Shown piece after piece: positions 1 through 64,000 of a stretch of 64,000 nt of DNA; position 1 is the stretch's first letter; the number at the start of each line of letters is the position of its first letter. The translations under genes and the position numbers were made by a program. The stretch comes from Phycisphaeraceae bacterium. Lineage in GTDB: Bacteria > Planctomycetota > Phycisphaerae > Phycisphaerales > Phycisphaeraceae. The stretch covers positions 4,864,001 through 4,928,000 of the forward strand of contig OY771506.1 of NCBI GenBank assembly GCA_963674705.1, read 5' to 3'. The notes under the pieces were generated by a model. It was not told the origin of the DNA. It searched no databases and was given only the letters and a program-made list of their open reading frames with translations.

Positions 1-1
1 C

Positions 2-514
2 AATGAGTTGGTCGGCAACCTGATCGATATCGTGGTCCTCTGCGGAACCGACTTCGGCACGCAACAGTCCACTTTCTGCTCAGAACAGTGTTTCCGCGAT
101 CTCTGGTTGCCTTACTACAAAATGATGAATGACTGGATCCATGCACACACCCATTGGGCTGTGTTCAAGCATTCTTGTGGATCAGTTGTGAGTCTGCTGG
201 ATGCCTTTATTGACTCGGGCTTCGACATCATTAACCCCGTGCAATGTTCAGCAGCCGGCATGGATCCCAGTGAATTGAAATTGCGGTTTGGCAACAAATT
301 GACCTTCTGGGGCGGTGGCGTGGACACCCAGCAAACACTGCCATTCGGCACACCCGAATTAGTCCGGACGCAAGTTCTTAAGCGGTGTGAGATCTTCTCA
401 CAGGAAGGTGGCTTCGTCTTCAACGCCATACATAATGTGCAGGCTCAAACCCCAATTGAGAATGTGGTCGCAATGATCGAAGCAGTCCATGACTTCAATG
501 GCACCATGCTTTAA
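2..514 (+). CDS. Uroporphyrinogen decarboxylase (URO-D)-like / cobalamin methyltransferase family protein, 5'-truncated by window edge
   Basis: Frame is open from the window start; motifs GTDFGTQ, HSCG, GFDIINPVQ, FWGGGVDTQ, GGFVFNAIHNVQ. Confidence 0.85.
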   Translation, partial: NELVGNLIDIVVLCGTDFGTQQSTFCSEQCFRDLWLPYYKMMNDWIHAHTHWAVFKHSCGSVVSLLDAFIDSGFDIINPVQCSAAGMDPSELKLRFGNKLTFWGGGVDTQQTLPFGTPELVRTQVLKRCEIFSQEGGFVFNAIHNVQAQTPIENVVAMIEAVHDFNGTML

Positions 515-720
515 ACAATACACCTATAGCGGCCTGGCGGATGGTGGGCAAGCTTATCGATAACTTGTCCCCCATCTTCGCCATTATCGATCGCTACGAC
601 TATACATGTGGTGCATGGCATATCATGCGGATTTACCATCTTGGGAATTTGCATGAAGCTATTCAGTAATACTGCGCACTTTGAGTCATCGATCATGTTG
701 CTGTAACCCTCGGGCAGGCA

Positions 721-1925
721 CTGATGCTGGCACGCTCCCGGATCGTGTCGCTTCCATCACCAGTACTTCAGATAATGGCTGAGAGGAATCACGCTCATAG
801 TGAGATGGAACTACTTCGGCGTGATTGGGAAGTTTTCCGATCCCAACGCGAAAACATGCGGCCGCATAAGCGACCGGAGTACCCGCCCGAGTAAAGACTG
901 ACGATCCTGAGGGTCATGCGGCTAAGAGGCTGGAAAGCGGTGATTACAGCCAGACATATTGTGCTACATCCAAATACGGTTCGCACATGGGTTCAAGCAG
1001 TAGAGGGACGGCGAGACTCCGGTAATCTATTAAGCAAGGTGCCGTGGAACCGGATCCATGATGCGGTACGTTGGGCCGTATACGAGTTGCGTCGCATATG
1101 CCCCGAGTCAGAGATCGGTACGAGGACGATTGCCCGCTACCTGTTGCGTGCCAGCATTCAGGTCAGCTGCAGCACTGTGCAACAAGTGTCACGGGATCCA
1201 TAGCCACCGCCTCCAAGGTATATTCGCCCCGACTTTACAGCAGCCGAAGGGGCTGTACCCAGCAATCTACTGGTACCTACATCCACCCATGCTGTCTGGC
1301 ATCTGGACTTGGTTGAGATCAAGATACTATGGTTCCGCTACACCATTGCGGCATTACTGGATGGTTATTCCTGGAAGCTTCTGGCGTTGAAGGTTTATCC
1401 TAAAGCCCTCATGAGTATAGACACGATTGGGTTAGTGAAGAATGCTATTGAGCATTGGGGGCACCTCAGTTCTTAATTACGGACCACGGCTGTCATTTTA
1501 GAAAACGGTTCCGTATAGCGATGAGCGAACTTGGTCCCCGCGTAGTACGTGGCAAAGTGCGATGTCTTGCCTTCAACGGCAAGGTTGGACGATTTTTCAA
1601 GACCTTACGGGTGTGGCAGCACCAGACATTGCTGCCGCTGAATCTTGCGGGCATTCAACGAAAGCGGGACACCTTCCACTATTTGTACAATAGCGAGCGA
1701 CCGCATCAGGCAATCAATGGATTAACGCCTGAAGAGATGTGGACCGATGAAGTACCTAATGAGGCAATCCCCTTCCGAACAGATGCGTTACCACTATATA
1801 TCCAAATCATTCGGGCGCGTGCCGTGACGATCCTTCACTTCCGTCGATTCGTATCCACATCGCCGCCTGAAATACAAATTAAAGATTGCACCCGATCCAC
1901 GTGCGCGGTCATTGCGTACACATAA
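721..1925 (+). pseudogene. Degraded integrase-core (rve, DDE) transposase
   Basis: One frame from about 721 with in-frame stops at 892-894 (TAA) and 1201-1203 (TAG); HTH-like LHPNTVRTW, then VWHLDL and LLDGYS; frameshift near 1455-1461 into LITDHG...NGKVGRFFKTL...YNSERPHQAING. The expected catalytic Glu reads as Gly. Confidence 0.8.
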
Positions 1926-2106
1926 GGCGACAGACCATTTTGAGTCAGTATCTATGCGGTAATCCAGACTGGGTTCTTGCGGTCACAACCCGCTGGGCCA
2001 CCACACGGAACCGGGTAGTAATATCCGGTCCCGGGTAGGTGTTATGGCCGCGCCTTCTGACTGACGGGTTGCCCTAAAGAAAGGCTTCGGCGTGACTTAG
2101 TTGTAA

Positions 2107-2179
2107 TGGGCCCGGCAGGGCTTGAACCTGCGACCTCACCCTTATCAGGGGTGCGCTCTACCAACTGAGCTACGAGCCC
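2107..2179 (-). tRNA. tRNA-Ile (GAT), CCA not encoded
   Basis: Reverse complement GGGCTCG TA GCTC AGTTGGTA GAGC G CACCC CTGATAA GGGTG AGGTC GCAGG TTCAAGC CCTGC CGGGCCC A folds as a full cloverleaf. Confidence 0.97.
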
Positions 2180-2217
2180 GGGGCAGGATGCTTGCAAAAT
2201 CCTGCGTTGGGGACGAA

Positions 2218-2246
2218 AGAATATTGTATCACAATCCGCGGGTCAA
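2218..2246 (-). promoter_or_regulatory. Sigma70-type promoter of tRNA-Ile
   Basis: TTGACC-N17-TATTCT on the minus strand about 40 nt upstream of the tRNA. Confidence 0.6.
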
Positions 2247-2296
2247 GGCACATCCGCTAACCGCGTATCCCGGGCTGGAATCACGGTTTTCGGACC

Positions 2297-3355
2297 TTAT
2301 TCGCCCGATTCGTCGTCTGCTTTCTCATCTTCCATCGGCGGGATACTCACCACCTCCACCACCGTCCCCCGGGCCGGGTTGGCTTCGCCTTCGAGTACTT
2401 CACAATAGGAAACCTTCTCCGAGGTCTTAGTGATCTTGATCGTACCGATCTGCTTGCCCTCAGCCTTCTCCAGGACCTCGCCGGTCTCCGGGTCGATCAG
2501 GTCCTCGCCCATCTCAGTCATACGTAGCACCATTCCTTCACGGAAGTTGTACTGCTCGCCGCGATTGATAATGACTTGGCTGTCCTTGACCAATACGACT
2601 GAGCCGTCTGCGGGGAACTCTTCCATCTGAACCGCGAAGAACTTAGCCGCCTGATTAATGCAGTCCTGCGCCGCTTCGCCCAACGGCGTCTTGGCAAATC
2701 CGCCGAGTTTCCCGCCGAAGTCACTTTCGTGATAACCAAGGCTCACAGCCGCTCGCCCCGCTTCGCCGGTGATACGTTTTTTCGCGACGATTTCACCGGT
2801 TGTGGTGTCGATCAGCTTCGCGATGATCGTGATCTTCGCATCGGCCTTGGAACCACCGATGTTAAAGCCTTTAATGCGGATGCCGCCATCCGCGCCGGAT
2901 TCGTTGTACTCGACTTCCGTCATCGCGCCGGTGGCGATGTACTTGGCCGGCCTGAGCTTGCCCGTCTGTGCAACGCTTGAGGCCTGGGCCATCCGACCGC
3001 TTGCGGCAAGATCCTGCTCGCCTATGACATTGCCGAGCCCTTCACGCTCGACCAACACGAACCGGCCTGTATCGAACAGCGCCGACTCCAGCAGGATCGA
3101 CATGTTGTAACCCATGTCCCACTGGCTGCGGTAACCCGCATCGTTATCAAAGTCGACCACACCCACCGCATGCTTCACGCCGTGGTACTCGCCCAGCCCC
3201 ATGTCGGCGTCACCATCCTTGACCTTGGTCTTGTCCGTACCGGTCCCCTTACGGAACAGGTCCTCCAGGCCATCGGCGTTGCTCTGACACGCCATCATCC
3301 CGAAAGCCAACGCCAGGACGACCATCCCGGTCGCTTTGCGCATTGTTGTATGCAT
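2297..3355 (-). CDS. CsgG/HfaB-family outer-membrane lipoprotein with C-terminal beta domain
   Basis: Lipobox-like FGMMAC; AVGVVDFDN, LFDTGRFVLVEREGLGNVIGEQDL, LIDTTTGEI; start set by GGGAGG at 3361-3366 (the ORF-track start at 3604 is an over-extension). Confidence 0.8.
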   Translation of the reverse strand: MHTTMRKATGMVVLALAFGMMACQSNADGLEDLFRKGTGTDKTKVKDGDADMGLGEYHGVKHAVGVVDFDNDAGYRSQWDMGYNMSILLESALFDTGRFVLVEREGLGNVIGEQDLAASGRMAQASSVAQTGKLRPAKYIATGAMTEVEYNESGADGGIRIKGFNIGGSKADAKITIIAKLIDTTTGEIVAKKRITGEAGRAAVSLGYHESDFGGKLGGFAKTPLGEAAQDCINQAAKFFAVQMEEFPADGSVVLVKDSQVIINRGEQYNFREGMVLRMTEMGEDLIDPETGEVLEKAEGKQIGTIKITKTSEKVSYCEVLEGEANPARGTVVEVVSIPPMEDEKADDESGE

Positions 3356-3537
3356 CATTACCTCCCTGTTTCTTTTTAATATAAATAGGTCGTCGTTGAT
3401 CCGATATCGCACCAATCGCGTCCCGCATATTAACAAAAGCACATAATTACGACACTTACAACAGGCGGGCAATCTCAAACCGACTAAACAAAATGAGGTC
3501 CGAGCGGCCCAATATTTAAATATTTCAAATTTTTTCC

Positions 3538-3565
3538 TTGACATACTCAATTTTATTAATATTTT
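3538..3565 (+). promoter_or_regulatory. Candidate sigma70 promoter with overlapping AT-rich inverted repeat, upstream of the DUF2089 gene
   Basis: TTGACA-N16-TATTTT; imperfect palindrome TCAATTTTATTAATATTTTGA. Confidence 0.45.
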
Positions 3566-3591
3566 GAAGCCAGATATGTGATTTATGGCAT

Positions 3592-3957
3592 ATGACCACA
3601 CCAACCGCCACGAATTCGTGCCCGTACTGCGAGGGGCCCATGCGGGTCACCACCATGCGTTGCGATGCCTGCCAGATCGATATTCAGGCAGCGTTCCCCA
3701 TGTTCCGGGTGGGGAACCTGCCGGCCGAGCATCAGCGATTTATCGAGATGTTCGTCCTTGCCGGGGGCAACCTCAAAACCATGGCCGAGCAGACTGGCGT
3801 GTCATACCCCACCGTCCGCAACCGTCTGGACAAGGTAATCGCCGCGTTGCGTGACGAAATCGCCAAAACGAGCAAAGTCAAAGGCACCATCCTCGACGCC
3901 GTCGACCGCGGCCAGATGGACGCCGACGAAGCCGCCAGAATTATCAAAAAGATCTGA
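3592..3957 (+). CDS. DUF2089-family protein (Zn ribbon + HTH, C-terminal SHOCT-like tail)
   Basis: CPYC...CDAC, F..AGGNLKTMA..GVSYPTVRNRLDK, ILDAVDRGQMDADEA. Confidence 0.85.
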   Translation: MTTPTATNSCPYCEGPMRVTTMRCDACQIDIQAAFPMFRVGNLPAEHQRFIEMFVLAGGNLKTMAEQTGVSYPTVRNRLDKVIAALRDEIAKTSKVKGTILDAVDRGQMDADEAARIIKKI

Positions 3958-3992
3958 TCGCCGCCGGGCGTTCCGGCGAGAGGGAACCAGCG

Positions 3993-5729
3993 ATGACCGA
4001 CTCGTGCTCCAACACAAACGAAGACCGGGCCTTGGACAGGGCGCTCGAAGATGCGACTCCCCTGCTGGCCGAGTCTTTACAGCGTGACGAGCACATGCGC
4101 CGACGCAGGCGCAAACTACTTTTCGGAGGTCTCATCATGTTGGCAATCCTCGCATCCATCGTCACTGTTGTCGCGATCAACTCCGGACAACCCGCCACCA
4201 CCACCGACAAACCCGGCACGCCGAACGCGCGCATCGACGCCGTGGCCAAGTCGGATGACATCGCAAAGCAAGGCTGGCTTCTTTGGCAATCTGGTCAGTA
4301 CGACAAGGCTGCAAATAACTTCGCCGAAGCAATCAAACTCGATCCCAGTTCGCCCAACCTATGGAACGGCCTTGGTTGGAGCCTGTTCCATCTTGGCGAA
4401 CGCGACAAAGCTGCTGATGCTTTCAAACAAGTTCTCCAGCTCGATGAAACCCATGGCGCAGCACTCAACGGCCTGGGACAGATCGCTTATGTAAAGCGCG
4501 ATTACGACGCCGCTAAAGACTGGTTCCTCAAAGCCAAAGACGCACCCGTCGCACAGCAGACGCTCATCAGTGTTTATCTGTTGCAGAGCGAATACAAGAA
4601 GGCCGAGGCGCTTGCCGACGAACAACTCAAAACATTGCCGGCAGACAGCCAGGACACGACGATCGTCCAGCAACGCAACTGGCTTCTCAAGCTTCAAGCC
4701 GCAGCGAAGTCAGGCGAATTATCCGACGATCTGCGCAAGCTGATCGAACCGGCCGAGCCCAAGCAAGGCGATGCCACCGAGGCTCAAAAGCTTTCACAAC
4801 GTGGTTGGCAACTATGGGGCGAACAGCGTTGGCGTGCCGCTGAACTCGCGTTCACAGAAGCCTTGGAAATCGACCCGGACCTGGCCGAAGCACAGAACGG
4901 CATGGGCTGGGCGTTGATATCACAAGGTAAATTCACTGAAGCGGAACAAAACCTGCGTCGCTGTATCGAACTGACCCCCGACCACGGTGGTGCAATGAAC
5001 GGCCTGGCAATGTGCCTGAAAAACCAGGGCAAAATCGATGAGGCTATCAAGCTGTGGGAGCAGATGTACGAGAAGTCGCCACAGCCCCACGCCGGCGCCG
5101 CCAATCTTGCACGCACCTATGTCGAGCAAGGCCGTTATGTAGGAGCTATCCCCCTGCTCGAACAGTTGATCGAAGCCAACCCCGGTATGAACGAGTACCA
5201 GGAGCTGCTCGATCAAGCCAAATCCGGTGGCACCGCTACCACGCCGGACGACGCTGCCAACATCGCAACCAATGCGGGCGATAACATCCTCACCAACGGC
5301 GGCTTCGAGAACGGCACCGACGGCTGGATCATCGGCAGTAACTCCGGCCACATGAAACTGTCAACCGATACCAATGAAAAAGCTGAGGGCAAGCAGTCAC
5401 TGAAAGTCACAAAGACAGGTGGCATGCCGATCGACATCGTGCGAATCAATGCTGATGGACTAACCGCCGGCCAAACCGTTGACGTCTCCGCCATGATCAA
5501 AACCGACAACGTCGGCAACGCCTGGATGAAGTTCTATGTCTGGGACGCTGGCGGCAACGTGCTAATTGACAACCTCGACGTCACGCGAATCCATGGCACG
5601 AAGAACTGGCACAAAGTTGGCAGGCGCTACAAACTCCCGGCTAATACCAACAGCGCCTCGATCCAGTTCTGGATGATCCTCGATGGCACACTCTGGATCG
5701 ATGACGTCCGCGTCAGCCCCGTGAACTAA
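3993..5729 (+). CDS. Membrane-anchored TPR-repeat protein with C-terminal carbohydrate-binding-like (CBM4/9 jelly-roll) domain
   Basis: RRRRRK followed by one TM helix; multiple TPRs (WNGLGWSLF, ALNGLGQI, AQNGMGWAL); NILTNGGFE...LWIDDVRV. Confidence 0.8.
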   Translation: MTDSCSNTNEDRALDRALEDATPLLAESLQRDEHMRRRRRKLLFGGLIMLAILASIVTVVAINSGQPATTTDKPGTPNARIDAVAKSDDIAKQGWLLWQSGQYDKAANNFAEAIKLDPSSPNLWNGLGWSLFHLGERDKAADAFKQVLQLDETHGAALNGLGQIAYVKRDYDAAKDWFLKAKDAPVAQQTLISVYLLQSEYKKAEALADEQLKTLPADSQDTTIVQQRNWLLKLQAAAKSGELSDDLRKLIEPAEPKQGDATEAQKLSQRGWQLWGEQRWRAAELAFTEALEIDPDLAEAQNGMGWALISQGKFTEAEQNLRRCIELTPDHGGAMNGLAMCLKNQGKIDEAIKLWEQMYEKSPQPHAGAANLARTYVEQGRYVGAIPLLEQLIEANPGMNEYQELLDQAKSGGTATTPDDAANIATNAGDNILTNGGFENGTDGWIIGSNSGHMKLSTDTNEKAEGKQSLKVTKTGGMPIDIVRINADGLTAGQTVDVSAMIKTDNVGNAWMKFYVWDAGGNVLIDNLDVTRIHGTKNWHKVGRRYKLPANTNSASIQFWMILDGTLWIDDVRVSPVN

Positions 5730-5837
5730 AACAGATTCGCTCAACCTTAACCCTACCATACCTGCGGCGGTGTGCGCTACTGCTCCATGCGAAAGGTCAT
5801 CGCAAGAGCGATCCCTCTGCACACCGCCGCGGATTTT

Positions 5838-6066
5838 ACGGGTGTAGGGTGTAGAAATTGTATTGCTAATGGCTAATCGCTAAGGGCTAATGGCTTTACT
5901 CTCCCCCCAACGCCGGTTCTGAGCGCAGCGAAGGGCCGGGTATCCGTCAATATAATCTCTAATCTCTAATCGTTAATCTCTAATCGTTAATCTCTAATCG
6001 TTGCTCAACACAACCACATCCCACACATTAACGATTAACGATTAAAAATCAGCAATCCCCCACCCC
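5838..6066. repeat. Composite intergenic repeat element, copy 1 (heptamer arrays + 38-bp palindromic core)
   Basis: GGGTGTA x2, GCTAANN x4, core CCAACGCCGGTTCTGAGCGCAGCGAAGGGCCGGGTATC (5907-5944), TAATCTC/TAATCGT array, inverted GATTAAC array. Confidence 0.85.
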
Positions 6067-6077
6067 CTGCTCCATCT

Positions 6078-6599
6078 TCAATCCCCTCCCTCAACCCAGT
6101 CACTGCAAACCACTTCCTTCCGAAACACCCACGATTCACAAGGCATGTCATCCTCTGCCGGCTTCACATCGATTTTCCTGAATCCACACTTCTCATAAAA
6201 GTGATGGTTCTTCACAGCAACGCTCGGTGTTTCCAGTTGCCAGGATTTTGTATCCGGATAGGTTGTCTCGATGTGCGCCCAGATCTGCGAGCCCACACCC
6301 TGGTCCTGGTATTGAGGGTCTACAAAAATGGTCCCAAGATAGTTGTTCCCGGTATCGATGATCCAAACAATCACAGCCCCGACAATCCGGCCATCTATAA
6401 CCGCTTTATAGCCGACGGTCTGTTCATAACCGAATAACCACTCCCGAAAAAAGCCCCCGTTGTCATACCCGGGCGGGCCGCCCTTTTCCTTGCCGGAGTG
6501 CTTCTGCGCATCATCATCAAATGCGCGTGTCATCACCTCTGTAAGCTGCGGCACGTCATCTTCAGCGATGCCTGCAATCGTAAGTTTATAGTCCGACAT
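6078..6599 (-). CDS. GNAT-family N-acetyltransferase
   Basis: IFVDPQYQDQGVGS motif A; NHHFYEKCGF. Confidence 0.9.
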   Translation of the reverse strand: MSDYKLTIAGIAEDDVPQLTEVMTRAFDDDAQKHSGKEKGGPPGYDNGGFFREWLFGYEQTVGYKAVIDGRIVGAVIVWIIDTGNNYLGTIFVDPQYQDQGVGSQIWAHIETTYPDTKSWQLETPSVAVKNHHFYEKCGFRKIDVKPAEDDMPCESWVFRKEVVCSDWVEGGD

Positions 6600-6710
6600 A
6601 ATAGAGACACCCCCTGTAGGATGCGATGTATCTGAATCGATGCGATTCTTCCAACATCAAACATCTTACAGGGGATGTGTGTCTGGCAACACCTGGGTTT
6701 TATTAGCGAA

Positions 6711-8390
6711 TCATCCCCCCGCTGCCGGCTCTTCAACTTCAATCACTTCCGCGACAGCATTCACATCACCACCCAGTTCCGCGGTCAGTTTCACAGCTTT
6801 CACCTGGGCTTGTCGTGCGTAGTCGATCGCTTCACCGAGGATGCGCGTCGCTTCCTGGTCGGCGTGGAAGCCGCGCGAGTTCTCGCTGCTGATGTAGTCC
6901 AATCGCCACATCGCCTTACGTTGCAACGCAAAGATCGGCTTGAGTTGCTCTTCGGTTGCACCGGCTTCCTTGGCTTTCAGGATGGCATCGAGCATATCGA
7001 TCATCGCTTCGGCTGCGCGGTCCATATGTGCCATCGTTCGATTCTGAATAGTCTCGACCTTTTCTCGCAGTGTGTCCTCACTATCGTGATGGCATTGCTG
7101 GCAGGCATTGTTGATGTTCTTCAGCGGACTCTGCACATTATGGCTGCTGACCTTCATCGCCCCTTCGCGCTCGTAGGGCATGTGGCAGTCGGCACAACTA
7201 ACACCGCTTCGGGCGTGGATACCCTGACTCCACAATTCAAACTCGGGGTGCTGGGCCTTGAGCACCAGCGCGCCGGTTTCGGCGTGCTTATAGTCATAGA
7301 ACTCCGTGCCATCAGGGAACTTCTTCTCATCCCAGTGCGCTTCGAGCTGCTCTATTTTCAGACCATTGGACCAGGGAAACTCAAGCGTGTCTTTGTTCGC
7401 GCAGTAGTATTCAACGTGGCACTGGCCGCAGACGAAAGAACGCATCTCCTGCCGCGAGGCGAGTTTGTTGGGATCGTACGGCTCGTTGCGGTCGCCGCGA
7501 CGCCACTGCTCGATGCTCGGGATGTGGGGCGTCGGTTCATCACTTTCCGCCAGGTCTGCAATGCCCCGCACGAAGCCCGGCCGGGTCACGCGCACGGCCA
7601 TGGTCTCTGGTGTGTGGCAGTCGATGCAGGAGACGGGATGGGCTTCACCACCGGCCAGCATGGGGTGATCTTCGGGGACGGGCTCGCCCTTGAACTCGCC
7701 GGTGAAACCTCCGATGGGGGCCTGGGGGACAACCGGTTCGTTCTCACCGGGCGTGCCATCGGGCGCTGCCATCACCAGCGCGAGCACCTCGTCGTAAGGC
7801 TTTCGACTGACTTCCTCGAACCCGCGGATCACGGCGGGCATATTGAAGTCTTTCGCCAGTGTCGCATCGTCGGCGGGCAGCCCCATCGCTTCGAGGCCCA
7901 CCTTGCGGTACATCACCGTGTTGGATGCGTGGCAGTGCAGGCACGCGCCAGCCTGAGACTTCTTGGTCACCCGTTCGGTCACACCCTGGTCGTAGAGCAT
8001 GTAGGCATGCCCACGGGCTTCGCGGTAATCAATGCTGAAGGCGTAGCCCGCGTAGAGCCGCTTAAGCCAGGGGTAGGTGTCCAGCTTGCTCTGGGGCAGG
8101 GCGCTCGAGCCGCCGTAGAACTTGTCACCCGCGGTTGCTTTCCAGCCGTCGAACTGGTGCGGCCAGTTGCGGCCCCATGGCTCGGGGTCGGTACTGATCT
8201 CGGTCACCTCGGCGACACGCACGAACGGCTGACGCGCTGCCTGCTTGTGGCCGAACATCGTGATCAACACCCAGGTCACCAGCAACGTGCCGACCACGGC
8301 GACGATGAAGACCAGCGCGAGTAGTGCCACCTTTCCCGATCGGGAATGCGTATCGGAGGTTGTGGTCGTTGTTGACTCATGTGTTGACAT
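6711..8390 (-). CDS. nrfA: Ammonia-forming pentaheme cytochrome c nitrite reductase
   Basis: [17 protein letters not shown], five CxxCH motifs, [25 protein letters not shown]. Confidence 0.95.
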
Positions 8391-8426
8391 ATGATTTACC
8401 CTTACATTACAGACCGACGCGCGTCG

Positions 8427-8942
8427 TCAGTCCCGTTGTCCGATGCCTGAATCGCGCCCGGCATGCCCGATGTCGCCATGGCAGTGCGTGCAATGCAGCA
8501 TCTCACCACCCTGCTCAACCGGCAGCATGTTGTGAACGTAATCGCTGTGGCAATACAGGCACGCCTGTTGGGTCACCTGCCGATTGCGCTGTTTGATCTG
8601 GATCGGTTCATGAAAGTCGCCGGTCGTAAACGCCAGCGAGTGGAAGAACCCATTGTCACCCTTGGTAAGCCACTTACCCATGAAGTCGTGCGGCAGGTGG
8701 CAATCGTTGCAGGTAGCCACATTGTGATGGCTGGATTTGACCCATGTGTCGTAGTGATCCTGCATCACGTGGCAGTTGGCGCACGACGCGGGGTCGTTGG
8801 TCAAGTAGGCCGCACCGTCACCATAACCAAAGGTAAACGCGCCGAGGCCGCCCATGATTCCCAACATCGCCGCGCAGAGAATAGATAAGACCATGAACGA
8901 TCTTGGCTGTTTGACAGGTTGCTGACTGTTTGCCTCAGACAT
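8427..8942 (-). CDS. nrfH: Tetraheme cytochrome c nitrite reductase small subunit
   Basis: N-terminal TM; CANCH, CNDCH, CLYCH, CTHCH; directly upstream of nrfA. Confidence 0.95.
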   Translation of the reverse strand: MSEANSQQPVKQPRSFMVLSILCAAMLGIMGGLGAFTFGYGDGAAYLTNDPASCANCHVMQDHYDTWVKSSHHNVATCNDCHLPHDFMGKWLTKGDNGFFHSLAFTTGDFHEPIQIKQRNRQVTQQACLYCHSDYVHNMLPVEQGGEMLHCTHCHGDIGHAGRDSGIGQRD

Positions 8943-9394
8943 GAGAAGTTCCCGTGGGTAAACGCCTTGGAATGCAGGCACCCGCACCCATCATCACAAC
9001 CCGTGCGATACAAAGTGCTACCCCCCACGCGCTGACATTCAACCATCGGATCATGAAAGTTGCACCATCCCTGATCTTCACGGACATGTCCGCCGCCCGT
9101 CCTCCAAGTCAACTTCTCGTCGACTGAACAGCCGACCTTGAATGAGCACTAATACCTTTATCCAATCAAAAAGCAAAATGCAACAACGTTATCAAAATAT
9201 ATTTTGTCGCGTGTTGTGAATATCTATCAACACACCACAAACGCATCGCACAAGAAAAACACAAATCAAAATACAAAAAACAAAGCCAGGTCATAGCCCG
9301 AAGGGCTTTGGCCGGGATGAACACAATCAAAAGAAAAAACAAAATTTGTCTTTTAGTTCCCCCAAAAAACTTCAAACGAATTACCAGCAACCAT

Positions 9395-11017
9395 TCAATA
9401 CCGATACAACTTCACACGCTGCACCGTCCACTTTCCATCAAATAGATGCACGTGCCTGCCTTGATGCGTTTCATCGCCGTTCAAGTAACGTCCGCCGATC
9501 CATTCACCTTCCGTGTCGAAAAAACCTTCCTGCACCGAATCGAGTCCGATCCTTCCTTCGCTATTGGCCGGCTCAAACGTGACAACAACACCCATCCCGA
9601 CGATCACAAACGCCTCCGGCTTAATCTGAATAATCATCGCCGCGCCACGCGGCGCTGCGGGCGGCGCTTCCCAACGACCCGGACCGAACGTCGGCAATGA
9701 AGTTACTTCAACCTCCCCAACACCCGGCGGCCGATCAAACTTTGCTTCAAATACCACATCGCCTAACTCACCACGCTGCGGCCCATCCGCCACTTCCCAA
9801 TTAAAACCAACCTGCGGTGAAAGCCCGAGGATTTTTCCTTCCTGTTGCGCTTTGAGAATCATCGGCGACATGCCGGCCAGTGTGCCGTAGCAACTCGCCA
9901 GCAGTTTCGCTTTCTCATCATCAACATTCTCGATCGAGAACGGCCCGACGCCGATCGCGTTATGCGCCCCGATCGCATACACCACATTCCCCGAGGCCCG
10001 CATCGATGGCGCCATCTCCGGGATAAACAGCGGATTGTTGTTCCGCACGTACTTCTCGCACCATTCCATGAAGTTCGGGAAGTAGATGTCCGGGCAGATC
10101 ATGTCAAGTGTTGGCGCACCCGCTAACCAGACTTCCATGATGTGCGGCAGCGGCGCACCACTCGGCCGCTGATGCGGTCGATAGCCCGGACGTACTAACG
10201 CCGCGTTCGTAAACATCGGTAGTGCATACTCAGCCTTACCCGCCGCCGCGACCTTCTCGACATAATTCGCAAACTGCCAGGCGCTAAACACCTCATCCCC
10301 CTCCGGCTCACCGCCAAACACCTGCGCCCACGTCCCCGATTCCTTCGCCCCCGCCTGACGCCATATCTCCGTCACCTCCGGCCCAAGCTGACCATCCACC
10401 AACAGCTCCAACAACTGCGCAGGTACTTCATTTTCATACACAAATAGTGACTGCTTTGAATGATCGCGTGGCTCGGGGATCATGCCGATCTCATTCTCCA
10501 CCTGCGCCATGATGACCGTACACTGCTGCGCATCATAATCGTGCGTCCACCGCATCAACTGTGCAAATGCGCGTGCATCCGCCTTATTCGCTTCTTCACA
10601 TGCCGGGCTGATGATCTCTTCCATCTCACCGGAACTTTGACACACGCGCGTAAACCGCTGCGCATCGCGCTTCACCCAACTCGGCGCGTAACACGACATG
10701 CTGTTCTTCCACGTGCCGAACCACAGGTACACCAGCTTGATGTCGTTCTCTCTCGCCAAGTCGATCGCGCCCCGCACCAGCGTAAAATCAAACTCGCCCT
10801 CCCTGGGTTCGATCAAATCCCAATACACCGGCAGCATGATCATGTTCAAATGCATCTGCCTGCACTTGACCATCGCCGCTTCAAGCGACTTCAAATCAGA
10901 AGCCGTCGAATTACCAAGCTCCCCGCCCAGCCCAAGAAAAGGTTCACCGTGCACAAATAGTTGCGTAACGTCACCGACCTGCCGCAACTGTGAATGAACC
11001 TCTGATCCCACAACCAC
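9395..11017 (-). CDS. GH35-like beta-galactosidase with DUF5597 C-terminus
   Basis: GGELGNS, YWDLIEPREGEFDF, LWFGTWKNSMSCYAP, QVENEIG, PLFIPE, LNGDET. Confidence 0.8.
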   Translation of the reverse strand: MVVGSEVHSQLRQVGDVTQLFVHGEPFLGLGGELGNSTASDLKSLEAAMVKCRQMHLNMIMLPVYWDLIEPREGEFDFTLVRGAIDLARENDIKLVYLWFGTWKNSMSCYAPSWVKRDAQRFTRVCQSSGEMEEIISPACEEANKADARAFAQLMRWTHDYDAQQCTVIMAQVENEIGMIPEPRDHSKQSLFVYENEVPAQLLELLVDGQLGPEVTEIWRQAGAKESGTWAQVFGGEPEGDEVFSAWQFANYVEKVAAAGKAEYALPMFTNAALVRPGYRPHQRPSGAPLPHIMEVWLAGAPTLDMICPDIYFPNFMEWCEKYVRNNNPLFIPEMAPSMRASGNVVYAIGAHNAIGVGPFSIENVDDEKAKLLASCYGTLAGMSPMILKAQQEGKILGLSPQVGFNWEVADGPQRGELGDVVFEAKFDRPPGVGEVEVTSLPTFGPGRWEAPPAAPRGAAMIIQIKPEAFVIVGMGVVVTFEPANSEGRIGLDSVQEGFFDTEGEWIGGRYLNGDETHQGRHVHLFDGKWTVQRVKLYRY

Positions 11018-11136
11018 CTCCTGAGAATAGACCCAGCCCGTATTTTACCTCCAGCAATCCCCGAAGTAAAACGTTTTCCTTTGACCCTGATTTGTATATT
11101 CGCCCCCGCTGCTACCCCGCAGCAATGCCCGGGCAC

Positions 11137-12153
11137 TCACCCGCCGATTATCACCACCGCCAGTGACACCACGCTGATCGCAAACCACAACATCACCCCC
11201 TGCAGCAACGGCTTCCAGCCTGTATGGGCGAGCATGCGGCGCGACATCCCCGCACCGATCAGGAACAATGTCAGGGTCAATCCCGTCTTCGCCAAATCAA
11301 CCAGCGAGGGCGACCACTGCGTGACCTGGGGCGAAACGGTCCTGGCAACACTCGCCAACAGAAACAATCCAATGAACCACGGGATCGGCGCTTTGAGCCG
11401 CCGCGGCTTGTCACTCTCACAACAACGGTTTGCCACGCGCTGCTGACGCCAACCCAGTAGCAGACAGATGGGGATGATCCACAACGTTCTGCTGAGTTTG
11501 ATCGCTGCCGCCACTTCCAGCGCACGCTGGCCGTACACCTGCGCCGCGCCGACGACACTGCTGACATCATGGATCGCTACACCCGCCCACACGCCGAACT
11601 GCTCCTGCGATAGACCGATCGCGTGACCGATGATCGGAAAGATCAGTAGCGCTACAGCGTTCAGGATGAAGACCGCCCCCATCGATACCGTGATCGCTTC
11701 AGGCCTCGCCTCGATCACCCCGCTGACCGCCGCGATTGCGCTACCGCCGCAGATCGCTGTGCCGCTTCCGATGAGCTTGGATACCGCAGAATCCACGCCC
11801 AGCTTTCGGCCGGTCCACGCAGCCAGCGCCAGTGTCAGCAAGATCGTGAACGCAGCGAAGCCCGCGCCTCTCGCGCCCGCCTGCAACACCGCCGGCAGGT
11901 TCATCCCAAATCCGAGCAACACCACCGATCCCCGCAATAGCGGGTTCACCCAAGGCTTGACCCCCTCGGTAAACGGATTGCCCAGCGTCAACGCCAGCGC
12001 GACGCCTAATCCCAACGCGATCGGCGGAGATGCCCAAGACGTCAGGCAAAACAAGGCAAACAAGGTAAATAAAAAGGCCGCAACCTTACCCCGGGCAGGC
12101 ATGGGCGGGTCGTCATCCGGGGCTAAATTCGTCGTGTTTTGCGTGTTATTCAT
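11137..12153 (-). CDS. YeiH-family membrane transporter (putative sulfate exporter)
   Basis: Multi-TM; GTAICGGSAIAA, AIHDVSSVVGAA, KLSRTLWI; divergent from a LysR gene. Confidence 0.9.
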   Translation of the reverse strand: MNNTQNTTNLAPDDDPPMPARGKVAAFLFTLFALFCLTSWASPPIALGLGVALALTLGNPFTEGVKPWVNPLLRGSVVLLGFGMNLPAVLQAGARGAGFAAFTILLTLALAAWTGRKLGVDSAVSKLIGSGTAICGGSAIAAVSGVIEARPEAITVSMGAVFILNAVALLIFPIIGHAIGLSQEQFGVWAGVAIHDVSSVVGAAQVYGQRALEVAAAIKLSRTLWIIPICLLLGWRQQRVANRCCESDKPRRLKAPIPWFIGLFLLASVARTVSPQVTQWSPSLVDLAKTGLTLTLFLIGAGMSRRMLAHTGWKPLLQGVMLWFAISVVSLAVVIIGG

Positions 12154-12207
12154 GCTGGAAGTCTACAACCCGAGATATATCAATCAAATAGATGGATTTA
12201 ATAGAAT

Positions 12208-12226
12208 CCATAAGTTATATTTATGG
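12208..12226. promoter_or_regulatory. LysR-type T-N11-A operator
   Basis: CCATAA-GTTATAT-TTATGG palindrome in the yeiH/LysR divergent gap. Confidence 0.65.
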
Positions 12227-12227
12227 C

Positions 12228-13121
12228 ATGAATCCTATCCATCTGGCGGCGTTTCGGGCGGTCGTGGAATCCGGGGGGTTTGTGCGCGCCGCCGAGTTAT
12301 TGCACATCAGCCAGCCCGCCGTCTCCTCACACGTCGCGGCCCTGGAACTGGACCTGGGCGTCAAGCTCATCAACCGCCTGCCCACCGGCGGCGTGCCCAC
12401 CGAAGCAGGACGATTGCTGCTGACCTACGCCAAGCGCTTTGAAGCGATCGAGGCAGAAGCACGCGCCGCGCTTGTAGACCTGGCCTCACACCGGCGCGGT
12501 CGACTCACCGTCGGCGCCAGCACAACCGTCGGCGTGTACCTGCTGCCGCTTCTGCTCGGGCGCTTCCACGAAACGTACCCCGACATCGAATTGACCACCG
12601 TCATCGACAACACCGAGCACGTCTGCACACAACTGATCGACGGCGTCATCGACCTTGGCATGACCGAAGGCGAACCCATCGAACCATCCATGCCGCTGAA
12701 TTCTTCCGTCGTTCATGAGGATGAACTGGTTCTGATCGCGCCGCCTAAACATCCACTTGTATCGAAGAAGCGGGTGACCGCGAAGATGCTCGCCGGTGAA
12801 GGTTTCATCGAACGTGAACCCGGCAGCGGCACACGAGCCGTCGTCGAACATGCGTTCGCCGATGCGGGCGTCAATCGCCGGATCGAACTGGTGCTTGGCC
12901 ATACCGAGGCGATCAAGCGAAGCGTTGCTGCGGGCCTTGGTGTCGCAGTCGTCTCCAATCTTACCGTCCGCAACGAAGCCGACGCCGGCACGCTCGCCGT
13001 AATCCGCCCGGTCGGCCTGCGCCTGAAGCGCCCACTGTGGCTGCTGACCCGCCGGGGTTACTCACCATCACCGGCCGCCGCCGCGTTTGTACGCATGCTG
13101 AAAAACATCAAGCACAAATAA
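12228..13121 (+). CDS. LysR-family regulator (CysL/YeiE-like)
   Basis: HTH GGFVRAAELLHISQPAVS; GASTTVG; REPGSGTR. Confidence 0.93.
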   Translation: MNPIHLAAFRAVVESGGFVRAAELLHISQPAVSSHVAALELDLGVKLINRLPTGGVPTEAGRLLLTYAKRFEAIEAEARAALVDLASHRRGRLTVGASTTVGVYLLPLLLGRFHETYPDIELTTVIDNTEHVCTQLIDGVIDLGMTEGEPIEPSMPLNSSVVHEDELVLIAPPKHPLVSKKRVTAKMLAGEGFIEREPGSGTRAVVEHAFADAGVNRRIELVLGHTEAIKRSVAAGLGVAVVSNLTVRNEADAGTLAVIRPVGLRLKRPLWLLTRRGYSPSPAAAAFVRMLKNIKHK

Positions 13122-13138
13122 ACCGCTGAGCGGCGATC

Positions 13139-13342
13139 GCCCCGAAGGGGCGCCGGGTTGTAGCCACGGGTGAAGCGCAGCGCAACCCGTGGAAGTGTGA
13201 TGCATCTTTCACACTCACCCCGGCGGGGTGAAGGGTTTGTTTGCGCCGCCCCTGCCGGGGCGGGTTAGTAAAAATGGACCACTCGATGTCCACGGGTTGC
13301 GCTGCGCTCCACCCGTGGCTACATGCCGCAACCCCTTCGGGG
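13139..13342. repeat. Long inverted-repeat REP/REPIN-like element (GTAG type)
   Basis: CCCCGAAGGGG..GTAGCCACGGGTGAAGCGCAGCGCAACCCGTGGA pairs with TCCACGGGTTGCGCTGCGCTCCACCCGTGGCTAC..CCCCTTCGGGG. Confidence 0.8.
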
Positions 13343-13490
13343 TATGCCTGCTTCCTGACGGCTAATCAGAACTCTGACATTCCAACCAATACCACAGATC
13401 TTGGTGACAACTGATACACGGCGATCTACGATCGCCCGCTAAATAGGAGAAGCGTCTTATTATTTGTTAACAACGAAGCGTGCTTGTTTA

Positions 13491-14978
13491 TCAACTGTAT
13501 GACGAATCCTCACGCACCTCGGCCGTGTAGTTCGGGCTTTCCTTGGTGATGCTGATGTCGTGCGGATGCGACTCGACCAGCGAAGCGCCACTGACGCGCA
13601 CGAACCTTGCTTCTGTCTTCAGTGCTTCGATCGTCTGTGTACCGCAGTAGCCCATCCCGGCCTTCAACCCGCCGACCATCTGGTACACGAAGTCGGACAG
13701 CGGCCCGCGGTACGGCACGCGGCCTTCCACGCCCTCGGGCACCATCTTGTCACGCTCCAAACCCTTCTGGCTATAACGGTCGGCCGAACCCTTCATCATC
13801 GCGCCTTGCGAACCCATCCCGCGATACGTCTTGTACCGCCTGCCTTGATGGATCACCATCTCGCCGGGCGATTCATCAAGACCGGCAAACAGCGAACCAA
13901 GCATCACGCACGACGCACCGGCGGCGATGGCCTTGGTGATGTCGCCCGAATGACGGATACCGCCGTCCGCGATGACCGGCACACCCGCGCCGTCCGCCGC
14001 TCGGCAGCCGTTCGCGATCGCTGTGAGCTGCGGCACACCCACACCCGTCACGACGCGCGTCGTGCAGATCGAGCCTGGCCCGATGCCGACTTTCACCGCA
14101 TCCGCGCCGGCTTCGATCAGGTCCTGCGCCCCGTGTTGCGTTGCGACGTTGCCGGCAACAACATCGATCGAATACCGTGACTTGATCGCCTTGACCGTCT
14201 CGATCACGTTCGAGCTGTGCCCGTGCGCCGAGTCGACCACCAGCACATCGACCTCTGCTTTAATCAGTTCATCCACGCGGTCGAGTTGATGCACGCCGAC
14301 CGCTGCCCCCACACGCAACCGGCCACGCTCATCACGACACGCCAGCGGGAACTGGCTCAGCTTCTCGATGTCGCGCATCGTGATCAGGCCCGTCAGCCGC
14401 ATATTGTCATCAACCAGCAGCAGCTTCTCGACCTTGTTCTTATTGAGGATCGCGTGTGCCTGCTCCAGCGTCGTGTCCGGCTTACCCGTCACCAGCGGAT
14501 CGGCCGTCATCACTTCGCTGATCGGCCTGTCGTCTTCCGAGAGGAACATCATGTCCCGGCGGGTGATGATCCCGACGACGCGCCCGGTCGTTTTGCCGTT
14601 GTCTGTGATGGGCACGCCGGAGATATTCTGCTCAGCCATGAGTTGCCGGGCCTTGCTCGAAGGTGCATCCGGCGGCAGGGTGACGGGGTCGGTGATCACG
14701 CCGTTGGCCGAGCGTTTGACTTTCGTCACCTCGCGGACCTGCTGGTCGATCGACAGGTTCTTGTGGATAAAGCCCAGCCCGCCTTCCTGCGCCAGCGCGA
14801 TCGCCAGCGCGGACTCGGTGACCGTATCCATCGGCGCCGACAGTAGCGGGATATTCAGCCGGACGTTCGCGGTGAGTTGTGTTGAGGTATCCGCCAAGGC
14901 GGGCACGACATCGCTGCGTGCGGGGGTAAGCAGGACGTCGTCGAACGTGATGCCATCGCAGAGAATTTTGTCTTCCAT
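13491..14978 (-). CDS. guaB: IMP dehydrogenase
   Basis: [12 protein letters not shown] pair, [26 protein letters not shown]. Confidence 0.98.
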
Positions 14979-15027
14979 GTATCACAGATACCGCCGTAAG
15001 CGCCTGTCGTCAAGCCGGGGGGGGGGG

Positions 15028-15137
15028 AGAAAAGCAGGAAACCCAGAAAAGCAGAAAATAAGAAAAGCCGTTAGCCGTAGCCGTTAGCACAAATCATAAA
15101 TCACAAATCCTAAATCATAAATACAATTCCCCCACCC
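15028..15137 (-). repeat. Partial reverse-oriented copy of the composite heptamer element
   Basis: 15065-15137 is a close reverse complement of about 25683-25765 (TTAGCCG array, AAATCAT/AAATCCT array, AATTCCCCCACCC); preceded by an AGAAAAGC-like 8-mer array. Confidence 0.75.
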
Positions 15138-15149
15138 GATATCCGAAAT

Positions 15150-15179
15150 AAAAACCGGCCGTCCATGAAGGACGGCCGG
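15150..15179 (-). terminator. Rho-independent terminator after the pilin-like gene
   Basis: CCGGCCGTCC-loop-GGACGGCCGG followed by a T-run on the minus strand. Confidence 0.75.
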
Positions 15180-15231
15180 CGTCAGATTTTTTACTTTTCA
15201 GCCCCGAACAAGCGGGCCGAAGGCTTTGAAC

Positions 15232-16071
15232 TTAGTCGCTGGCAACGTCGGCGTCATCATAGCCCCACGACTCGTAGCCCAGCAGAGCGTTGGACGATTC
15301 ATCCCAAGTCACCGTGGTGTCGCTGACGAGGTCCGCTTCTGGATCACTAGTATCTTGCTCCATGCTGAAGAGGCGGTCGCCTTCGATGTTGGAGAAGGAA
15401 CCGTACTTGGTGTCCTGAAGGTCTGACTGCTCGAAGGAGGCGCTGCCGTCGCCGCGACCGACGCTGCCTGCCCAATCGGCGTCATCTTCCGAGGTGTGGA
15501 TGCTGTAGAGGTCTTCGTAGTTGCCGATATCACCACGGGCACGGTCGGTGACGAGCACGGCCTGGGTGTTGATCGACTGCTTCCATTCACGGGCACGGCC
15601 GGATTCACTCGGACGGATCTTGGAAGTTGCACTGAAGGTGCCCGTACCATCGTGGATGTTCAGCATCGCGTAGGAATAGTTCTGGGTCGTCACGTCATCG
15701 GTGGTCCAGGCGGTCTTGGTCTCAGCCGGGCTGATGACGTAGTCGCCACTGAAGTTGTTGTTGTCCAGCATGATCCAGAAACGGGCTTCAACGGTGCCGC
15801 CTTGGCCGGATGCACCGGTCTTGGAGGTGTTGACGTTGCCGTCGTCGTAAATGATGTAACCCTTGCTGTCGGTACCGGGCATACGCTCCTTGTTACCGCC
15901 GGCGTAGGTGACCATGCCCTGGCAGATGCCGCGGACCTGGGTGGTGTTCTTCATCTGGCGAGCCGCACGGCGAGCTGCACCCAGCGCGGGCAGCAGGATG
16001 CCGATCAGCAGCGCGATGATCGAGATGACCACGAGCAGCTCGATCAGGGTAAAACCTTTGGATCGTTTCAT
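15232..16071 (-). CDS. Prepilin-type N-terminal cleavage/methylation protein (planctomycete DUF1559-like)
   Basis: [34 protein letters not shown]. Confidence 0.9.
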
Positions 16072-16525
16072 TTCATTCGCTCCTAACTAATTGTGTTGTG
16101 ATGGAATCACACACGAAACCATGGATGAACGCTATCGGCTTCGAGTTTGATCCTGAGTGCGGGGGGCCATTTTGATCCGCGTTCGATGAACACCGTACGC
16201 GACATAATGGACAGAGATAATGGCGTATTTGCCCGGCCCGTTTCTCAGCTCTCTCTTAAACCGTCACGTTCGCTCGGGGTGAACCGTTCACCCCTTACAA
16301 ATCGTAATCATACCATTTTCAAACACGGGGGAAGATTTGCGAATCATTAAAAATCCTCCCAGTGCACGTAATATTGTAGCATAATCGCCTGCCATCCGTC
16401 CATGAAACAGATAAACAACGCTTAAATACATGTAATCCCTTTATTATAAAGCCCTTATAGTTTCATGTGAATCTGGGGTACGCCGGCAACCGCCCCCAGA
16501 ACCACCACCTCGCTATCATGAACCC

Positions 16526-17551
16526 ATGACCGAACTTGGCCGTAAAGATAAGCCATGCCACCCGATCGGACGCCCACGCCGGCTGAGGCGGTCGGCAGTG
16601 CTGCGCGATGCCCTGGCGGATACCCACATCCCCCCCGCCGCCCTGATCTACCCGCTGTTCGTCAGCGAGTTGGATGAACCCAAGTGCGTCGCATCGATGC
16701 CGGGCATCAGCCAGTTGCCTGTGCACCTCGCGGTGCAAACCATCAAGCAGCTATCAAGCGATGGCTTGCGACAGTTCATCCTCTTCGGCGTTACACCAGG
16801 TGAAAAGAAAGACGCGACAGGCAGCTACGCCGCGCATCCCGATGCGCCGGTGAACCGTGTTTTAAAAACCGTGCGCGATGCGGGACTCGATGTCGTGATG
16901 CACGCGGACCTGTGCTTCTGCGAATACACAACACACGGCCACTGTGGCGTACTCTGCGATGATGCGCAATCCAACAAACGCAATTCACCCATCGTCGATA
17001 ACGATGCAACGCTTAAGAATCTCGGTAAGACCGCGGTCGCACAAGCGCAGGCCGGCGCCGATGTCGTCGCGCCGTCGTGCATGATGGACGGCATGGTTTG
17101 CGCAATACGCAACGCACTCGACGAAGCGAACCACACGCAAACCGCTATCCTAAGTTACGCCATCAAGTACGCATCCAACTTCTACGGCCCGTTCCGCGAT
17201 GCCGGCGAAGGCGGCATGACCTTCGGCGACCGCAAGGGTTATCAGATGGACTATCGCCGAAGTCGGGAATGGCGCACCGAACTGCAAGCCGACCTGGATG
17301 AAGGCGCGGACATGGTGATGGTCAAGCCGGCTGCGACATATCTGGACATCATCAAGAGCGTGCGCGAAGCGTGTGATGTGCCCGTGGCCGCGTACCACGT
17401 CAGCGGTGAATACGCCATGCTCCACGCCGCAGCGGACAAGGGTTTGATCGACCTGAAAGAAGCAGCGCTCGAAACCACCTACGCGATCCGTCGCGCCGGC
17501 GCCGACCTGATCGTCACCTACTTCGCCCCGCAGTTACTAAAGTGGCTCTAG
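16526..17551 (+). CDS. hemB: Porphobilinogen synthase
   Basis: RPRRLR, CFCEYTTHGHCG, FYGPFRDA, MVMVKPA, AYHVSGEYAM. Confidence 0.97.
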   Translation: MTELGRKDKPCHPIGRPRRLRRSAVLRDALADTHIPPAALIYPLFVSELDEPKCVASMPGISQLPVHLAVQTIKQLSSDGLRQFILFGVTPGEKKDATGSYAAHPDAPVNRVLKTVRDAGLDVVMHADLCFCEYTTHGHCGVLCDDAQSNKRNSPIVDNDATLKNLGKTAVAQAQAGADVVAPSCMMDGMVCAIRNALDEANHTQTAILSYAIKYASNFYGPFRDAGEGGMTFGDRKGYQMDYRRSREWRTELQADLDEGADMVMVKPAATYLDIIKSVREACDVPVAAYHVSGEYAMLHAAADKGLIDLKEAALETTYAIRRAGADLIVTYFAPQLLKWL

Positions 17552-17562
17552 CCGCTTGCGGC

Positions 17563-17910
17563 TTAGCGTTCTTTCTCCGCTGTTTCTTCCCCCTCCCATG
17601 TTTCTTCCATCTGCATCTGATCGAGTTCTTTGTGCCGACGCTCCGCGTGCCGGATCACCTCGGCCTCATCGATACCGAGTTCCTCGAAAGACTTGTCGAA
17701 CCCGATCGCCTTACCACAATCCGGGCAACGCGGCACCACGAGGTTAGTCAGGTTGTACCCACAATGATCGCACAGCCGTGGCGTATCCATGCGGTCTTTG
17801 ATAAGCACCCGGCTGCGACGACTCTTCACCAATGACACCAGCATCAGTATCACCAGGAACAAACCGATCGCAATCGTCGCAATGGTGTACGGATCTGATA
17901 AATGGTTCAA
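17563..17910 (-). CDS. Hypothetical membrane-anchored Zn-ribbon protein
   Basis: N-terminal TM; CDHCGYNL..RCPDCG. Confidence 0.7.
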   Translation of the reverse strand: MNHLSDPYTIATIAIGLFLVILMLVSLVKSRRSRVLIKDRMDTPRLCDHCGYNLTNLVVPRCPDCGKAIGFDKSFEELGIDEAEVIRHAERRHKELDQMQMEETWEGEETAEKER

Positions 17911-17965
17911 GGGTACACCCGTTTCACTTCATTCGCGTCTATTTGCGTTCATTCGCGGTTAAACA

Positions 17966-19726
17966 TCACAACCCATATTCAGTCCACCGCCGATCAACCA
18001 TATCCTTCATCGTCTGATCCATCTTGAGAATCTCCGGCCAGTCTCGCACCGGATTGCCGCCAACCTCTTCGCCCGCAATCTTACGCGTCGCATCGAATCC
18101 GATCTTGTGCCCCGCGCCCAACCGTGGCGCTGCGTGATCTAAAATATCCAACGGCCCGTTAACGATCTCGATGTCACGCCCCGGGTCAACATTCGCGCAC
18201 AGGTGAAACATCACCTGCTCGTGATCATGCACATCCACATCGTGATCGACCACGACGATCATCTTTGTCCACGCCATCTGTCCCGCCCCCCAGACCGAAT
18301 GCATCACCCGCCTTGCCTGCAGCGGGTATTCCTTCTTGATCTTGATGAACGCGCAGTTATGAAACGCGCCGAACATCGGCAAATCGTAATCAATAATGTC
18401 CGGGATCAACGTCCGCAGCAGCGGCAGGAACAAGCGCTCCGTCGCCTTGCCCAGATAGTAATCCTCCTGAGGCGGCAACCCCACCACCGTCGCCGGATAC
18501 ACCGCTTCATGCCGATGCGTGATCGCGGTGACCGTGAACACCGGGTAACGATCGGGTAGCGAATAGAAACCGGTGTGGTCGCCGAACGGGCCTTCGAAAA
18601 CTTCTTCGTTAGGCTTGAGGCTTGAGGCTTGAGGCTTGCGAGGGTCTTTTATCCGGGGGGCATCTATCCGGGGGTCGTAGCCCGGCCCACCTGCATCGAG
18701 ACTCACGTAACCTTCGATCACGATCTCCGCATTGGCCGGCACGTGCATGTCGATCGTCTTGCACTTCACCAACGGGATACCCGCGTTATTCAAAAAACCT
18801 GCAAACAACAACTCACTCACGCCCGGCGGCAACGGCGCCGTCGCCGCATAAGGCAACACCGCCTCCCCGCCCAACACAATCGCACAAGGCATCCCCCCCC
18901 CGGAAGTATCCCCTGTCTTTATTTCCAGCTTTCCAGCTTTCCAGCTTTCCAGCTTTTCCTGCTTCGCCTTCTCCTTCCAAGCCCGCCAATGCCGTGCACC
19001 GTCATGATGCATATGCCAGTGCATCGCCGTGTGATTCTTATCGATCAACTGCGCGCGATACATCCCGATATTTCGGCTAGGTCTCGGTTCGCCCTCCGGC
19101 TTGCCCGCATCGTCCGGATGAATCGTGTACATCCCAGCAAATGTGATGTATCGCCCTTCACCTTTCGCTGTCCCCGCTTCTTCTGGCGACACCGGATACC
19201 CGCATTGACGGGGGTCGCCGTCGTCAGGCCAACACTTGATGATCGGCAATTCAAAAAGGTCGATCTCATCGCCCGTCTTCACAACCTCCTGACACGCACC
19301 GTTCTTCACAATCTTCGGCCCGAACGACGCGATCTTCGCAAGCTCAAGCCCCTTCTTGATCTTCTCGACGATCCCCGTCGGCGGCTCGGGCTTCACCAGC
19401 GCTTCCACCTTCGCCGCCAAAGATTCAAACCCGCCCGCCTCGCAACCCAGCGCCATCTCCATCCGCCGGTAGCTGCCGAACGCATTGATCAGTAATGGAA
19501 ACTTCGCCCCCTCGACGTTTTCAAAAAGTAACGCCTTACCGCCCAGCGCATGATGATGCGGATCAAACGCCTTGGCATGCTCGCTCTGCCTCGCCGCCGG
19601 CGACTTGCACATCCGATCAGCGATCTCCGTCACCTCCAGCATGGGTGATACCGGAACCTTAACCCGCGCAAGCTCCCCCTCCGCCGCCAACGCCGAAACA
19701 AATGCTTGAAGATCTTCGTATGCCAT
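17966..19726 (-). CDS. UbiD-family prFMN decarboxylase (menaquinone/futalosine-pathway type)
   Basis: MAYEDLQAF start, NIGMYR, VPANAEIVIEG, EGPFGDHTGFY, PPQED, DILDHA; carries in-frame repeat insertions. Confidence 0.93.
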   Translation of the reverse strand: MAYEDLQAFVSALAAEGELARVKVPVSPMLEVTEIADRMCKSPAARQSEHAKAFDPHHHALGGKALLFENVEGAKFPLLINAFGSYRRMEMALGCEAGGFESLAAKVEALVKPEPPTGIVEKIKKGLELAKIASFGPKIVKNGACQEVVKTGDEIDLFELPIIKCWPDDGDPRQCGYPVSPEEAGTAKGEGRYITFAGMYTIHPDDAGKPEGEPRPSRNIGMYRAQLIDKNHTAMHWHMHHDGARHWRAWKEKAKQEKLESWKAGKLEIKTGDTSGGGMPCAIVLGGEAVLPYAATAPLPPGVSELLFAGFLNNAGIPLVKCKTIDMHVPANAEIVIEGYVSLDAGGPGYDPRIDAPRIKDPRKPQASSLKPNEEVFEGPFGDHTGFYSLPDRYPVFTVTAITHRHEAVYPATVVGLPPQEDYYLGKATERLFLPLLRTLIPDIIDYDLPMFGAFHNCAFIKIKKEYPLQARRVMHSVWGAGQMAWTKMIVVVDHDVDVHDHEQVMFHLCANVDPGRDIEIVNGPLDILDHAAPRLGAGHKIGFDATRKIAGEEVGGNPVRDWPEILKMDQTMKDMVDRRWTEYGL

Positions 19727-19750
19727 CGCACCGTCCTGACTGTTAAAAAC

Positions 19751-19854
19751 AATTAGCCACAGATGAACACAGATAAACACGGATAAGAAAAAACAGAAGT
19801 AATATTCTCCAATTATTCCTATCTGTGTTCATCCGTGTTCATCTGTGGCTAATT
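19751..19854. repeat. Inverted decamer-array hairpin (CACAGATGAA family), copy 1
   Basis: AATTAGCCACAGATGAACACAGATAAACACGGAT...ATCTGTGTTCATCCGTGTTCATCTGTGGCTAATT. Confidence 0.9.
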
Positions 19855-19902
19855 CTTATGTCCTACTTCGCGCTCTTCGCGTCTTCGCGGTTAACTCAAT
19901 CA

Positions 19903-20742
19903 TTACTTCCCAAGTTCCCGGCCGCGCGCTTCCGCTGCTTTCACCGCATCTGCGATCACATTCACAAGATCATGCTTATCCATGTGCCCAAGCGCCGCGG
20001 CCGTCGTCCCGCCGGGGCTTGTCACCTTGCGACGCAGTTCCGCAGCCGTATCAGGTGAATCCAGCAGCATCCGCGCTGCGCCTAATATAGTCTGCGATAC
20101 CAGCAGCCGGCTGTGCTCGCCTAATCCCAACTCCACCGCCGCCTTTTCCATCGCCTCCGCCAGGTAATACACATACGCAGGCCCGGATCCCGATACCGCC
20201 GTGATCGCGTCCATCAGTTCTTCTTCAACGCGCACCACTTCGCCTGCCGCGCCGAATAACCGCATCGCAAGCACTTCATCGCCCGCCTTCGCGTCCGCCC
20301 CCACACACAACCCCGCCATCCCTAATCCCACCATCATCGGCGTGTTCGGCATGACACGGATGACTCGAGGCTTGAGGCTCGAGGCTTGAGGCTTGGAGGC
20401 TGAAGCAGCCGCCATCACTTTCGCCAGTTTCGCCGTGCCGATCCCCGCCATGATGGATATGTAAACGTGATCTTCACGCGCATGCGCAGCAAGGTCTGCC
20501 GCCACATCCGGCAACACCTGCGGCTTCACCGCCAGCATCACCTGCTGACTGCTGCTGATTACTTCGCCATTACTTTCAGCAACCTTGATCCCAAGCCCAG
20601 CGAACAACTCCCGCCTCGCTTCGCTTGTGTCCGATGCGATCATCTCGTCCGCGCTGAGCACACCCTTCTCAATCGCACCTCTTGCGATCGCCTCAGCCAT
20701 ATTCCCCGCACCCACAAACCCCAGCTTGTAAGCCGCTGCCAT
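19903..20742 (-). CDS. proC: Pyrroline-5-carboxylate reductase
   Basis: GFVGAGNMA, LAVKPQ, RVMPNTP, TAVSGSGPAY, VTSPGGTT. Confidence 0.97.
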   Translation of the reverse strand: MAAAYKLGFVGAGNMAEAIARGAIEKGVLSADEMIASDTSEARRELFAGLGIKVAESNGEVISSSQQVMLAVKPQVLPDVAADLAAHAREDHVYISIMAGIGTAKLAKVMAAASASKPQASSLKPRVIRVMPNTPMMVGLGMAGLCVGADAKAGDEVLAMRLFGAAGEVVRVEEELMDAITAVSGSGPAYVYYLAEAMEKAAVELGLGEHSRLLVSQTILGAARMLLDSPDTAAELRRKVTSPGGTTAAALGHMDKHDLVNVIADAVKAAEARGRELGK

Positions 20743-20776
20743 GAATCAGTTTCCTTGTCTTTGCCTCATGTCCGAT

Positions 20777-20895
20777 CCCCTCTCCCCTCGGGAGAAGGTT
20801 AGGATGAGGGCCGGATTGATTACGTATTCAACCTGGCCCGATTCACCTAAAAATAAAACAAGCACTCAACCCGGCCCTCTCCCAAGAGGAGAGGC
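20777..20895. repeat. CCCTCTCCC-family palindromic repeat pair
   Basis: CCCTCTCCCCTCGGGAGAAGGTTAGGATGAGGGCCGG...CCGGCCCTCTCCCAAGAGGAGAGG; homologous copies at about 36712, 40393 and 42037. Confidence 0.8.
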
Positions 20896-20917
20896 AGTCA
20901 AACCACATTGATCTATA

Positions 20918-21811
20918 CTATTCACCCGAACGCCCACCATCCCAGGCGTCCCGTGCTTCCTTCGCACCTTTCAACAACCGTCGCATCGCCCCCGTGTCCG
21001 ATCGTGCAAGCGCTTTGCGGAATGATTCGAGTTCCTGCTCCGCTCGCTGCAAAACTTCGACCACCGACGACCGATTGTTCATGAAGATGTCGATCCACAG
21101 TTCAGGATCGCCCGACGCGATGCGCGTCGTATCCGCAAAACCCGTCGACGCCACCTGCAGCGCATCGCCACCGTCCGCCGCCGCCAGCTTCACCAACAGC
21201 GCCGCCACCGCGTGCGGCAGGTGACTGACCAACGCCACACTGCGGTCGTGCATGATCGGCGGCATCTCGAATAACCGCATCCCCACTATCTGCCACATCG
21301 ACCGCACGCTCGTAAGCACTTCATCGCTCTCGCCGCCCATCGGCGTCACCACGCAAGGCTTGCCCTCAAACAAATCCACAACCGCCGCCTCCGGCCCGGT
21401 CTGCTCGCTGCCCGCCATCGGGTGCGATCCCACAAACCGCGATGCGTCAGGCAGAATCTCTTCCACCAACTCACATACCGACTGCTTCGTCGAGCCAACA
21501 TCCGTCACAAATAACCGTGGGTCGTCCGAACATGAAATCTTTTCCAGCACTTCCCGGAAGAATCCCAAAGGCGTCGCGACCACCGCCAGGTGCGGCTCAT
21601 CGCTCGGTAAATCACGCCCCCAGAGCAAAGCCTCCTGCGTGCTCGCAGTCAATTCATCGAAACACCCCAGTTTCCGAGTCTTTTCCAGCGTCGATTCGCG
21701 CCGCCCCACGCCCACCAAACGCCCCGTAAATCCACGCTGTTTCAGCGCCATCGCAAGACTCGCCCCCAGCAACCCTGTCCCAACGATCGTTATCTGTTTC
21801 AACCGCAGCAT
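20918..21811 (-). CDS. tyrA: Prephenate/arogenate dehydrogenase
   Basis: IVGTGLLGASLA, TDVGSTK, SHPMAGSE, HD..VSHLPH, TRIAS; start uncertain (21811-21832). Confidence 0.92.
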   Translation of the reverse strand: MLRLKQITIVGTGLLGASLAMALKQRGFTGRLVGVGRRESTLEKTRKLGCFDELTASTQEALLWGRDLPSDEPHLAVVATPLGFFREVLEKISCSDDPRLFVTDVGSTKQSVCELVEEILPDASRFVGSHPMAGSEQTGPEAAVVDLFEGKPCVVTPMGGESDEVLTSVRSMWQIVGMRLFEMPPIMHDRSVALVSHLPHAVAALLVKLAAADGGDALQVASTGFADTTRIASGDPELWIDIFMNNRSSVVEVLQRAEQELESFRKALARSDTGAMRRLLKGAKEARDAWDGGRSGE

Positions 21812-22165
21812 TGTGCCATCCATATATATCACCCCCTGATTTACATACCATTCTCAAAAACCACTCACAGCTTAGCGCGCCGCTCTAAAAAAGCCGCTTG
21901 CGGCTTAGTGCTCCTGCCCTCCCACCAAAACCCCCGGCATATCACCCAAAGCTTGTCCCCACACTTCAACAGCGAGTAAGATAACACTTTACAGACAATC
22001 GTGGCCCCCGCCCAAAACCCGCGGAGTATCCACAACCACCCAACGGGAGGCATATAATCCCACCCCCAAAATGCCCACCCTCTCCAAAGGATGGGACAAA
22101 ACATGAGGGTGGCAAAGTACAAAGGGCATGAAACGCATCCAACGATGTGCCGCCCCCACCCCGAA

Positions 22166-22232
22166 GCCCACGTTCTGTTGAACATGGGCCCACCCCGGGC
22201 GCCCCGAACCCCATGTTCTGTTGAACGTGGGC
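22166..22232. repeat. Tandem pair of 22-24 bp palindromes
   Basis: CCCACGTTC-TGTT-GAACATGGG and CCCATGTTC-TGTT-GAACGTGGG upstream of accA. Confidence 0.7.
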
Positions 22233-22282
22233 AAACCCTCCCCCAAGTGCGGGACGAGGCCTCCCAGGAGAAACCAACAATC

Positions 22283-23293
22283 ATGAGCACACTCAACGCA
22301 TACGCCGGCAACTACGAACTCGAATTTGAACGCCCCCTCATCGCGCTCGAAAGGCAGATCGCCGAACTCGAACGCACCAACGACCCCGACGCCTCCCCCG
22401 CGAAGCTACCGAGCGATGTCAACTTCCGCGCCGAGATCCGCAAGCTACGCCAGTCACACACCGCCATGCTCAAGAAGATCTACGACAAGCTCCCCGCATG
22501 GAACACCGTCATGGTCGCACGACACCCCGGCCGACCACAGTCCATCGACTACATCAACTACTTCGTCAAAGACTTCACCGAACTGCACGGCGACCGCCAC
22601 CAGGGCGACGACCGCGCCATCATCACCGGCTTCGGCCGCATCGGCCCCTACAAGTGCCTCGTCGTCGGTCACCACAAAGGCAAAGACACCAAAGAAAAAA
22701 TCGCCGCGAACTTCGGCTGTGCCCACCCCGAAGGCTACCGAAAAGCCCTGCGCACCATGAAGCTCGCCGAAAAATACAAACTCCCCATCGTCACCTTGAT
22801 CGACACCCCGGGGGCTTACCCCGGCATCGCCGCCGAAGAGCGCGGCCAGGCCGAAGCCATCGCCGTCAACCTCCGCGAAATGTCACGCCTGCAAACCCCC
22901 ATCGTCTCCGTCGTCATCGGCGAAGGCGGCTCCGGCGGCGCACTGGGCATCGGCGTCGCCGACCGACTCGCCATGCTCCAATACGCCTGGTTCTCCGTCA
23001 TCTCCCCCGAAGGCTGCGCCGCCATCCTCTGGAAAACCGCCAACCCCGAAACCAACGCCGCCGCCGCCGAAAACCTCAAACTCACCGCCAACGACAACCT
23101 AAAACTAGGCACCATCGACGGCATGATCGACGAACCCCTGGGTGGAGCCCACCGAAACCCCACCGCCGCTGCCGACTATTTAGAAAAATACTTAATCCAA
23201 ACCATCCGCGAACTGAAGCGGTTTAAGGTCGAGAATCTGGTGAATAAACGATATGATCGTTTGAGGAAGATTGGGGAGTTGGGGGAAGGGTGA
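22283..23293 (+). CDS. accA: Acetyl-CoA carboxylase carboxyltransferase alpha
   Basis: ARHPGRP, ELHGDR, PEGYRKALR, DTPGAYPG, GEGGSGGALG, SVISPEGCAAILW. Confidence 0.97.
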   Translation: MSTLNAYAGNYELEFERPLIALERQIAELERTNDPDASPAKLPSDVNFRAEIRKLRQSHTAMLKKIYDKLPAWNTVMVARHPGRPQSIDYINYFVKDFTELHGDRHQGDDRAIITGFGRIGPYKCLVVGHHKGKDTKEKIAANFGCAHPEGYRKALRTMKLAEKYKLPIVTLIDTPGAYPGIAAEERGQAEAIAVNLREMSRLQTPIVSVVIGEGGSGGALGIGVADRLAMLQYAWFSVISPEGCAAILWKTANPETNAAAAENLKLTANDNLKLGTIDGMIDEPLGGAHRNPTAAADYLEKYLIQTIRELKRFKVENLVNKRYDRLRKIGELGEG

Positions 23294-23357
23294 TTTACTT
23301 TGTTTAAGTACTTAGTAAGATGGCGCAACACCTCTAGCGTCAAAGTGGGGTCTACTC

Positions 23358-23651
23358 ATGTCACCTGTTCCACGTAGTAGCTTCAAGTTTAGCATTACAG
23401 TGAAATGCCACGAACTTGCTATTGTCTATTGCTTGCGTGGTTTGAGCATGTACTGCCAAGTTGGTGGGAATGTCTACACACCGTGGAGTGGTACTGGAAG
23501 AAATGAGTGGGAGCGTGAAAAACACAACGTGACATTTCGTTTTACTTCGCCTGAGTACCGAACTTCGTTCCTTGACCAAGCCAAGCAAATCCTTCCCCAT
23601 GAATCTTTTAGCATAGTTGAGCAAGATGACAACAATCCTCCCCCAGATTAA
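23358..23651 (+). CDS. Hypothetical protein (low GC)
   Basis: 97-aa ORF in a visibly lower-GC segment directly after accA. Confidence 0.55.
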   Translation: MSPVPRSSFKFSITVKCHELAIVYCLRGLSMYCQVGGNVYTPWSGTGRNEWEREKHNVTFRFTSPEYRTSFLDQAKQILPHESFSIVEQDDNNPPPD

Positions 23652-23816
23652 AAACATTTTCAATTCTGAGAACGTATCTGACCTCGTTCCAAAATGCGGG
23701 TCGGAGACTGCCATACTGCCACTCGCCTGTTTCTAAATGATACTACGGCCTTGTCGATGATATAAATATTCCAGTGTTTTACGCCGAAGGCCTTTCTTGG
23801 AGAAAGGGGTATTGAA

Positions 23817-24353
23817 ATGAGGTATATTCAATCAACTTTGAATAGTGGTTGTTTACTGGTATTGACCTTATCACTACTTCAAGGCTGCAATAACACTCCA
23901 CATGCTCATGGATATAGACCGGAAACATCTCAGAACTATCAGCCGACAAATTCTTGCGAGATTGTACATATCGATGTCGGAACGGAACCACAGGTACGCC
24001 GCAGTAGATACCCAAACCATATCTTGATTGGATACAGCAGTTACGAAGGAAGACCGGAGAATGAGATACCCGCATATTGCAGTCTGAAAGCGTTCGCACG
24101 GAAAAAAGGGGCTAATGTCGTCCTATTAAGTGAAGAGTACCTGCGTACAGGAGTGATGTCGGGCGTACTACCATTACCTCAACAGGACACAACGTATCAC
24201 TCAGGTAGCATATCTGGTAGCAGTGGACATGCCAGTTATTCTGGGACATCTACAACACATACCACGCAGTACCAGCCATATTCATCCACCTACGACATTT
24301 ACAGCATTCGCGCCTGGTACTTGCGAGACCCTACTGTAAATAACAGCAAGTAG
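23817..24353 (+). CDS. Hypothetical lipoprotein
   Basis: LSLLQGC lipobox; FARKKGANVVL; Ser/Thr/Gly-rich tail. Confidence 0.7.
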   Translation: MRYIQSTLNSGCLLVLTLSLLQGCNNTPHAHGYRPETSQNYQPTNSCEIVHIDVGTEPQVRRSRYPNHILIGYSSYEGRPENEIPAYCSLKAFARKKGANVVLLSEEYLRTGVMSGVLPLPQQDTTYHSGSISGSSGHASYSGTSTTHTTQYQPYSSTYDIYSIRAWYLRDPTVNNSK

Positions 24354-24394
24354 CCGGGTGCCCGTCTTTGATCCGCAGGGCAAAGGCGGTTGAC
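24353..24394 (+). repeat. 42-bp palindromic repeat, copy 1
   Basis: GCCGGGTGCCCGTCTTTGA(T/C)CCGCAGGGCAAAGGCGGTTGAC; also at 24494-24535 and 27893-27934, partial at 26389-26403. Confidence 0.9.
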
Positions 24395-24493
24395 ACGAGT
24401 GGAACGGAATCTGCCACCGTCCTACCTTTAAAATAAAAACCACAACAAACCCAACCGGGACCCAAATCATGAGCAATCCGGGATGTCTTCTGG

Positions 24494-24650
24494 GCCGGGT
24501 GCCCGTCTTTGACCCGCAGGGCAAAGGCGGTTGACGTACGACGACTTCAAGCTTCTGGACAACCATTCATGTGATCGATTCGTAGGTCCGGGCCTGCCCG
24601 GACAATTGGTCACACCAAACAATCTCGTGTCCGGGCAGGCCCGGACCTAC
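24494..24650 (+). repeat. About 160-bp composite direct repeat A (42-bp palindrome + linker + GTAG REP doublet)
   Basis: Closely matches 27893-28067; GTAGGTCCGGGCCTGCCCGGACA and its inverse. Confidence 0.9.
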
Positions 24651-24678
24651 ATGGCGGGATGCAAGAAGAAGAAACAGG

Positions 24679-24745
24679 GAACACTAATCTGCACTGATTT
24701 ACACTTATTCAGAAGATTAGTGGAGATTAGTGATGATTAGTGTTC
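24679..24745. repeat. Inverted short-period array hairpin (CACTAATC family)
   Basis: GAACACTAATCTGCACTGATTTACACT...ATTAGTGGAGATTAGTGATGATTAGTGTTC. Confidence 0.7.
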
Positions 24746-24912
24746 TAACTGGTATTGGTTTGGGCTCTGTCTCAGAGAACCTGCGCTCGGCGCGGGCCTC
24801 CCGACGCCGTAACTCTATTCTTGGGTTGCACACGAGCGTGCGTTATACTCATATGCGATGAGCCCGGTGTTGCTGCCGGGCGTGGGGCATATACGCTTTT
24901 TCGGATGGGAAC

Positions 24913-25677
24913 ATGGCTATGAAATACCTCTGTGGCGCACTCGTGTGTTTGCTGTTGGCTGTATCGGTATCGGCGGAACTGCCTGACAGATCGGAGCTCG
25001 AAGCTCGGCTGGCGGAGAACCCGGATGATAGAGCGGCGCTGTACAACCTTGGGTTGGTGTTATACCTGGACGGTGAACCCAAGGAAGCGATCGCGCCTTG
25101 GTCGCACCTGCGGGAGCTGGAGCCAAACGACTGGCAGGTCATCACCAAACTGATCCAGGCGTACACGGCCTGCGGCGAAAGCCATAAAAAGGTGCGCGAA
25201 CAAACCATCAGCGAACTCTACGAGCTGCGCAAAAGCGAAGAGATCCCGGAGTTAACCAAAGCGAAGTTCTTCATCCGCGACCAGATTGTCTACGAGGACA
25301 ACCGGATATACGTCTTCGAGTACTACGACATGGACGCGGGCTGGCGCCTCGGGCCGTTGCTTTGGAAGTTCTACATCACCGAAGAGAACGAACCTACCGG
25401 CCAATTAATCACCGTCGGCAGCTACGACACCACAACCGCATTAGCAATCGAACAAGGCCGGATCGAAGAGGACGAGCGGATTTATCACCTTGATGAGTAT
25501 CTGGATGACGGCGGCCACCGAACCTACGGCTTCTTCATCAACAAACCAGACTACGACCAGATCAAAGCCACCACACTCGAAATTCTGAAAGGCGAGAAGG
25601 AACCGTTATCCTCATACGATCCTTCAACAAAGACCATCACGATAGACCCATCGGAGGAAAAGGAGGAGGCGGAGTAG
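24913..25677 (+). CDS. Secreted TPR-containing hypothetical protein
   Basis: Signal peptide; ALYNLGLVLYLDGEPKEAI TPR; YHLDEY. Confidence 0.75.
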   Translation: MAMKYLCGALVCLLLAVSVSAELPDRSELEARLAENPDDRAALYNLGLVLYLDGEPKEAIAPWSHLRELEPNDWQVITKLIQAYTACGESHKKVREQTISELYELRKSEEIPELTKAKFFIRDQIVYEDNRIYVFEYYDMDAGWRLGPLLWKFYITEENEPTGQLITVGSYDTTTALAIEQGRIEEDERIYHLDEYLDDGGHRTYGFFINKPDYDQIKATTLEILKGEKEPLSSYDPSTKTITIDPSEEKEEAE

Positions 25678-25900
25678 GGTGTGGGGTGTGGGGAATGGTA
25701 TTTATGATTTAGGATTGATGATTTAGGATTTGTGCTAATGGCTAACAGCTAACGGCTAATGGCTTATCTCCCCTCCCCCACCAACGCCGGTTCTGAGCGA
25801 AGCGAAGGGCCGGGTATCTTCATGTTCAATGTTCGATCTTCAATATTCAATCTGAAAACCGTAATCCAAATCCGTGCTAACGGCTAACAGCTAACAGCTT
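25676..25900. repeat. Composite intergenic repeat element, copy 2
   Basis: GGGTGTG, GATTTAG and GCTAANG arrays; core at 25781-25818; TTCAATN array; second GCTAAC array. Confidence 0.85.
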
Positions 25901-25926
25901 TTCCAACATCAACCGGAACCCAAATC

Positions 25927-26367
25927 ATGGCTCAACCAACCTGTAAATGGCAGATCGCTGTGGGCGCGATCGCGTTTGTCGTGGCTGGGGTCGTCAGCGG
26001 GATCATCTCGTTCAAACTGGTGACTAAATCTTTGACCATCGAGGACATGGTCGACAATATGACGCCCAATGAAAAGGTTGGGTTATCCGACCGCGTCTGG
26101 TTGTACGACACAGGCAACTGCTACATCACCGACGAGACCGGCTTCGGGCTGATCAACGGCGAGATCCTGCGGCTGGGCTACGAATCCGACAACCCGAATA
26201 TGCTGATTGTGGAATACGAACCATACCACCGCTTCCGTGAATCGCCCGACGACACACTACGCATCGCACTGATCGATCTGAAGACCGCAAAAGTCACGCA
26301 TGATCCCGATGTGGACGACGCCGGCATTGCTTCATTAAAAGACGTATCGACTTACTTTGACTATTAA
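25927..26367 (+). CDS. Hypothetical membrane-anchored protein
   Basis: 146-aa ORF with N-terminal TM. Confidence 0.65.
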   Translation: MAQPTCKWQIAVGAIAFVVAGVVSGIISFKLVTKSLTIEDMVDNMTPNEKVGLSDRVWLYDTGNCYITDETGFGLINGEILRLGYESDNPNMLIVEYEPYHRFRESPDDTLRIALIDLKTAKVTHDPDVDDAGIASLKDVSTYFDY

Positions 26368-26409
26368 GCGAGCAGCATGGATGTCCCACTTTGACCCGCA
26401 GGGTAATGT

Positions 26410-26727
26410 GTGCCTGAATTTTTTACTGACCCGGCCCCATTCCCTGATTTCTTTTACCTGGAATCCAACATGTGCTTCAGGATCGAGCAGGATATCTCCC
26501 CACGTGAGCCTTTTGCCGCCTATCGGTATCGGATATACGAAAACGATCGGCTGATCGCCCGGTACTGGCACGATCATAAAGGCGATGATCACGGCATCAC
26601 ATTCGTAGGCCGTTCAAGAATGGATGTCCCCGAAGGCACCATGATCGAATTCATCACCGGTGGTGGCCATGATGAACCGCTTCAACTCACAGCTAAGGCT
26701 GTGGCTTATCTGAAGAGGAATAAATGA
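26410..26727 (+). CDS. Hypothetical protein
   Basis: 105-aa ORF with plausible globular composition (RYWHDHKGDDHG). Confidence 0.55.
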   Translation: MPEFFTDPAPFPDFFYLESNMCFRIEQDISPREPFAAYRYRIYENDRLIARYWHDHKGDDHGITFVGRSRMDVPEGTMIEFITGGGHDEPLQLTAKAVAYLKRNK

Positions 26728-26771
26728 AGTGAGATTACGACATTGTCCGGGCACAGATAATCCGGTGGTTA

Positions 26772-27671
26772 TTACATACCGCCCGTCCGTACCCCACGTC
26801 CACGAAAAACCCAAAAACACATCAAACCACACACCACGATTGTTGCAGGCTCCGGCACGTTGATTCCCGTGCTCGGTGGGATGCCCGCGTTCCAGTTGTT
26901 TAACACAATGTCCAGGTCGTCCAGCCCGACATAGCCATCGCCGGAAGGATCGCCGGCCAGCAGGTCGCCCGGGACGACTGTCGCGTTCCAGTTATTCAAG
27001 ATGATGTCAAGATCATCCAGGCCGACGAAGCCGTCGCCATTCAGGTCACCCGCGATCAGGTTACTGCCGTATTCGATAGTATCGACAGCCCACCAGCCGT
27101 CGCCGGAGGAATCGAACTGCAGTTTGATGATTGGCGGCATGTCGTTGAGGTAGATGCCCCAGAACTCCGCGGTATCACCGGTGCCCGGTGCGCTTTCGAG
27201 TTCATAATTAGCCGTCGCACCACCCACAAACGTGACGATAACAGCCGTCCCGGTGTGGTCGATATCCTGAAAGGCGAAGTAGTCGATCGGCGAACTTGAA
27301 AAGTCAAATTCCAGGTACGGCTTTTCATTCTGGCGAAGCGAGTACACGCCCACAGGATTAGAACCCTTAATCGATCCCGCGCCGCTGATGATCTCGGCTA
27401 TGCCGCTGCTGCTGGTATCGGTGATCACCAACCCCGCGGGGAACAGGCCCGTCACCCCCGAGACATTTTCCCCGTTCGTAAAGCCTGTCTCGAAGTCGAC
27501 CAGGTATTGCGGCATCGTAATGCCCACGGCTGCAAGCCAATTATCGCGCGTGGTTACGTTATTCACAGGCTCGCTGCTGTTGAATAACACCACGTCTGCT
27601 TTGACCGGATTAGCGCAAAGAACCATCAGCGCACCGATACCTGCCGATACATGTTGATGTAACCGATTCAC
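26772..27671 (-). CDS. PEP-CTERM protein with dockerin/EF-hand-like repeats
   Basis: Signal peptide; GDLNGDGFVGLDDLD and GDPSGDGYVGLDDLD; VPEPAT + TM + basic tail; AGGAG upstream of GTG 27671. Confidence 0.88.
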   Translation of the reverse strand: MNRLHQHVSAGIGALMVLCANPVKADVVLFNSSEPVNNVTTRDNWLAAVGITMPQYLVDFETGFTNGENVSGVTGLFPAGLVITDTSSSGIAEIISGAGSIKGSNPVGVYSLRQNEKPYLEFDFSSSPIDYFAFQDIDHTGTAVIVTFVGGATANYELESAPGTGDTAEFWGIYLNDMPPIIKLQFDSSGDGWWAVDTIEYGSNLIAGDLNGDGFVGLDDLDIILNNWNATVVPGDLLAGDPSGDGYVGLDDLDIVLNNWNAGIPPSTGINVPEPATIVVCGLMCFWVFRGRGVRTGGM

Positions 27672-27892
27672 TTGTTTATCTCCTATCCGAGGTTGAAATG
27701 AACCGACACGCCCCACTGGATCGTTGCCCGGATTCACCACCGGGCACATCGACATCAGTGTAACTTTGCCCCGCCCGAATTCCAAGATCTTTTACTCTGA
27801 TTATGTGGCACTGGCATCCCGATCTACCTCAATATCCCCGCTCGATACCCGGTGCAAGTCTCACGATTGTGCCGAGAACCACGGCGAATAAC

Positions 27893-28089
27893 GCCGGGTG
27901 CCCGTCTTTGACCCGCAGGGCAAAGGCGGTTGACACACAACGACTTCAAGCTTTCGGAAAACCATTCATGTGATCGATTCGTAGATCCGGGCAGCTTTGT
28001 AGGTCCGGGCCTGCCCGGACACGGGTCAAAGCTAGACGAACAGTTGTCCGGGCAGGCCCGGACCTACATAGCTTTCATGCGATCGATTC
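27893..28089 (+). repeat. Composite direct repeat B
   Basis: Matches 24494-24650; REP doublet 27999-28067 flanked by TTCATG(T/C)GATCGATTC at 27965-27980 and 28074-28089. Confidence 0.9.
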
Positions 28090-28090
28090 A

Positions 28091-29083
28091 TTAAGGCTGT
28101 GAGGCAGGCTCGTCCGGGGATTCATTGGAAGACTCATCGGCCTCTTCGAAATTTGATAGCAGCTTGCTGACATCGGATATCTTGTTTGAACGGTACACAC
28201 CTTCGCGGTCGATGATCGCGTTTGTCGGGACGGCGTTGATGCCGTAAAGGCGTCCTAGTTCGCTGCCCCAGCCGCGGCCATCGTAGACGTTGTGCCACGG
28301 CATTTCGTGCTTCTTTAAGGTTTCGACAAGTTTCTCGCGATCTTCATCCAGACTCACGCCGATTACCACCACCTGCGGGTCTAGCTGTTCAAGCTGGGTT
28401 TTCAGATGAGGCAACTCCCCCATGCACGGCCCGCACCAGGTCGCCCAGAAGTGCAGGACCACCACTTTGCCTTTCATGTCTTCCAGTTTTAACTTCACAC
28501 CCTGCATATCCGTCACCTCGAACAGCGGCGCGGGGTCGCCGGGATTTAGAAGCGGCTCGTTACCGATCATTACTCGAAGATGCTTGGCGATCGATTCGGG
28601 CGTTTCCTGCTTGAGATTCATACCGATCGCTTCACAGGTAGCCCGGACCCAACGGGCCTGCTTATCATCGACCGATGGGTCATGGATGAATGCGTGTACT
28701 TGCTCGGCCGCCTTATCATCCCCGCCGGCCGTGATCGCAACCAGGGCCATGAACCGGACCATGTCATCGTCATGATGAGTCAGCTTTGCGCAGAACGCAC
28801 GTGCCTGCGGTTCTTGTGCAAGAATGATGATGTCCTTCAAATGTACGGATAGCGATTCTTCATCCGACCAATCTGTGAGAAGCTGTTCACGTTCTTGTTC
28901 AGACAAAGACAACACCAGCTCCGCTGCCTCGACACGCAGCTCGGGCGTAAGTGTAACCTTGTGAGCAGTCATCTCTGAGAGCAACGTATCGAACGGCACG
29001 GGTTCGGCATCAATTGGAGCCAGCGCGAAAGCGGACGGCGAGACCAAGAGCAAACACACGAGAGCGGCAAAATGAAACTTCAT
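28091..29083 (-). CDS. Secreted TlpA/redoxin-family thiol-disulfide oxidoreductase with N-terminal helical domain
   Basis: LKGKVVVLHFWATWCGPC-type motif (here MKGKVVVLHFWATWCGPC), GVSLD, YGINAVP; GGAGG upstream of ATG 29083. Confidence 0.88.
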   Translation of the reverse strand: MKFHFAALVCLLLVSPSAFALAPIDAEPVPFDTLLSEMTAHKVTLTPELRVEAAELVLSLSEQEREQLLTDWSDEESLSVHLKDIIILAQEPQARAFCAKLTHHDDDMVRFMALVAITAGGDDKAAEQVHAFIHDPSVDDKQARWVRATCEAIGMNLKQETPESIAKHLRVMIGNEPLLNPGDPAPLFEVTDMQGVKLKLEDMKGKVVVLHFWATWCGPCMGELPHLKTQLEQLDPQVVVIGVSLDEDREKLVETLKKHEMPWHNVYDGRGWGSELGRLYGINAVPTNAIIDREGVYRSNKISDVSKLLSNFEEADESSNESPDEPASQP

Positions 29084-29299
29084 CGTTCGATCCTCCGAAA
29101 TGTTGTTGTTCATGACAACAGGTCACCGGAAAAGCTGTGGGTACTATACCAATTAGACGCGGAATAGCCCATATTCTATCCGCCGACTGTCCCAATTTTG
29201 ACCCGAAAGCTAAAGTGTGCTTGAATCACATATAACCACGGAAAAATAATCTCACCGGGAATCTTATACACCCTTAAATCTACATCGACGGGGCCCAAC

Positions 29300-29719
29300 A
29301 TGATCGCAAGACCTGAAGACATTTCACTGGACCTGCAAACCCAGTGGCAGGACCACTTCCACATGCGTGACCAGACGTGGAAGGTCCTTCAGTATTCGAT
29401 CCTCTTCTTCCTCGGCGTCGTGGGCCTTGAAATCAAAGGCGTTGATTCAGGCGTACTCATCGCCAGCTACATCGCTGTTTTCTGTACGGGCATGGCCGGC
29501 ACGATCATCGCGATCCATCACCGCTGGCGCGAAAACGAAAAACTCGAGATGATCAAGATCTACGAACGCGAACTCGGCCTGGATGTCCTCATCAAGCCGG
29601 TCCTGGATAAGGCACACAAGAACTTCCTGGGCATGAGCACGACCGCCTACATCGTCGCCATGCAACTTTCCGTCTCAGCTGTGTCACTGATCCTTTTAGT
29701 CAAACGGATCATGGCCTGA
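29300..29719 (+). CDS. Hypothetical small multi-TM protein
   Basis: Three hydrophobic helices. Confidence 0.7.
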   Translation: MIARPEDISLDLQTQWQDHFHMRDQTWKVLQYSILFFLGVVGLEIKGVDSGVLIASYIAVFCTGMAGTIIAIHHRWRENEKLEMIKIYERELGLDVLIKPVLDKAHKNFLGMSTTAYIVAMQLSVSAVSLILLVKRIMA

Positions 29720-29824
29720 GGATGTTTTTGTACATCAAAAAGGCCATGTACATTTTTATAGCAAGCCAATTGGTTTGGCATGTATACTGTTACCAAACAT
29801 CAACCACTCACCGGGTAACTCAAA

Positions 29825-30361
29825 ATGCTCAACAACACACTTCTTAATCGTGCCGCCGGCTTCTTCCTAATCGTTTCCCTCTTCACGCTCGGTTGCGGCG
29901 AAGCCGAGAACCCGGATGTGGTCAAACGCGAGGGTGAGCCGGACTACGTCCGTTCGGTAGATGATGAACAGATGGATCGCGCCGTCACCAAGGCGAGACA
30001 AACATATATGCAACTGGTCGAAGCGCTGGAGGCTGCGTCTCCCAATCACCACAGCTTTACGGTTAAAAAGCCGTTCAGCACCCCGGACGGCGGATGGGAG
30101 CACATGTGGATCAACCCGATCACCTGGGATGGCGAAAAGTTCCTCGGCGAGGTCAACAACGAGCCGGTCGATACGAAAGAGGTCAAGCTCGGTGACATCG
30201 TGACGATAACCCCCGAAGAACTGTCCGACTGGATGTACATCGATGGCAAAACCGTCGTCGGCGGCTACACGCTACGTGTCCTGCATTACCAGATGTCTGC
30301 CGAAGAACAGAAAGCCTTCGAAGAAAGCACGGGCCTCGTCATCCCGCCGGTGGACTTCTAA
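29825..30361 (+). CDS. DUF2314/YegJ-family lipoprotein
   Basis: FTLGC lipobox; MDRAVTKARQT, EHMWI, GEVNNEP, LSDWMY..GGYT. Confidence 0.85.
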   Translation: MLNNTLLNRAAGFFLIVSLFTLGCGEAENPDVVKREGEPDYVRSVDDEQMDRAVTKARQTYMQLVEALEAASPNHHSFTVKKPFSTPDGGWEHMWINPITWDGEKFLGEVNNEPVDTKEVKLGDIVTITPEELSDWMYIDGKTVVGGYTLRVLHYQMSAEEQKAFEESTGLVIPPVDF

Positions 30362-30459
30362 TTTCTGCATGTCGGACCTGCTCGCTCCCCATGCTAGCAG
30401 CGGGCATGCACAGTTAAGACATCGACATAAGACAAGTTAAACACCCAGGGGATACGATT

Positions 30460-30861
30460 ATGAATCGATACGACCGTATCATCATTCTCATTACCAGAAT
30501 ACTGCTCGGACTGTCGTTACTCACGTTTTTTTTAGCCATGCTCTATCCTATGGGAGATGCAAGCAGACCGTTCGAAGGTTCTCAGGTCTACCCCGACGGC
30601 ACGATCAATCGAAAGAACTTCGAATTTCTATCGGGTGATCTGGAGTATGACAAGTTCATGTTAGAGGATAGACTCAACAGGTTGGAGTACGAGACACATA
30701 TAATTGCCAATATTAAGCACCTGTACGAGAATTCGGCGAATATCTTTTTGGTGTCATGGGTACTACTCTTCTCCGTGTTCTTGTTACAGGTGTTAGCGGT
30801 TCCCAAATACTGCATAATCAAACGCATATCGGTCAATACCTCCCCAGCCCCATCCACATAA
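30460..30861 (+). CDS. Hypothetical 2-TM protein (low GC)
   Basis: Two TM helices; AT-richer codons. Confidence 0.55.
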   Translation: MNRYDRIIILITRILLGLSLLTFFLAMLYPMGDASRPFEGSQVYPDGTINRKNFEFLSGDLEYDKFMLEDRLNRLEYETHIIANIKHLYENSANIFLVSWVLLFSVFLLQVLAVPKYCIIKRISVNTSPAPST

Positions 30862-31036
30862 GAAAATTGGATGCGCCCCATCTTCGCAGGATTACGGGAG
30901 CGTAATCCATATCAATACGACTTGGCCCCCGCCCCCGCGGCGCGCTACACTATAGGCAGCGCGTCCGCCGTATCCATCTGACTTTCAGGACGCCGAATCA
31001 CTTCTTCTTTTTCATTTCTATCGAAAGGAGCCGAAC

Positions 31037-31462
31037 ATGAGCTTGGTAGCGCAACGTGAACAGGTCTGGGTCGCGCCGATCGATGATGCCCCCGGCGGGC
31101 TATATGAAAAACTCACCGCCTTGGCGCAGGTTGGGGTAAACCTGACATTTGTGATCGCCCGACGGGCCGACAACGATCCGGGCAAGGGTGTCGTGTTCGT
31201 CACGCCGATCACGGGTGATCGACAAAGGCAAGCGGCAACGGAGGCCGGTTTCCACGCCAGCTCGACCATGCACGCCGTGCGTGTCGAAGGCGCGGACCGT
31301 GCCGGGCTTGGCGAGGTCATTACACAGAAACTCGCCGATGCCGGGCTCAACCTGCGCGGCCTGTCGGCGGCCTCGATCGATGGCAAGTGCGTCATGCACC
31401 TGGCATTGGATACCGAAGCCGACGCCGCCAAAGCGCTCGACCTGATGCAGCACGTGCGATAG
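31037..31462 (+). CDS. Tandem ACT-domain protein
   Basis: DDAPGGL..L..GVNL and DRAGLG..LADAGLNL; AAGGAG RBS. Confidence 0.85.
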   Translation: MSLVAQREQVWVAPIDDAPGGLYEKLTALAQVGVNLTFVIARRADNDPGKGVVFVTPITGDRQRQAATEAGFHASSTMHAVRVEGADRAGLGEVITQKLADAGLNLRGLSAASIDGKCVMHLALDTEADAAKALDLMQHVR

Positions 31463-31653
31463 GGATCGGGTATCGGATGTTGAGAGACGACGTCTCAGGC
31501 TCATCTTGCAGATTCGGACCCGTTCAACTGCAAGTACACTCATTCCACACAATAGACCACAGGGCCTAGCCCATGTGATATATACTTGTGCACGCCATTG
31601 GTGTGATGTGGCACATTCAACTTAACGTTAGTCACAGACAAACCGGAAACACT

Positions 31654-32694
31654 ATGTACATTACCAAGCCTGCCAAGCCCTGCTTTTCAGCGAACAAGTT
31701 CGGCGTCACCCACCTTATCCTGCTAATCTGTCTGACCATGTGCGCCACCCCGCAAAACGCTACCGCCTCCGAACCCGATTCTCAATCCGAACCCATCGTC
31801 GGCATGTGGGTCTGGAAGGATCAATGGATCAACACCAACGCTGAACAGGATCGGCTCATCGCGTTCTGCAAGCAGTACAACATCAACCGCCTGCTGCTGA
31901 ACGTCCATTACGATGTGGATGAATCGCACGGGTACCAGCCGACCATCCGATACCCCAAAGAACTGACGCGCATCCTCTCTCTAGCGCGCGACACCGGCAT
32001 CAAGATCGAAGCCCTCGACAGCAGCCAGAACATCGGCCCGGAAGATCAGGCCAAACTCATGGCCAGGCTCGACACGCTCATTGCGTTCAACAACACGCTA
32101 CCCGATAACGCCCGTTTCGTCGGCATCCACTACGACATCGAGCCACAGGTCACCAAGCCTTTCAAAGCGTCTTACGAATCGCGCATCATCGTCATGCGTG
32201 ACATGCTCACGTTCTTTGCCGGCGTCAACGCGAAGCTGCGGCATGATGCGCCCGACATGACGCTCGCCTGCGACATCGCCATGTGGCTCGACGTGCGCAC
32301 CGAAGGCGAACGCAGTTGCATGGTCGAGTTCCTCGGCCAGACCAAAAACCTCCAGGCACACATCCAGGACCTCACCGACTACATCGGCGTCATGTCCTAC
32401 CGACGATTCGCCACCGGTGAAAACTCCGTCACCTATCACATCAAGACTGAAGTCGATTACGCCAACAAGATCGGCCGCGGCGTCTGCGCCGGCGTCGAGA
32501 CCGGCAAGAAAACCGCCGATCCCTCCGAAACCAGCACGATCTCTTTCTACGGCCTCCCCTCAAATGTCTTCTGGGATGAAGTCAACAAGATCCACGAAAC
32601 CTATCAAGGCCAAAGCGGTTACCACGGCGTACTCATCCACTGCTACGGCCGCTTCCAGGAATACCTCGAAGACAACCCACCGAAACAAAATTAA
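31654..32694 (+). CDS. Secreted TIM-barrel glycosidase-like hypothetical protein
   Basis: Signal-like N-terminus; GMWVW, GIHYDIEP, VMSYR, GVET. Confidence 0.65.
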   Translation: MYITKPAKPCFSANKFGVTHLILLICLTMCATPQNATASEPDSQSEPIVGMWVWKDQWINTNAEQDRLIAFCKQYNINRLLLNVHYDVDESHGYQPTIRYPKELTRILSLARDTGIKIEALDSSQNIGPEDQAKLMARLDTLIAFNNTLPDNARFVGIHYDIEPQVTKPFKASYESRIIVMRDMLTFFAGVNAKLRHDAPDMTLACDIAMWLDVRTEGERSCMVEFLGQTKNLQAHIQDLTDYIGVMSYRRFATGENSVTYHIKTEVDYANKIGRGVCAGVETGKKTADPSETSTISFYGLPSNVFWDEVNKIHETYQGQSGYHGVLIHCYGRFQEYLEDNPPKQN

Positions 32695-32884
32695 AACATC
32701 AAACAATACCCTGAGCATATAACCAGAACTGCCACCTACTGCTGTTCTGCGCGCAGCGGTCTGCATGCAGATAGGCCCATCTCCAGATACTCGGGTTAAC
32801 CTGATTAATCCCGGACATACGTCCGTATATCCTGCAATATCAAGCAAAACAACATGATAAAGCGGATACGGACTTACCCGCGAG

Positions 32885-32912
32885 TCAATTTAACGCCAAT
32901 CTGTGTCGATAA
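32885..32912 (+). promoter_or_regulatory. Sigma28 (FliA/SigD)-like promoter of the MCP gene
   Basis: TCAA-N16-GTCGATAA versus consensus TAAA-N15/16-GCCGATAA, about 125 nt upstream of a chemoreceptor. Confidence 0.55.
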
Positions 32913-33038
32913 ACAAACCAGAAAATACTAATTGCATACGGACTGTACCACGCTCGTTGTGTCCGTGAAGTTTCAATCTAGATCCAGGAACGGCTCTGTA
33001 GTGCTACCGGAATCGGATCACTTGAAGTAGGGAGTACC

Positions 33039-34955
33039 ATGAAGTTCCACCTGAAAACACGTGGTCGTCTTATCGCCATCATCAGCCCTTTACTCTTAGC
33101 CGCCTGTTCGATAGTCGCTGCGACAGCATACTTCAACGCCGCAAACGCTCTGACTGATAACGCGGGGATGAGCCTGACACTCGTTGCCGAGCAGAGCGCC
33201 TCGATCATCGAGACCGAAGTTGAATTGCAGATAGTTGCTATCGAAGGCATCGCTCACCAAGCCACGATCCAAAGCATGGACATGGATCGCTGCATCCCCG
33301 TGCTGGAGAAGGAAACCGCTCGCATGGGTTACCTGGGCATGGGCATCGTCACACCCGACTACGTCGCCCATTACCCCGACGGCAGCACCACCGATCTCAC
33401 CGGCCGTGACTACGTCAAGAAAGCGTTTGCCGGTGAAACCAATCTCTCAGACGTCATCATCAGCCGCAAGATCAACGCGCCCGTCATGATGGCCGCAGCC
33501 CCTATACATGACGGCGACAAAATCGTCGGCGTGCTGATCGGCCGCCTGCCCGGTTCCGTGCTCAGCGATATCACCGCCAATATCCGATACGGCGACGGTG
33601 GCTACGCCTACGCTATCGACGGAAAAGGCACGCTGATCGCTCATGACAACATCGACCTCGTCATGGATCAACGCAACTTCATCGAAGAAGGTAAAACCGA
33701 TGAAAAGTACGCAATGCTCGGTGGCATGATGCAGAAGATGACCGAAGGCAAGAGCGGCTTTGAACAGTACTGGTTCTCCGGCAGCGATCGCTTCTTCGGT
33801 TACGCGCCGATCCACGGCACCGACTGGTCCATCGCCGTCGGCGCCGAACGCGACCAGGTTCTCGCACGTCAGAAGCAACTGCTCTGGCAGGTCAGCGGCA
33901 TCACCGCACTGATCGTCGGCATCGGCGTCGTCGTCATCTGGCTCGCCGCCATGGGTATCACACGCCCCATCGCACGCATGGTCGAACGCTTCAAAGACAT
34001 CGCCGAGGGTGAAGGCGACCTGACCCAACGCGTCGACGAGTCACGCAAGGATGAAATCGGCGAACTCGGCAAGTGGTTCAACCGCTTCCTCGGACAGATC
34101 CACGATACCGTCTCCGAGGTCTCGCAATCCAGCAGCGAAGTCGCCTCCGCCGCCACGGAAATCGCCGCATCCTGCGAGGAGATGGCCGCGTCCATCGCCG
34201 AACAGTCCGAGCAGGTCCGCCAGATGTCCGAAGCCATCGATAACGTGTCCGAATCGATCACAGGCGTGGCGAATCAATCCGAGGAAGGTGTACGCCAGGC
34301 ACAGGAAGCCGGCCACGTCGCCGAAGAAGGCGGCCAGGTTGTCTCCCGCACCATCGAAGACATGAACCTGATCAGCGAGGCCGTCGCCAGTTCCGCCGCC
34401 AGCGTCGCCGAACTCGGTGAACGCGGCAAGCAGATCGGCCAGATCATCGAGGTCATCAACGACATCGCCGACCAGACCAACCTTCTCGCGCTCAACGCCG
34501 CCATCGAAGCCGCACGCGCCGGAGAGCACGGCCGAGGCTTCGCCGTCGTCGCCGACGAGGTCCGCAAACTCGCCGACCGCACGACCAAGGCGACCGAAGA
34601 AATCGGCGAGTCCATCTCCGCCATCCAGTCCGGCACCGATCAGGCCGTCGAGAAGATGAACTCGGGCACGGAACAGGTCGCCCGTGGTACGGAACAGGCA
34701 TCCCAGGCCGGTGAAAGCCTCAGCAAGATCGTGACGTCCGCCGATGCCGTCCGCGATGTCATCCAGAACATCGCCGGCGCCATGCAGCAACAGGCCGCCG
34801 CCAGCGAAGAGCTGTCCCGCAACATCGAGACGATTTCCTCCGCCGGCCAGCAGGCAACCCAAGGCACGAACCAGGCCGCCGAGGCTGCATCGCATCTGTC
34901 CGAAAAGGCAGAGCAACTTCGCCGCATCGTCGGCCGCTTCAAAATCGCGGCTTAA
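33039..34955 (+). CDS. Methyl-accepting chemotaxis protein (dCache-HAMP-MA)
   Basis: Two TMs, Cache motif [55 protein letters not shown]. Confidence 0.97.
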
Positions 34956-34994
34956 CCAATAATCCTCAACACAACCACAAACTCGACACAAACC

Positions 34995-35040
34995 AGCTCC
35001 GCATCACTGATTGTTCTTTTCAGTCATGCGGGGCTTTTTT
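34995..35040 (+). terminator. Rho-independent terminator
   Basis: AGCTCCGCATCACTGA/TCAGTCATGCGGGGCT stem followed by a T-run. Confidence 0.75.
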
Positions 35041-35144
35041 CATACCCGCTAACGCCTTGATATGACGTCGCTTCTGTCCCCACTTAACCCTCCACCATAT
35101 TGTGCCGATAACGTTGCAGCGATACCCGCTGCCGGAGAATTTCC

Positions 35145-35348
35145 ATGGACCCCACCATGATCATGCTTTCGATGCTGTTCGGTTCGATCGGGATGGGTAT
35201 GTTCATTTTTGGAAAGAAACAAGGCCGACCGGTCCCCCTCTTCGCCGGCCTGCTGCTGATGGTCATCCCCTACATCATCCCCAACACCATCGCGATGTCC
35301 TGCGTCGCCGTCCTCTTAACCGTCGCCCCCTTCTTCATCGCGATCTGA
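35145..35348 (+). CDS. Small conserved-type membrane protein
   Basis: 67 aa; LFGSIGMGMFIFGKKQ..GLLLMVIPY; GGAG upstream. Confidence 0.75.
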   Translation: MDPTMIMLSMLFGSIGMGMFIFGKKQGRPVPLFAGLLLMVIPYIIPNTIAMSCVAVLLTVAPFFIAI

Positions 35349-35366
35349 TTTAAACAATCCCCCAAA

Positions 35367-35515
35367 GCTGCTTGTGGCTTAGCGCTTCCCCCCCAACGCC
35401 GGTCCTGAGCGCAGCGAAGGTCCGGGTATCAGAATACGCAATCTCAATTCGCTAATCTCTAATCGCTACCCCCACTCCACACATTAGCGATTAACGATTA
35501 AATATTAACAGTCCC
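35367..35515. repeat. Composite intergenic repeat element, copy 3
   Basis: GCTAAGC palindrome variant, core at 35393-35430, TAATCTC/TAATCGC array and inverse GATTAAC array, as at 5950-6050. Confidence 0.85.
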
Positions 35516-35552
35516 CGTGCATTCCATCCCGCTGGCATTTACCATACCCATC

Positions 35553-36704
35553 ATGAACCATCGCCAGCGCTTCCTTAACACGATGCACTACCAGCCGGTC
35601 GATCGCGCCCCGCTATACGACTTCAACTTCTGGGATGAAACCCTTCCGCTCTGGCACGAGCAGGGTCTGCCCAAATCCATCAATCAACAAAACGCCTACG
35701 AATTCTTTGGCCTCGACGCGTCTCTCGGCGGCGGAGAACCACCCAACTGGAACGGCGGTATCAGGCACACGCTTTTCCCGCTGTTTCCCATCGAGGTCCT
35801 CGAAGATAAAGGCCAAACGCAAATCATCCGCGATGAGATCGGCGTCATCGTCGAAACCGCAAAAGAAGGCTGCCTTTCCATCCCCAAACACATCGGCCAC
35901 ACGCTCGTCGACCGCGACACCTGGCGCAAACACTACAAACCCCGGCTTGATCCCGACACACCCGGCCGCATGCCCGTCAATCTGGATCAACACGCCAACC
36001 TCTGGGCAGACCCCAACCGCGAACACCCGATCTTCCAAGGCATCGGCTCGCTCTACGGCTACATCCGCAACTGGATGGGCCTGGAGAACGTCGCCATGGT
36101 CCCCTATGACGATCCCGCATGGTTCGAGGAAATGGTCACAACACTCGCGGACTTACAGATCGGCCTGCTCGAAAAATGCTTTGCGCTCGGCGCGAAGTTC
36201 GATGCCTGCCACTTCTGGGAAGACATGTGCTTCAACGCCGGCCCCATGCTCACGCCCGAACACTTCAAGCAGTTCCTCGTCCCACAATACAAACGTATCA
36301 CCAGTCTGCTCAACGCTAACGGCTGCGACATCGTCTGGGTCGACTGCGACGGCCTGATCGATCACCTCTTGCCCCTCTGGCTCGAAGCAGGCGTCAACTG
36401 CATGTTCCCCATCGAAGTCGGCACGTGGAACGCCGACCCCATCGCCTACCGCAAACAGTACGGCAAGGACCTGCTGCTCATGGGCGGCTACAACAAACGC
36501 ATCCTCGCACAATCCAAAGATGCGATCTCTCAAGAAATCAATCGCCTCACCCCGCTTATCGAACAAGGCGGCTTCATCGGCTTCTGCGACCACCGCGTCC
36601 CCCCCGATGTCCCCTTGGAAAACTACCTGCACTACTGCCACGAAGTAAGAAAACACTGGGGAAACAACACCGATTTACCAACCATGCACGCCATGGATTC
36701 CTGA
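35553..36704 (+). CDS. URO-D-like family protein
   Basis: MNHRQRF..YQPVDR, RNWMGLE, WEDM, VDCDG, FPIEV, GGFIGFCDHRVPPDV. Confidence 0.85.
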   Translation: MNHRQRFLNTMHYQPVDRAPLYDFNFWDETLPLWHEQGLPKSINQQNAYEFFGLDASLGGGEPPNWNGGIRHTLFPLFPIEVLEDKGQTQIIRDEIGVIVETAKEGCLSIPKHIGHTLVDRDTWRKHYKPRLDPDTPGRMPVNLDQHANLWADPNREHPIFQGIGSLYGYIRNWMGLENVAMVPYDDPAWFEEMVTTLADLQIGLLEKCFALGAKFDACHFWEDMCFNAGPMLTPEHFKQFLVPQYKRITSLLNANGCDIVWVDCDGLIDHLLPLWLEAGVNCMFPIEVGTWNADPIAYRKQYGKDLLLMGGYNKRILAQSKDAISQEINRLTPLIEQGGFIGFCDHRVPPDVPLENYLHYCHEVRKHWGNNTDLPTMHAMDS

Positions 36705-36846
36705 CGCATACTCCCTCTCCCCCCGGGAGAGGGCCGGGGTGAGGGCCGGATGAAGCTTCATCTACCAACAAATCAAGGTCGCTAATCTCCACAAAACACC
36801 TATAAATATAGGCCGCTTGCGGCTTAGCGAAACATAAACCTAACCC

Positions 36847-37689
36847 ATGCCAATCACCGCCACCAACTTCAAACGTATCTACGACCCGTCCATCGGTGAA
36901 GATCAACCCTGGTACATCAACGACCACTGCTTCATGCAGGACGACGCCGGGCTCTGGCACCTTTTCGGTATCACGCATGCCGAACCCGCTTCGCCGCTGG
37001 ATGAAAAGCACTTCGCGCACGCAACCAGCAACGACCTCTGGGCCGAGCAATGGGACAAACAGCCGCCGGTCTTACACGCAGATGAAAACCTCGGCGAAAC
37101 CCACGTCTGGGCGCCGCACATCATCAGGCACGACAATCAATACTGGATGTTCTACTGCGCAGGCGGCGACGACCACACACGCTACCGCATCCACCTCGCC
37201 ACTTCCCCCGACCTCTGGCAATGGACCCGACACGCAATAAACCCTTTGATTACCGATGGTTTTGATGCACGCGACCCGATGGTGCTGCACGTCGGCAGCG
37301 AATGGATCATGTACTACACCGCCACCCGACCCGCGACAGGCGGCGTCCACGTCGTGCTCGCCACACGCAGTAGCGACCTCATCCAATGGTCGAATCCCAT
37401 CGTCGTTTTCGAAAGCAACAAGTCCGGCACGTTCGGCGGGCCGACCGAATCACCGTTCGTCATCCATCACAACAACCGCTACTACCTTGGCATGTGTCTT
37501 GGTGAACCCTACGCTTGCACCGCGTTCTACCAAAGCGATGATCCGATGCATTGGGATATCCGTAACGAAGTCGGCCGCGTCCCCGCACACGCCGCCGAAG
37601 TCATCGCCCTGCCCGATCACAAGTACGCCGTCTCCCACTGCGGCTGGGGCCAGGGCGGTGTCTACCTCGCCGAAATGTTGATCGACTGA
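36847..37689 (+). CDS. Five-bladed beta-propeller glycoside hydrolase (GH32/GH43-like)
   Basis: YINDH, WAPH, ARDP, TESP motifs. Confidence 0.8.
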   Translation: MPITATNFKRIYDPSIGEDQPWYINDHCFMQDDAGLWHLFGITHAEPASPLDEKHFAHATSNDLWAEQWDKQPPVLHADENLGETHVWAPHIIRHDNQYWMFYCAGGDDHTRYRIHLATSPDLWQWTRHAINPLITDGFDARDPMVLHVGSEWIMYYTATRPATGGVHVVLATRSSDLIQWSNPIVVFESNKSGTFGGPTESPFVIHHNNRYYLGMCLGEPYACTAFYQSDDPMHWDIRNEVGRVPAHAAEVIALPDHKYAVSHCGWGQGGVYLAEMLID

Positions 37690-37865
37690 TGCCTGGATCT
37701 ATCTGCCTGCCGGGATCATGCGCACATCATGAAACTTGCCCTGCCGACAAAGACATCAATACCGCCATCATGCGCACACCCACCGATCGCGACAGCACTG
37801 TGCGCACCGATAGTGGTGGATAACCGACCTATCGTGATTTAAGAATTTGACAATGACGCTGTAAT

Positions 37866-38471
37866 CTAGCAGCCTACTTTTCGGCGTCGTTTCAACTCAT
37901 CAGAGATCGCCTGGACCGCCTCGTCGACAGCCTGCTCGAGCTTGTCGTTGACGATGAACTTGTCGTACACACCGCACTCCCGCGCCCGCGCGATCTCGTG
38001 CTTGGCCTTGGCGAAACGGCCGCGGATCGTCTGCTCATCCTCTCGCTGCCGACAACGCAACCGATGCAGCAGCGCATCTTCGCTCGGCGGATCGATGAAC
38101 AGCGCGAAGCAGTCCGGCATGTTCTGCTTGATCTGCACCGCACCTTCAACATCGATCTCAAGGATCACGATCCGGCCCTGCGCCAGAAACTCTTCAACTG
38201 GTCGGCGCGGTGTGCCGTAGTAGTTGCCGAACACTTCCGCCCATTCCAGCAGGTTGCCCGCATCACGCTGGCGTTTGAACTCGGCGACGTCCACGAAGTA
38301 GTAGTCAACGCCTTCGGTATCTTCAGCGGTGATCGGGCGCGTCGTCAACGACACACTGAACGCGGCGTTGACACGTGTGCGGACGTGATGCGTGATCGTG
38401 GTCTTCCCCACCCCGGACGGACCAGAGATAATCAGCAACAAACCCGGGCGAGAATCATCGGTGTTTTCCAT
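37866..38471 (-). CDS. gmk: Guanylate kinase
   Basis: ISGPSGVGKTT, SVSLTTR, EWAEVFGNYYGTP, LEIDVEGA. Confidence 0.96.
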   Translation of the reverse strand: MENTDDSRPGLLLIISGPSGVGKTTITHHVRTRVNAAFSVSLTTRPITAEDTEGVDYYFVDVAEFKRQRDAGNLLEWAEVFGNYYGTPRRPVEEFLAQGRIVILEIDVEGAVQIKQNMPDCFALFIDPPSEDALLHRLRCRQREDEQTIRGRFAKAKHEIARARECGVYDKFIVNDKLEQAVDEAVQAISDELKRRRKVGC

Positions 38472-38501
38472 CCGAAAGTTATACCAGAGAGTAGAAGGAT
38501 T

Positions 38502-38609
38502 GAAAAACTAGAAAACTGGAAAACTAGAAAACTGGAAATGAAAACAAAGACAGGTATGCAGCACGCTGCCTTTATTTCCAGCTTTCTAGCTTTCCAGTTT
38601 TCCAGATTT
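38502..38609. repeat. Inverted octamer-array element (GAAAACTG/TTTCCAGC family)
   Basis: GAAAACT(A/G) x4 ...AAAGACAGG...CTTTATTTCCAGCTTTCTAGCTTTCCAGTTTTCCAG. Confidence 0.8.
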
Positions 38610-38611
38610 AC

Positions 38612-39574
38612 TTACCCCGCCGGCGCTCCACTGACAAGGAACAGCGCCGCCATCCGCACGCTCAGGCCGTTGGCGACCTGCTGGAGGATGGCGGAGTTCG
38701 GGCCGTCGGCGACGGCGGATTCGATCTCCAGGCCGCGGTTCATCGGGCCCGGGTGCATGACCAGAACGTCGGGCTTAGCTTTGGCCATGCGCTTCGTGGT
38801 CAGGCCGAACTGTGCGGTGTATTCACGCATGCTCGGGAATGCCTGGCTGGTCAGCCGCTCGAACTGGATCCGCAGCATGTTGATCACATCGACGCGCGGC
38901 AGCACATCTTCAAGATTGTTCGATACTTCACAACCGAGGTCGGTAAACGCGCCGGGTACGAGCGTCGGCGGGCCGACGAGGATCACCTTTGCGCCCAGTT
39001 TTAACAGGCCATATACGTTCGAACGTGCGACGCGGCTGTGAGCGATGTCGCCGACGATCGCGACGGTTAAACCGCTGAAGTCAAAGCCATCGGTTCGCTC
39101 TTTACGCTTCGCGATCGTAAGCATGTCGAGCAGGCCCTGCGTCGGGTGCTCGTGTTGGCCGTCGCCTGCATTGACGACAGAACACTTCACCGACCGTGCA
39201 AGGTGTACCGCTGCGCCGCTGTGATGATGGCGACAGACGATCACATCGATGCCCATCGCTTCGATGTTGCGTGCGGTGTCGACGAGTGTTTCGCCCTTGG
39301 ATACGCTCGAACCTTTGCCCGCCATTTCCAACACATCGGCGGACAATCGGCTCGCCGCAAGGTGGAAGCTTGCGCGTGTTCGGGTTGAGTCTTCGAAGAA
39401 GAGATTGACGACGACCTTGCCGCGCAGTGCGGGCACTTTCTTCACGCTGCGTGTGGAGACGCCTTCAAAGCCTAACGCGGTGGTCAACAGGAAACGAATG
39501 TCTTCGGCCGAGAGGTCCTCCAGGCCAAGCAAGTGATGATGTGGCCAGTGATACTCCGACTTCGACTCGGCCAA
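38612..39574 (-). CDS. pyrB: Aspartate carbamoyltransferase catalytic subunit
   Basis: FFEDSTRTRASF, NAGDGQHEHPTQ, HSRVARS, MHPGPMNRG. Confidence 0.97.
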   Translation of the reverse strand: MAESKSEYHWPHHHLLGLEDLSAEDIRFLLTTALGFEGVSTRSVKKVPALRGKVVVNLFFEDSTRTRASFHLAASRLSADVLEMAGKGSSVSKGETLVDTARNIEAMGIDVIVCRHHHSGAAVHLARSVKCSVVNAGDGQHEHPTQGLLDMLTIAKRKERTDGFDFSGLTVAIVGDIAHSRVARSNVYGLLKLGAKVILVGPPTLVPGAFTDLGCEVSNNLEDVLPRVDVINMLRIQFERLTSQAFPSMREYTAQFGLTTKRMAKAKPDVLVMHPGPMNRGLEIESAVADGPNSAILQQVANGLSVRMAALFLVSGAPAG

Positions 39575-39576
39575 CG

Positions 39577-40146
39577 TCAGGCCCTTTCTTGTTCGTGTTC
39601 GTTATAAACCACGACCGCGTCCTGCTCGTCGGTCGGCTTGACCATGACTTGCACCTTCGCCCCGGGCTGCGGTGCATCCGACGAGCCTGCGGTCATATCC
39701 ATTGCAACAAAGTCCGGCGCGATAGGCAGCTCGCGTCCGCCGCGGTCGACCAGCACCGCCAGCCAGACGCGCCGCGGCCGGCCAAGGTCCATCAGCGACT
39801 GCAGCGCCGCGCGGATCGATCGGCCGGTCATCAACACATCGTCGACCAGCACGACGTTCAGGCCGTCGATCGCGAAGTCGATCTCGGTCGTGCGGACCAC
39901 CGCCTGCGAGCCGATCTCAGATAAGTCATCCCGGTAAAGCGTGATATCCAGCGTGCCGACCCGGCCCTGGAACTTGTCCGGCCCGAGCTTTTCGGCGATC
40001 CGTTGGGCCAGGACATCGCCCCGGCTACGCACGCCGACGAGCGCCCACTCGCCCGCGGCGGGGTCGGCATCCATCACCGCCTTGATCCGATCGCAAAGCG
40101 ACTCGATCAGTTGCTGGAATCGTTCATTTTCGGCGATCACACGCAT
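39577..40146 (-). CDS. pyrR: Pyrimidine operon regulator / uracil PRTase
   Basis: LDITLYRDDL, LVDDVLMTGRSIRAAL, LVDRGGRELPI; the upstream ORF extension is translated repeat. Confidence 0.93.
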   Translation of the reverse strand: MRVIAENERFQQLIESLCDRIKAVMDADPAAGEWALVGVRSRGDVLAQRIAEKLGPDKFQGRVGTLDITLYRDDLSEIGSQAVVRTTEIDFAIDGLNVVLVDDVLMTGRSIRAALQSLMDLGRPRRVWLAVLVDRGGRELPIAPDFVAMDMTAGSSDAPQPGAKVQVMVKPTDEQDAVVVYNEHEQERA

Positions 40147-40211
40147 GGTCGGCATGTTAGCGGAGTGCGGGGTGTTTTGCCAGTGGGCGGATTGGGGGCT
40201 TGAGAAAAGAG

Positions 40212-40317
40212 AATTAGCCACGGATGAACACAGATGAACACAGATGAACACTGATAAGAATTGAGATATTCAGGCCGGGCCTGCATCCGTGTTTATCTGT
40301 GTTCATCCGTGGCTTAA
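40212..40317. repeat. Inverted decamer-array hairpin, copy 2
   Basis: TTAGCCACGGATGAACACAGATGAACACAGATGAACAC...ATCCGTGTTTATCTGTGTTCATCCGTGGCT. Confidence 0.9.
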
Positions 40318-40392
40318 TCCAGGAGATCTGCGCGAAGCCGCGAGCGGCAATATTTGTTTAGCTATGTTGTCGTTAATTAAGGCAAGTGTTCA

Positions 40393-40562
40393 CCCCCTCT
40401 CCCCTCGGGTGAGGGCTGGGGTGAGGGCTGGATTGATTACGCGCTTTCTCAAACTGTTTACTCATGTGTTACAAAGCACGCACAATCAATCCGGCCCTCA
40501 TCCTAACCTTCTCCCGCCCCCGGAATAGGGAGAAGGGACCAGACGCTAAGCCGCGAGTGGCT
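40393..40562. repeat. CCCTCTCCC pair + GCTAAGCCGC palindrome composite
   Basis: Closely parallels 42037-42195 (CAATCAA.CCGGCCCTCATCCTA.CCTTCTCCCG..GGAGAAGGGA..GACGCTAAGCCGC). Confidence 0.85.
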
Positions 40563-40563
40563 A

Positions 40564-40893
40564 TTAGTGTCTGGTCATGACAACCAAGACAATCATTGTC
40601 CCCCACGCACATGTCGCGAGGATACTCATGAAACAGATAAGACGGAACGCGGGGTATTTGCGTGGTGTGAGGATGGTTAATATCCAGGAGAGTATGAGAG
40701 ACAGCGGCATGATCAAGAACAGGTGTCCGAGGGATTCATGTGATGCGTTGCCGCACCAACTGTTCGAGTTGGGAGTGAGCAGGATGCCGAAGCAGATGAT
40801 GTAGATAGCAACAGTGATATTGATCAACCGGGCCAGGCCGGCGATGATCGGTTCTTCAGCACTTTGTGGCAATTTGGATTCGTTCGAATTCAC
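40564..40893 (-). CDS. Hypothetical 3-TM protein
   Basis: 109 aa with three hydrophobic segments. Confidence 0.6.
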   Translation of the reverse strand: MNSNESKLPQSAEEPIIAGLARLINITVAIYIICFGILLTPNSNSWCGNASHESLGHLFLIMPLSLILSWILTILTPRKYPAFRLICFMSILATCAWGTMIVLVVMTRH

Positions 40894-41110
40894 GACTTGC
40901 CCCCACGTATAACCCTATTCGTTGATACCTATGCTACTGCCGCAATCCGGGATGGGTATAAGATAGCCTGAACAGGCCCGAAGTTAAATAACTATTGAAC
41001 TTAAAACGCGTGGCTTTGTTTTTCGCAATCAAAATTAATTCACATTTTCTCGGCATATTCGCAAGAATGGTCAAGTAACGCCGCGGGTTCATGTGTACAC
41101 TTCTCGGATC

Positions 41111-41980
41111 ATGCGTGATGAAAGGCCCGAATCGTATCGCCATCGGCTGCTCAAGGTGATGTTGTATATCGAAGAGCATCTGGATGATGAATTGACGCGA
41201 GAAAAGCTGTCGGAGATTGCGTGCTTTTCGCCTTATCATTTTCATCGGATTTTCACCGCTTTTACGGGTGAGCCGGTGCATAAGTACATCCGCAGGTTAC
41301 GGCTTGAACGAGCGGTGCAGCATCTATCGCATACCGATCGGTCGGTGATCCAGATCGCGATGGATGCGGGGTTTCAATCGCATGAAGCGTTCACGCGCGT
41401 GTTCCGCAAGACGTTTGGGTTGCCCCCGTCGGAACTGCGCAAACGTATCGCGGAAGGCAGTGCTGTCGTGCTGCACACTCAAACTATCAAATACTTAACG
41501 TACCAGGAGGACACGATGCTGGAAGTCAAGATCGAAAATGTTGCGGAGAAGTCGATCGCGTTTATTCGACATGTCGGGCCTTACAACCAGATCAACAGGG
41601 TGTTCGGGAAGCTGTGTGCCTGTGCCGGGTCGAAGGGTTTGATAAGGCCGACGTCTGAGTGGCTGGGTATTTTTCATGATGATCCGGACACCACACCGCC
41701 CGACAAGCTGCGCAGCGACGCAGCGATCACGGTGGGTGAAGGTGTCGAAGCCGAGGGCGAATTGCAGGTCGGCAAGCTGGCCGGCGGCAAGTACGCGGTC
41801 GCCATCCATAAAGGGCCCTACAGCAAACTCATCGACAGCTACCGCTGGTTGTACGGGCAATGGCTACCCACCAGCGGGCAGGAACCGGGTAACGTCCCGT
41901 GCTTCGAGAAGTATCTGAACGATCCGCAGAGCACGGCCGAGGAAGAATTGTTGACGGAGATTTATATTCCGTTGAAGTAG
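41111..41980 (+). CDS. AraC-family regulator with C-terminal GyrI-like effector domain
   Basis: ACFSPYHFHRIF, IAMDAGFQSHEAFTRVF; RHVGPY, HKGPY, FEKYLNDP, TEIYIP. Confidence 0.93.
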   Translation: MRDERPESYRHRLLKVMLYIEEHLDDELTREKLSEIACFSPYHFHRIFTAFTGEPVHKYIRRLRLERAVQHLSHTDRSVIQIAMDAGFQSHEAFTRVFRKTFGLPPSELRKRIAEGSAVVLHTQTIKYLTYQEDTMLEVKIENVAEKSIAFIRHVGPYNQINRVFGKLCACAGSKGLIRPTSEWLGIFHDDPDTTPPDKLRSDAAITVGEGVEAEGELQVGKLAGGKYAVAIHKGPYSKLIDSYRWLYGQWLPTSGQEPGNVPCFEKYLNDPQSTAEEELLTEIYIPLK

Positions 41981-42036
41981 GTGTGGGATTGGGGGACCGA
42001 GATGCCAGCAAGTGAAGATATTGTGAATAGTTTTAC

Positions 42037-42248
42037 TCCCTCTCCCCCTGGGAGAGGGTTGGGGCGAGGGCCGGGTGAATTCGGCGTTCAAACAACACTG
42101 TTAATGCTTGATTATTGAGTACACAATCAACCCGGCCCTCATCCTAGCCTTCTCCCGCGTGGAGAAGGGATCGGACGCTAAGCCGCAAGCGGCTTTAGGG
42201 GTGCAACATTCTTTCAGATTGAACATTACACATTGCAGATCGAACATC
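42037..42248. repeat. CCCTCTCCC pair + GCTAAGCCGC palindrome + ATTGAAC heptamer array
   Basis: Parallels 40393-40562; tail is the approximate reverse complement of about 25828-25856. Confidence 0.85.
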
Positions 42249-42251
42249 ACC

Positions 42252-42827
42252 TCAATGTTCTTTCATTTCCTGTTGGATCATCCTTTCGACTTGCTTGTCT
42301 GTCAGGGGTTTGTGGTCGCGCATCGACAGGGCGCTGCGGCGTTGGCGAGCGTTGGGATTCAGCATGTCGATGAGGTCTACGGTAATGTCGAACTGCTCGG
42401 CGTTGCGGTAGGTTTTTAGGGTTTGCTTGTCCCATTGGCAGACCAGGGCTACGAGGTTGTGCTTGTGTTTGATGGCTTCGAGTTGTTCGGGGTAGAACGC
42501 GAAGATGTCGTCGACGGGCGCGGTGCCGAAGCCTTGGCGGTGCAGGCGTTTTCGGGAGTCCCAGACGATCTTGTCGGCGGCGGCGATTTTTTCAGGGTCG
42601 CCCTCTTCTTTGGCGGCTTCCAGGGCGGCTAGTTCCTGCGCGGTTCGTGCTTCATGTTCGGGGTTGCCGGCGAATGCGACCGCGACGCAGCGTGAGTCGT
42701 AGATGCCGATGCGCTGTTGTGGTTGCGCTTCATTGGATTCGTCGACACGTGCGGATTTTTCACAACCAATGGTTGCCATGACCAGACATGTCGTGATGAT
42801 TGTGACGAATAGGTTTCTAAGTTGCAT
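42252..42827 (-). CDS. Hypothetical lipoprotein (weakly Skp/OmpH-like)
   Basis: ATIGC lipobox; RIGIYDSR..AVAF; DITVDLI. Confidence 0.65.
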   Translation of the reverse strand: MQLRNLFVTIITTCLVMATIGCEKSARVDESNEAQPQQRIGIYDSRCVAVAFAGNPEHEARTAQELAALEAAKEEGDPEKIAAADKIVWDSRKRLHRQGFGTAPVDDIFAFYPEQLEAIKHKHNLVALVCQWDKQTLKTYRNAEQFDITVDLIDMLNPNARQRRSALSMRDHKPLTDKQVERMIQQEMKEH

Positions 42828-42860
42828 GGTTAAGCTCCCGGCGGGTGGATGTGGTTTAGT

Positions 42861-42895
42861 TATGTAAGCATATACTTACGTAATGTTTGTGTCAA
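42861..42895 (-). promoter_or_regulatory. Sigma70 promoter with overlapping palindromic operator
   Basis: TTGACA-N17-TATGCT; TATGTAAG-CATATA-CTTACGTA spans the -10. Confidence 0.7.
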
Positions 42896-42987
42896 GGGGG
42901 AAAGAGCGGGAGCGCTAAGCCGCAAGCGGCTGGGATTAGTTGACGGGGGGTTAGGGGTTGGGGATTAGGGGTTGGGGGTTGGAATGC

Positions 42988-43022
42988 AAAACGGGCGCGG
43001 CGTTTGAAGGCCGCGCCCGTTT
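42988..43022 (-). terminator. Intrinsic terminator of the PEP-CTERM gene (possibly bidirectional)
   Basis: AAAACGGGCGCGGC-loop-GCCGCGCCCGTTT. Confidence 0.75.
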
Positions 43023-43046
43023 GGATGTTGATTGGATTGGTTTGGT

Positions 43047-44333
43047 TTACTTTCTACGGTAGACCGCGAGCATTGCGATGCCCATGAATGACAGGGTGGC
43101 GGGTTCGGGGACGGTGGTGAGTTGGAAGACGTCGCCGGCGGTGGCGTCGATCGCGGTTTCGAGCAAGACCTCGCCGGTGATGGGGTTGCTGACGCGGAGC
43201 GTGTCGAAGGCGGTGTAGCCGTAGGTCTGGATCATCAGTTCATTCAGGCCGACGGCTGCGGCTTGCGTGTGCCATGTGCCATCCGGGCTTCGGACCTCGA
43301 CCTTGTACTGGTTGTAGGCGAAGCCGACGTCGTGTCCGGTGAGGTTGGGTGAATCGGTCATGCCGAAGGCGACGCCGAAGAGTTGGTCGGTCTGTTCATC
43401 ATAGAGCAGGCCGGGGTTACTGATGTACAGGACATCGAGGTTGGGATCGCTTGCGAGAAAGACGGGCGAATCGGAAAGGGTAAATTCGATGCCGTCGGTG
43501 CTGGTGGCGAGGTAGAGCATGCCGAAGCTGTGTTGTACGACGGCGAGGTACGTGCCGTCCGGCCGCAGCGCGACGTCGGGTTCGTAGAATCCGGGGAAGC
43601 CGTTGATGTCATCGTAACGGTGGATGATCTGCCAACTGGTCGGATCATCGCCGACGGACTCAGCCAGGTAAGAGTGGACAGCGCCGTTGTTGGTGCTGGC
43701 GTCGAACCACATGCGCCAGCCGGTATCGGTCTTGACGATGGAGGGCCTTGCGATGTCGGTGATGGTGCCGCCGGCGAGGTTGCCGGGGTCGGCCATGCTG
43801 ACTTCGTTGCTGGCTGTGCCGGAGTTCGGCAACCAGGTGATGCCGTCGGTCGAGGTTGAATAGTTGATCCAGTCGCGGAACTCGCTGCCGACGAACTTGG
43901 CAGCGGTGTACAGCGCGTACCAACCGTCGTCGGTCTTGCTGACGGACGGGTCGTTGATGTGCAGGTATGAGCCTTCGCTGACGACGGTTCGATTCAGCGA
44001 GGACCAGCCTTCGGTAACGTCGAGCGTTTTGGTTGTGCCGCGGTAGATGTTATCGCTGGGCTGACCGGAACGCAGCCATCCGCCGTAGAAGATCGTCCAT
44101 GTATCGTCCTCGCGGATCGCTTCGGTGGCGTAGAGGTTGAAGCCGTTGATGATGGGGTTTTTTTCGAGGGTTTTCTGGTAGGCGAAGCCGACCTCGGTGA
44201 AGCTGACGCCTTGGATGGTGATGCGATCGGTCTTGCCGTTGTTGCCCTGGTAGTCGAGTTGCAATTCTGCGGAGGCGAGTTGCTGACACAGCAGTATTGT
44301 CAGCACGAGAGAGAGTGACTTAACAAACTTCAT
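43047..44333 (-). CDS. PEP-CTERM protein with beta-propeller glycosidase-like domain
   Basis: Signal peptide; INDPSV, ARPSIV, YEPDV; Asp-box-like STDGITW and STDGIEF; VPEPAT-TM-RRK. Confidence 0.85.
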   Translation of the reverse strand: MKFVKSLSLVLTILLCQQLASAELQLDYQGNNGKTDRITIQGVSFTEVGFAYQKTLEKNPIINGFNLYATEAIREDDTWTIFYGGWLRSGQPSDNIYRGTTKTLDVTEGWSSLNRTVVSEGSYLHINDPSVSKTDDGWYALYTAAKFVGSEFRDWINYSTSTDGITWLPNSGTASNEVSMADPGNLAGGTITDIARPSIVKTDTGWRMWFDASTNNGAVHSYLAESVGDDPTSWQIIHRYDDINGFPGFYEPDVALRPDGTYLAVVQHSFGMLYLATSTDGIEFTLSDSPVFLASDPNLDVLYISNPGLLYDEQTDQLFGVAFGMTDSPNLTGHDVGFAYNQYKVEVRSPDGTWHTQAAAVGLNELMIQTYGYTAFDTLRVSNPITGEVLLETAIDATAGDVFQLTTVPEPATLSFMGIAMLAVYRRK

Positions 44334-44609
44334 GATTTCACATCCTTGGGAGAAGAAAAGCGTCTGAAGATTGATACAGAAATCTTCAGGTTGGGAGGGT
44401 GGTTATTATAGTATTTACCATATCAGGCCAGCAAGGTCTTTTTATGGAAATTTCGAGGGGTGAATTATCGTAAATTATTTTATGATAATATGTTATGGGT
44501 TAGATGAGTGAGAATTCAGGGGATTGAGGAAGGTGGAGCGGGAGCGCTAAGCCGCAAGCGGCTTTTTGGGGGGTGGGCGTGACGAAGGAGATTGTGGAAC
44601 CAGAGACGG

Positions 44610-46088
44610 TTATTGTGTGGGTCTTGCGGCTTGCCAGCCTGCTTTCCACTGCTGCATCAAGGTCGCAACAAGCTCGGGATTGCTATCCGCAATATTGATG
44701 TTTTCCTGCGGATCGGTTTGATGATCGTACAGTTCGATGGCGTCGATCTGTGTGTGGTCGTTCCGACTCACCCACACGGTGAAACGGTATCGGTCGGTCT
44801 TCATGGAATAACCCATCAGGCCGCCGTGAACTGACCGTGGGTATTGGCTGAACGCGGCGGTCTTCCACGGGCGATCGGGATCATCCAAGAGCGGTTTGAA
44901 GCTCGTGCCTTCCAGGTGGTCCGGCAGAGGCAGCCCCGCCAGTTCCGACAGCGTGGGGTAGATATCAACAAACTCGACCAGGGCATCGGTATGCTCGCCG
45001 GCGTGCTTCATGTGGGGCATGGAGAGGATCAGCGGTGCATTGGCGTCATTTTCACAGTTGCTGTGCTTAGCCCACGAGTCGTGCTCGCCGAGTTTCCAGC
45101 CGTGATCGCCCCATAGGATGATGATGGTGTTATCGCTGAGTCCGAGACGATCGAGTTCATCAAGCAATCTGCCTACCTGAGCATCTGTGTAGCTAACCGC
45201 GGCGAAGTAACCGTGCTTGAGTTGCCGGGCAAGGTCATCGGGGATGGAGCCGGCGGGGATGCCGTAATAGCTGCGCAGTTCACCTGAACTTTTAAGAATG
45301 GCGTAATCGGGTGCGTTCTTGGGGTAGAACTTATTCGGCGCGAGGTCGATCGTTGTGGGGTTGTAAAGATCCCAATACTTTCGGGGGGACACGAAAGGCA
45401 AGTGCGGTTTGACGAATCCCACAGCGAGAAAAAAGGGTTCCTGCCTGGTGCTGAGTTCGCGTAGCGTCTCAATGGCGAGGTCGGCGACCCGTCCGTCCTG
45501 ATAGGTATTGTCCGGCACATCGGCGCCTTCGAATGCGGGACCGCGCGAGTTCGGTCCTCTGCTCTTTCTTCTGTTGTTAGCCTGTCCGGTCTTGTTCTGA
45601 CGTTGAGCTAATTCGCGGTTTTCCTCTAGCGCGTACATCGGAGCACGAGGTGAGCGCCAAGGCACGGACCAGGAAGGTTCATCATTGAAACCGCCGTGGA
45701 ATATCTTGCCCATCCCTTGGACGAAGTAGCCGTTGTTTTTGAAGTTTTGTAAAAGTGTGACGACATCGGGTTGTGCGGTGCGGAAGTGTGTGTCGAGGTC
45801 CCAGACTTTCGTGGTGTCGGGGCGCATGCCTGTCAACAAGCTTGACCGGGAGGGAGAACACACGGCCTGCTGGCAGTACGCGCGGTTGAACACCATGCCA
45901 CTAGCGGCCAAGCGATCGATGTTCGGGCTTTTGATGTATGTTGCGCCGTAGCAACCCAGTTCGGGTCGCAGATCATCCACAGCGATAAACAGTACGTTCG
46001 GTTTCTGCGAAGCAGGTTCGTTTGCGTATGCATGCAGTGAGCCGAACGTGAACAATACAACTAAAGGTATCAGCTTCTGGAATATCAT
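44610..46088 (-). CDS. Sulfatase (iduronate-2-sulfatase-like, S1)
   Basis: PNVLFIAVDDLRP, CSPSR, GKIFH, KPHLPF, WGDHG; start uncertain (46088 or 46127). Confidence 0.93.
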   Translation of the reverse strand: MIFQKLIPLVVLFTFGSLHAYANEPASQKPNVLFIAVDDLRPELGCYGATYIKSPNIDRLAASGMVFNRAYCQQAVCSPSRSSLLTGMRPDTTKVWDLDTHFRTAQPDVVTLLQNFKNNGYFVQGMGKIFHGGFNDEPSWSVPWRSPRAPMYALEENRELAQRQNKTGQANNRRKSRGPNSRGPAFEGADVPDNTYQDGRVADLAIETLRELSTRQEPFFLAVGFVKPHLPFVSPRKYWDLYNPTTIDLAPNKFYPKNAPDYAILKSSGELRSYYGIPAGSIPDDLARQLKHGYFAAVSYTDAQVGRLLDELDRLGLSDNTIIILWGDHGWKLGEHDSWAKHSNCENDANAPLILSMPHMKHAGEHTDALVEFVDIYPTLSELAGLPLPDHLEGTSFKPLLDDPDRPWKTAAFSQYPRSVHGGLMGYSMKTDRYRFTVWVSRNDHTQIDAIELYDHQTDPQENINIADSNPELVATLMQQWKAGWQAARPTQ

Positions 46089-46127
46089 TACTTTGCGAAC
46101 TCCTGCAGATGTCAGACGCGTATGCAC

Positions 46128-49100
46128 TTATGTGGCAAGTTGCGTTGTGGCCTCTTTGCGGCCGTAAATCAGCCAATAGGTTACGGGGATGACAACGAGG
46201 GTGAAAGCAGTCGAAACGGCGAGGCCGAAGATCAGCGCCCAGGCGAGGCCGGAGAAGACGGGATCGAGGGTGATGGGCATGGCGGCGAGCATGGCGGTGG
46301 CTGCGGTGAGGAAGATCGGGCGGATGCGGACGGCGCCGGAATCGAGGATGGCCTGTTGCAAGTCGGCGCCTTTGCGTACGGCGGCGTGGATGAAGTCGAT
46401 GAGCAAAATCGCATTGCGGACGGTGATGCCTGCGAGTGCGATCATGCCGATCATCGCGGTGGCGGTGAAGTAGACGGGGTCTTCGTAGCCGCCGACGGTG
46501 TTGCTTGTCAGGAGGTTGAGGATCCAGAAGCCGGGCATGACGCCGATGATCGTCAGCGGGATGGAGATCATGAGGATCAGGGGCATGACGAAGCTGGCGG
46601 TTTCGTAAACGAGCAGGACGTAGATCGCCAGGCACGCGACGCCGAATGCGAGACCGAGATCGCGGAAGGCGTCGACGGTGATTTTCCATTCGCCTTCACC
46701 GGTCCAGACGACTTTGTATCCGGGGGGGACGAGGCCGTCGGTTGAAGGCCGCAGGTCAAAGAACATGCCGAGGATGGCTTCGCCGGGCGTGACGCCTGCG
46801 GTTTCGCCGAAGACGTAGGAAACGCGCTGCAGGTTCTTGCGGTAGATGGGTTGATCGATGGTGGACTTCTCGAAGCTGCCGAGTTCGCCGATGGGGATGG
46901 TTACGCCGCTGGGCGTGCTGATGTGCATAGCTTTGAGCAGCTCGGGCTGATGCCGATCGGATAGATTCAGGCGCAGCTCGACGGGCAACGGGTTGGCTTC
47001 ATCGGGAACGTGCAGGTAGGTCGGGACGTCGCCGCCGATCGCGGATGCGAGTTCGCTTGCGATCTGTTGCGTGGTGAGTCCTGCGAGCGCAGCTTTGTCT
47101 TTATCCGTCACGAACGTCCAGCGGGTTTGCTCGGCCTCGATGCTGCTGTCAACGTCGACGACGCCGTAGCTATCGACAAAGCGTTGTTCGACGTTGCGGG
47201 CGATATTTAGAAGTTGATCGTGATCGGCATCGATGGGGCCGTAGACTTCGGCGGTGAGTGTGGAGATAACGGGCGGGCCGGGCGGCGTTTCGACGATCTT
47301 GAGGTTAGCGCCGTATTTGTTGCCGATCGCTTCGACATCGGCGCGGACGCGCAGTGCGATGGCGTGGCTCTGCATACTACGCTCGCGGCGAGGCAGGATG
47401 TTGATGCGCAGGTCGGCGACGTTCGAGCCTTGCCGGAGGAAGTAGTGGCGTACCAGGCCGTTGAAGTCCATGGGGCTGGCGGTGCCGATGTAACTGGTGA
47501 CATCGACGGTTTCGGCTAGCCCGAGGAAGTAGGTGGCAAGTTCCTGTGTGCAGGCGGCGGTGTTTTCGAGCGTAGCGCCTTCGGGCATGTCGACGACGAC
47601 CTGGAATTCGTCACGGTTGTTGTAAGGCAACATCTTGAGCGGCACGCCGCCGAGTGCCGGGGGTAATAGCGAGAGGATGAAGAGCACGATGACACCGAGC
47701 AGCATGAGTATGCCTTTGCCGCGGCTATCCAGCATCGGCTGCATGGTGCGTGAATAGGCTTTGTACAAGAGCGTGCGATGCAGGTCGCAGGCGTTTTCCT
47801 GCTCTTTTTTGTCGTGCTTCTGGTTCTTAAGAGCGTGGAAGGCGAGCCAGGGGGTGACGGTGAACGCGACGACCAGGCTCATGAGCATGGCAACCGGGAC
47901 GTTCAGCGCCATCGGGCCCATGTAGGCGCCCATCATGCCGGTGACGAACGCGACGGGGACGAACGACGCGATGACGGCGAGCGTGGCGAGGATGATCGGC
48001 GGACGCACTTCATTCACCGCGCGCAGCACGGCATCGCGCGCTTTTTCCTTGCCGGTCGAGAGATGGCGGTGGATGTTCTCCACATCGACGATCGGGTCGT
48101 CAACAACAAGACCGAGCGCGAGGATCAGCGCAAAAAGCGTGACGCGGTTGATCGTGTAGCCGGTGAGATAGTCGACTAACAGCGTGAGAGAGAAGGTCAA
48201 CGGAACAGCCAGCGCGACGACGAGCGCAGCACGCCAGCCCATGACGATGGTGAGTAAACCGATGACGATGATGATGGCAACAATAAGAGCTTCGACGAGT
48301 TCGTTGACTTTCTCGTTAGCGGTGTGGCCGTTGTCGCGGGTGATGCGTGCGTGGATGCCGGCGGGCAGGACACGCTCGGTATATTCCTCGACGGCTTTAT
48401 GCACATCCTGAGCGACCCAGACGGCATTCGTGCCGGTCTTCTTGGCGACACCGAGCGTGACAGCGGGATAGAGCTGCGCGGGCTGGCCGTGCTTCGGAGG
48501 CAAACCGATGGTGGTGTAGGTGGTGGGTTCGGCGGGGCCGTCGGTGATGGTTGCGACGTCGCGGAGGTAGATGGGCCGACCGTCGCTGACGCCGACGATC
48601 AGGCCGGCGACGTCCTGCGCACTGGTGAGTGTGGTGCCGGCTTCGAAGACGAGTTCTTCGTTTTGATCGGGCGATGAACCGGCGGGAAACGTGACGTTGG
48701 CAGCGCGCAGGCTGTTGGCGATGGTGGACCAGGTCAGCCCCCTACCGCTGAGCAGTTCCGCGTTGATGCGTACCTTGATCGTGCGTGGCCTGCCACCGAT
48801 CAGGTAAGTACGGCCTGTATTGGGCACGGCCTGAAGCGTGGTTTCCAGTTCTTCAGCAAAGCGGCGCAGGTCGGCGTCGTCGTATCGGCTGTCATCTGAA
48901 TAAAGCGTGACCGAAACGATCGGCACGTCGTCAACTTCGACAGGTTTGATGACCCAGCCTGCAACGGAAGCTGGAACGAGGTCGCTGCTGGTGGTGAGTT
49001 TGTTGTGGAGCTTGACGAGGCTGTCGACGCGGTCTTCGCCGACGTAGAAACGCGCGGTGATAACCGCCTGATTGGTTCGGCTGATGGAGTAGACGTATTC

Positions 49101-49391
49101 GACGCCGTCGATCTGGTAGAGCAGACGCTCGAGGCGGGTGCTGACCTGTCGTTCGACTTCGTGGGCAGACGCGCCGGGGACATCGACGATGACATCCGCC
49201 ATGGGGACGGTGATCTGTGGCTCTTCTTCGCGTGGCGTGATAAGCAAAGCCGCAAGGCCGACGATCAACGTGGCGACGCAGAGCATGATCGAGAGGTTAC
49301 CGCCGAGGAACATCTCGACGATGCCTTGGACGATGCTCTTGCGCTGCGGTGGATCGGGCGTGTTAGATGAAGTCGGAGGCGCATCGGTCAT
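46128..49391 (-). CDS. RND efflux permease (AcrB/AcrD/AcrF family)
   Basis: 1087 aa; TPREEEPQI, LGLVVDDPIV, RNAILLIDF, RIRPIFLT. Confidence 0.95.
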   Translation of the reverse strand: MTDAPPTSSNTPDPPQRKSIVQGIVEMFLGGNLSIMLCVATLIVGLAALLITPREEEPQITVPMADVIVDVPGASAHEVERQVSTRLERLLYQIDGVEYVYSISRTNQAVITARFYVGEDRVDSLVKLHNKLTTSSDLVPASVAGWVIKPVEVDDVPIVSVTLYSDDSRYDDADLRRFAEELETTLQAVPNTGRTYLIGGRPRTIKVRINAELLSGRGLTWSTIANSLRAANVTFPAGSSPDQNEELVFEAGTTLTSAQDVAGLIVGVSDGRPIYLRDVATITDGPAEPTTYTTIGLPPKHGQPAQLYPAVTLGVAKKTGTNAVWVAQDVHKAVEEYTERVLPAGIHARITRDNGHTANEKVNELVEALIVAIIIVIGLLTIVMGWRAALVVALAVPLTFSLTLLVDYLTGYTINRVTLFALILALGLVVDDPIVDVENIHRHLSTGKEKARDAVLRAVNEVRPPIILATLAVIASFVPVAFVTGMMGAYMGPMALNVPVAMLMSLVVAFTVTPWLAFHALKNQKHDKKEQENACDLHRTLLYKAYSRTMQPMLDSRGKGILMLLGVIVLFILSLLPPALGGVPLKMLPYNNRDEFQVVVDMPEGATLENTAACTQELATYFLGLAETVDVTSYIGTASPMDFNGLVRHYFLRQGSNVADLRINILPRRERSMQSHAIALRVRADVEAIGNKYGANLKIVETPPGPPVISTLTAEVYGPIDADHDQLLNIARNVEQRFVDSYGVVDVDSSIEAEQTRWTFVTDKDKAALAGLTTQQIASELASAIGGDVPTYLHVPDEANPLPVELRLNLSDRHQPELLKAMHISTPSGVTIPIGELGSFEKSTIDQPIYRKNLQRVSYVFGETAGVTPGEAILGMFFDLRPSTDGLVPPGYKVVWTGEGEWKITVDAFRDLGLAFGVACLAIYVLLVYETASFVMPLILMISIPLTIIGVMPGFWILNLLTSNTVGGYEDPVYFTATAMIGMIALAGITVRNAILLIDFIHAAVRKGADLQQAILDSGAVRIRPIFLTAATAMLAAMPITLDPVFSGLAWALIFGLAVSTAFTLVVIPVTYWLIYGRKEATTQLAT

Positions 49392-50485
49392 GGCTGCGAC
49401 CCCTCGTCCGGCGGCTGTGCGAGGATCTGTTCGCCTTGCTCGAGGCCCGAAAGCACTTCAACGCGATCGCCAAGTTTTTCACCCAACCGCACGAAACGCC
49501 GATGCGCTTGCTTGGCTTCGGTGTCGGCGACGTAAACGATCTTGAGTTGCCCGACCTCGCGCACGGCCGACGTGGGGATGGTCAGACGCTGCGCTTCACC
49601 GAGCGGGATGAACAAGCGGCCGAACATACCGCTGTGCACGTTGGGTGGACACGGCCCCCCCACTTTCACTAAGAACGTCCGGCTTGTCGCGGCAGCTTGC
49701 GGGACGATCTCGCGGATGTTGCCGGTGCAGCGCAGGTCGACGGCATCGATCTGCACATCCACCGCGTCGCCGACGGATAGTTTGACGGAAAGCGATTCGG
49801 GGACTTCGGCTTCGAGTTGCAGTTGGCCTTCAAGGGTGAGGATGACCTGGCCCGGCTGGACAAGATCGCCGACCTCGACGTGTTTGTCGATCACTTTGCC
49901 TGACATGGGGCTTTCGACGGTGGCGTAAGCGAGTTGTGTGCGGGCTTCGTTGTCGGCCTGACGCGAGGCTTCGGCATCGGCCTCAGCAACTTCGGCGGCA
50001 CGCACGGCATCATCAAACTCACGCTCGGTCGCGGCGTTGCGCTGGTAGATATCGGTGACACGTTTGAGGTCGCTCTGCGCCTGGCGCAGGCGTGCTTCGA
50101 TGGCAACGAGCTGCGCTTTGGTGCGTGCAGCGCGGGCTTGCAAGGCGGTGTCGTCGAGGCGTGCGAGGATTTGGCCTGCTTCGACAGAGTCGCCGGCCCG
50201 GACGTTCAGTTCGGTGACTTCGGCGGTGAGTTGCGAGGCGACCTGCACCTGCTGGATCGCGCGGACGGTGCCGACGGTCGGCGCGACGCGCTGGTAGGTC
50301 TGAAGTTCGACGCTCGCCAGCGGGCCGTTGATGGGCCAGGCGCGAACCTGTTCGTGCCCGGGCGCGGTCTTGGGGATGAATCCGCCGCTGAGCCAGAACA
50401 CAGCGACGACGATAACGATCAAGACGCCGGCCCAGACGAGAACGGTCTTAAGATGACGACGCCAGAGCGTGTTGCGATCCGCCAA
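49388..50485 (-). CDS. RND periplasmic adaptor (MFP) subunit
   Basis: N-terminal TM, lipoyl halves, coiled-coil hairpin, SGMFGR, VEVLSGL; overlaps the permease start. Confidence 0.93.
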   Translation of the reverse strand: MADRNTLWRRHLKTVLVWAGVLIVIVVAVFWLSGGFIPKTAPGHEQVRAWPINGPLASVELQTYQRVAPTVGTVRAIQQVQVASQLTAEVTELNVRAGDSVEAGQILARLDDTALQARAARTKAQLVAIEARLRQAQSDLKRVTDIYQRNAATEREFDDAVRAAEVAEADAEASRQADNEARTQLAYATVESPMSGKVIDKHVEVGDLVQPGQVILTLEGQLQLEAEVPESLSVKLSVGDAVDVQIDAVDLRCTGNIREIVPQAAATSRTFLVKVGGPCPPNVHSGMFGRLFIPLGEAQRLTIPTSAVREVGQLKIVYVADTEAKQAHRRFVRLGEKLGDRVEVLSGLEQGEQILAQPPDEGSQP

Positions 50486-50574
50486 GTGTCACCTGCCTTT
50501 CGGTTGCTCCCACTAAGATATGTCAGAGCTAATATATCGAAAAGCGCAGGGATGACAGAATATCGCTTATCGGC

Positions 50575-51711
50575 TTACTGATTATTGCGGCGGACGAAGC
50601 TTTTGTCGTCGACGATCTGGATCGGGAGGGTGACCTCGTCGCGTGTGCCGGCATTCTCGTCGAAGATGCGGACCTTCAGGCGGTACTGTCCCAGTGCGAG
50701 CTTGCCGGGCAGTGTAACGAGCTGAACGACGAAGAAGTCCTTGCGCTTGTTCTTGGAGACATCGACGATCTTGACTGGCTCGTGGTTCCAGACCTCGAAG
50801 CCGGAGGATTCGTAGAGTTCCAGTTCCTGTGTGAGGTTGACTTCGTAGCCCTCGCCGTCGCTGGTGGGCGCGGGTTTGAAGTGGTCGAGTTCGACGTAGA
50901 CGATGAGTTTCTGGTCACGACCGGCAGCGAAGGTGTGATCGGTGAACGCCTCATAGACGCCGTAGCCGAGGACTTTTTCGCACAGCTCGATCGAGCGGAT
51001 GGTGATGGGCTGTTCGCCGAAGACTTCGTTCATCGAGCCGGCAAAGGTTTGCTCATCGATCATGCTATCGCCGTTGAGGGCCTGCTCGCGCAGGGCAGAG
51101 ACGGCTTTGTAGTAGCGTTCGACGCGCTGCTGGTCCTTGGGCGAAAGTGCGTGCATGGTGGACCAGTCCAGCTCACCGTGCGGGCCGACGGCGCTGAGTG
51201 TGGCGGCGGTGATGGCCTTGGAAAGGTTGGAGTCGTTGCCGCTTCTGATGGCGTTGATGTACTGGTTGTGCAGTTGGACGAGTGATAGCTGCTGCTGGTT
51301 GGGATTTGTGACCCTCTTGACCATGGGCTTGCCGGCCGGGTCGGAGTTGCTGACGGTTTGGACAGCCGGGTCTGCGGGGTCGTTTTGCGTCTCTTGAGCC
51401 ACCTGATCGGGTGCGGCTTGTTCGGCGGGCTGTTCGGAAGCGACAGGCTCGATGGGGTCCTGGTTTGCCGGTTCGGGGGCGAGATCGCGCCAGATGATTT
51501 CCTGGGGCGGCTGCTGTTCGTGACGGGCATAGGCCGCAGCGACACGCTCAGCCTGCATCTGGGCATCGAGGAGGGCTTGTTCCTGTTCTGCCTGGGCTTG
51601 TGCGGCTGCGGGGTCCAGTGAATCGTCAGTCTTGTTCTGCTGTTCGCAGGCGCTGAACAGGCCACAGCAAACCGTCAAGACACCACAACTAATCAATGAC
51701 GCGTGTCGCAT
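50575..51711 (-). CDS. Hypothetical lipoprotein with C-terminal Ig-like domain
   Basis: LFSAC lipobox; Q/P/A-rich linker; LCEKVLGYGVYE, GQYRLKVRI; AGGAGG RBS. Confidence 0.75.
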   Translation of the reverse strand: MRHASLISCGVLTVCCGLFSACEQQNKTDDSLDPAAAQAQAEQEQALLDAQMQAERVAAAYARHEQQPPQEIIWRDLAPEPANQDPIEPVASEQPAEQAAPDQVAQETQNDPADPAVQTVSNSDPAGKPMVKRVTNPNQQQLSLVQLHNQYINAIRSGNDSNLSKAITAATLSAVGPHGELDWSTMHALSPKDQQRVERYYKAVSALREQALNGDSMIDEQTFAGSMNEVFGEQPITIRSIELCEKVLGYGVYEAFTDHTFAAGRDQKLIVYVELDHFKPAPTSDGEGYEVNLTQELELYESSGFEVWNHEPVKIVDVSKNKRKDFFVVQLVTLPGKLALGQYRLKVRIFDENAGTRDEVTLPIQIVDDKSFVRRNNQ

Positions 51712-51809
51712 TATGCCTCCTGCATGCTTAGCCGACCGGATCGGCTAACGGTTCATCCATGAACCTGACTTGCGATTATTACCCGGAGCACGACGCCGGG
51801 ATGAGCGCA

Positions 51810-52847
51810 TTACTTTATGGTATCGGCCAAACGGATGCAGAAGCATTCGAGATTACGCTGACTTGTACCCAGCCCGGACTTCGAACGCCGATCAGCCTCG
51901 AGCACATCGTCGAACGCCGCAGCCAGCGTCTTGGGGTCCAGCCGACGCAGAACACCCATAAACAGTTGTAAACGCGGGCCCCAGAGCTTGAGTTCCTTGG
52001 CGATGACGCTGTCCGGCGTGCCGGTCTGTTTCATCATCGAAGCGACGTTGAGCTTGCGGACCAGGTCGGCGACGAAGTACATCACCAGCACCTCGGCCTG
52101 GCCGGCAAGGTCGATCAACTCGCGGATCTTGGCAAGCGCCTGCCCTGCCGATCTTGAAGACAGCCCGGTCAGGATGGCTTCCTGAACCTCCCAGGCTTTT
52201 TCATCGCTGCTCTTGCCGACCACCTGCTCGACAAGGCCCTTCACGATCATGTCCTTCGGGCCGACCATCAGCGCGAGCTTGGCCAGTTCCTGATCCAACG
52301 GCATCAGGTCGCAGCCCATGCGTTCGACCAGCAGCGACGCGGCGGCGGGCTCGATGGGTTTGCCGTGCTCGGATTGGCAGCGATTGGTCAGCCAGGCTTT
52401 GGCCTCAGCGGGCTTGAGCGGTTCGCACTTGATGACAGCCCCGACCTTGGCGATCAGCTTGTCGAGGTTGCCCTTGTTCCACGTGTTGCTGCGCAGAACG
52501 AGCGTCGCGTGGTCGACGGGGGATTCGGCGTAGCGCTCCATCGCCTTGCGGTAGGTGTCTTTGTCGTTGATGTCCTTCTTCAAAAACTCATCGGCGTTGT
52601 CGACGAGGACGATCTTGTGGTGCTGCATCAGGGCGTAGCTGCGCAGCTCGTCGAGGACGTCAGCGAGGGTGGCGGAGTTGCCATCGAAGCTGAAGGTTTC
52701 GGTTTCGCCGTGGGCTTCGTCGAGGGCTTTACGGAGGTCCTGGAGGTATCGGGATTTAAGCCAATGCTCAGGCCCGTGCAGAACGCAGATGCGCGTATCG
52801 GGGCCGAGGGCTGGGGCGGCTGATTTGGACGGGGCGCGTTTGGCCAT
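51810..52847 (-). CDS. holA: DNA polymerase III delta subunit
   Basis: VLHGPE, DVLDEL, QELAKL, ADRRSKSG; length and architecture fit HolA. Confidence 0.8.
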   Translation of the reverse strand: MAKRAPSKSAAPALGPDTRICVLHGPEHWLKSRYLQDLRKALDEAHGETETFSFDGNSATLADVLDELRSYALMQHHKIVLVDNADEFLKKDINDKDTYRKAMERYAESPVDHATLVLRSNTWNKGNLDKLIAKVGAVIKCEPLKPAEAKAWLTNRCQSEHGKPIEPAAASLLVERMGCDLMPLDQELAKLALMVGPKDMIVKGLVEQVVGKSSDEKAWEVQEAILTGLSSRSAGQALAKIRELIDLAGQAEVLVMYFVADLVRKLNVASMMKQTGTPDSVIAKELKLWGPRLQLFMGVLRRLDPKTLAAAFDDVLEADRRSKSGLGTSQRNLECFCIRLADTIK

Positions 52848-52959
52848 GGGGGCATGATAACATGATTAAGGGTGATATCCGGTCGGTTAATCATCCGCTT
52901 GGGTTAATTGCCAGCTTGATACAATTGCACGGGTTATAACACGTTTTGCCTGGAAAAAG

Positions 52960-53409
52960 ATGCAAGATCGCTTTAAGGATTTTGAAACTGGAATTTGGGA
53001 CTTTGAAAGTCGGGTTCTGATCCGATGCCCGAAGTGTGATCAATGCGCCATAGCTGAGGCGATGGACGTGAATAAGATGCGATACACCTGCGGTGCATGC
53101 GGTATGGCTCAAGAGGTACCTCCGGGCAAGTGGGTTTACACCAAGAATGCACAAGGAGGAGCTAATGTATCACTCTGGCTGGAAACCAAGTGTTGTGGGC
53201 ACCTGCTTTGGGCATACAACCGTGAACACCTTGAATTTCTGGAAGCTTACGTCTCAGCGCTACTAAGAGAGCAACGACCCTCACCCGATGGACGATGGCA
53301 TAATGCCGCCCTGGCTAGCCGTCTGCCGAAATGGATGTCATCTGCTAAGAACCGTGAAGATGTGTTGAAAGGCATCGAACGGTTAAAAGAACGATTACCC
53401 GAGATTTAG
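52960..53409 (+). CDS. Hypothetical Zn-ribbon protein
   Basis: CPKC..CGAC, CCGHLLWAYNREHL, SRLPKWM; lower GC than its neighbours. Confidence 0.75.
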   Translation: MQDRFKDFETGIWDFESRVLIRCPKCDQCAIAEAMDVNKMRYTCGACGMAQEVPPGKWVYTKNAQGGANVSLWLETKCCGHLLWAYNREHLEFLEAYVSALLREQRPSPDGRWHNAALASRLPKWMSSAKNREDVLKGIERLKERLPEI

Positions 53410-53412
53410 CCA

Positions 53413-54813
53413 TCAGGCTGATATCGTGATCTTCGAGAGCAGCAAGGTGGCAAAGAGGAGTACGACGAAGAAGCTGACGAGGTCGACGACGGTGGTGACG
53501 ACGGGGCCGGAGGCCATGGCGGGGTCGAGGCCGACGGATCGGAGGGCAAGCGGGACGGTTCCGCCGACTGATTTGGCGATGAGGATGACGATGGGGATCG
53601 CGCCGCCGATGACCAGGCCGAAGTAGAAGTTGCCTTCCCAGAACCATGCGATGAGGAATAACAGCAATCCGAGCACGATCCCGGCGAGGATCGCGAGGGT
53701 GGCTTCCTTGAAGAGTACGCGCATGTAGTCGCTGGGCATGATCAGACCGAGCGAGACTTCACGCAGGGACACGCCGACCGACTGGTTGCCACCGCTTCCG
53801 CAGAGCCCGGCGACAATTGGCAGGAACATCGCCAGGACCGGCAGCTTGTCGACTGTGTCGATGAACAGGTGGATCACGCTGGCCGAACCGAGCATCAGCA
53901 GCATGATGGGCACGAGGTACGCCAGTCGACGCAGAAGCCGGGACATCAGCGGCATCGATCGGAACTCTTCGCCGGCGACGATACCCGCGACCTTGAGCAG
54001 GTCTTCGTTAGCCGAATCGCTGAGGGCTTCCTGCACGGCCGCACGTTGAACAACACCCATCAGGCAGTTATTACTGTCCACAACGGGGACGGCGGAGAAG
54101 TCGACACGGTCGAAGAGGTCTTCGAGGTCTTCCAGTTCGGTATCGACCGAGACGCTGAGTGGATTGCTGATGGTCAGGTCGATGAGCTTTCGGCCGGGCG
54201 GCGCCATGACGAGGCTGCGCATGGTCAGGACGCCCTTGAAAATGCCTTTACGATCGGTCAGGTAGGCATAGCGAACTTCGTATTCGTTGTATTCCTGGAC
54301 GTGCTTGCGGAGGTCGGTGATGACGTCGTCGACGTCCTGGTCATCGCGGTAGACGAGGTATTCGGTGATCATCAGACCGCCGGCGGTTTCCTCGTCGTAC
54401 TGCATACGCTGACGGGCGTCGGCGGCTTCCTCCGGATTCATCTGATCGAGGATGGCTTCGGCGTCATCGATGTGAAGCTCGGCGAGGATGTCCGTCTGCT
54501 CGTCCGAGTCCATCTCGTCGACAATGGCGGCGGCGGCCACGGGCTCGAGCTGCTCGATCATGTCGGCCGCATGCTCGTCCGTGAAGTGCTCCATCAGGTC
54601 GGCGGCGAGATCGGGGTCCGACTCGGAGAGCATCGATAGCATCCGCGTGCGGTGGTCGTCGCCAAGGCTGCTGATGGTGTAGGTCGTGTCTTCCGGCGGG
54701 AGCAGGCGCAGGAACGCCGCGAGATGCCTGGCATTGCCCGACTCGATGATCTCGGTGAGCTGCTGGGTCGGATCAACCTGGATGTTCGGATCGTCTGACA
54801 TTAGCGGCTCCAT
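53413..54813 (-). CDS. mgtE: Magnesium transporter
   Basis: Acidic N-domain, TAGGLM, CBS pair, GSGGNQ, DPAMASGPVVTTVVD. Confidence 0.95.
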   Translation of the reverse strand: MEPLMSDDPNIQVDPTQQLTEIIESGNARHLAAFLRLLPPEDTTYTISSLGDDHRTRMLSMLSESDPDLAADLMEHFTDEHAADMIEQLEPVAAAAIVDEMDSDEQTDILAELHIDDAEAILDQMNPEEAADARQRMQYDEETAGGLMITEYLVYRDDQDVDDVITDLRKHVQEYNEYEVRYAYLTDRKGIFKGVLTMRSLVMAPPGRKLIDLTISNPLSVSVDTELEDLEDLFDRVDFSAVPVVDSNNCLMGVVQRAAVQEALSDSANEDLLKVAGIVAGEEFRSMPLMSRLLRRLAYLVPIMLLMLGSASVIHLFIDTVDKLPVLAMFLPIVAGLCGSGGNQSVGVSLREVSLGLIMPSDYMRVLFKEATLAILAGIVLGLLLFLIAWFWEGNFYFGLVIGGAIPIVILIAKSVGGTVPLALRSVGLDPAMASGPVVTTVVDLVSFFVVLLFATLLLSKITISA

Positions 54814-54849
54814 ACGGATCGTATGCGTAACGATAACCGATCAGGCTGA

Positions 54850-55626
54850 TTAACCGAAGTGCTCGGCCCAACGAGGCAGTTGCCTGGTATCCGTGACGTC
54901 GTGCTCAAGCGGCGTGATGGTGATGTAACCGTCGAAGATCGCCTCGACGTCGGTATTGGGTTCGCGATGCTTAAACGTCATTGAGTTACAGATCTGGTAG
55001 TTGAACGATCCATCGTCGGCGGGCGTGACCTCGTATTGATCAATCAGGCAACTGGTGGAGATCTTCGCGACCTTGATGCCCTTGGGTTCGTCGCCGTCGT
55101 CGAGCAAGGGGATGTTGATGTTGACGACGGAGTGCGGTGTCATCGGACCTTTCAAGGCTTTTCTAATCGCGTCCGCGGCGTAACGGGACGTCTGGTCCCA
55201 GGGGATATTGTTCCAGTCGCGGACGTGCTGGCTGATAGCGATGGCGGGCAGGCCCATGAAGGCGGCCTCGCGTGCTGCGCCGACCGTGCCGGAGTAGAGG
55301 ACGTTGATGCCGATGTTGGCCCCTGCGTTGATGCCGGAGATAACCAGGTCGATCGGGGGCGGCACGAGGTGTGCGATCGCGATCTTGACGCAGTCGGCCG
55401 GGCGTGCGTCGACGCTGGTGCCGTTGAAGTCTTCGAAGCCCTCACCGCCCGGGCCGGGGTGCTTATTGACCCGGATCGCCCGGTGGAAGGTCACGGAATG
55501 GCTGGTCGCCGACTGCACTTTTTCGGGGGCGACGACATAGACCTCGCCGAGGTCCTTGACCGCCAGGTAAAGCGCGTGCAGCCCCGGCGCGTCGATGCCG
55601 TCATCATTGGTCAGAAGGATACGCAT
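54850..55626 (-). CDS. surE: 5'/3'-nucleotidase
   Basis: ILLTNDDG, SGINAGAN, YSGTVGAA, ITITPL. Confidence 0.96.
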   Translation of the reverse strand: MRILLTNDDGIDAPGLHALYLAVKDLGEVYVVAPEKVQSATSHSVTFHRAIRVNKHPGPGGEGFEDFNGTSVDARPADCVKIAIAHLVPPPIDLVISGINAGANIGINVLYSGTVGAAREAAFMGLPAIAISQHVRDWNNIPWDQTSRYAADAIRKALKGPMTPHSVVNINIPLLDDGDEPKGIKVAKISTSCLIDQYEVTPADDGSFNYQICNSMTFKHREPNTDVEAIFDGYITITPLEHDVTDTRQLPRWAEHFG

Positions 55627-55680
55627 GGGGAGATTGTACTGTGAGAGGGTTCAGGGTGTAGGGTTAAGAAGAGGAAGCGA

Positions 55681-55764
55681 TAGCCACAAAAAGGCACAAA
55701 AGACACAAAAGGGTAAGACCATGATGATCCAAAATTAAGTGTGTTTTGTGCCTTTTCGTAGCTA
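55681..55764. repeat. Inverted decamer-array hairpin (CACAAAA variant)
   Basis: TAGCCACAAAAAGGCACAAAAGACACAAAA...TTTTGTGCCTTTTCGTAGCTA. Confidence 0.8.
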
Positions 55765-56805
55765 GAGCATCTTCCACGCCACTGTAGCGCCCTTGTACAC
55801 AAGTGATTATGCTGTGCCTTCAAGCAAGGAGGCTTTGATGAAGGCATATTCAATGGATCTGCGGAAGCGGGTGTTGGCGGCGTGTGATGCCGGGCACGGC
55901 ACGCGTGAGGTGGCCAAGCGGTTCTCGGTCAGCGCCTCGTGGGTGCGTCGGCTCAAGCAACGGCGTCGTGAAGGCGAGGGGATCTCGCCGCGGCCTCAGG
56001 GCGGCGACTACGTCAGCCGGTTCACCGGCGAAGACCTGCAGCGTGTACATGCGATGCTCAAGCAGAAGCCGGACACGACGCTGGATGCGTTGCGTGTGCG
56101 TTGTGAGCGTGAGCTGGGCATCCGTTGCGGGCTGGGCACGATGTGGCGGACGGTGCGTTGGAAGCTGGGGTGGACGTTTAAAAAAAGTCATTACGGCCCA
56201 GCGAGCAGGACCGCGCGGATGTGAAGCAGCAGCGTGTGAACTTCCGCATCGCCACACGGTTCATCGAGCCTAAGCAGCTTGTTTTCCTGGATGAATCGGG
56301 CGCGAGGACGAACATGACCCGCCTGCGGGGCTGGGCCGGACGCGGTTGCCGGCTGGACGCCGCGGCGCCGCACAGCCACTGGCGTACGACGACGATGCTC
56401 AGCGCGATCGGTTGTGAGGGTGTGATCCAACGGGCGACGCTGGCCTTCGACGGCGCGACGGATGCGGCGCTGTTCCGAGGCTACGTCGAGCGTTGCCTGG
56501 CCCCGGCGCTGAAGCAAGGCCAGATCGTGGTGATGGATAACCTGGCGTCGCATAAGGTGCGCGGGGTGCGTGAAGCGATCGAAGCGGCGGGCTGTGACCT
56601 GTGGTACTTACCGCCGTACTCACCGGACTTCAACCCGATCGAGAAGATGTGGAGCAAGGTCAAAGCCCTGCTGCGTGCCGCCGCCGCACGGACCCACGAC
56701 AAACTGATTGAGGCGATCGGTCGGGCGTTGCGTGCGGTATCCCTGGACGAGTGCCGCAACTACTTCCGCAGCTGCGGGTATGCTACATGAGATTGGAAGA
56801 CGCTC
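55765..56805 (+). mobile_element. IS630-family insertion sequence, apparently intact
   Basis: Terminal IRs GAGCATCTTCCA..GTAGC / GCTAC..TGGAAGACGCTC; TA duplicated at 55763-64 and 56806-07. Confidence 0.93.
55838..56790 (+). CDS. IS630 transposase, orfA+orfB joined by a -1 shift at TTTAAAAAAAG (56177-56187)
   Basis: MKAYSMDLRKRV HTH; -1 frame continues KKSLRPSEQDR..VFLDESG, VMDNLASHK, YLPPYSPDFNPIE. Confidence 0.92.
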
Positions 56806-56834
56806 TAATTGTATAGATCGGAGTTTGTATATCG

Positions 56835-56865
56835 AAAAAGACCGACCCGTAATTGGGTCGGCCTT
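56835..56865 (-). terminator. Terminator of the alpha operon
   Basis: AAAAAGACCGACCC-GTAATT-GGGTCGGCCTTT, T-run on the minus strand. Confidence 0.75.
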
Positions 56866-56895
56866 TGTTTATGGTTGCACACGTTTGGTGTGTGA

Positions 56896-57516
56896 TTATT
56901 CGGCTTTTTCTTCTTCGGTGGTTTCGGGTTCGGCGGCCGCTTCGGGTTCGGCTGGGGGTTCTTCTTCGGCGATGGCGGTGGCGGCAGTGCCGGCGGCCTT
57001 ACGCTTCGCAGCGGCGAATTCCATACGCTTGTTGGCCTTGTCGCGGCGGCGCGAGTACTGGCCGGAGACCTGCGGGCCGCTGTCTTCTTCACTCACCAGT
57101 TGCAGGACGCAGAGCGAGGCTCCGTCGCCGATGCGGTGCTTGGCGAGTTTGATGATGCGCGTGTAACCGCCGGTGCGGTCGGCGTACTTGGGCGCGATCT
57201 CATCGAAGAGGACCTTGACGACCTTGGGCCCGCCGACGACTTCGCCGTAGCTGTTGCGCTCGATGGCGTCGTCGTTGTCGCCCTTGATCATGATCGGATC
57301 GGCGCCGAGCATCTTGATGACCTGACGCCGGGAGGCGAGGTCACCCTTCTTGGCGGCGGTGATGATCTTCTCGACGAAGGGCTTGAGGCTCTTGGCCTTG
57401 GGCAGTGTCGTGGTGATCTGGCCGTGGGTGAACAGGGAGATCGCCATGTTGCGCCACATAGCGATACGGTGGTTGGTATGACGGCCGAGTTTGCGGCCTG
57501 TGACGCGGTGTCTCAT
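56896..57516 (-). CDS. rplQ: 50S ribosomal protein L17, extended
   Basis: MRHRVTGRKLGR, ITTTLPKAK, GGYTRIIK. Confidence 0.97.
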   Translation of the reverse strand: MRHRVTGRKLGRHTNHRIAMWRNMAISLFTHGQITTTLPKAKSLKPFVEKIITAAKKGDLASRRQVIKMLGADPIMIKGDNDDAIERNSYGEVVGGPKVVKVLFDEIAPKYADRTGGYTRIIKLAKHRIGDGASLCVLQLVSEEDSGPQVSGQYSRRRDKANKRMEFAAAKRKAAGTAATAIAEEEPPAEPEAAAEPETTEEEKAE

Positions 57517-57666
57517 CTGAGAACTCCTTTCCTGACGGGCCGAGCGGGTGAGACGCCGTCGGCCGAGCCACTCCCGCTATAGACAAAAGCGGGGCAATTT
57601 GACCCTGACACAGGGCCGGGGCATGTGGGCCCCTGGTCACGGATGGTGACCTGTTTCGCCGTAAAC

Positions 57667-58674
57667 TTAGACGGCGGAGGAATCGGCCTGAAGCTCGGCG
57701 GGCAGGTCCATGCCCAGGCTCAGGCCCATGTCGGTGAGCTTACGCTTGACTTCACGCAGCGAAGTCTTGCCGAAGCTGCGGACCTTGAGCAGGTCGGCTT
57801 CGGTGCGGACGACGAGTTCGGCGACGGTTTCGATGTTCGCCGCTTCCAGGCAGTTGCTGGCGCGGACGGACAGGTCCAGTTCGCTGACGTTCATCTGGAA
57901 CTTGCGGATCTGCTCTTCGTCGACGCGTGCGGCGGCTGCGGCGGATTCGCTGGCGGTCGCTTCACCCAGCTCGAAGTACTGCACGAACGGGTTGAGGTGC
58001 TTACGCAGGATCTTCGCGGCTTCGACAAGCGCCATCTCGGGCGTGACCGTGCCGTTGGTCCAGATCTCGAGGGTCAGTTTGTCGAAGTTGGTCTTCTGAC
58101 CGACACGGGTGTCTTCGGTCTTGTAGCGGACACGGGTGACGGGGGAGAAGATGGCGTCGACGGGGATGACGCCGATTTCCTGCTCGCCGCCGGCTTCGTA
58201 GTACTCGCTGGCGGGGACGTAGCCACGGCCCTTCTCGACGCGGAACTCGATGTCGAAGTCGATCTGCTTCGTGAGGGTCGCGAGGATGAGGTCCTTGGTG
58301 TGGATGGTGATGGAGGTGTCGGCCTCGATCAGGTCGCAGGTGACTTCACCGGGGCCTTCGGCCTGGATGCGCATCGTCTTGGGCTCTTCGGAATCGAGCG
58401 AGACGACGATGTCCTTGATGTTCAGGAGGATGTCGGTGGCGTCTTCCTGTACACCTTCGAGGCTGGTGAATTCGTGCTGTGCGCCCTTGATCTTGACGGC
58501 GGTGACGGCGGCACCTTCGAGGCTGGACAGGAGGATACGGCGGAGGCTATTGCCGACGGTCGTACCGAATCCGCGTTCGAAGGGTTCGACGGTGAATTTG
58601 CCGTAGGTGGGTGTGTTCGCCGGGTCGGCGATGACACGATGAGGCAGTTCCAAACCACGCCATCTGATTCGCAT
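57667..58674 (-). CDS. rpoA: RNA polymerase alpha subunit
   Basis: EPFERGFGTTVGNSLRRILLSS, LSVRASNCL, FGKTSL. Confidence 0.98.
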   Translation of the reverse strand: MRIRWRGLELPHRVIADPANTPTYGKFTVEPFERGFGTTVGNSLRRILLSSLEGAAVTAVKIKGAQHEFTSLEGVQEDATDILLNIKDIVVSLDSEEPKTMRIQAEGPGEVTCDLIEADTSITIHTKDLILATLTKQIDFDIEFRVEKGRGYVPASEYYEAGGEQEIGVIPVDAIFSPVTRVRYKTEDTRVGQKTNFDKLTLEIWTNGTVTPEMALVEAAKILRKHLNPFVQYFELGEATASESAAAAARVDEEQIRKFQMNVSELDLSVRASNCLEAANIETVAELVVRTEADLLKVRSFGKTSLREVKRKLTDMGLSLGMDLPAELQADSSAV

Positions 58675-58874
58675 GATAATCTCCGATTCTTCCAGCAGCC
58701 CTTGTTGGGAAGCAGACGCCTGTGGCTTATCGCGGGTCCGACCGCTGCTGGACGGCTGGGCGCTTCTGTGCCGGTGGCGTTTTTGATTGGGTACTAATTA
58801 TTAAGCTGAGGGAACCGGTCGGTAAACCGACCTCAGCCTTGAAGTCACGATTCGCAAAGCGTATCGAAGGTGTA

Positions 58875-59252
58875 TTAGACGCGGCGGCGCTTACGGGGGC
58901 GGCAGCCGTTGTGCGGGATCGGAGTGTGATCTTCGACAGCGGTGATCTTGATGCCGTTGGCCTGCAGGCCGGTGATGGCGGACTCACGGCCGGAGCCTGC
59001 GCCGCGGATGCGTACTTCGACTTCCTGAACACCGAACTTCTTGGCGGCGTTGGCGGCCTCTTCGGCGGCGCGTGTTGCGGCGAAGGGGGTGCTCTTACGC
59101 GAACCCTTGAAGCCGGAGCTGCCGGCCGAGGCCTGGCAGAGGGTTTCGCCGTTGACGTCGGTGATGGTGATCAGGGTGTTGTTGAAGGTCGCCTTGATGT
59201 GGGCGATGCCCCGAGCGACGTTCTTGCGGATCTTTTTGGTCTTCTTGGCCAT
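58875..59252 (-). CDS. rpsK: 30S ribosomal protein S11
   Basis: [28 protein letters not shown]. Confidence 0.98.
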
Positions 59253-59371
59253 GTGTATTCCTCGAAGTTCGTGGCGTTGCCGGCTTTCCCGAACCGTTCG
59301 GGCGGGCAACTGGCTTCGGATATTGAATTCGCGTCGATGTTGGATCGACTGTGAAACGGTTGTGTTGGTAG

Positions 59372-59396
59372 CGCCGAGCAAGCTCGGCGGCTAAAC
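59372..59396. repeat. 25-bp palindromic repeat flanking rpsM (second copy 59819-59843)
   Basis: C(G/A)CCGAGC-AA-GCTCGG(C/T)GGCTAAAC with a compensatory change. Confidence 0.85.
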
Positions 59397-59408
59397 AGGG
59401 ACGAAGTG

Positions 59409-59792
59409 TTACTTCATCCCTTTGACGGACTTCTTGCCGGCGACGGTGCGCTTGCGGCCCTTACGGGTGCGGGCGTTGGTCTGTGTGCGTTGGCCACGCA
59501 CAGGCAGGCCGCGGCGGTGGCGGTCGCCGCGGTAGGAGCGGATGTCACGCAGACGCGTGATGTTCTGCGAGATCTGACGACGCAGGGCGCCTTCGACGAC
59601 CAGGCTGTTCTCGATGATGCCACCGATCTGGGCCAGTTGGTCTTCGGTCAGGGTGTTGGCGCGGGTCTGGCCGTCGATGCCGGCTTCCTTGACGATATCT
59701 TCGGCGATCTTCGGGCCGATGCCGTAGATGTAGCGCAGTGCAATCCGGATCGGTTTGTTGTCCGGGATGTCGACACCTGATAAACGGGGCAT
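59409..59792 (-). CDS. rpsM: 30S ribosomal protein S13
   Basis: IYGIG, YRGDRHRRGLPVRGQRT. Confidence 0.98.
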   Translation of the reverse strand: MPRLSGVDIPDNKPIRIALRYIYGIGPKIAEDIVKEAGIDGQTRANTLTEDQLAQIGGIIENSLVVEGALRRQISQNITRLRDIRSYRGDRHRRGLPVRGQRTQTNARTRKGRKRTVAGKKSVKGMK

Positions 59793-59856
59793 GTTTCGTT
59801 TCCTTATTACTCAATAAACACCGAGCAAGCTCGGTGGCTAAACGGGCGTAGGGATA

Positions 59857-59970
59857 TCAGCCCTGCCGTTGCTTGTGCTTGGGGTTGGTGCAGATCACGC
59901 GGACGACGCCTTTGCGACGGATGACCTTGCAGTTTTCACAGATACGTTTGACGCTTGAGCGTACTTTCAT
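59857..59970 (-). CDS. rpmJ: 50S ribosomal protein L36 (not in the ORF track)
   Basis: Manual translation [37 protein letters not shown]. Confidence 0.97.
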
Positions 59971-59993
59971 GGTATTGCCTCCAGTCCGTGCAA

Positions 59994-60209
59994 TCAGTGG
60001 CGGTAGGTGATTCGGCCCTTGGTCAGGTCGTAGGGGCTCAGCTCGACAGTCACGCGGTCCCCGGGGAGGATGCGGATGTAAAACTTACGCATCTTCCCGG
60101 AGATGTGGGCGATCATTTCATGATCGTTCTCGAGCTTGACCCTGAACATGGCGTTGGGCAACGCATCGATCACTTCACCCTCGAACTGTAGTTTGTCTTC
60201 CTTGGCCAC
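59994..60209 (-). CDS. infA: Translation initiation factor IF-1
   Basis: [26 protein letters not shown]. Confidence 0.98.
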
Positions 60210-60253
60210 GAATCCTCTAGTTTCTTTCGAGTTTCCTTATTCACGTTCCAACG

Positions 60254-61033
60254 TTAACGGCCGTCGGTCAGCACGTCGGCGCCATCCTTGACGACGGCGA
60301 CGGTGTGCTCGTAATGAGCCGAGGGCTTGCGGTCCACGGTGACGACGGTCCAGCCGTCCCGCAGCACGCGCACTTCGTGTGAGCCGAGGTTGCACATGGG
60401 CTCGATGGCCAGCACGATGCCTTCCCTAAGCTCGATGTCGTTCCGGAGCAGTTCACGGTTGACGAAGTTGGGCACCTTCGGCGCCTCATGCATCTTCGAA
60501 CCGATCCCATGTCCGACGAAGTCCCTGACAACCCCCATGCCCTGGGACTCCGCATAATTCTGCATCAGCCGGGCGATCTGGCTCCACGTCCTGCCGGGTC
60601 TGACGTTTTCGATGGCGATCTGGAGCACGTGCTCGGTAACCTCGCAGAGCTTGCGGGTTTCCGGTTTCACGTCGCCGACCAGGATCGTCGTCGCTGCGTC
60701 TCCGCACCAGCCGTCAACCTCGACCCCACAATCGACGCTGACGATGTCGCCGTCCTTGATAACCCTGTCTCCCGCGATCCCGTGAACGACTTCCTCGTTC
60801 ACGCTGATGCACAGGTTCGACGGGAAAGGTGTCGGTCCGGGGTAGCCCTTGAAGAGCCCCTTGCCGCCGGCCTCGGTGAAGACACGGTAACCTTCCTCAT
60901 CGATTTCACGGGTCGTAATGCCCGGCTTACAAATCTCTCGGCATCGCTGGTGGACCTGTTGGACGATCCGTCCGGCGATACGCATTTTTTCTATTTCTTC
61001 AGGCGTTTTCCTGATGATTCGTTCTTTGGTCAC
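60254..61033 (-). CDS. map: Methionine aminopeptidase type I
   Basis: CISVNEEVVHG, GHGIG, AIEPM, SAHYEHT. Confidence 0.97.
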   Translation of the reverse strand: MTKERIIRKTPEEIEKMRIAGRIVQQVHQRCREICKPGITTREIDEEGYRVFTEAGGKGLFKGYPGPTPFPSNLCISVNEEVVHGIAGDRVIKDGDIVSVDCGVEVDGWCGDAATTILVGDVKPETRKLCEVTEHVLQIAIENVRPGRTWSQIARLMQNYAESQGMGVVRDFVGHGIGSKMHEAPKVPNFVNRELLRNDIELREGIVLAIEPMCNLGSHEVRVLRDGWTVVTVDRKPSAHYEHTVAVVKDGADVLTDGR

Positions 61034-61145
61034 GGCCGCTACAACCCGTCTGGATCAGGGTTTTCCTTGTCACTTTACGGGCCACAGCAAGTCGAAAATC
61101 ATATCACGGCTCACCCGACCTGACAAATCACTAAAATCACAGGGC

Positions 61146-62558
<1,413 letters not shown>

Positions 62559-62635
62559 TTGAGCCTTTAGCCTTTAGCTATTAGCCGTTAGCTGGAAGTC
62601 GCTGACGGCTGCTGATGCATCGTTCGGATTCCTGC

Positions 62636-63088
62636 TCAGGCGACGTTCACGGAGCCGCCGGCCTGGGTGATCTTTTCCTGAGCGCTCTTGGAGAAGCATG
62701 CGGCAGTGACGGCGAGTTTCTTGCTGGTTTCGCCTTGGCCGAGGATCTTGACCGGCATCTTGTCGTCGCGGATCAGGCCGACCTTCACGAGCATCTGGGC
62801 GTTGACCTCGGCGCCGTCGTCGAATCGTGCGTCAAGCGCGGCGATATTGACGATGGCGAACTGCTTGCGGAACAGCACGTTGGAGAAGCCACGCTTGGCG
62901 ACCCGGCGGAACAGCGGGGTCTGGCCGCCTTCACGGCTGGCGCGGATCGAGCCGGTCGCACCCGAGCGGGAACCGGCGCCCTTGTGGCCTCGGCCGCAGG
63001 TCTTGCCGTGGCCCGAACCGACACCGCGTCCGACACGCTTACGCTTCTTATACTTGCCCACCTTTTCGGTGACATCATGAATCATCAT
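62636..63088 (-). CDS. rplO: 50S ribosomal protein L15
   Basis: RVGRGVGSGHGKTCGRGHKG, EGGQTPL, KILGQG. Confidence 0.97.
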   Translation of the reverse strand: MMIHDVTEKVGKYKKRKRVGRGVGSGHGKTCGRGHKGAGSRSGATGSIRASREGGQTPLFRRVAKRGFSNVLFRKQFAIVNIAALDARFDDGAEVNAQMLVKVGLIRDDKMPVKILGQGETSKKLAVTAACFSKSAQEKITQAGGSVNVA

Positions 63089-63138
63089 GGCTCAGACACT
63101 CCTCATCGCACGGCGTAGTCACGCCGGGGTGTCGCTGG

Positions 63139-63990
63139 TTAGTCTTTGTTTTCCGCTTCCTGATTGTCGTCGGTCGCGGGGGTTTCTTGCGGTTGTTCTG
63201 CGGGAGTTTCGGCTTTTGCTTCTTCGGCCGGTGCATCCGCGGGGGTTTCGGCTTGCTCAGCAGGCTTTGCTTCCTGCTTGGGCTTGGGTTTGCTGCTGGT
63301 GGTGACGGTGGCTTTGACGCCCTTGCCGCCGGGCACGCTGTCACGCTGCTGGCGTCCGCCGCCTCGGCGACCACGACCGCCCCTCTTGCCGCCTTCTTCC
63401 TCTTCGCTCTTTTCGGGTTGAGCTTCGGGTTGAACCGGGGCGGCGGTGCTGGTCGTGGTGGTGTAACGCTTACCGAGTGCGATCTTTTCTTCGACTTCGG
63501 TGGATTCGATTTCGATACCGCGGTGGCTGGCGACCTGCTCCTTGGTGCGGAGGCGGGTCAGGCCGTTGAGCACGGCCTTGCACAGGTTCTTCTTGTTGGT
63601 CGAACCGTAGGCCTTGGTCAGGCAGTCCTGGACACCGGCCATTTCCAGCACGGCGCGGGCGGTGCCGCCGGCGATAACACCGGTACCGGGCGCGGCCGGG
63701 AGGATGCGGATCTTGGACGCACCGAACTGTCCCTCGATCGGGTGCGGCAGCGTGCCGTCCTTCATCTCGATGTGGACCAGTTGCTTGCGGGCGTTCTTCT
63801 GGGCCTTTTCGATCGCGGCGGGGACACCGGTTCCCTTGCCGTAACCGAGGCCGACGTTTCCGTTGCGGTCGCCGACGACGACGAGCGCAGCGAAGCTGAA
63901 GCGTCGACCGCCCTTGACGACCGTCGCGGTGCGGAAGATGCCGACCGTGGTCGATTCCAATGCCTGTGTGTCTTCGAGTAGTTCGGGCAT
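63139..63990 (-). CDS. rpsE: 30S ribosomal protein S5 with long C-terminal extension
   Basis: VVKGGRRFSFAALVVVGD, PAAPGTGVIAGG; about 115 extra low-complexity residues. Confidence 0.97.
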   Translation of the reverse strand: MPELLEDTQALESTTVGIFRTATVVKGGRRFSFAALVVVGDRNGNVGLGYGKGTGVPAAIEKAQKNARKQLVHIEMKDGTLPHPIEGQFGASKIRILPAAPGTGVIAGGTARAVLEMAGVQDCLTKAYGSTNKKNLCKAVLNGLTRLRTKEQVASHRGIEIESTEVEEKIALGKRYTTTTSTAAPVQPEAQPEKSEEEEGGKRGGRGRRGGGRQQRDSVPGGKGVKATVTTSSKPKPKQEAKPAEQAETPADAPAEEAKAETPAEQPQETPATDDNQEAENKD

Positions 63991-64000
63991 GTTATTCCTC

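Follow-up and report, generated by a model that had tools for sequence, protein, structure and literature searches.

The window, the whole 64,000-nucleotide stretch of DNA analysed here, contains a gene for a UbiD-family decarboxylase and the pyrroline-5-carboxylate reductase gene proC, which are separated by an intergenic hairpin and carry short in-frame tandem arrays (Table 1). The arms of the hairpin belong to a 10-mer family that also brackets GxxExxY genes, and an Rfam search of window positions 14000–27000 returned no match.

Table 1. Genes, repeat arrays and other features of the ubiD–proC region (window coordinates)
Feature	Coordinates	Strand	Evidence and context
ubiD-family decarboxylase gene, 586 aa, two-array host	17966..19726	-	ORF; Pfam UbiD_N, UbiD, UbiD_C (PF01977/PF20695/PF20696)
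Right-type arm (TCAAGCC)x4; forward-strand reading (AGGCTTG)x4.0	18611..18638	-	In-frame RKPQASSLKP directly ahead of NEEVFEGPFGDH in ubiD
Local 15-nt tandem duplication	18647..18676	-	ubiD loop; peptide IDAPRIKDPR
Octamer array (GCTGGAAA)x4.4; forward-strand reading (TTTCCAGC)x4.4	18922..18956	-	In frame in ubiD; peptide EKLESWKAGKLE, directly after HWRAWKEKAK
Empty intergenic hairpin, 10-mer arms (CACAGATRAA family)	19751..19854	.	Between proC and ubiD; fold z-score -13.7
proC, pyrroline-5-carboxylate reductase, 279 aa, one-array host	19903..20742	-	ORF; PF03807/PF14748
Imperfect right-type arm (TCAAGCC)x4.9; forward-strand reading (GAGGCTT)x4.9	20367..20401	-	In-frame SASKPQASSLKPR ahead of VIRVMPNTP in proC

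Array coordinates, ORFs and Pfam matches bear out the original prediction that both TCAAGCC arrays are real, lie in frame and encode the peptides proposed for them. The ubiD octamer array and the 15-nt duplication were missing from the original prediction; the array is similar to the lepA cassette's purine-rich left arm. The heptamer arrays are not assembly artefacts, as each is crossed with 0 differences by independently assembled contigs from run X1, which is possibly the source sample, and the proC gene of genome G009 contains the same kind of array; the octamer array falls at a contig overlap in X1, with no single X1 contig bridging it. Both heptamer arrays are single arms without a hairpin (fold z 0.15 and -1.10).

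The proC loop is lengthened in 3 of 24 orthologues. In ubiD the kin alignment traces the loop's 10 extra residues relative to a 31-residue form to the 15-nt duplication. The ubiD heptamer slot is old and of the same length in several kin, with related TCAAGCC-like remains in G002, G009, G018 and G027 and an inverted GGATGGC-type pair in G004 and G006. The octamer site contains a AGCAGAAA-type array in G004 and no array in G009. In the AlphaFold model of ProC the array block (residues 111–120) has a pLDDT of 60 compared with a model mean of 93 and lies between a helix (103–112) and a strand (126–132). The ubiD loop is placed by sequence alignment only, with E. coli UbiD (2idb) having no counterpart of query residues 344–372; the UbiD model has a mean pLDDT of 50 and both loops are in low-confidence segments.

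Identical KPQASSLKP peptides occur in the two enzymes because the 7-base repeat gives an SSLKPQA cycle in every frame and TGA stops on the reverse strand. The significance originally attached to this identity is not supported: repeat arithmetic and a stop-codon filter suffice, and no function is required. Exact rotations of SSLKPQA are present in 7 of 4320 predicted proteins (0, 0 and 0 in three shuffles), rising to 17 proteins when one mismatch is allowed. KPQASSLKP is more likely to have arisen as a by-product than to serve as a functional motif, and is probably of little importance in itself.

The arrays greatly exceed chance, with 439 period-7 TRF rows in the genome and 3 in a codon-shuffled copy, and 28 TCAAGCC-family arrays compared with 0 in the shuffled control. 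There are 431 heptamer arrays (375 intergenic, 48 inside genes and 8 at edges), and the 48 in-frame arrays are spread over 36 mostly housekeeping genes; 14 period-10 'inside gene' matches were taken as probable chance and excluded. The arrays form a limited set of families, including CCCCAAT/GGGGATT, and are nearly fixed in length, with a median of 4.4–4.5 copies; TCAAGCC arrays have exactly four whole units in 22 of 28 cases and three in 4. At least six units are reached by none of the 48 in-frame arrays but by 66 of the 383 others. Arrays with stops both ways are never in frame (0/156, compared with 48/275 of the others) and TCAAGCC arrays in genes are oriented 15 sense to 0 antisense, although this filter is partly circular because gene boundaries came from the analysis's own ORF calling. 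The original proposal of a genome-wide process that puts short arrays into coding sequence is supported, and only stop-free, frame-keeping arrays are seen in tolerant loops. Intergenic arrays are also polarised: left-type arms are in the left half in 136 cases versus 49 and right-type arms in the right half in 130 versus 46, the left/right labels of ~6 of 20 families having been assigned by analogy rather than through a cassette. This polarity is the same in all four gene orientations, and with respect to conserved sequence left-type arms come after and right-type arms before.

Similar arms bracket small gene cassettes, a link absent from the original prediction. Inverted arrays, read by eye, flank five of the six TIGR02436 genes (four-helix-bundle, 23S-IVS/Avd-like) and all three GxxExxY genes of this genome, and in four kin 18 of 29 TIGR02436 loci score as periodic on both sides, compared with 9 of 452 small control genes. 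The five armed TIGR02436 cassettes sit between protein-coding genes and not in 23S rRNA. The GxxExxY proteins are presumably PD-(D/E)xK nuclease-like. The ubiD and proC arrays are the same heptamer as the right arm of four-helix-bundle cassettes in two relatives, G027 and G058, where the TCAAGCC right arm is read as the N-terminus of FabF; the GGCTTGA-type left arm is clear in G027 and decayed in G058, and fold prediction pairs the two arms of G027 (z -4.3). Neither this genome nor the genus members examined yielded a cargo gene with TCAAGCC arms. Among TCAAGCC loci of other phyla (80 of 120 analysed), none of the 80 adjoins a four-helix-bundle or GxxExxY gene, with a profile that recovered the G027 control and an expectation of only ~2 from this genome's arm-to-array ratio. 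Array-bearing G002 (79% complete) has no TIGR02436 match, array-rich G003 has one weak match only, and G073 has six TIGR02436 genes yet no arms in its DnaK/HscA-like linkers.

A GGATGGC-armed cassette of G004 occupies a site before ispF that is clean in this genome, and the same family fills the proC, ubiD and hisF loops of G004. The four-helix-bundle gene is absent from this site in all five other kin, but the cassette is not firmly polarised because their upstream genes differ. No target-site duplication is visible among the junctions listed. The cargo protein matches 2gsc (5 chains, E 3e-23) and matches NF033474 weakly (E 1.4e-4, far under cut-off). No copying or mobilising enzyme for the arms was identified and the cassettes encode no polymerase; profile matches in the genome include 14 Y1_Tnp and 3 GIY-YIG, and none to DUF559.

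At the three array-bearing loops the closest relative has different repeat families, and it has other sequence in place of the peptide in proC, ubiD and a MoaB-like gene. Comparison of 744 orthologue pairs between this genome and G004 yields 70 variable segments, 10 of which hold arrays (control: 6 of 2232 windows); seven of the 10 are arrayed in both genomes, and the heptamer family differs in four. The MtnA loop is TCAAGCC-type in 8 of the 11 genomes of the genus and has other sequences in three. A DnaK/HscA-like gene has a left arm, a conserved spacer and a right arm at all 11 genus loci, and its arms have been exchanged independently, also to non-complementary families, with polarity fixed. 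Across the family both arms are present in 5 of 19 loci, and most of the remaining loci show the spacer but no arms; a test for descent of the insert from an ancestral hairpin gave no consistent residual skew in arm-less kin. The search pattern used for arrays in kin matched a reversed control about equally and shows only a concentration in this genus and G027. In a co-conversion test, replaced gene ends that bear arrays have a different stop codon in 8 of 28 cases, compared with 14 of 311 unchanged ends (9, 8 and 8 ends were left out of the test as out of register); replaced ends without arrays differ too, in 10 of 66 cases, so that the signal is not specific. The single insertions originally envisaged, resembling Rickettsia palindromic elements, are not supported as stated: the ubiD heptamer lies in an old slot of unchanged length, kin swap families in the loops, and the in-frame arrays are not single fresh insertions.

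Dispersed heptamers have been described as TAACTGA in Beggiatoaceae (MacGregor 2015, PMC4679880) and as GGGAATC in Xanthomonas and GGGGAYT in Nostoc (Rehm 2015, PMC4692102). In the excerpts of these two papers, as here, 7-base units in ~4 copies are mostly intergenic near starts and stops with few inside ORFs, stop codons filter orientation, inverted pairs occur and the origin is unexplained; this genome shows the same period-7 excess, intergenic bias, ~4-unit preference and stop-free coding orientation. Heptamer arrays in ORFs have already been published, as has the filtering of their orientation by stop codons (PMC4679880, PMC4692102), and 'undescribed' was too strong a term. Relative to the same excerpts, many families coexist here and swap at one site, in-frame copies are within core-enzyme domains rather than mainly at protein ends, and arrays are the arms of gene cassettes, a link not made in those excerpts. 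Neither the cassette link nor the polarity rule was found in the literature searched.

ORF-bearing 23S rRNA IVSs (S23p, PF05635, TIGR02436; PMC4990558) likewise contain a four-helix-bundle cargo, described as a homopentamer, within terminal inverted repeats forming a long stem, and have a patchy, apparently selfish distribution. An IVS-type ORF between inverted repeats is present in cassettes of this genome and its kin, but these are between or fused to protein genes rather than in rRNA, and their arms consist of heptamers or octamers in tandem; hundreds of such arms, including those in ubiD and proC, lack cargo. Rickettsia palindromic elements and BRE (Delihas 2011, PMC3184786) also give in-frame repeat-derived peptides inside conserved proteins, and the in-frame arrays here similarly sit at tolerant sites of such proteins. 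The Rickettsia element is, however, one conserved sequence of ~105–146 nt, whereas the 28–35 nt periodic arms belong to many families, are often single and hairpin-less as in ubiD and proC, and overwrite older linkers; only 3 of the 48 in-frame arrays share at least 12 flanking bases with another locus. The DGR accessory protein Avd belongs to a fold family homologous to the cassette cargo (PMC10053308); the NF033474 match is weak. DGR membership was rejected: the cassettes of this genome have no reverse transcriptase next to them, and the genome's sole reverse-transcriptase match, at 1952900, is separated by >260 kb from the closest match to TIGR02436.

The in-frame runs probably derive from a small gene cassette bounded by a hairpin, as stray arms copied into tolerant spots, and on balance we favour recombination-type patching, in which arms of 4–5 units are copied into tolerant loops and then filtered by selection. 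Existing arms, elsewhere in the genome or in a relative's DNA, would be the donors, which cannot be named because so few in-frame arrays share flanks. Patching anchored by homology or microhomology would bring arms into tolerant loops and also refresh them, and slippage would be a secondary changer of array length. Selection likely keeps only stop-free, frame-keeping versions with polar peptides; the loop peptides would be near-neutral, and the cargo proteins may have some role.

Alternatively, arms might be written by an enzyme where DNA is broken: adding one and the same repeat unit to each 3' end, it would produce a left arm followed by a right arm in constant polarity, much like healing by telomerase. 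The pentameric four-helix-bundle protein, a relative of Avd, would carry the template or fix the length at 4–5 units, and GxxExxY proteins would be the cutters. This scheme is unlikely, although polarity is fixed whatever the gene direction, arms overwrite the two linkers of the older DnaK/HscA-like insert in four genera, lengths peak at 4–5 units with family-specific fixed and variable positions, and the cargo matches 2gsc with its homopentameric (PMC4990558) and Avd-like (PMC10053308) affinities. The cassettes encode no polymerase, the single reverse transcriptase has no link to arrays, and composite intergenic modules are copied together with sequence that is not repetitive (71 copies of a 29-nt core), so templated copying is needed anyway. 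Equally doubtful is the fuller proposal that S23p/Avd-like and GxxExxY cassettes are a repeat-writing system, whose pentameric ring would recognise 4–5 heptamer units and place new arms on DNA ends bordering conserved sequence, continually writing and overwriting loops of essential enzymes (DnaE, IleRS, MutS, UbiD, ProC); if true, such cassettes would be the source of the bacterial heptamer repeats that have long lacked an explanation. Replication slippage starting from chance seeds, plus selection, with a 7-base period imposed by the polymerase (a proposal by Mrazek cited in the excerpt of PMC4692102) and cassette genes merely lying between arrays, would account for intergenic lengths that vary among kin up to 19.6 units, a RecJ difference of exactly 7 residues between this genome and G004, and the plain local duplication in ubiD; TCAAGCC and ACCAGCC differ by two bases, so that drift between families is possible. 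We regard it as distinctly unlikely, since it leaves unexplained the small family set recurring across phyla, the polarity rule, the excess of four units over three and the inverted arms at five of six cargo genes.

Whole empty hairpins could also insert in the manner of RPEs or MITEs and then erode, each single arm being the remnant of one old insertion per site. Nine in-frame left-right pairs in 9 of the 36 host genes, the full inverted pair in the ubiD loop of G004 and G006, and the clean and filled states of the site before ispF are consistent with this origin. It is nevertheless quite improbable, given a DnaK/HscA-like spacer older than its arms and without consistent residual skew in arm-less kin, independent swaps to non-complementary families, inter-arm spacers that are not a conserved element, and the lack of a visible target-site duplication among the junctions listed. 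That KPQASSLKP is a selected functional tag common to core enzymes is highly implausible: the repeat itself forces the peptide, which is replaced in the three genes of the closest relative and absent from most orthologues, and the retained DNA periodicity is not required by a protein-level function. The exact and one-mismatch protein counts, the peptide's persistence in MtnA loops across most of the genus, and enrichment of hosts for conserved families (26/36 versus 9/40) would fit such a tag.

These arrays provide a clear case of repeat-driven protein-loop turnover, involving 36 genes in this one genome with other fillings in a relative ~94% identical in these proteins. How bacterial heptamer repeats arise and what the S23p/PF05635 family does are questions left open in PMC4679880, PMC4692102 and PMC4990558, as far as the excerpts of these papers go; the present analysis connects a single repeat family with a single type of cassette, and adds a polarity rule and a length of 4–5 units.

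The original prediction that one repeat-encoded peptide (KPQASSLKP) lies in frame in both ubiD and proC is confirmed in positions and translations, and ubiD contains a further in-frame array, of octamers. Contigs of sequencing run X1, possibly the source sample, have 0 differences across both heptamer arrays, and substitutions at 20393–20405 in two runs of separate studies, X3 and X6, correspond to the proC allele of the closest relative (genome G004). In an otherwise confident ProC model (mean pLDDT 93) the loop alone forms a low-confidence block, with pLDDT 60, and the whole loop segment of UbiD is absent from E. coli UbiD. The 9-mer of the CCCTCTCCC-type palindrome near proC has 262 copies in the genome, where no DUF559 gene was found.

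Arrays and associated features of the ubiD–proC region (window positions)
Feature	Position	Strand	Remark
Imperfect 10-mer-type array	17929–17960		immediately beyond the ubiD stop codon
ubiD	17966–19726	minus	host of the first heptamer array
TCAAGCC array	18611–18638		in ubiD
Third in-frame array, octamer	18922–18956		in ubiD
proC	19903–20742	minus	host of the second heptamer array
TCAAGCC array	20367–20401		in proC
Inverted CCCTCTCCC-type palindrome	20777–20895		intergenic, proC to prephenate dehydrogenase gene

Measured against chance, as the original prediction had proposed, the arrays are in excess across the single 5.54 Mb contig of the genome, G000 (439 period-7 TRF rows vs 3 in a codon-shuffled copy); they are real and more numerous than chance. 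With a set of 4320 genes from our own gene caller, 48 heptamer arrays out of 431 fall within genes; their 36 hosts include AroC, HisF, RecJ, TilS, MnmA, GcvP, IleRS, DnaE, CarB, RsmA, DnaG, BioA, KdsB, MnmG, MutS, PriA, Tgt, DnaX, AcnA, LipB and MtnA. NCBIfam cut-offs are passed by 26 of 36 scanned hosts (two octamer hosts and the 34 heptamer hosts that remain once ubiD and proC are set aside) vs 9 of 40 length-weighted random genes (Fisher p 2e-5). Families with stops both ways contribute 0/156 in-frame arrays vs 48/275 for the others, a partly circular comparison, and two families encoding a hydrophobic peptide in their open orientation are in frame in 0/20 and 0/12 cases. Arrays of at least six units make up 0/48 of those in frame vs 66/383 of the remainder. 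A large helicase-like protein with an in-frame heptamer array (G000:C1:1701521-1705987) has sub-cut-off matches to the anti-phage ProA and Hhe families. Other genomes also have in-frame TCAAGCC arrays: L251 in a valyl-tRNA synthetase, L276 at the beginning of a class I tRNA synthetase, and L252 in a protein of the MtnA family. Gene content and the many Planctomycetota names among TCAAGCC loci of other genomes place the lineage studied probably in Planctomycetota.

The loops differ among orthologues in both length and repeat family. The ProC loop is lengthened in three of 24 aligned orthologues (the split gene of G007 excluded); the TCAAGCC run is shorter in G009, and the G004 loop is as long as that of the window's genome, its first half being a GGATGGC array instead. 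Among 28 ubiD loci listed (including one mis-parsed and one duplicate), a 31-residue loop is filled by TCAAGCC-like remains in G002, G009, G018 and G027, an inverted GGATGGC-type pair is present in G004 and G006, and the 10 additional residues of the window's genome are a 15-nt duplication. Of 70 variable segments in 744 gene pairs shared with G004 (from 1.2 of its 5.8 Mb), 10 contain arrays, seven of them in both genomes, including four where the heptamer family differs. The MtnA loop has a TCAAGCC-type array in 8/11 genomes of the genus and something different in three; none was seen in 10 loci listed outside the genus (21/22 loci covered). Judged from these alignments, array sites are slots and not single insertions. 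Intergenic regions below 80% identity to G004 number 36/85 with arrays vs 60/408 without.

Arrays also serve as arms of small cassettes whose cargo is a four-helix-bundle (TIGR02436) or GxxExxY gene. Inverted arrays bracket 5/6 TIGR02436 and 3/3 GxxExxY genes, immediately 3′ of a stop codon inside operons; both flanks are periodic at 18/29 TIGR02436 loci of four relatives vs 9/452 small genes of this genome. In G027 and G058 a four-helix-bundle gene sits between two fabF-like genes with a TCAAGCC right arm that is translated as the N-terminus of the protein encoded downstream; the stop codon of the upstream gene comes from the left arm in G027. This genome and G004 have an empty 10-mer hairpin there. 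In G004 (C1:2602548-2605865) the right arm of a GGATGGC-armed four-helix-bundle gene joins that gene in frame to IspF, which has lost its own start codon, and the corresponding site here is clean. Upstream of ispF in G009 are an apparent GxxExxY gene end and a 9-mer arm, so in that species the gene is a target of another type of cassette. In the phylogeny of 34 cargo proteins several clades track insertion site, and at fabH-fabD the cargo clusters with G009, not with the closer relative G004 (support 99/92), which suggests from the sequences that cargo is exchanged between species. The cargo protein matches PDB 2gsc (5 chains). Three cassettes (two GxxExxY, one four-helix-bundle) occupy about 3.3 kb at G000:C1:2217462-2220746, with one host gene between neighbours, all from the same operon. 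An octamer-armed GxxExxY gene with an in-frame TAG near its start (G000:C1:2957915-2958265) is probably decaying, and a well-supported arm-less TIGR02436 clade conserved across the genus (G000:C1:3224184-3224501; L122, L132 and L133) is possibly a domesticated copy.

In a DnaK/HscA-like gene a conserved spacer is flanked by a left and a right arm at all 11 loci of the genus, and the two arms are swapped independently of each other. Among 19 family-wide loci the spacer is seen by eye in most and both arms in five, and therefore the arms overlaid linkers of an older insert. These five represent four genera, and left-type arms are always left and right-type always right. Between genes, in all gene orientations, left-type arms favor the left half (136 to 49) and right-type the right half (130 to 46). 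The G005 copy of the DnaK/HscA-like gene appears to shift frame where the left arm lies and to run into a stop; the gene is broken or its assembly is wrong.

Three observations count against a tight link between arrays and cassettes: no TCAAGCC-armed cargo gene was found in this genome, none of 80 TCAAGCC loci analysed (of 120) from many phyla has a four-helix-bundle or GxxExxY gene beside it, though a complementary arm lies upstream of 11 of them, and array load matches cargo number only loosely across genomes.

The shared peptide is likely a by-product. Because 7 is coprime to 3, three TCAAGCC units give the SSLKPQA cycle in every frame; the reverse strand (GGCTTGA) contains a TGA stop, and of the 28 TCAAGCC arrays 13 lie outside ORFs, while those inside number 15 in sense and 0 in antisense orientation. 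The same stop-codon orientation filter was argued by MacGregor for TAACTGA repeats (PMC4679880). Exact SSLKPQA rotations occur in 7/4320 predicted proteins (0 in shuffles), and rotations with one mismatch in 17/4320 (0–3 in shuffles); that the peptide is a functional tag is highly improbable.

Recombination anchored by homology or microhomology, a class of process treated in general terms in PMC2884548, probably patches arms in, after which slippage would alter array length and selection would filter the outcome; the account as a whole has slightly better than an even chance. Intergenic composite strings combine several arm families in repeated order with a non-periodic core present in 71 copies (e.g. 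after 359669, 960629 and 968504), which points to copying between loci. The arms behave as modules: four whole units are present in 22 of the 28 TCAAGCC arrays, and every family has some positions fixed and others variable. That slippage alone generates the arrays is improbable, and insertion of whole hairpins followed by erosion is a shade more doubtful. A writer enzyme acting at breaks is unlikely; the sole reverse transcriptase match in the genome (G000:C1:1951400-1955026; 426 aa, preceded on its strand by a 277-aa ORF) has no link to arrays that could be seen.

Earlier reports describe heptamer arrays in ORFs with an orientation filter and no evident mechanism (PMC4679880), a four-unit preference, inverted pairs and 7–11% intragenic copies in Xanthomonas (PMC4692102), in-frame RPE and BRE insertions (reviewed in PMC3184786), and IVS, their pentameric cargo and its relation to Avd (PMC4990558, PMC10053308). 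Literature searches, covering a minority of subscription journals, listed no paper that ties heptamer arrays to four-helix-bundle or GxxExxY genes in its title or the opening of its abstract. The value of the system is the tie of one repeat family to one cassette, together with the polarity rule and the opportunity to test binding directly.
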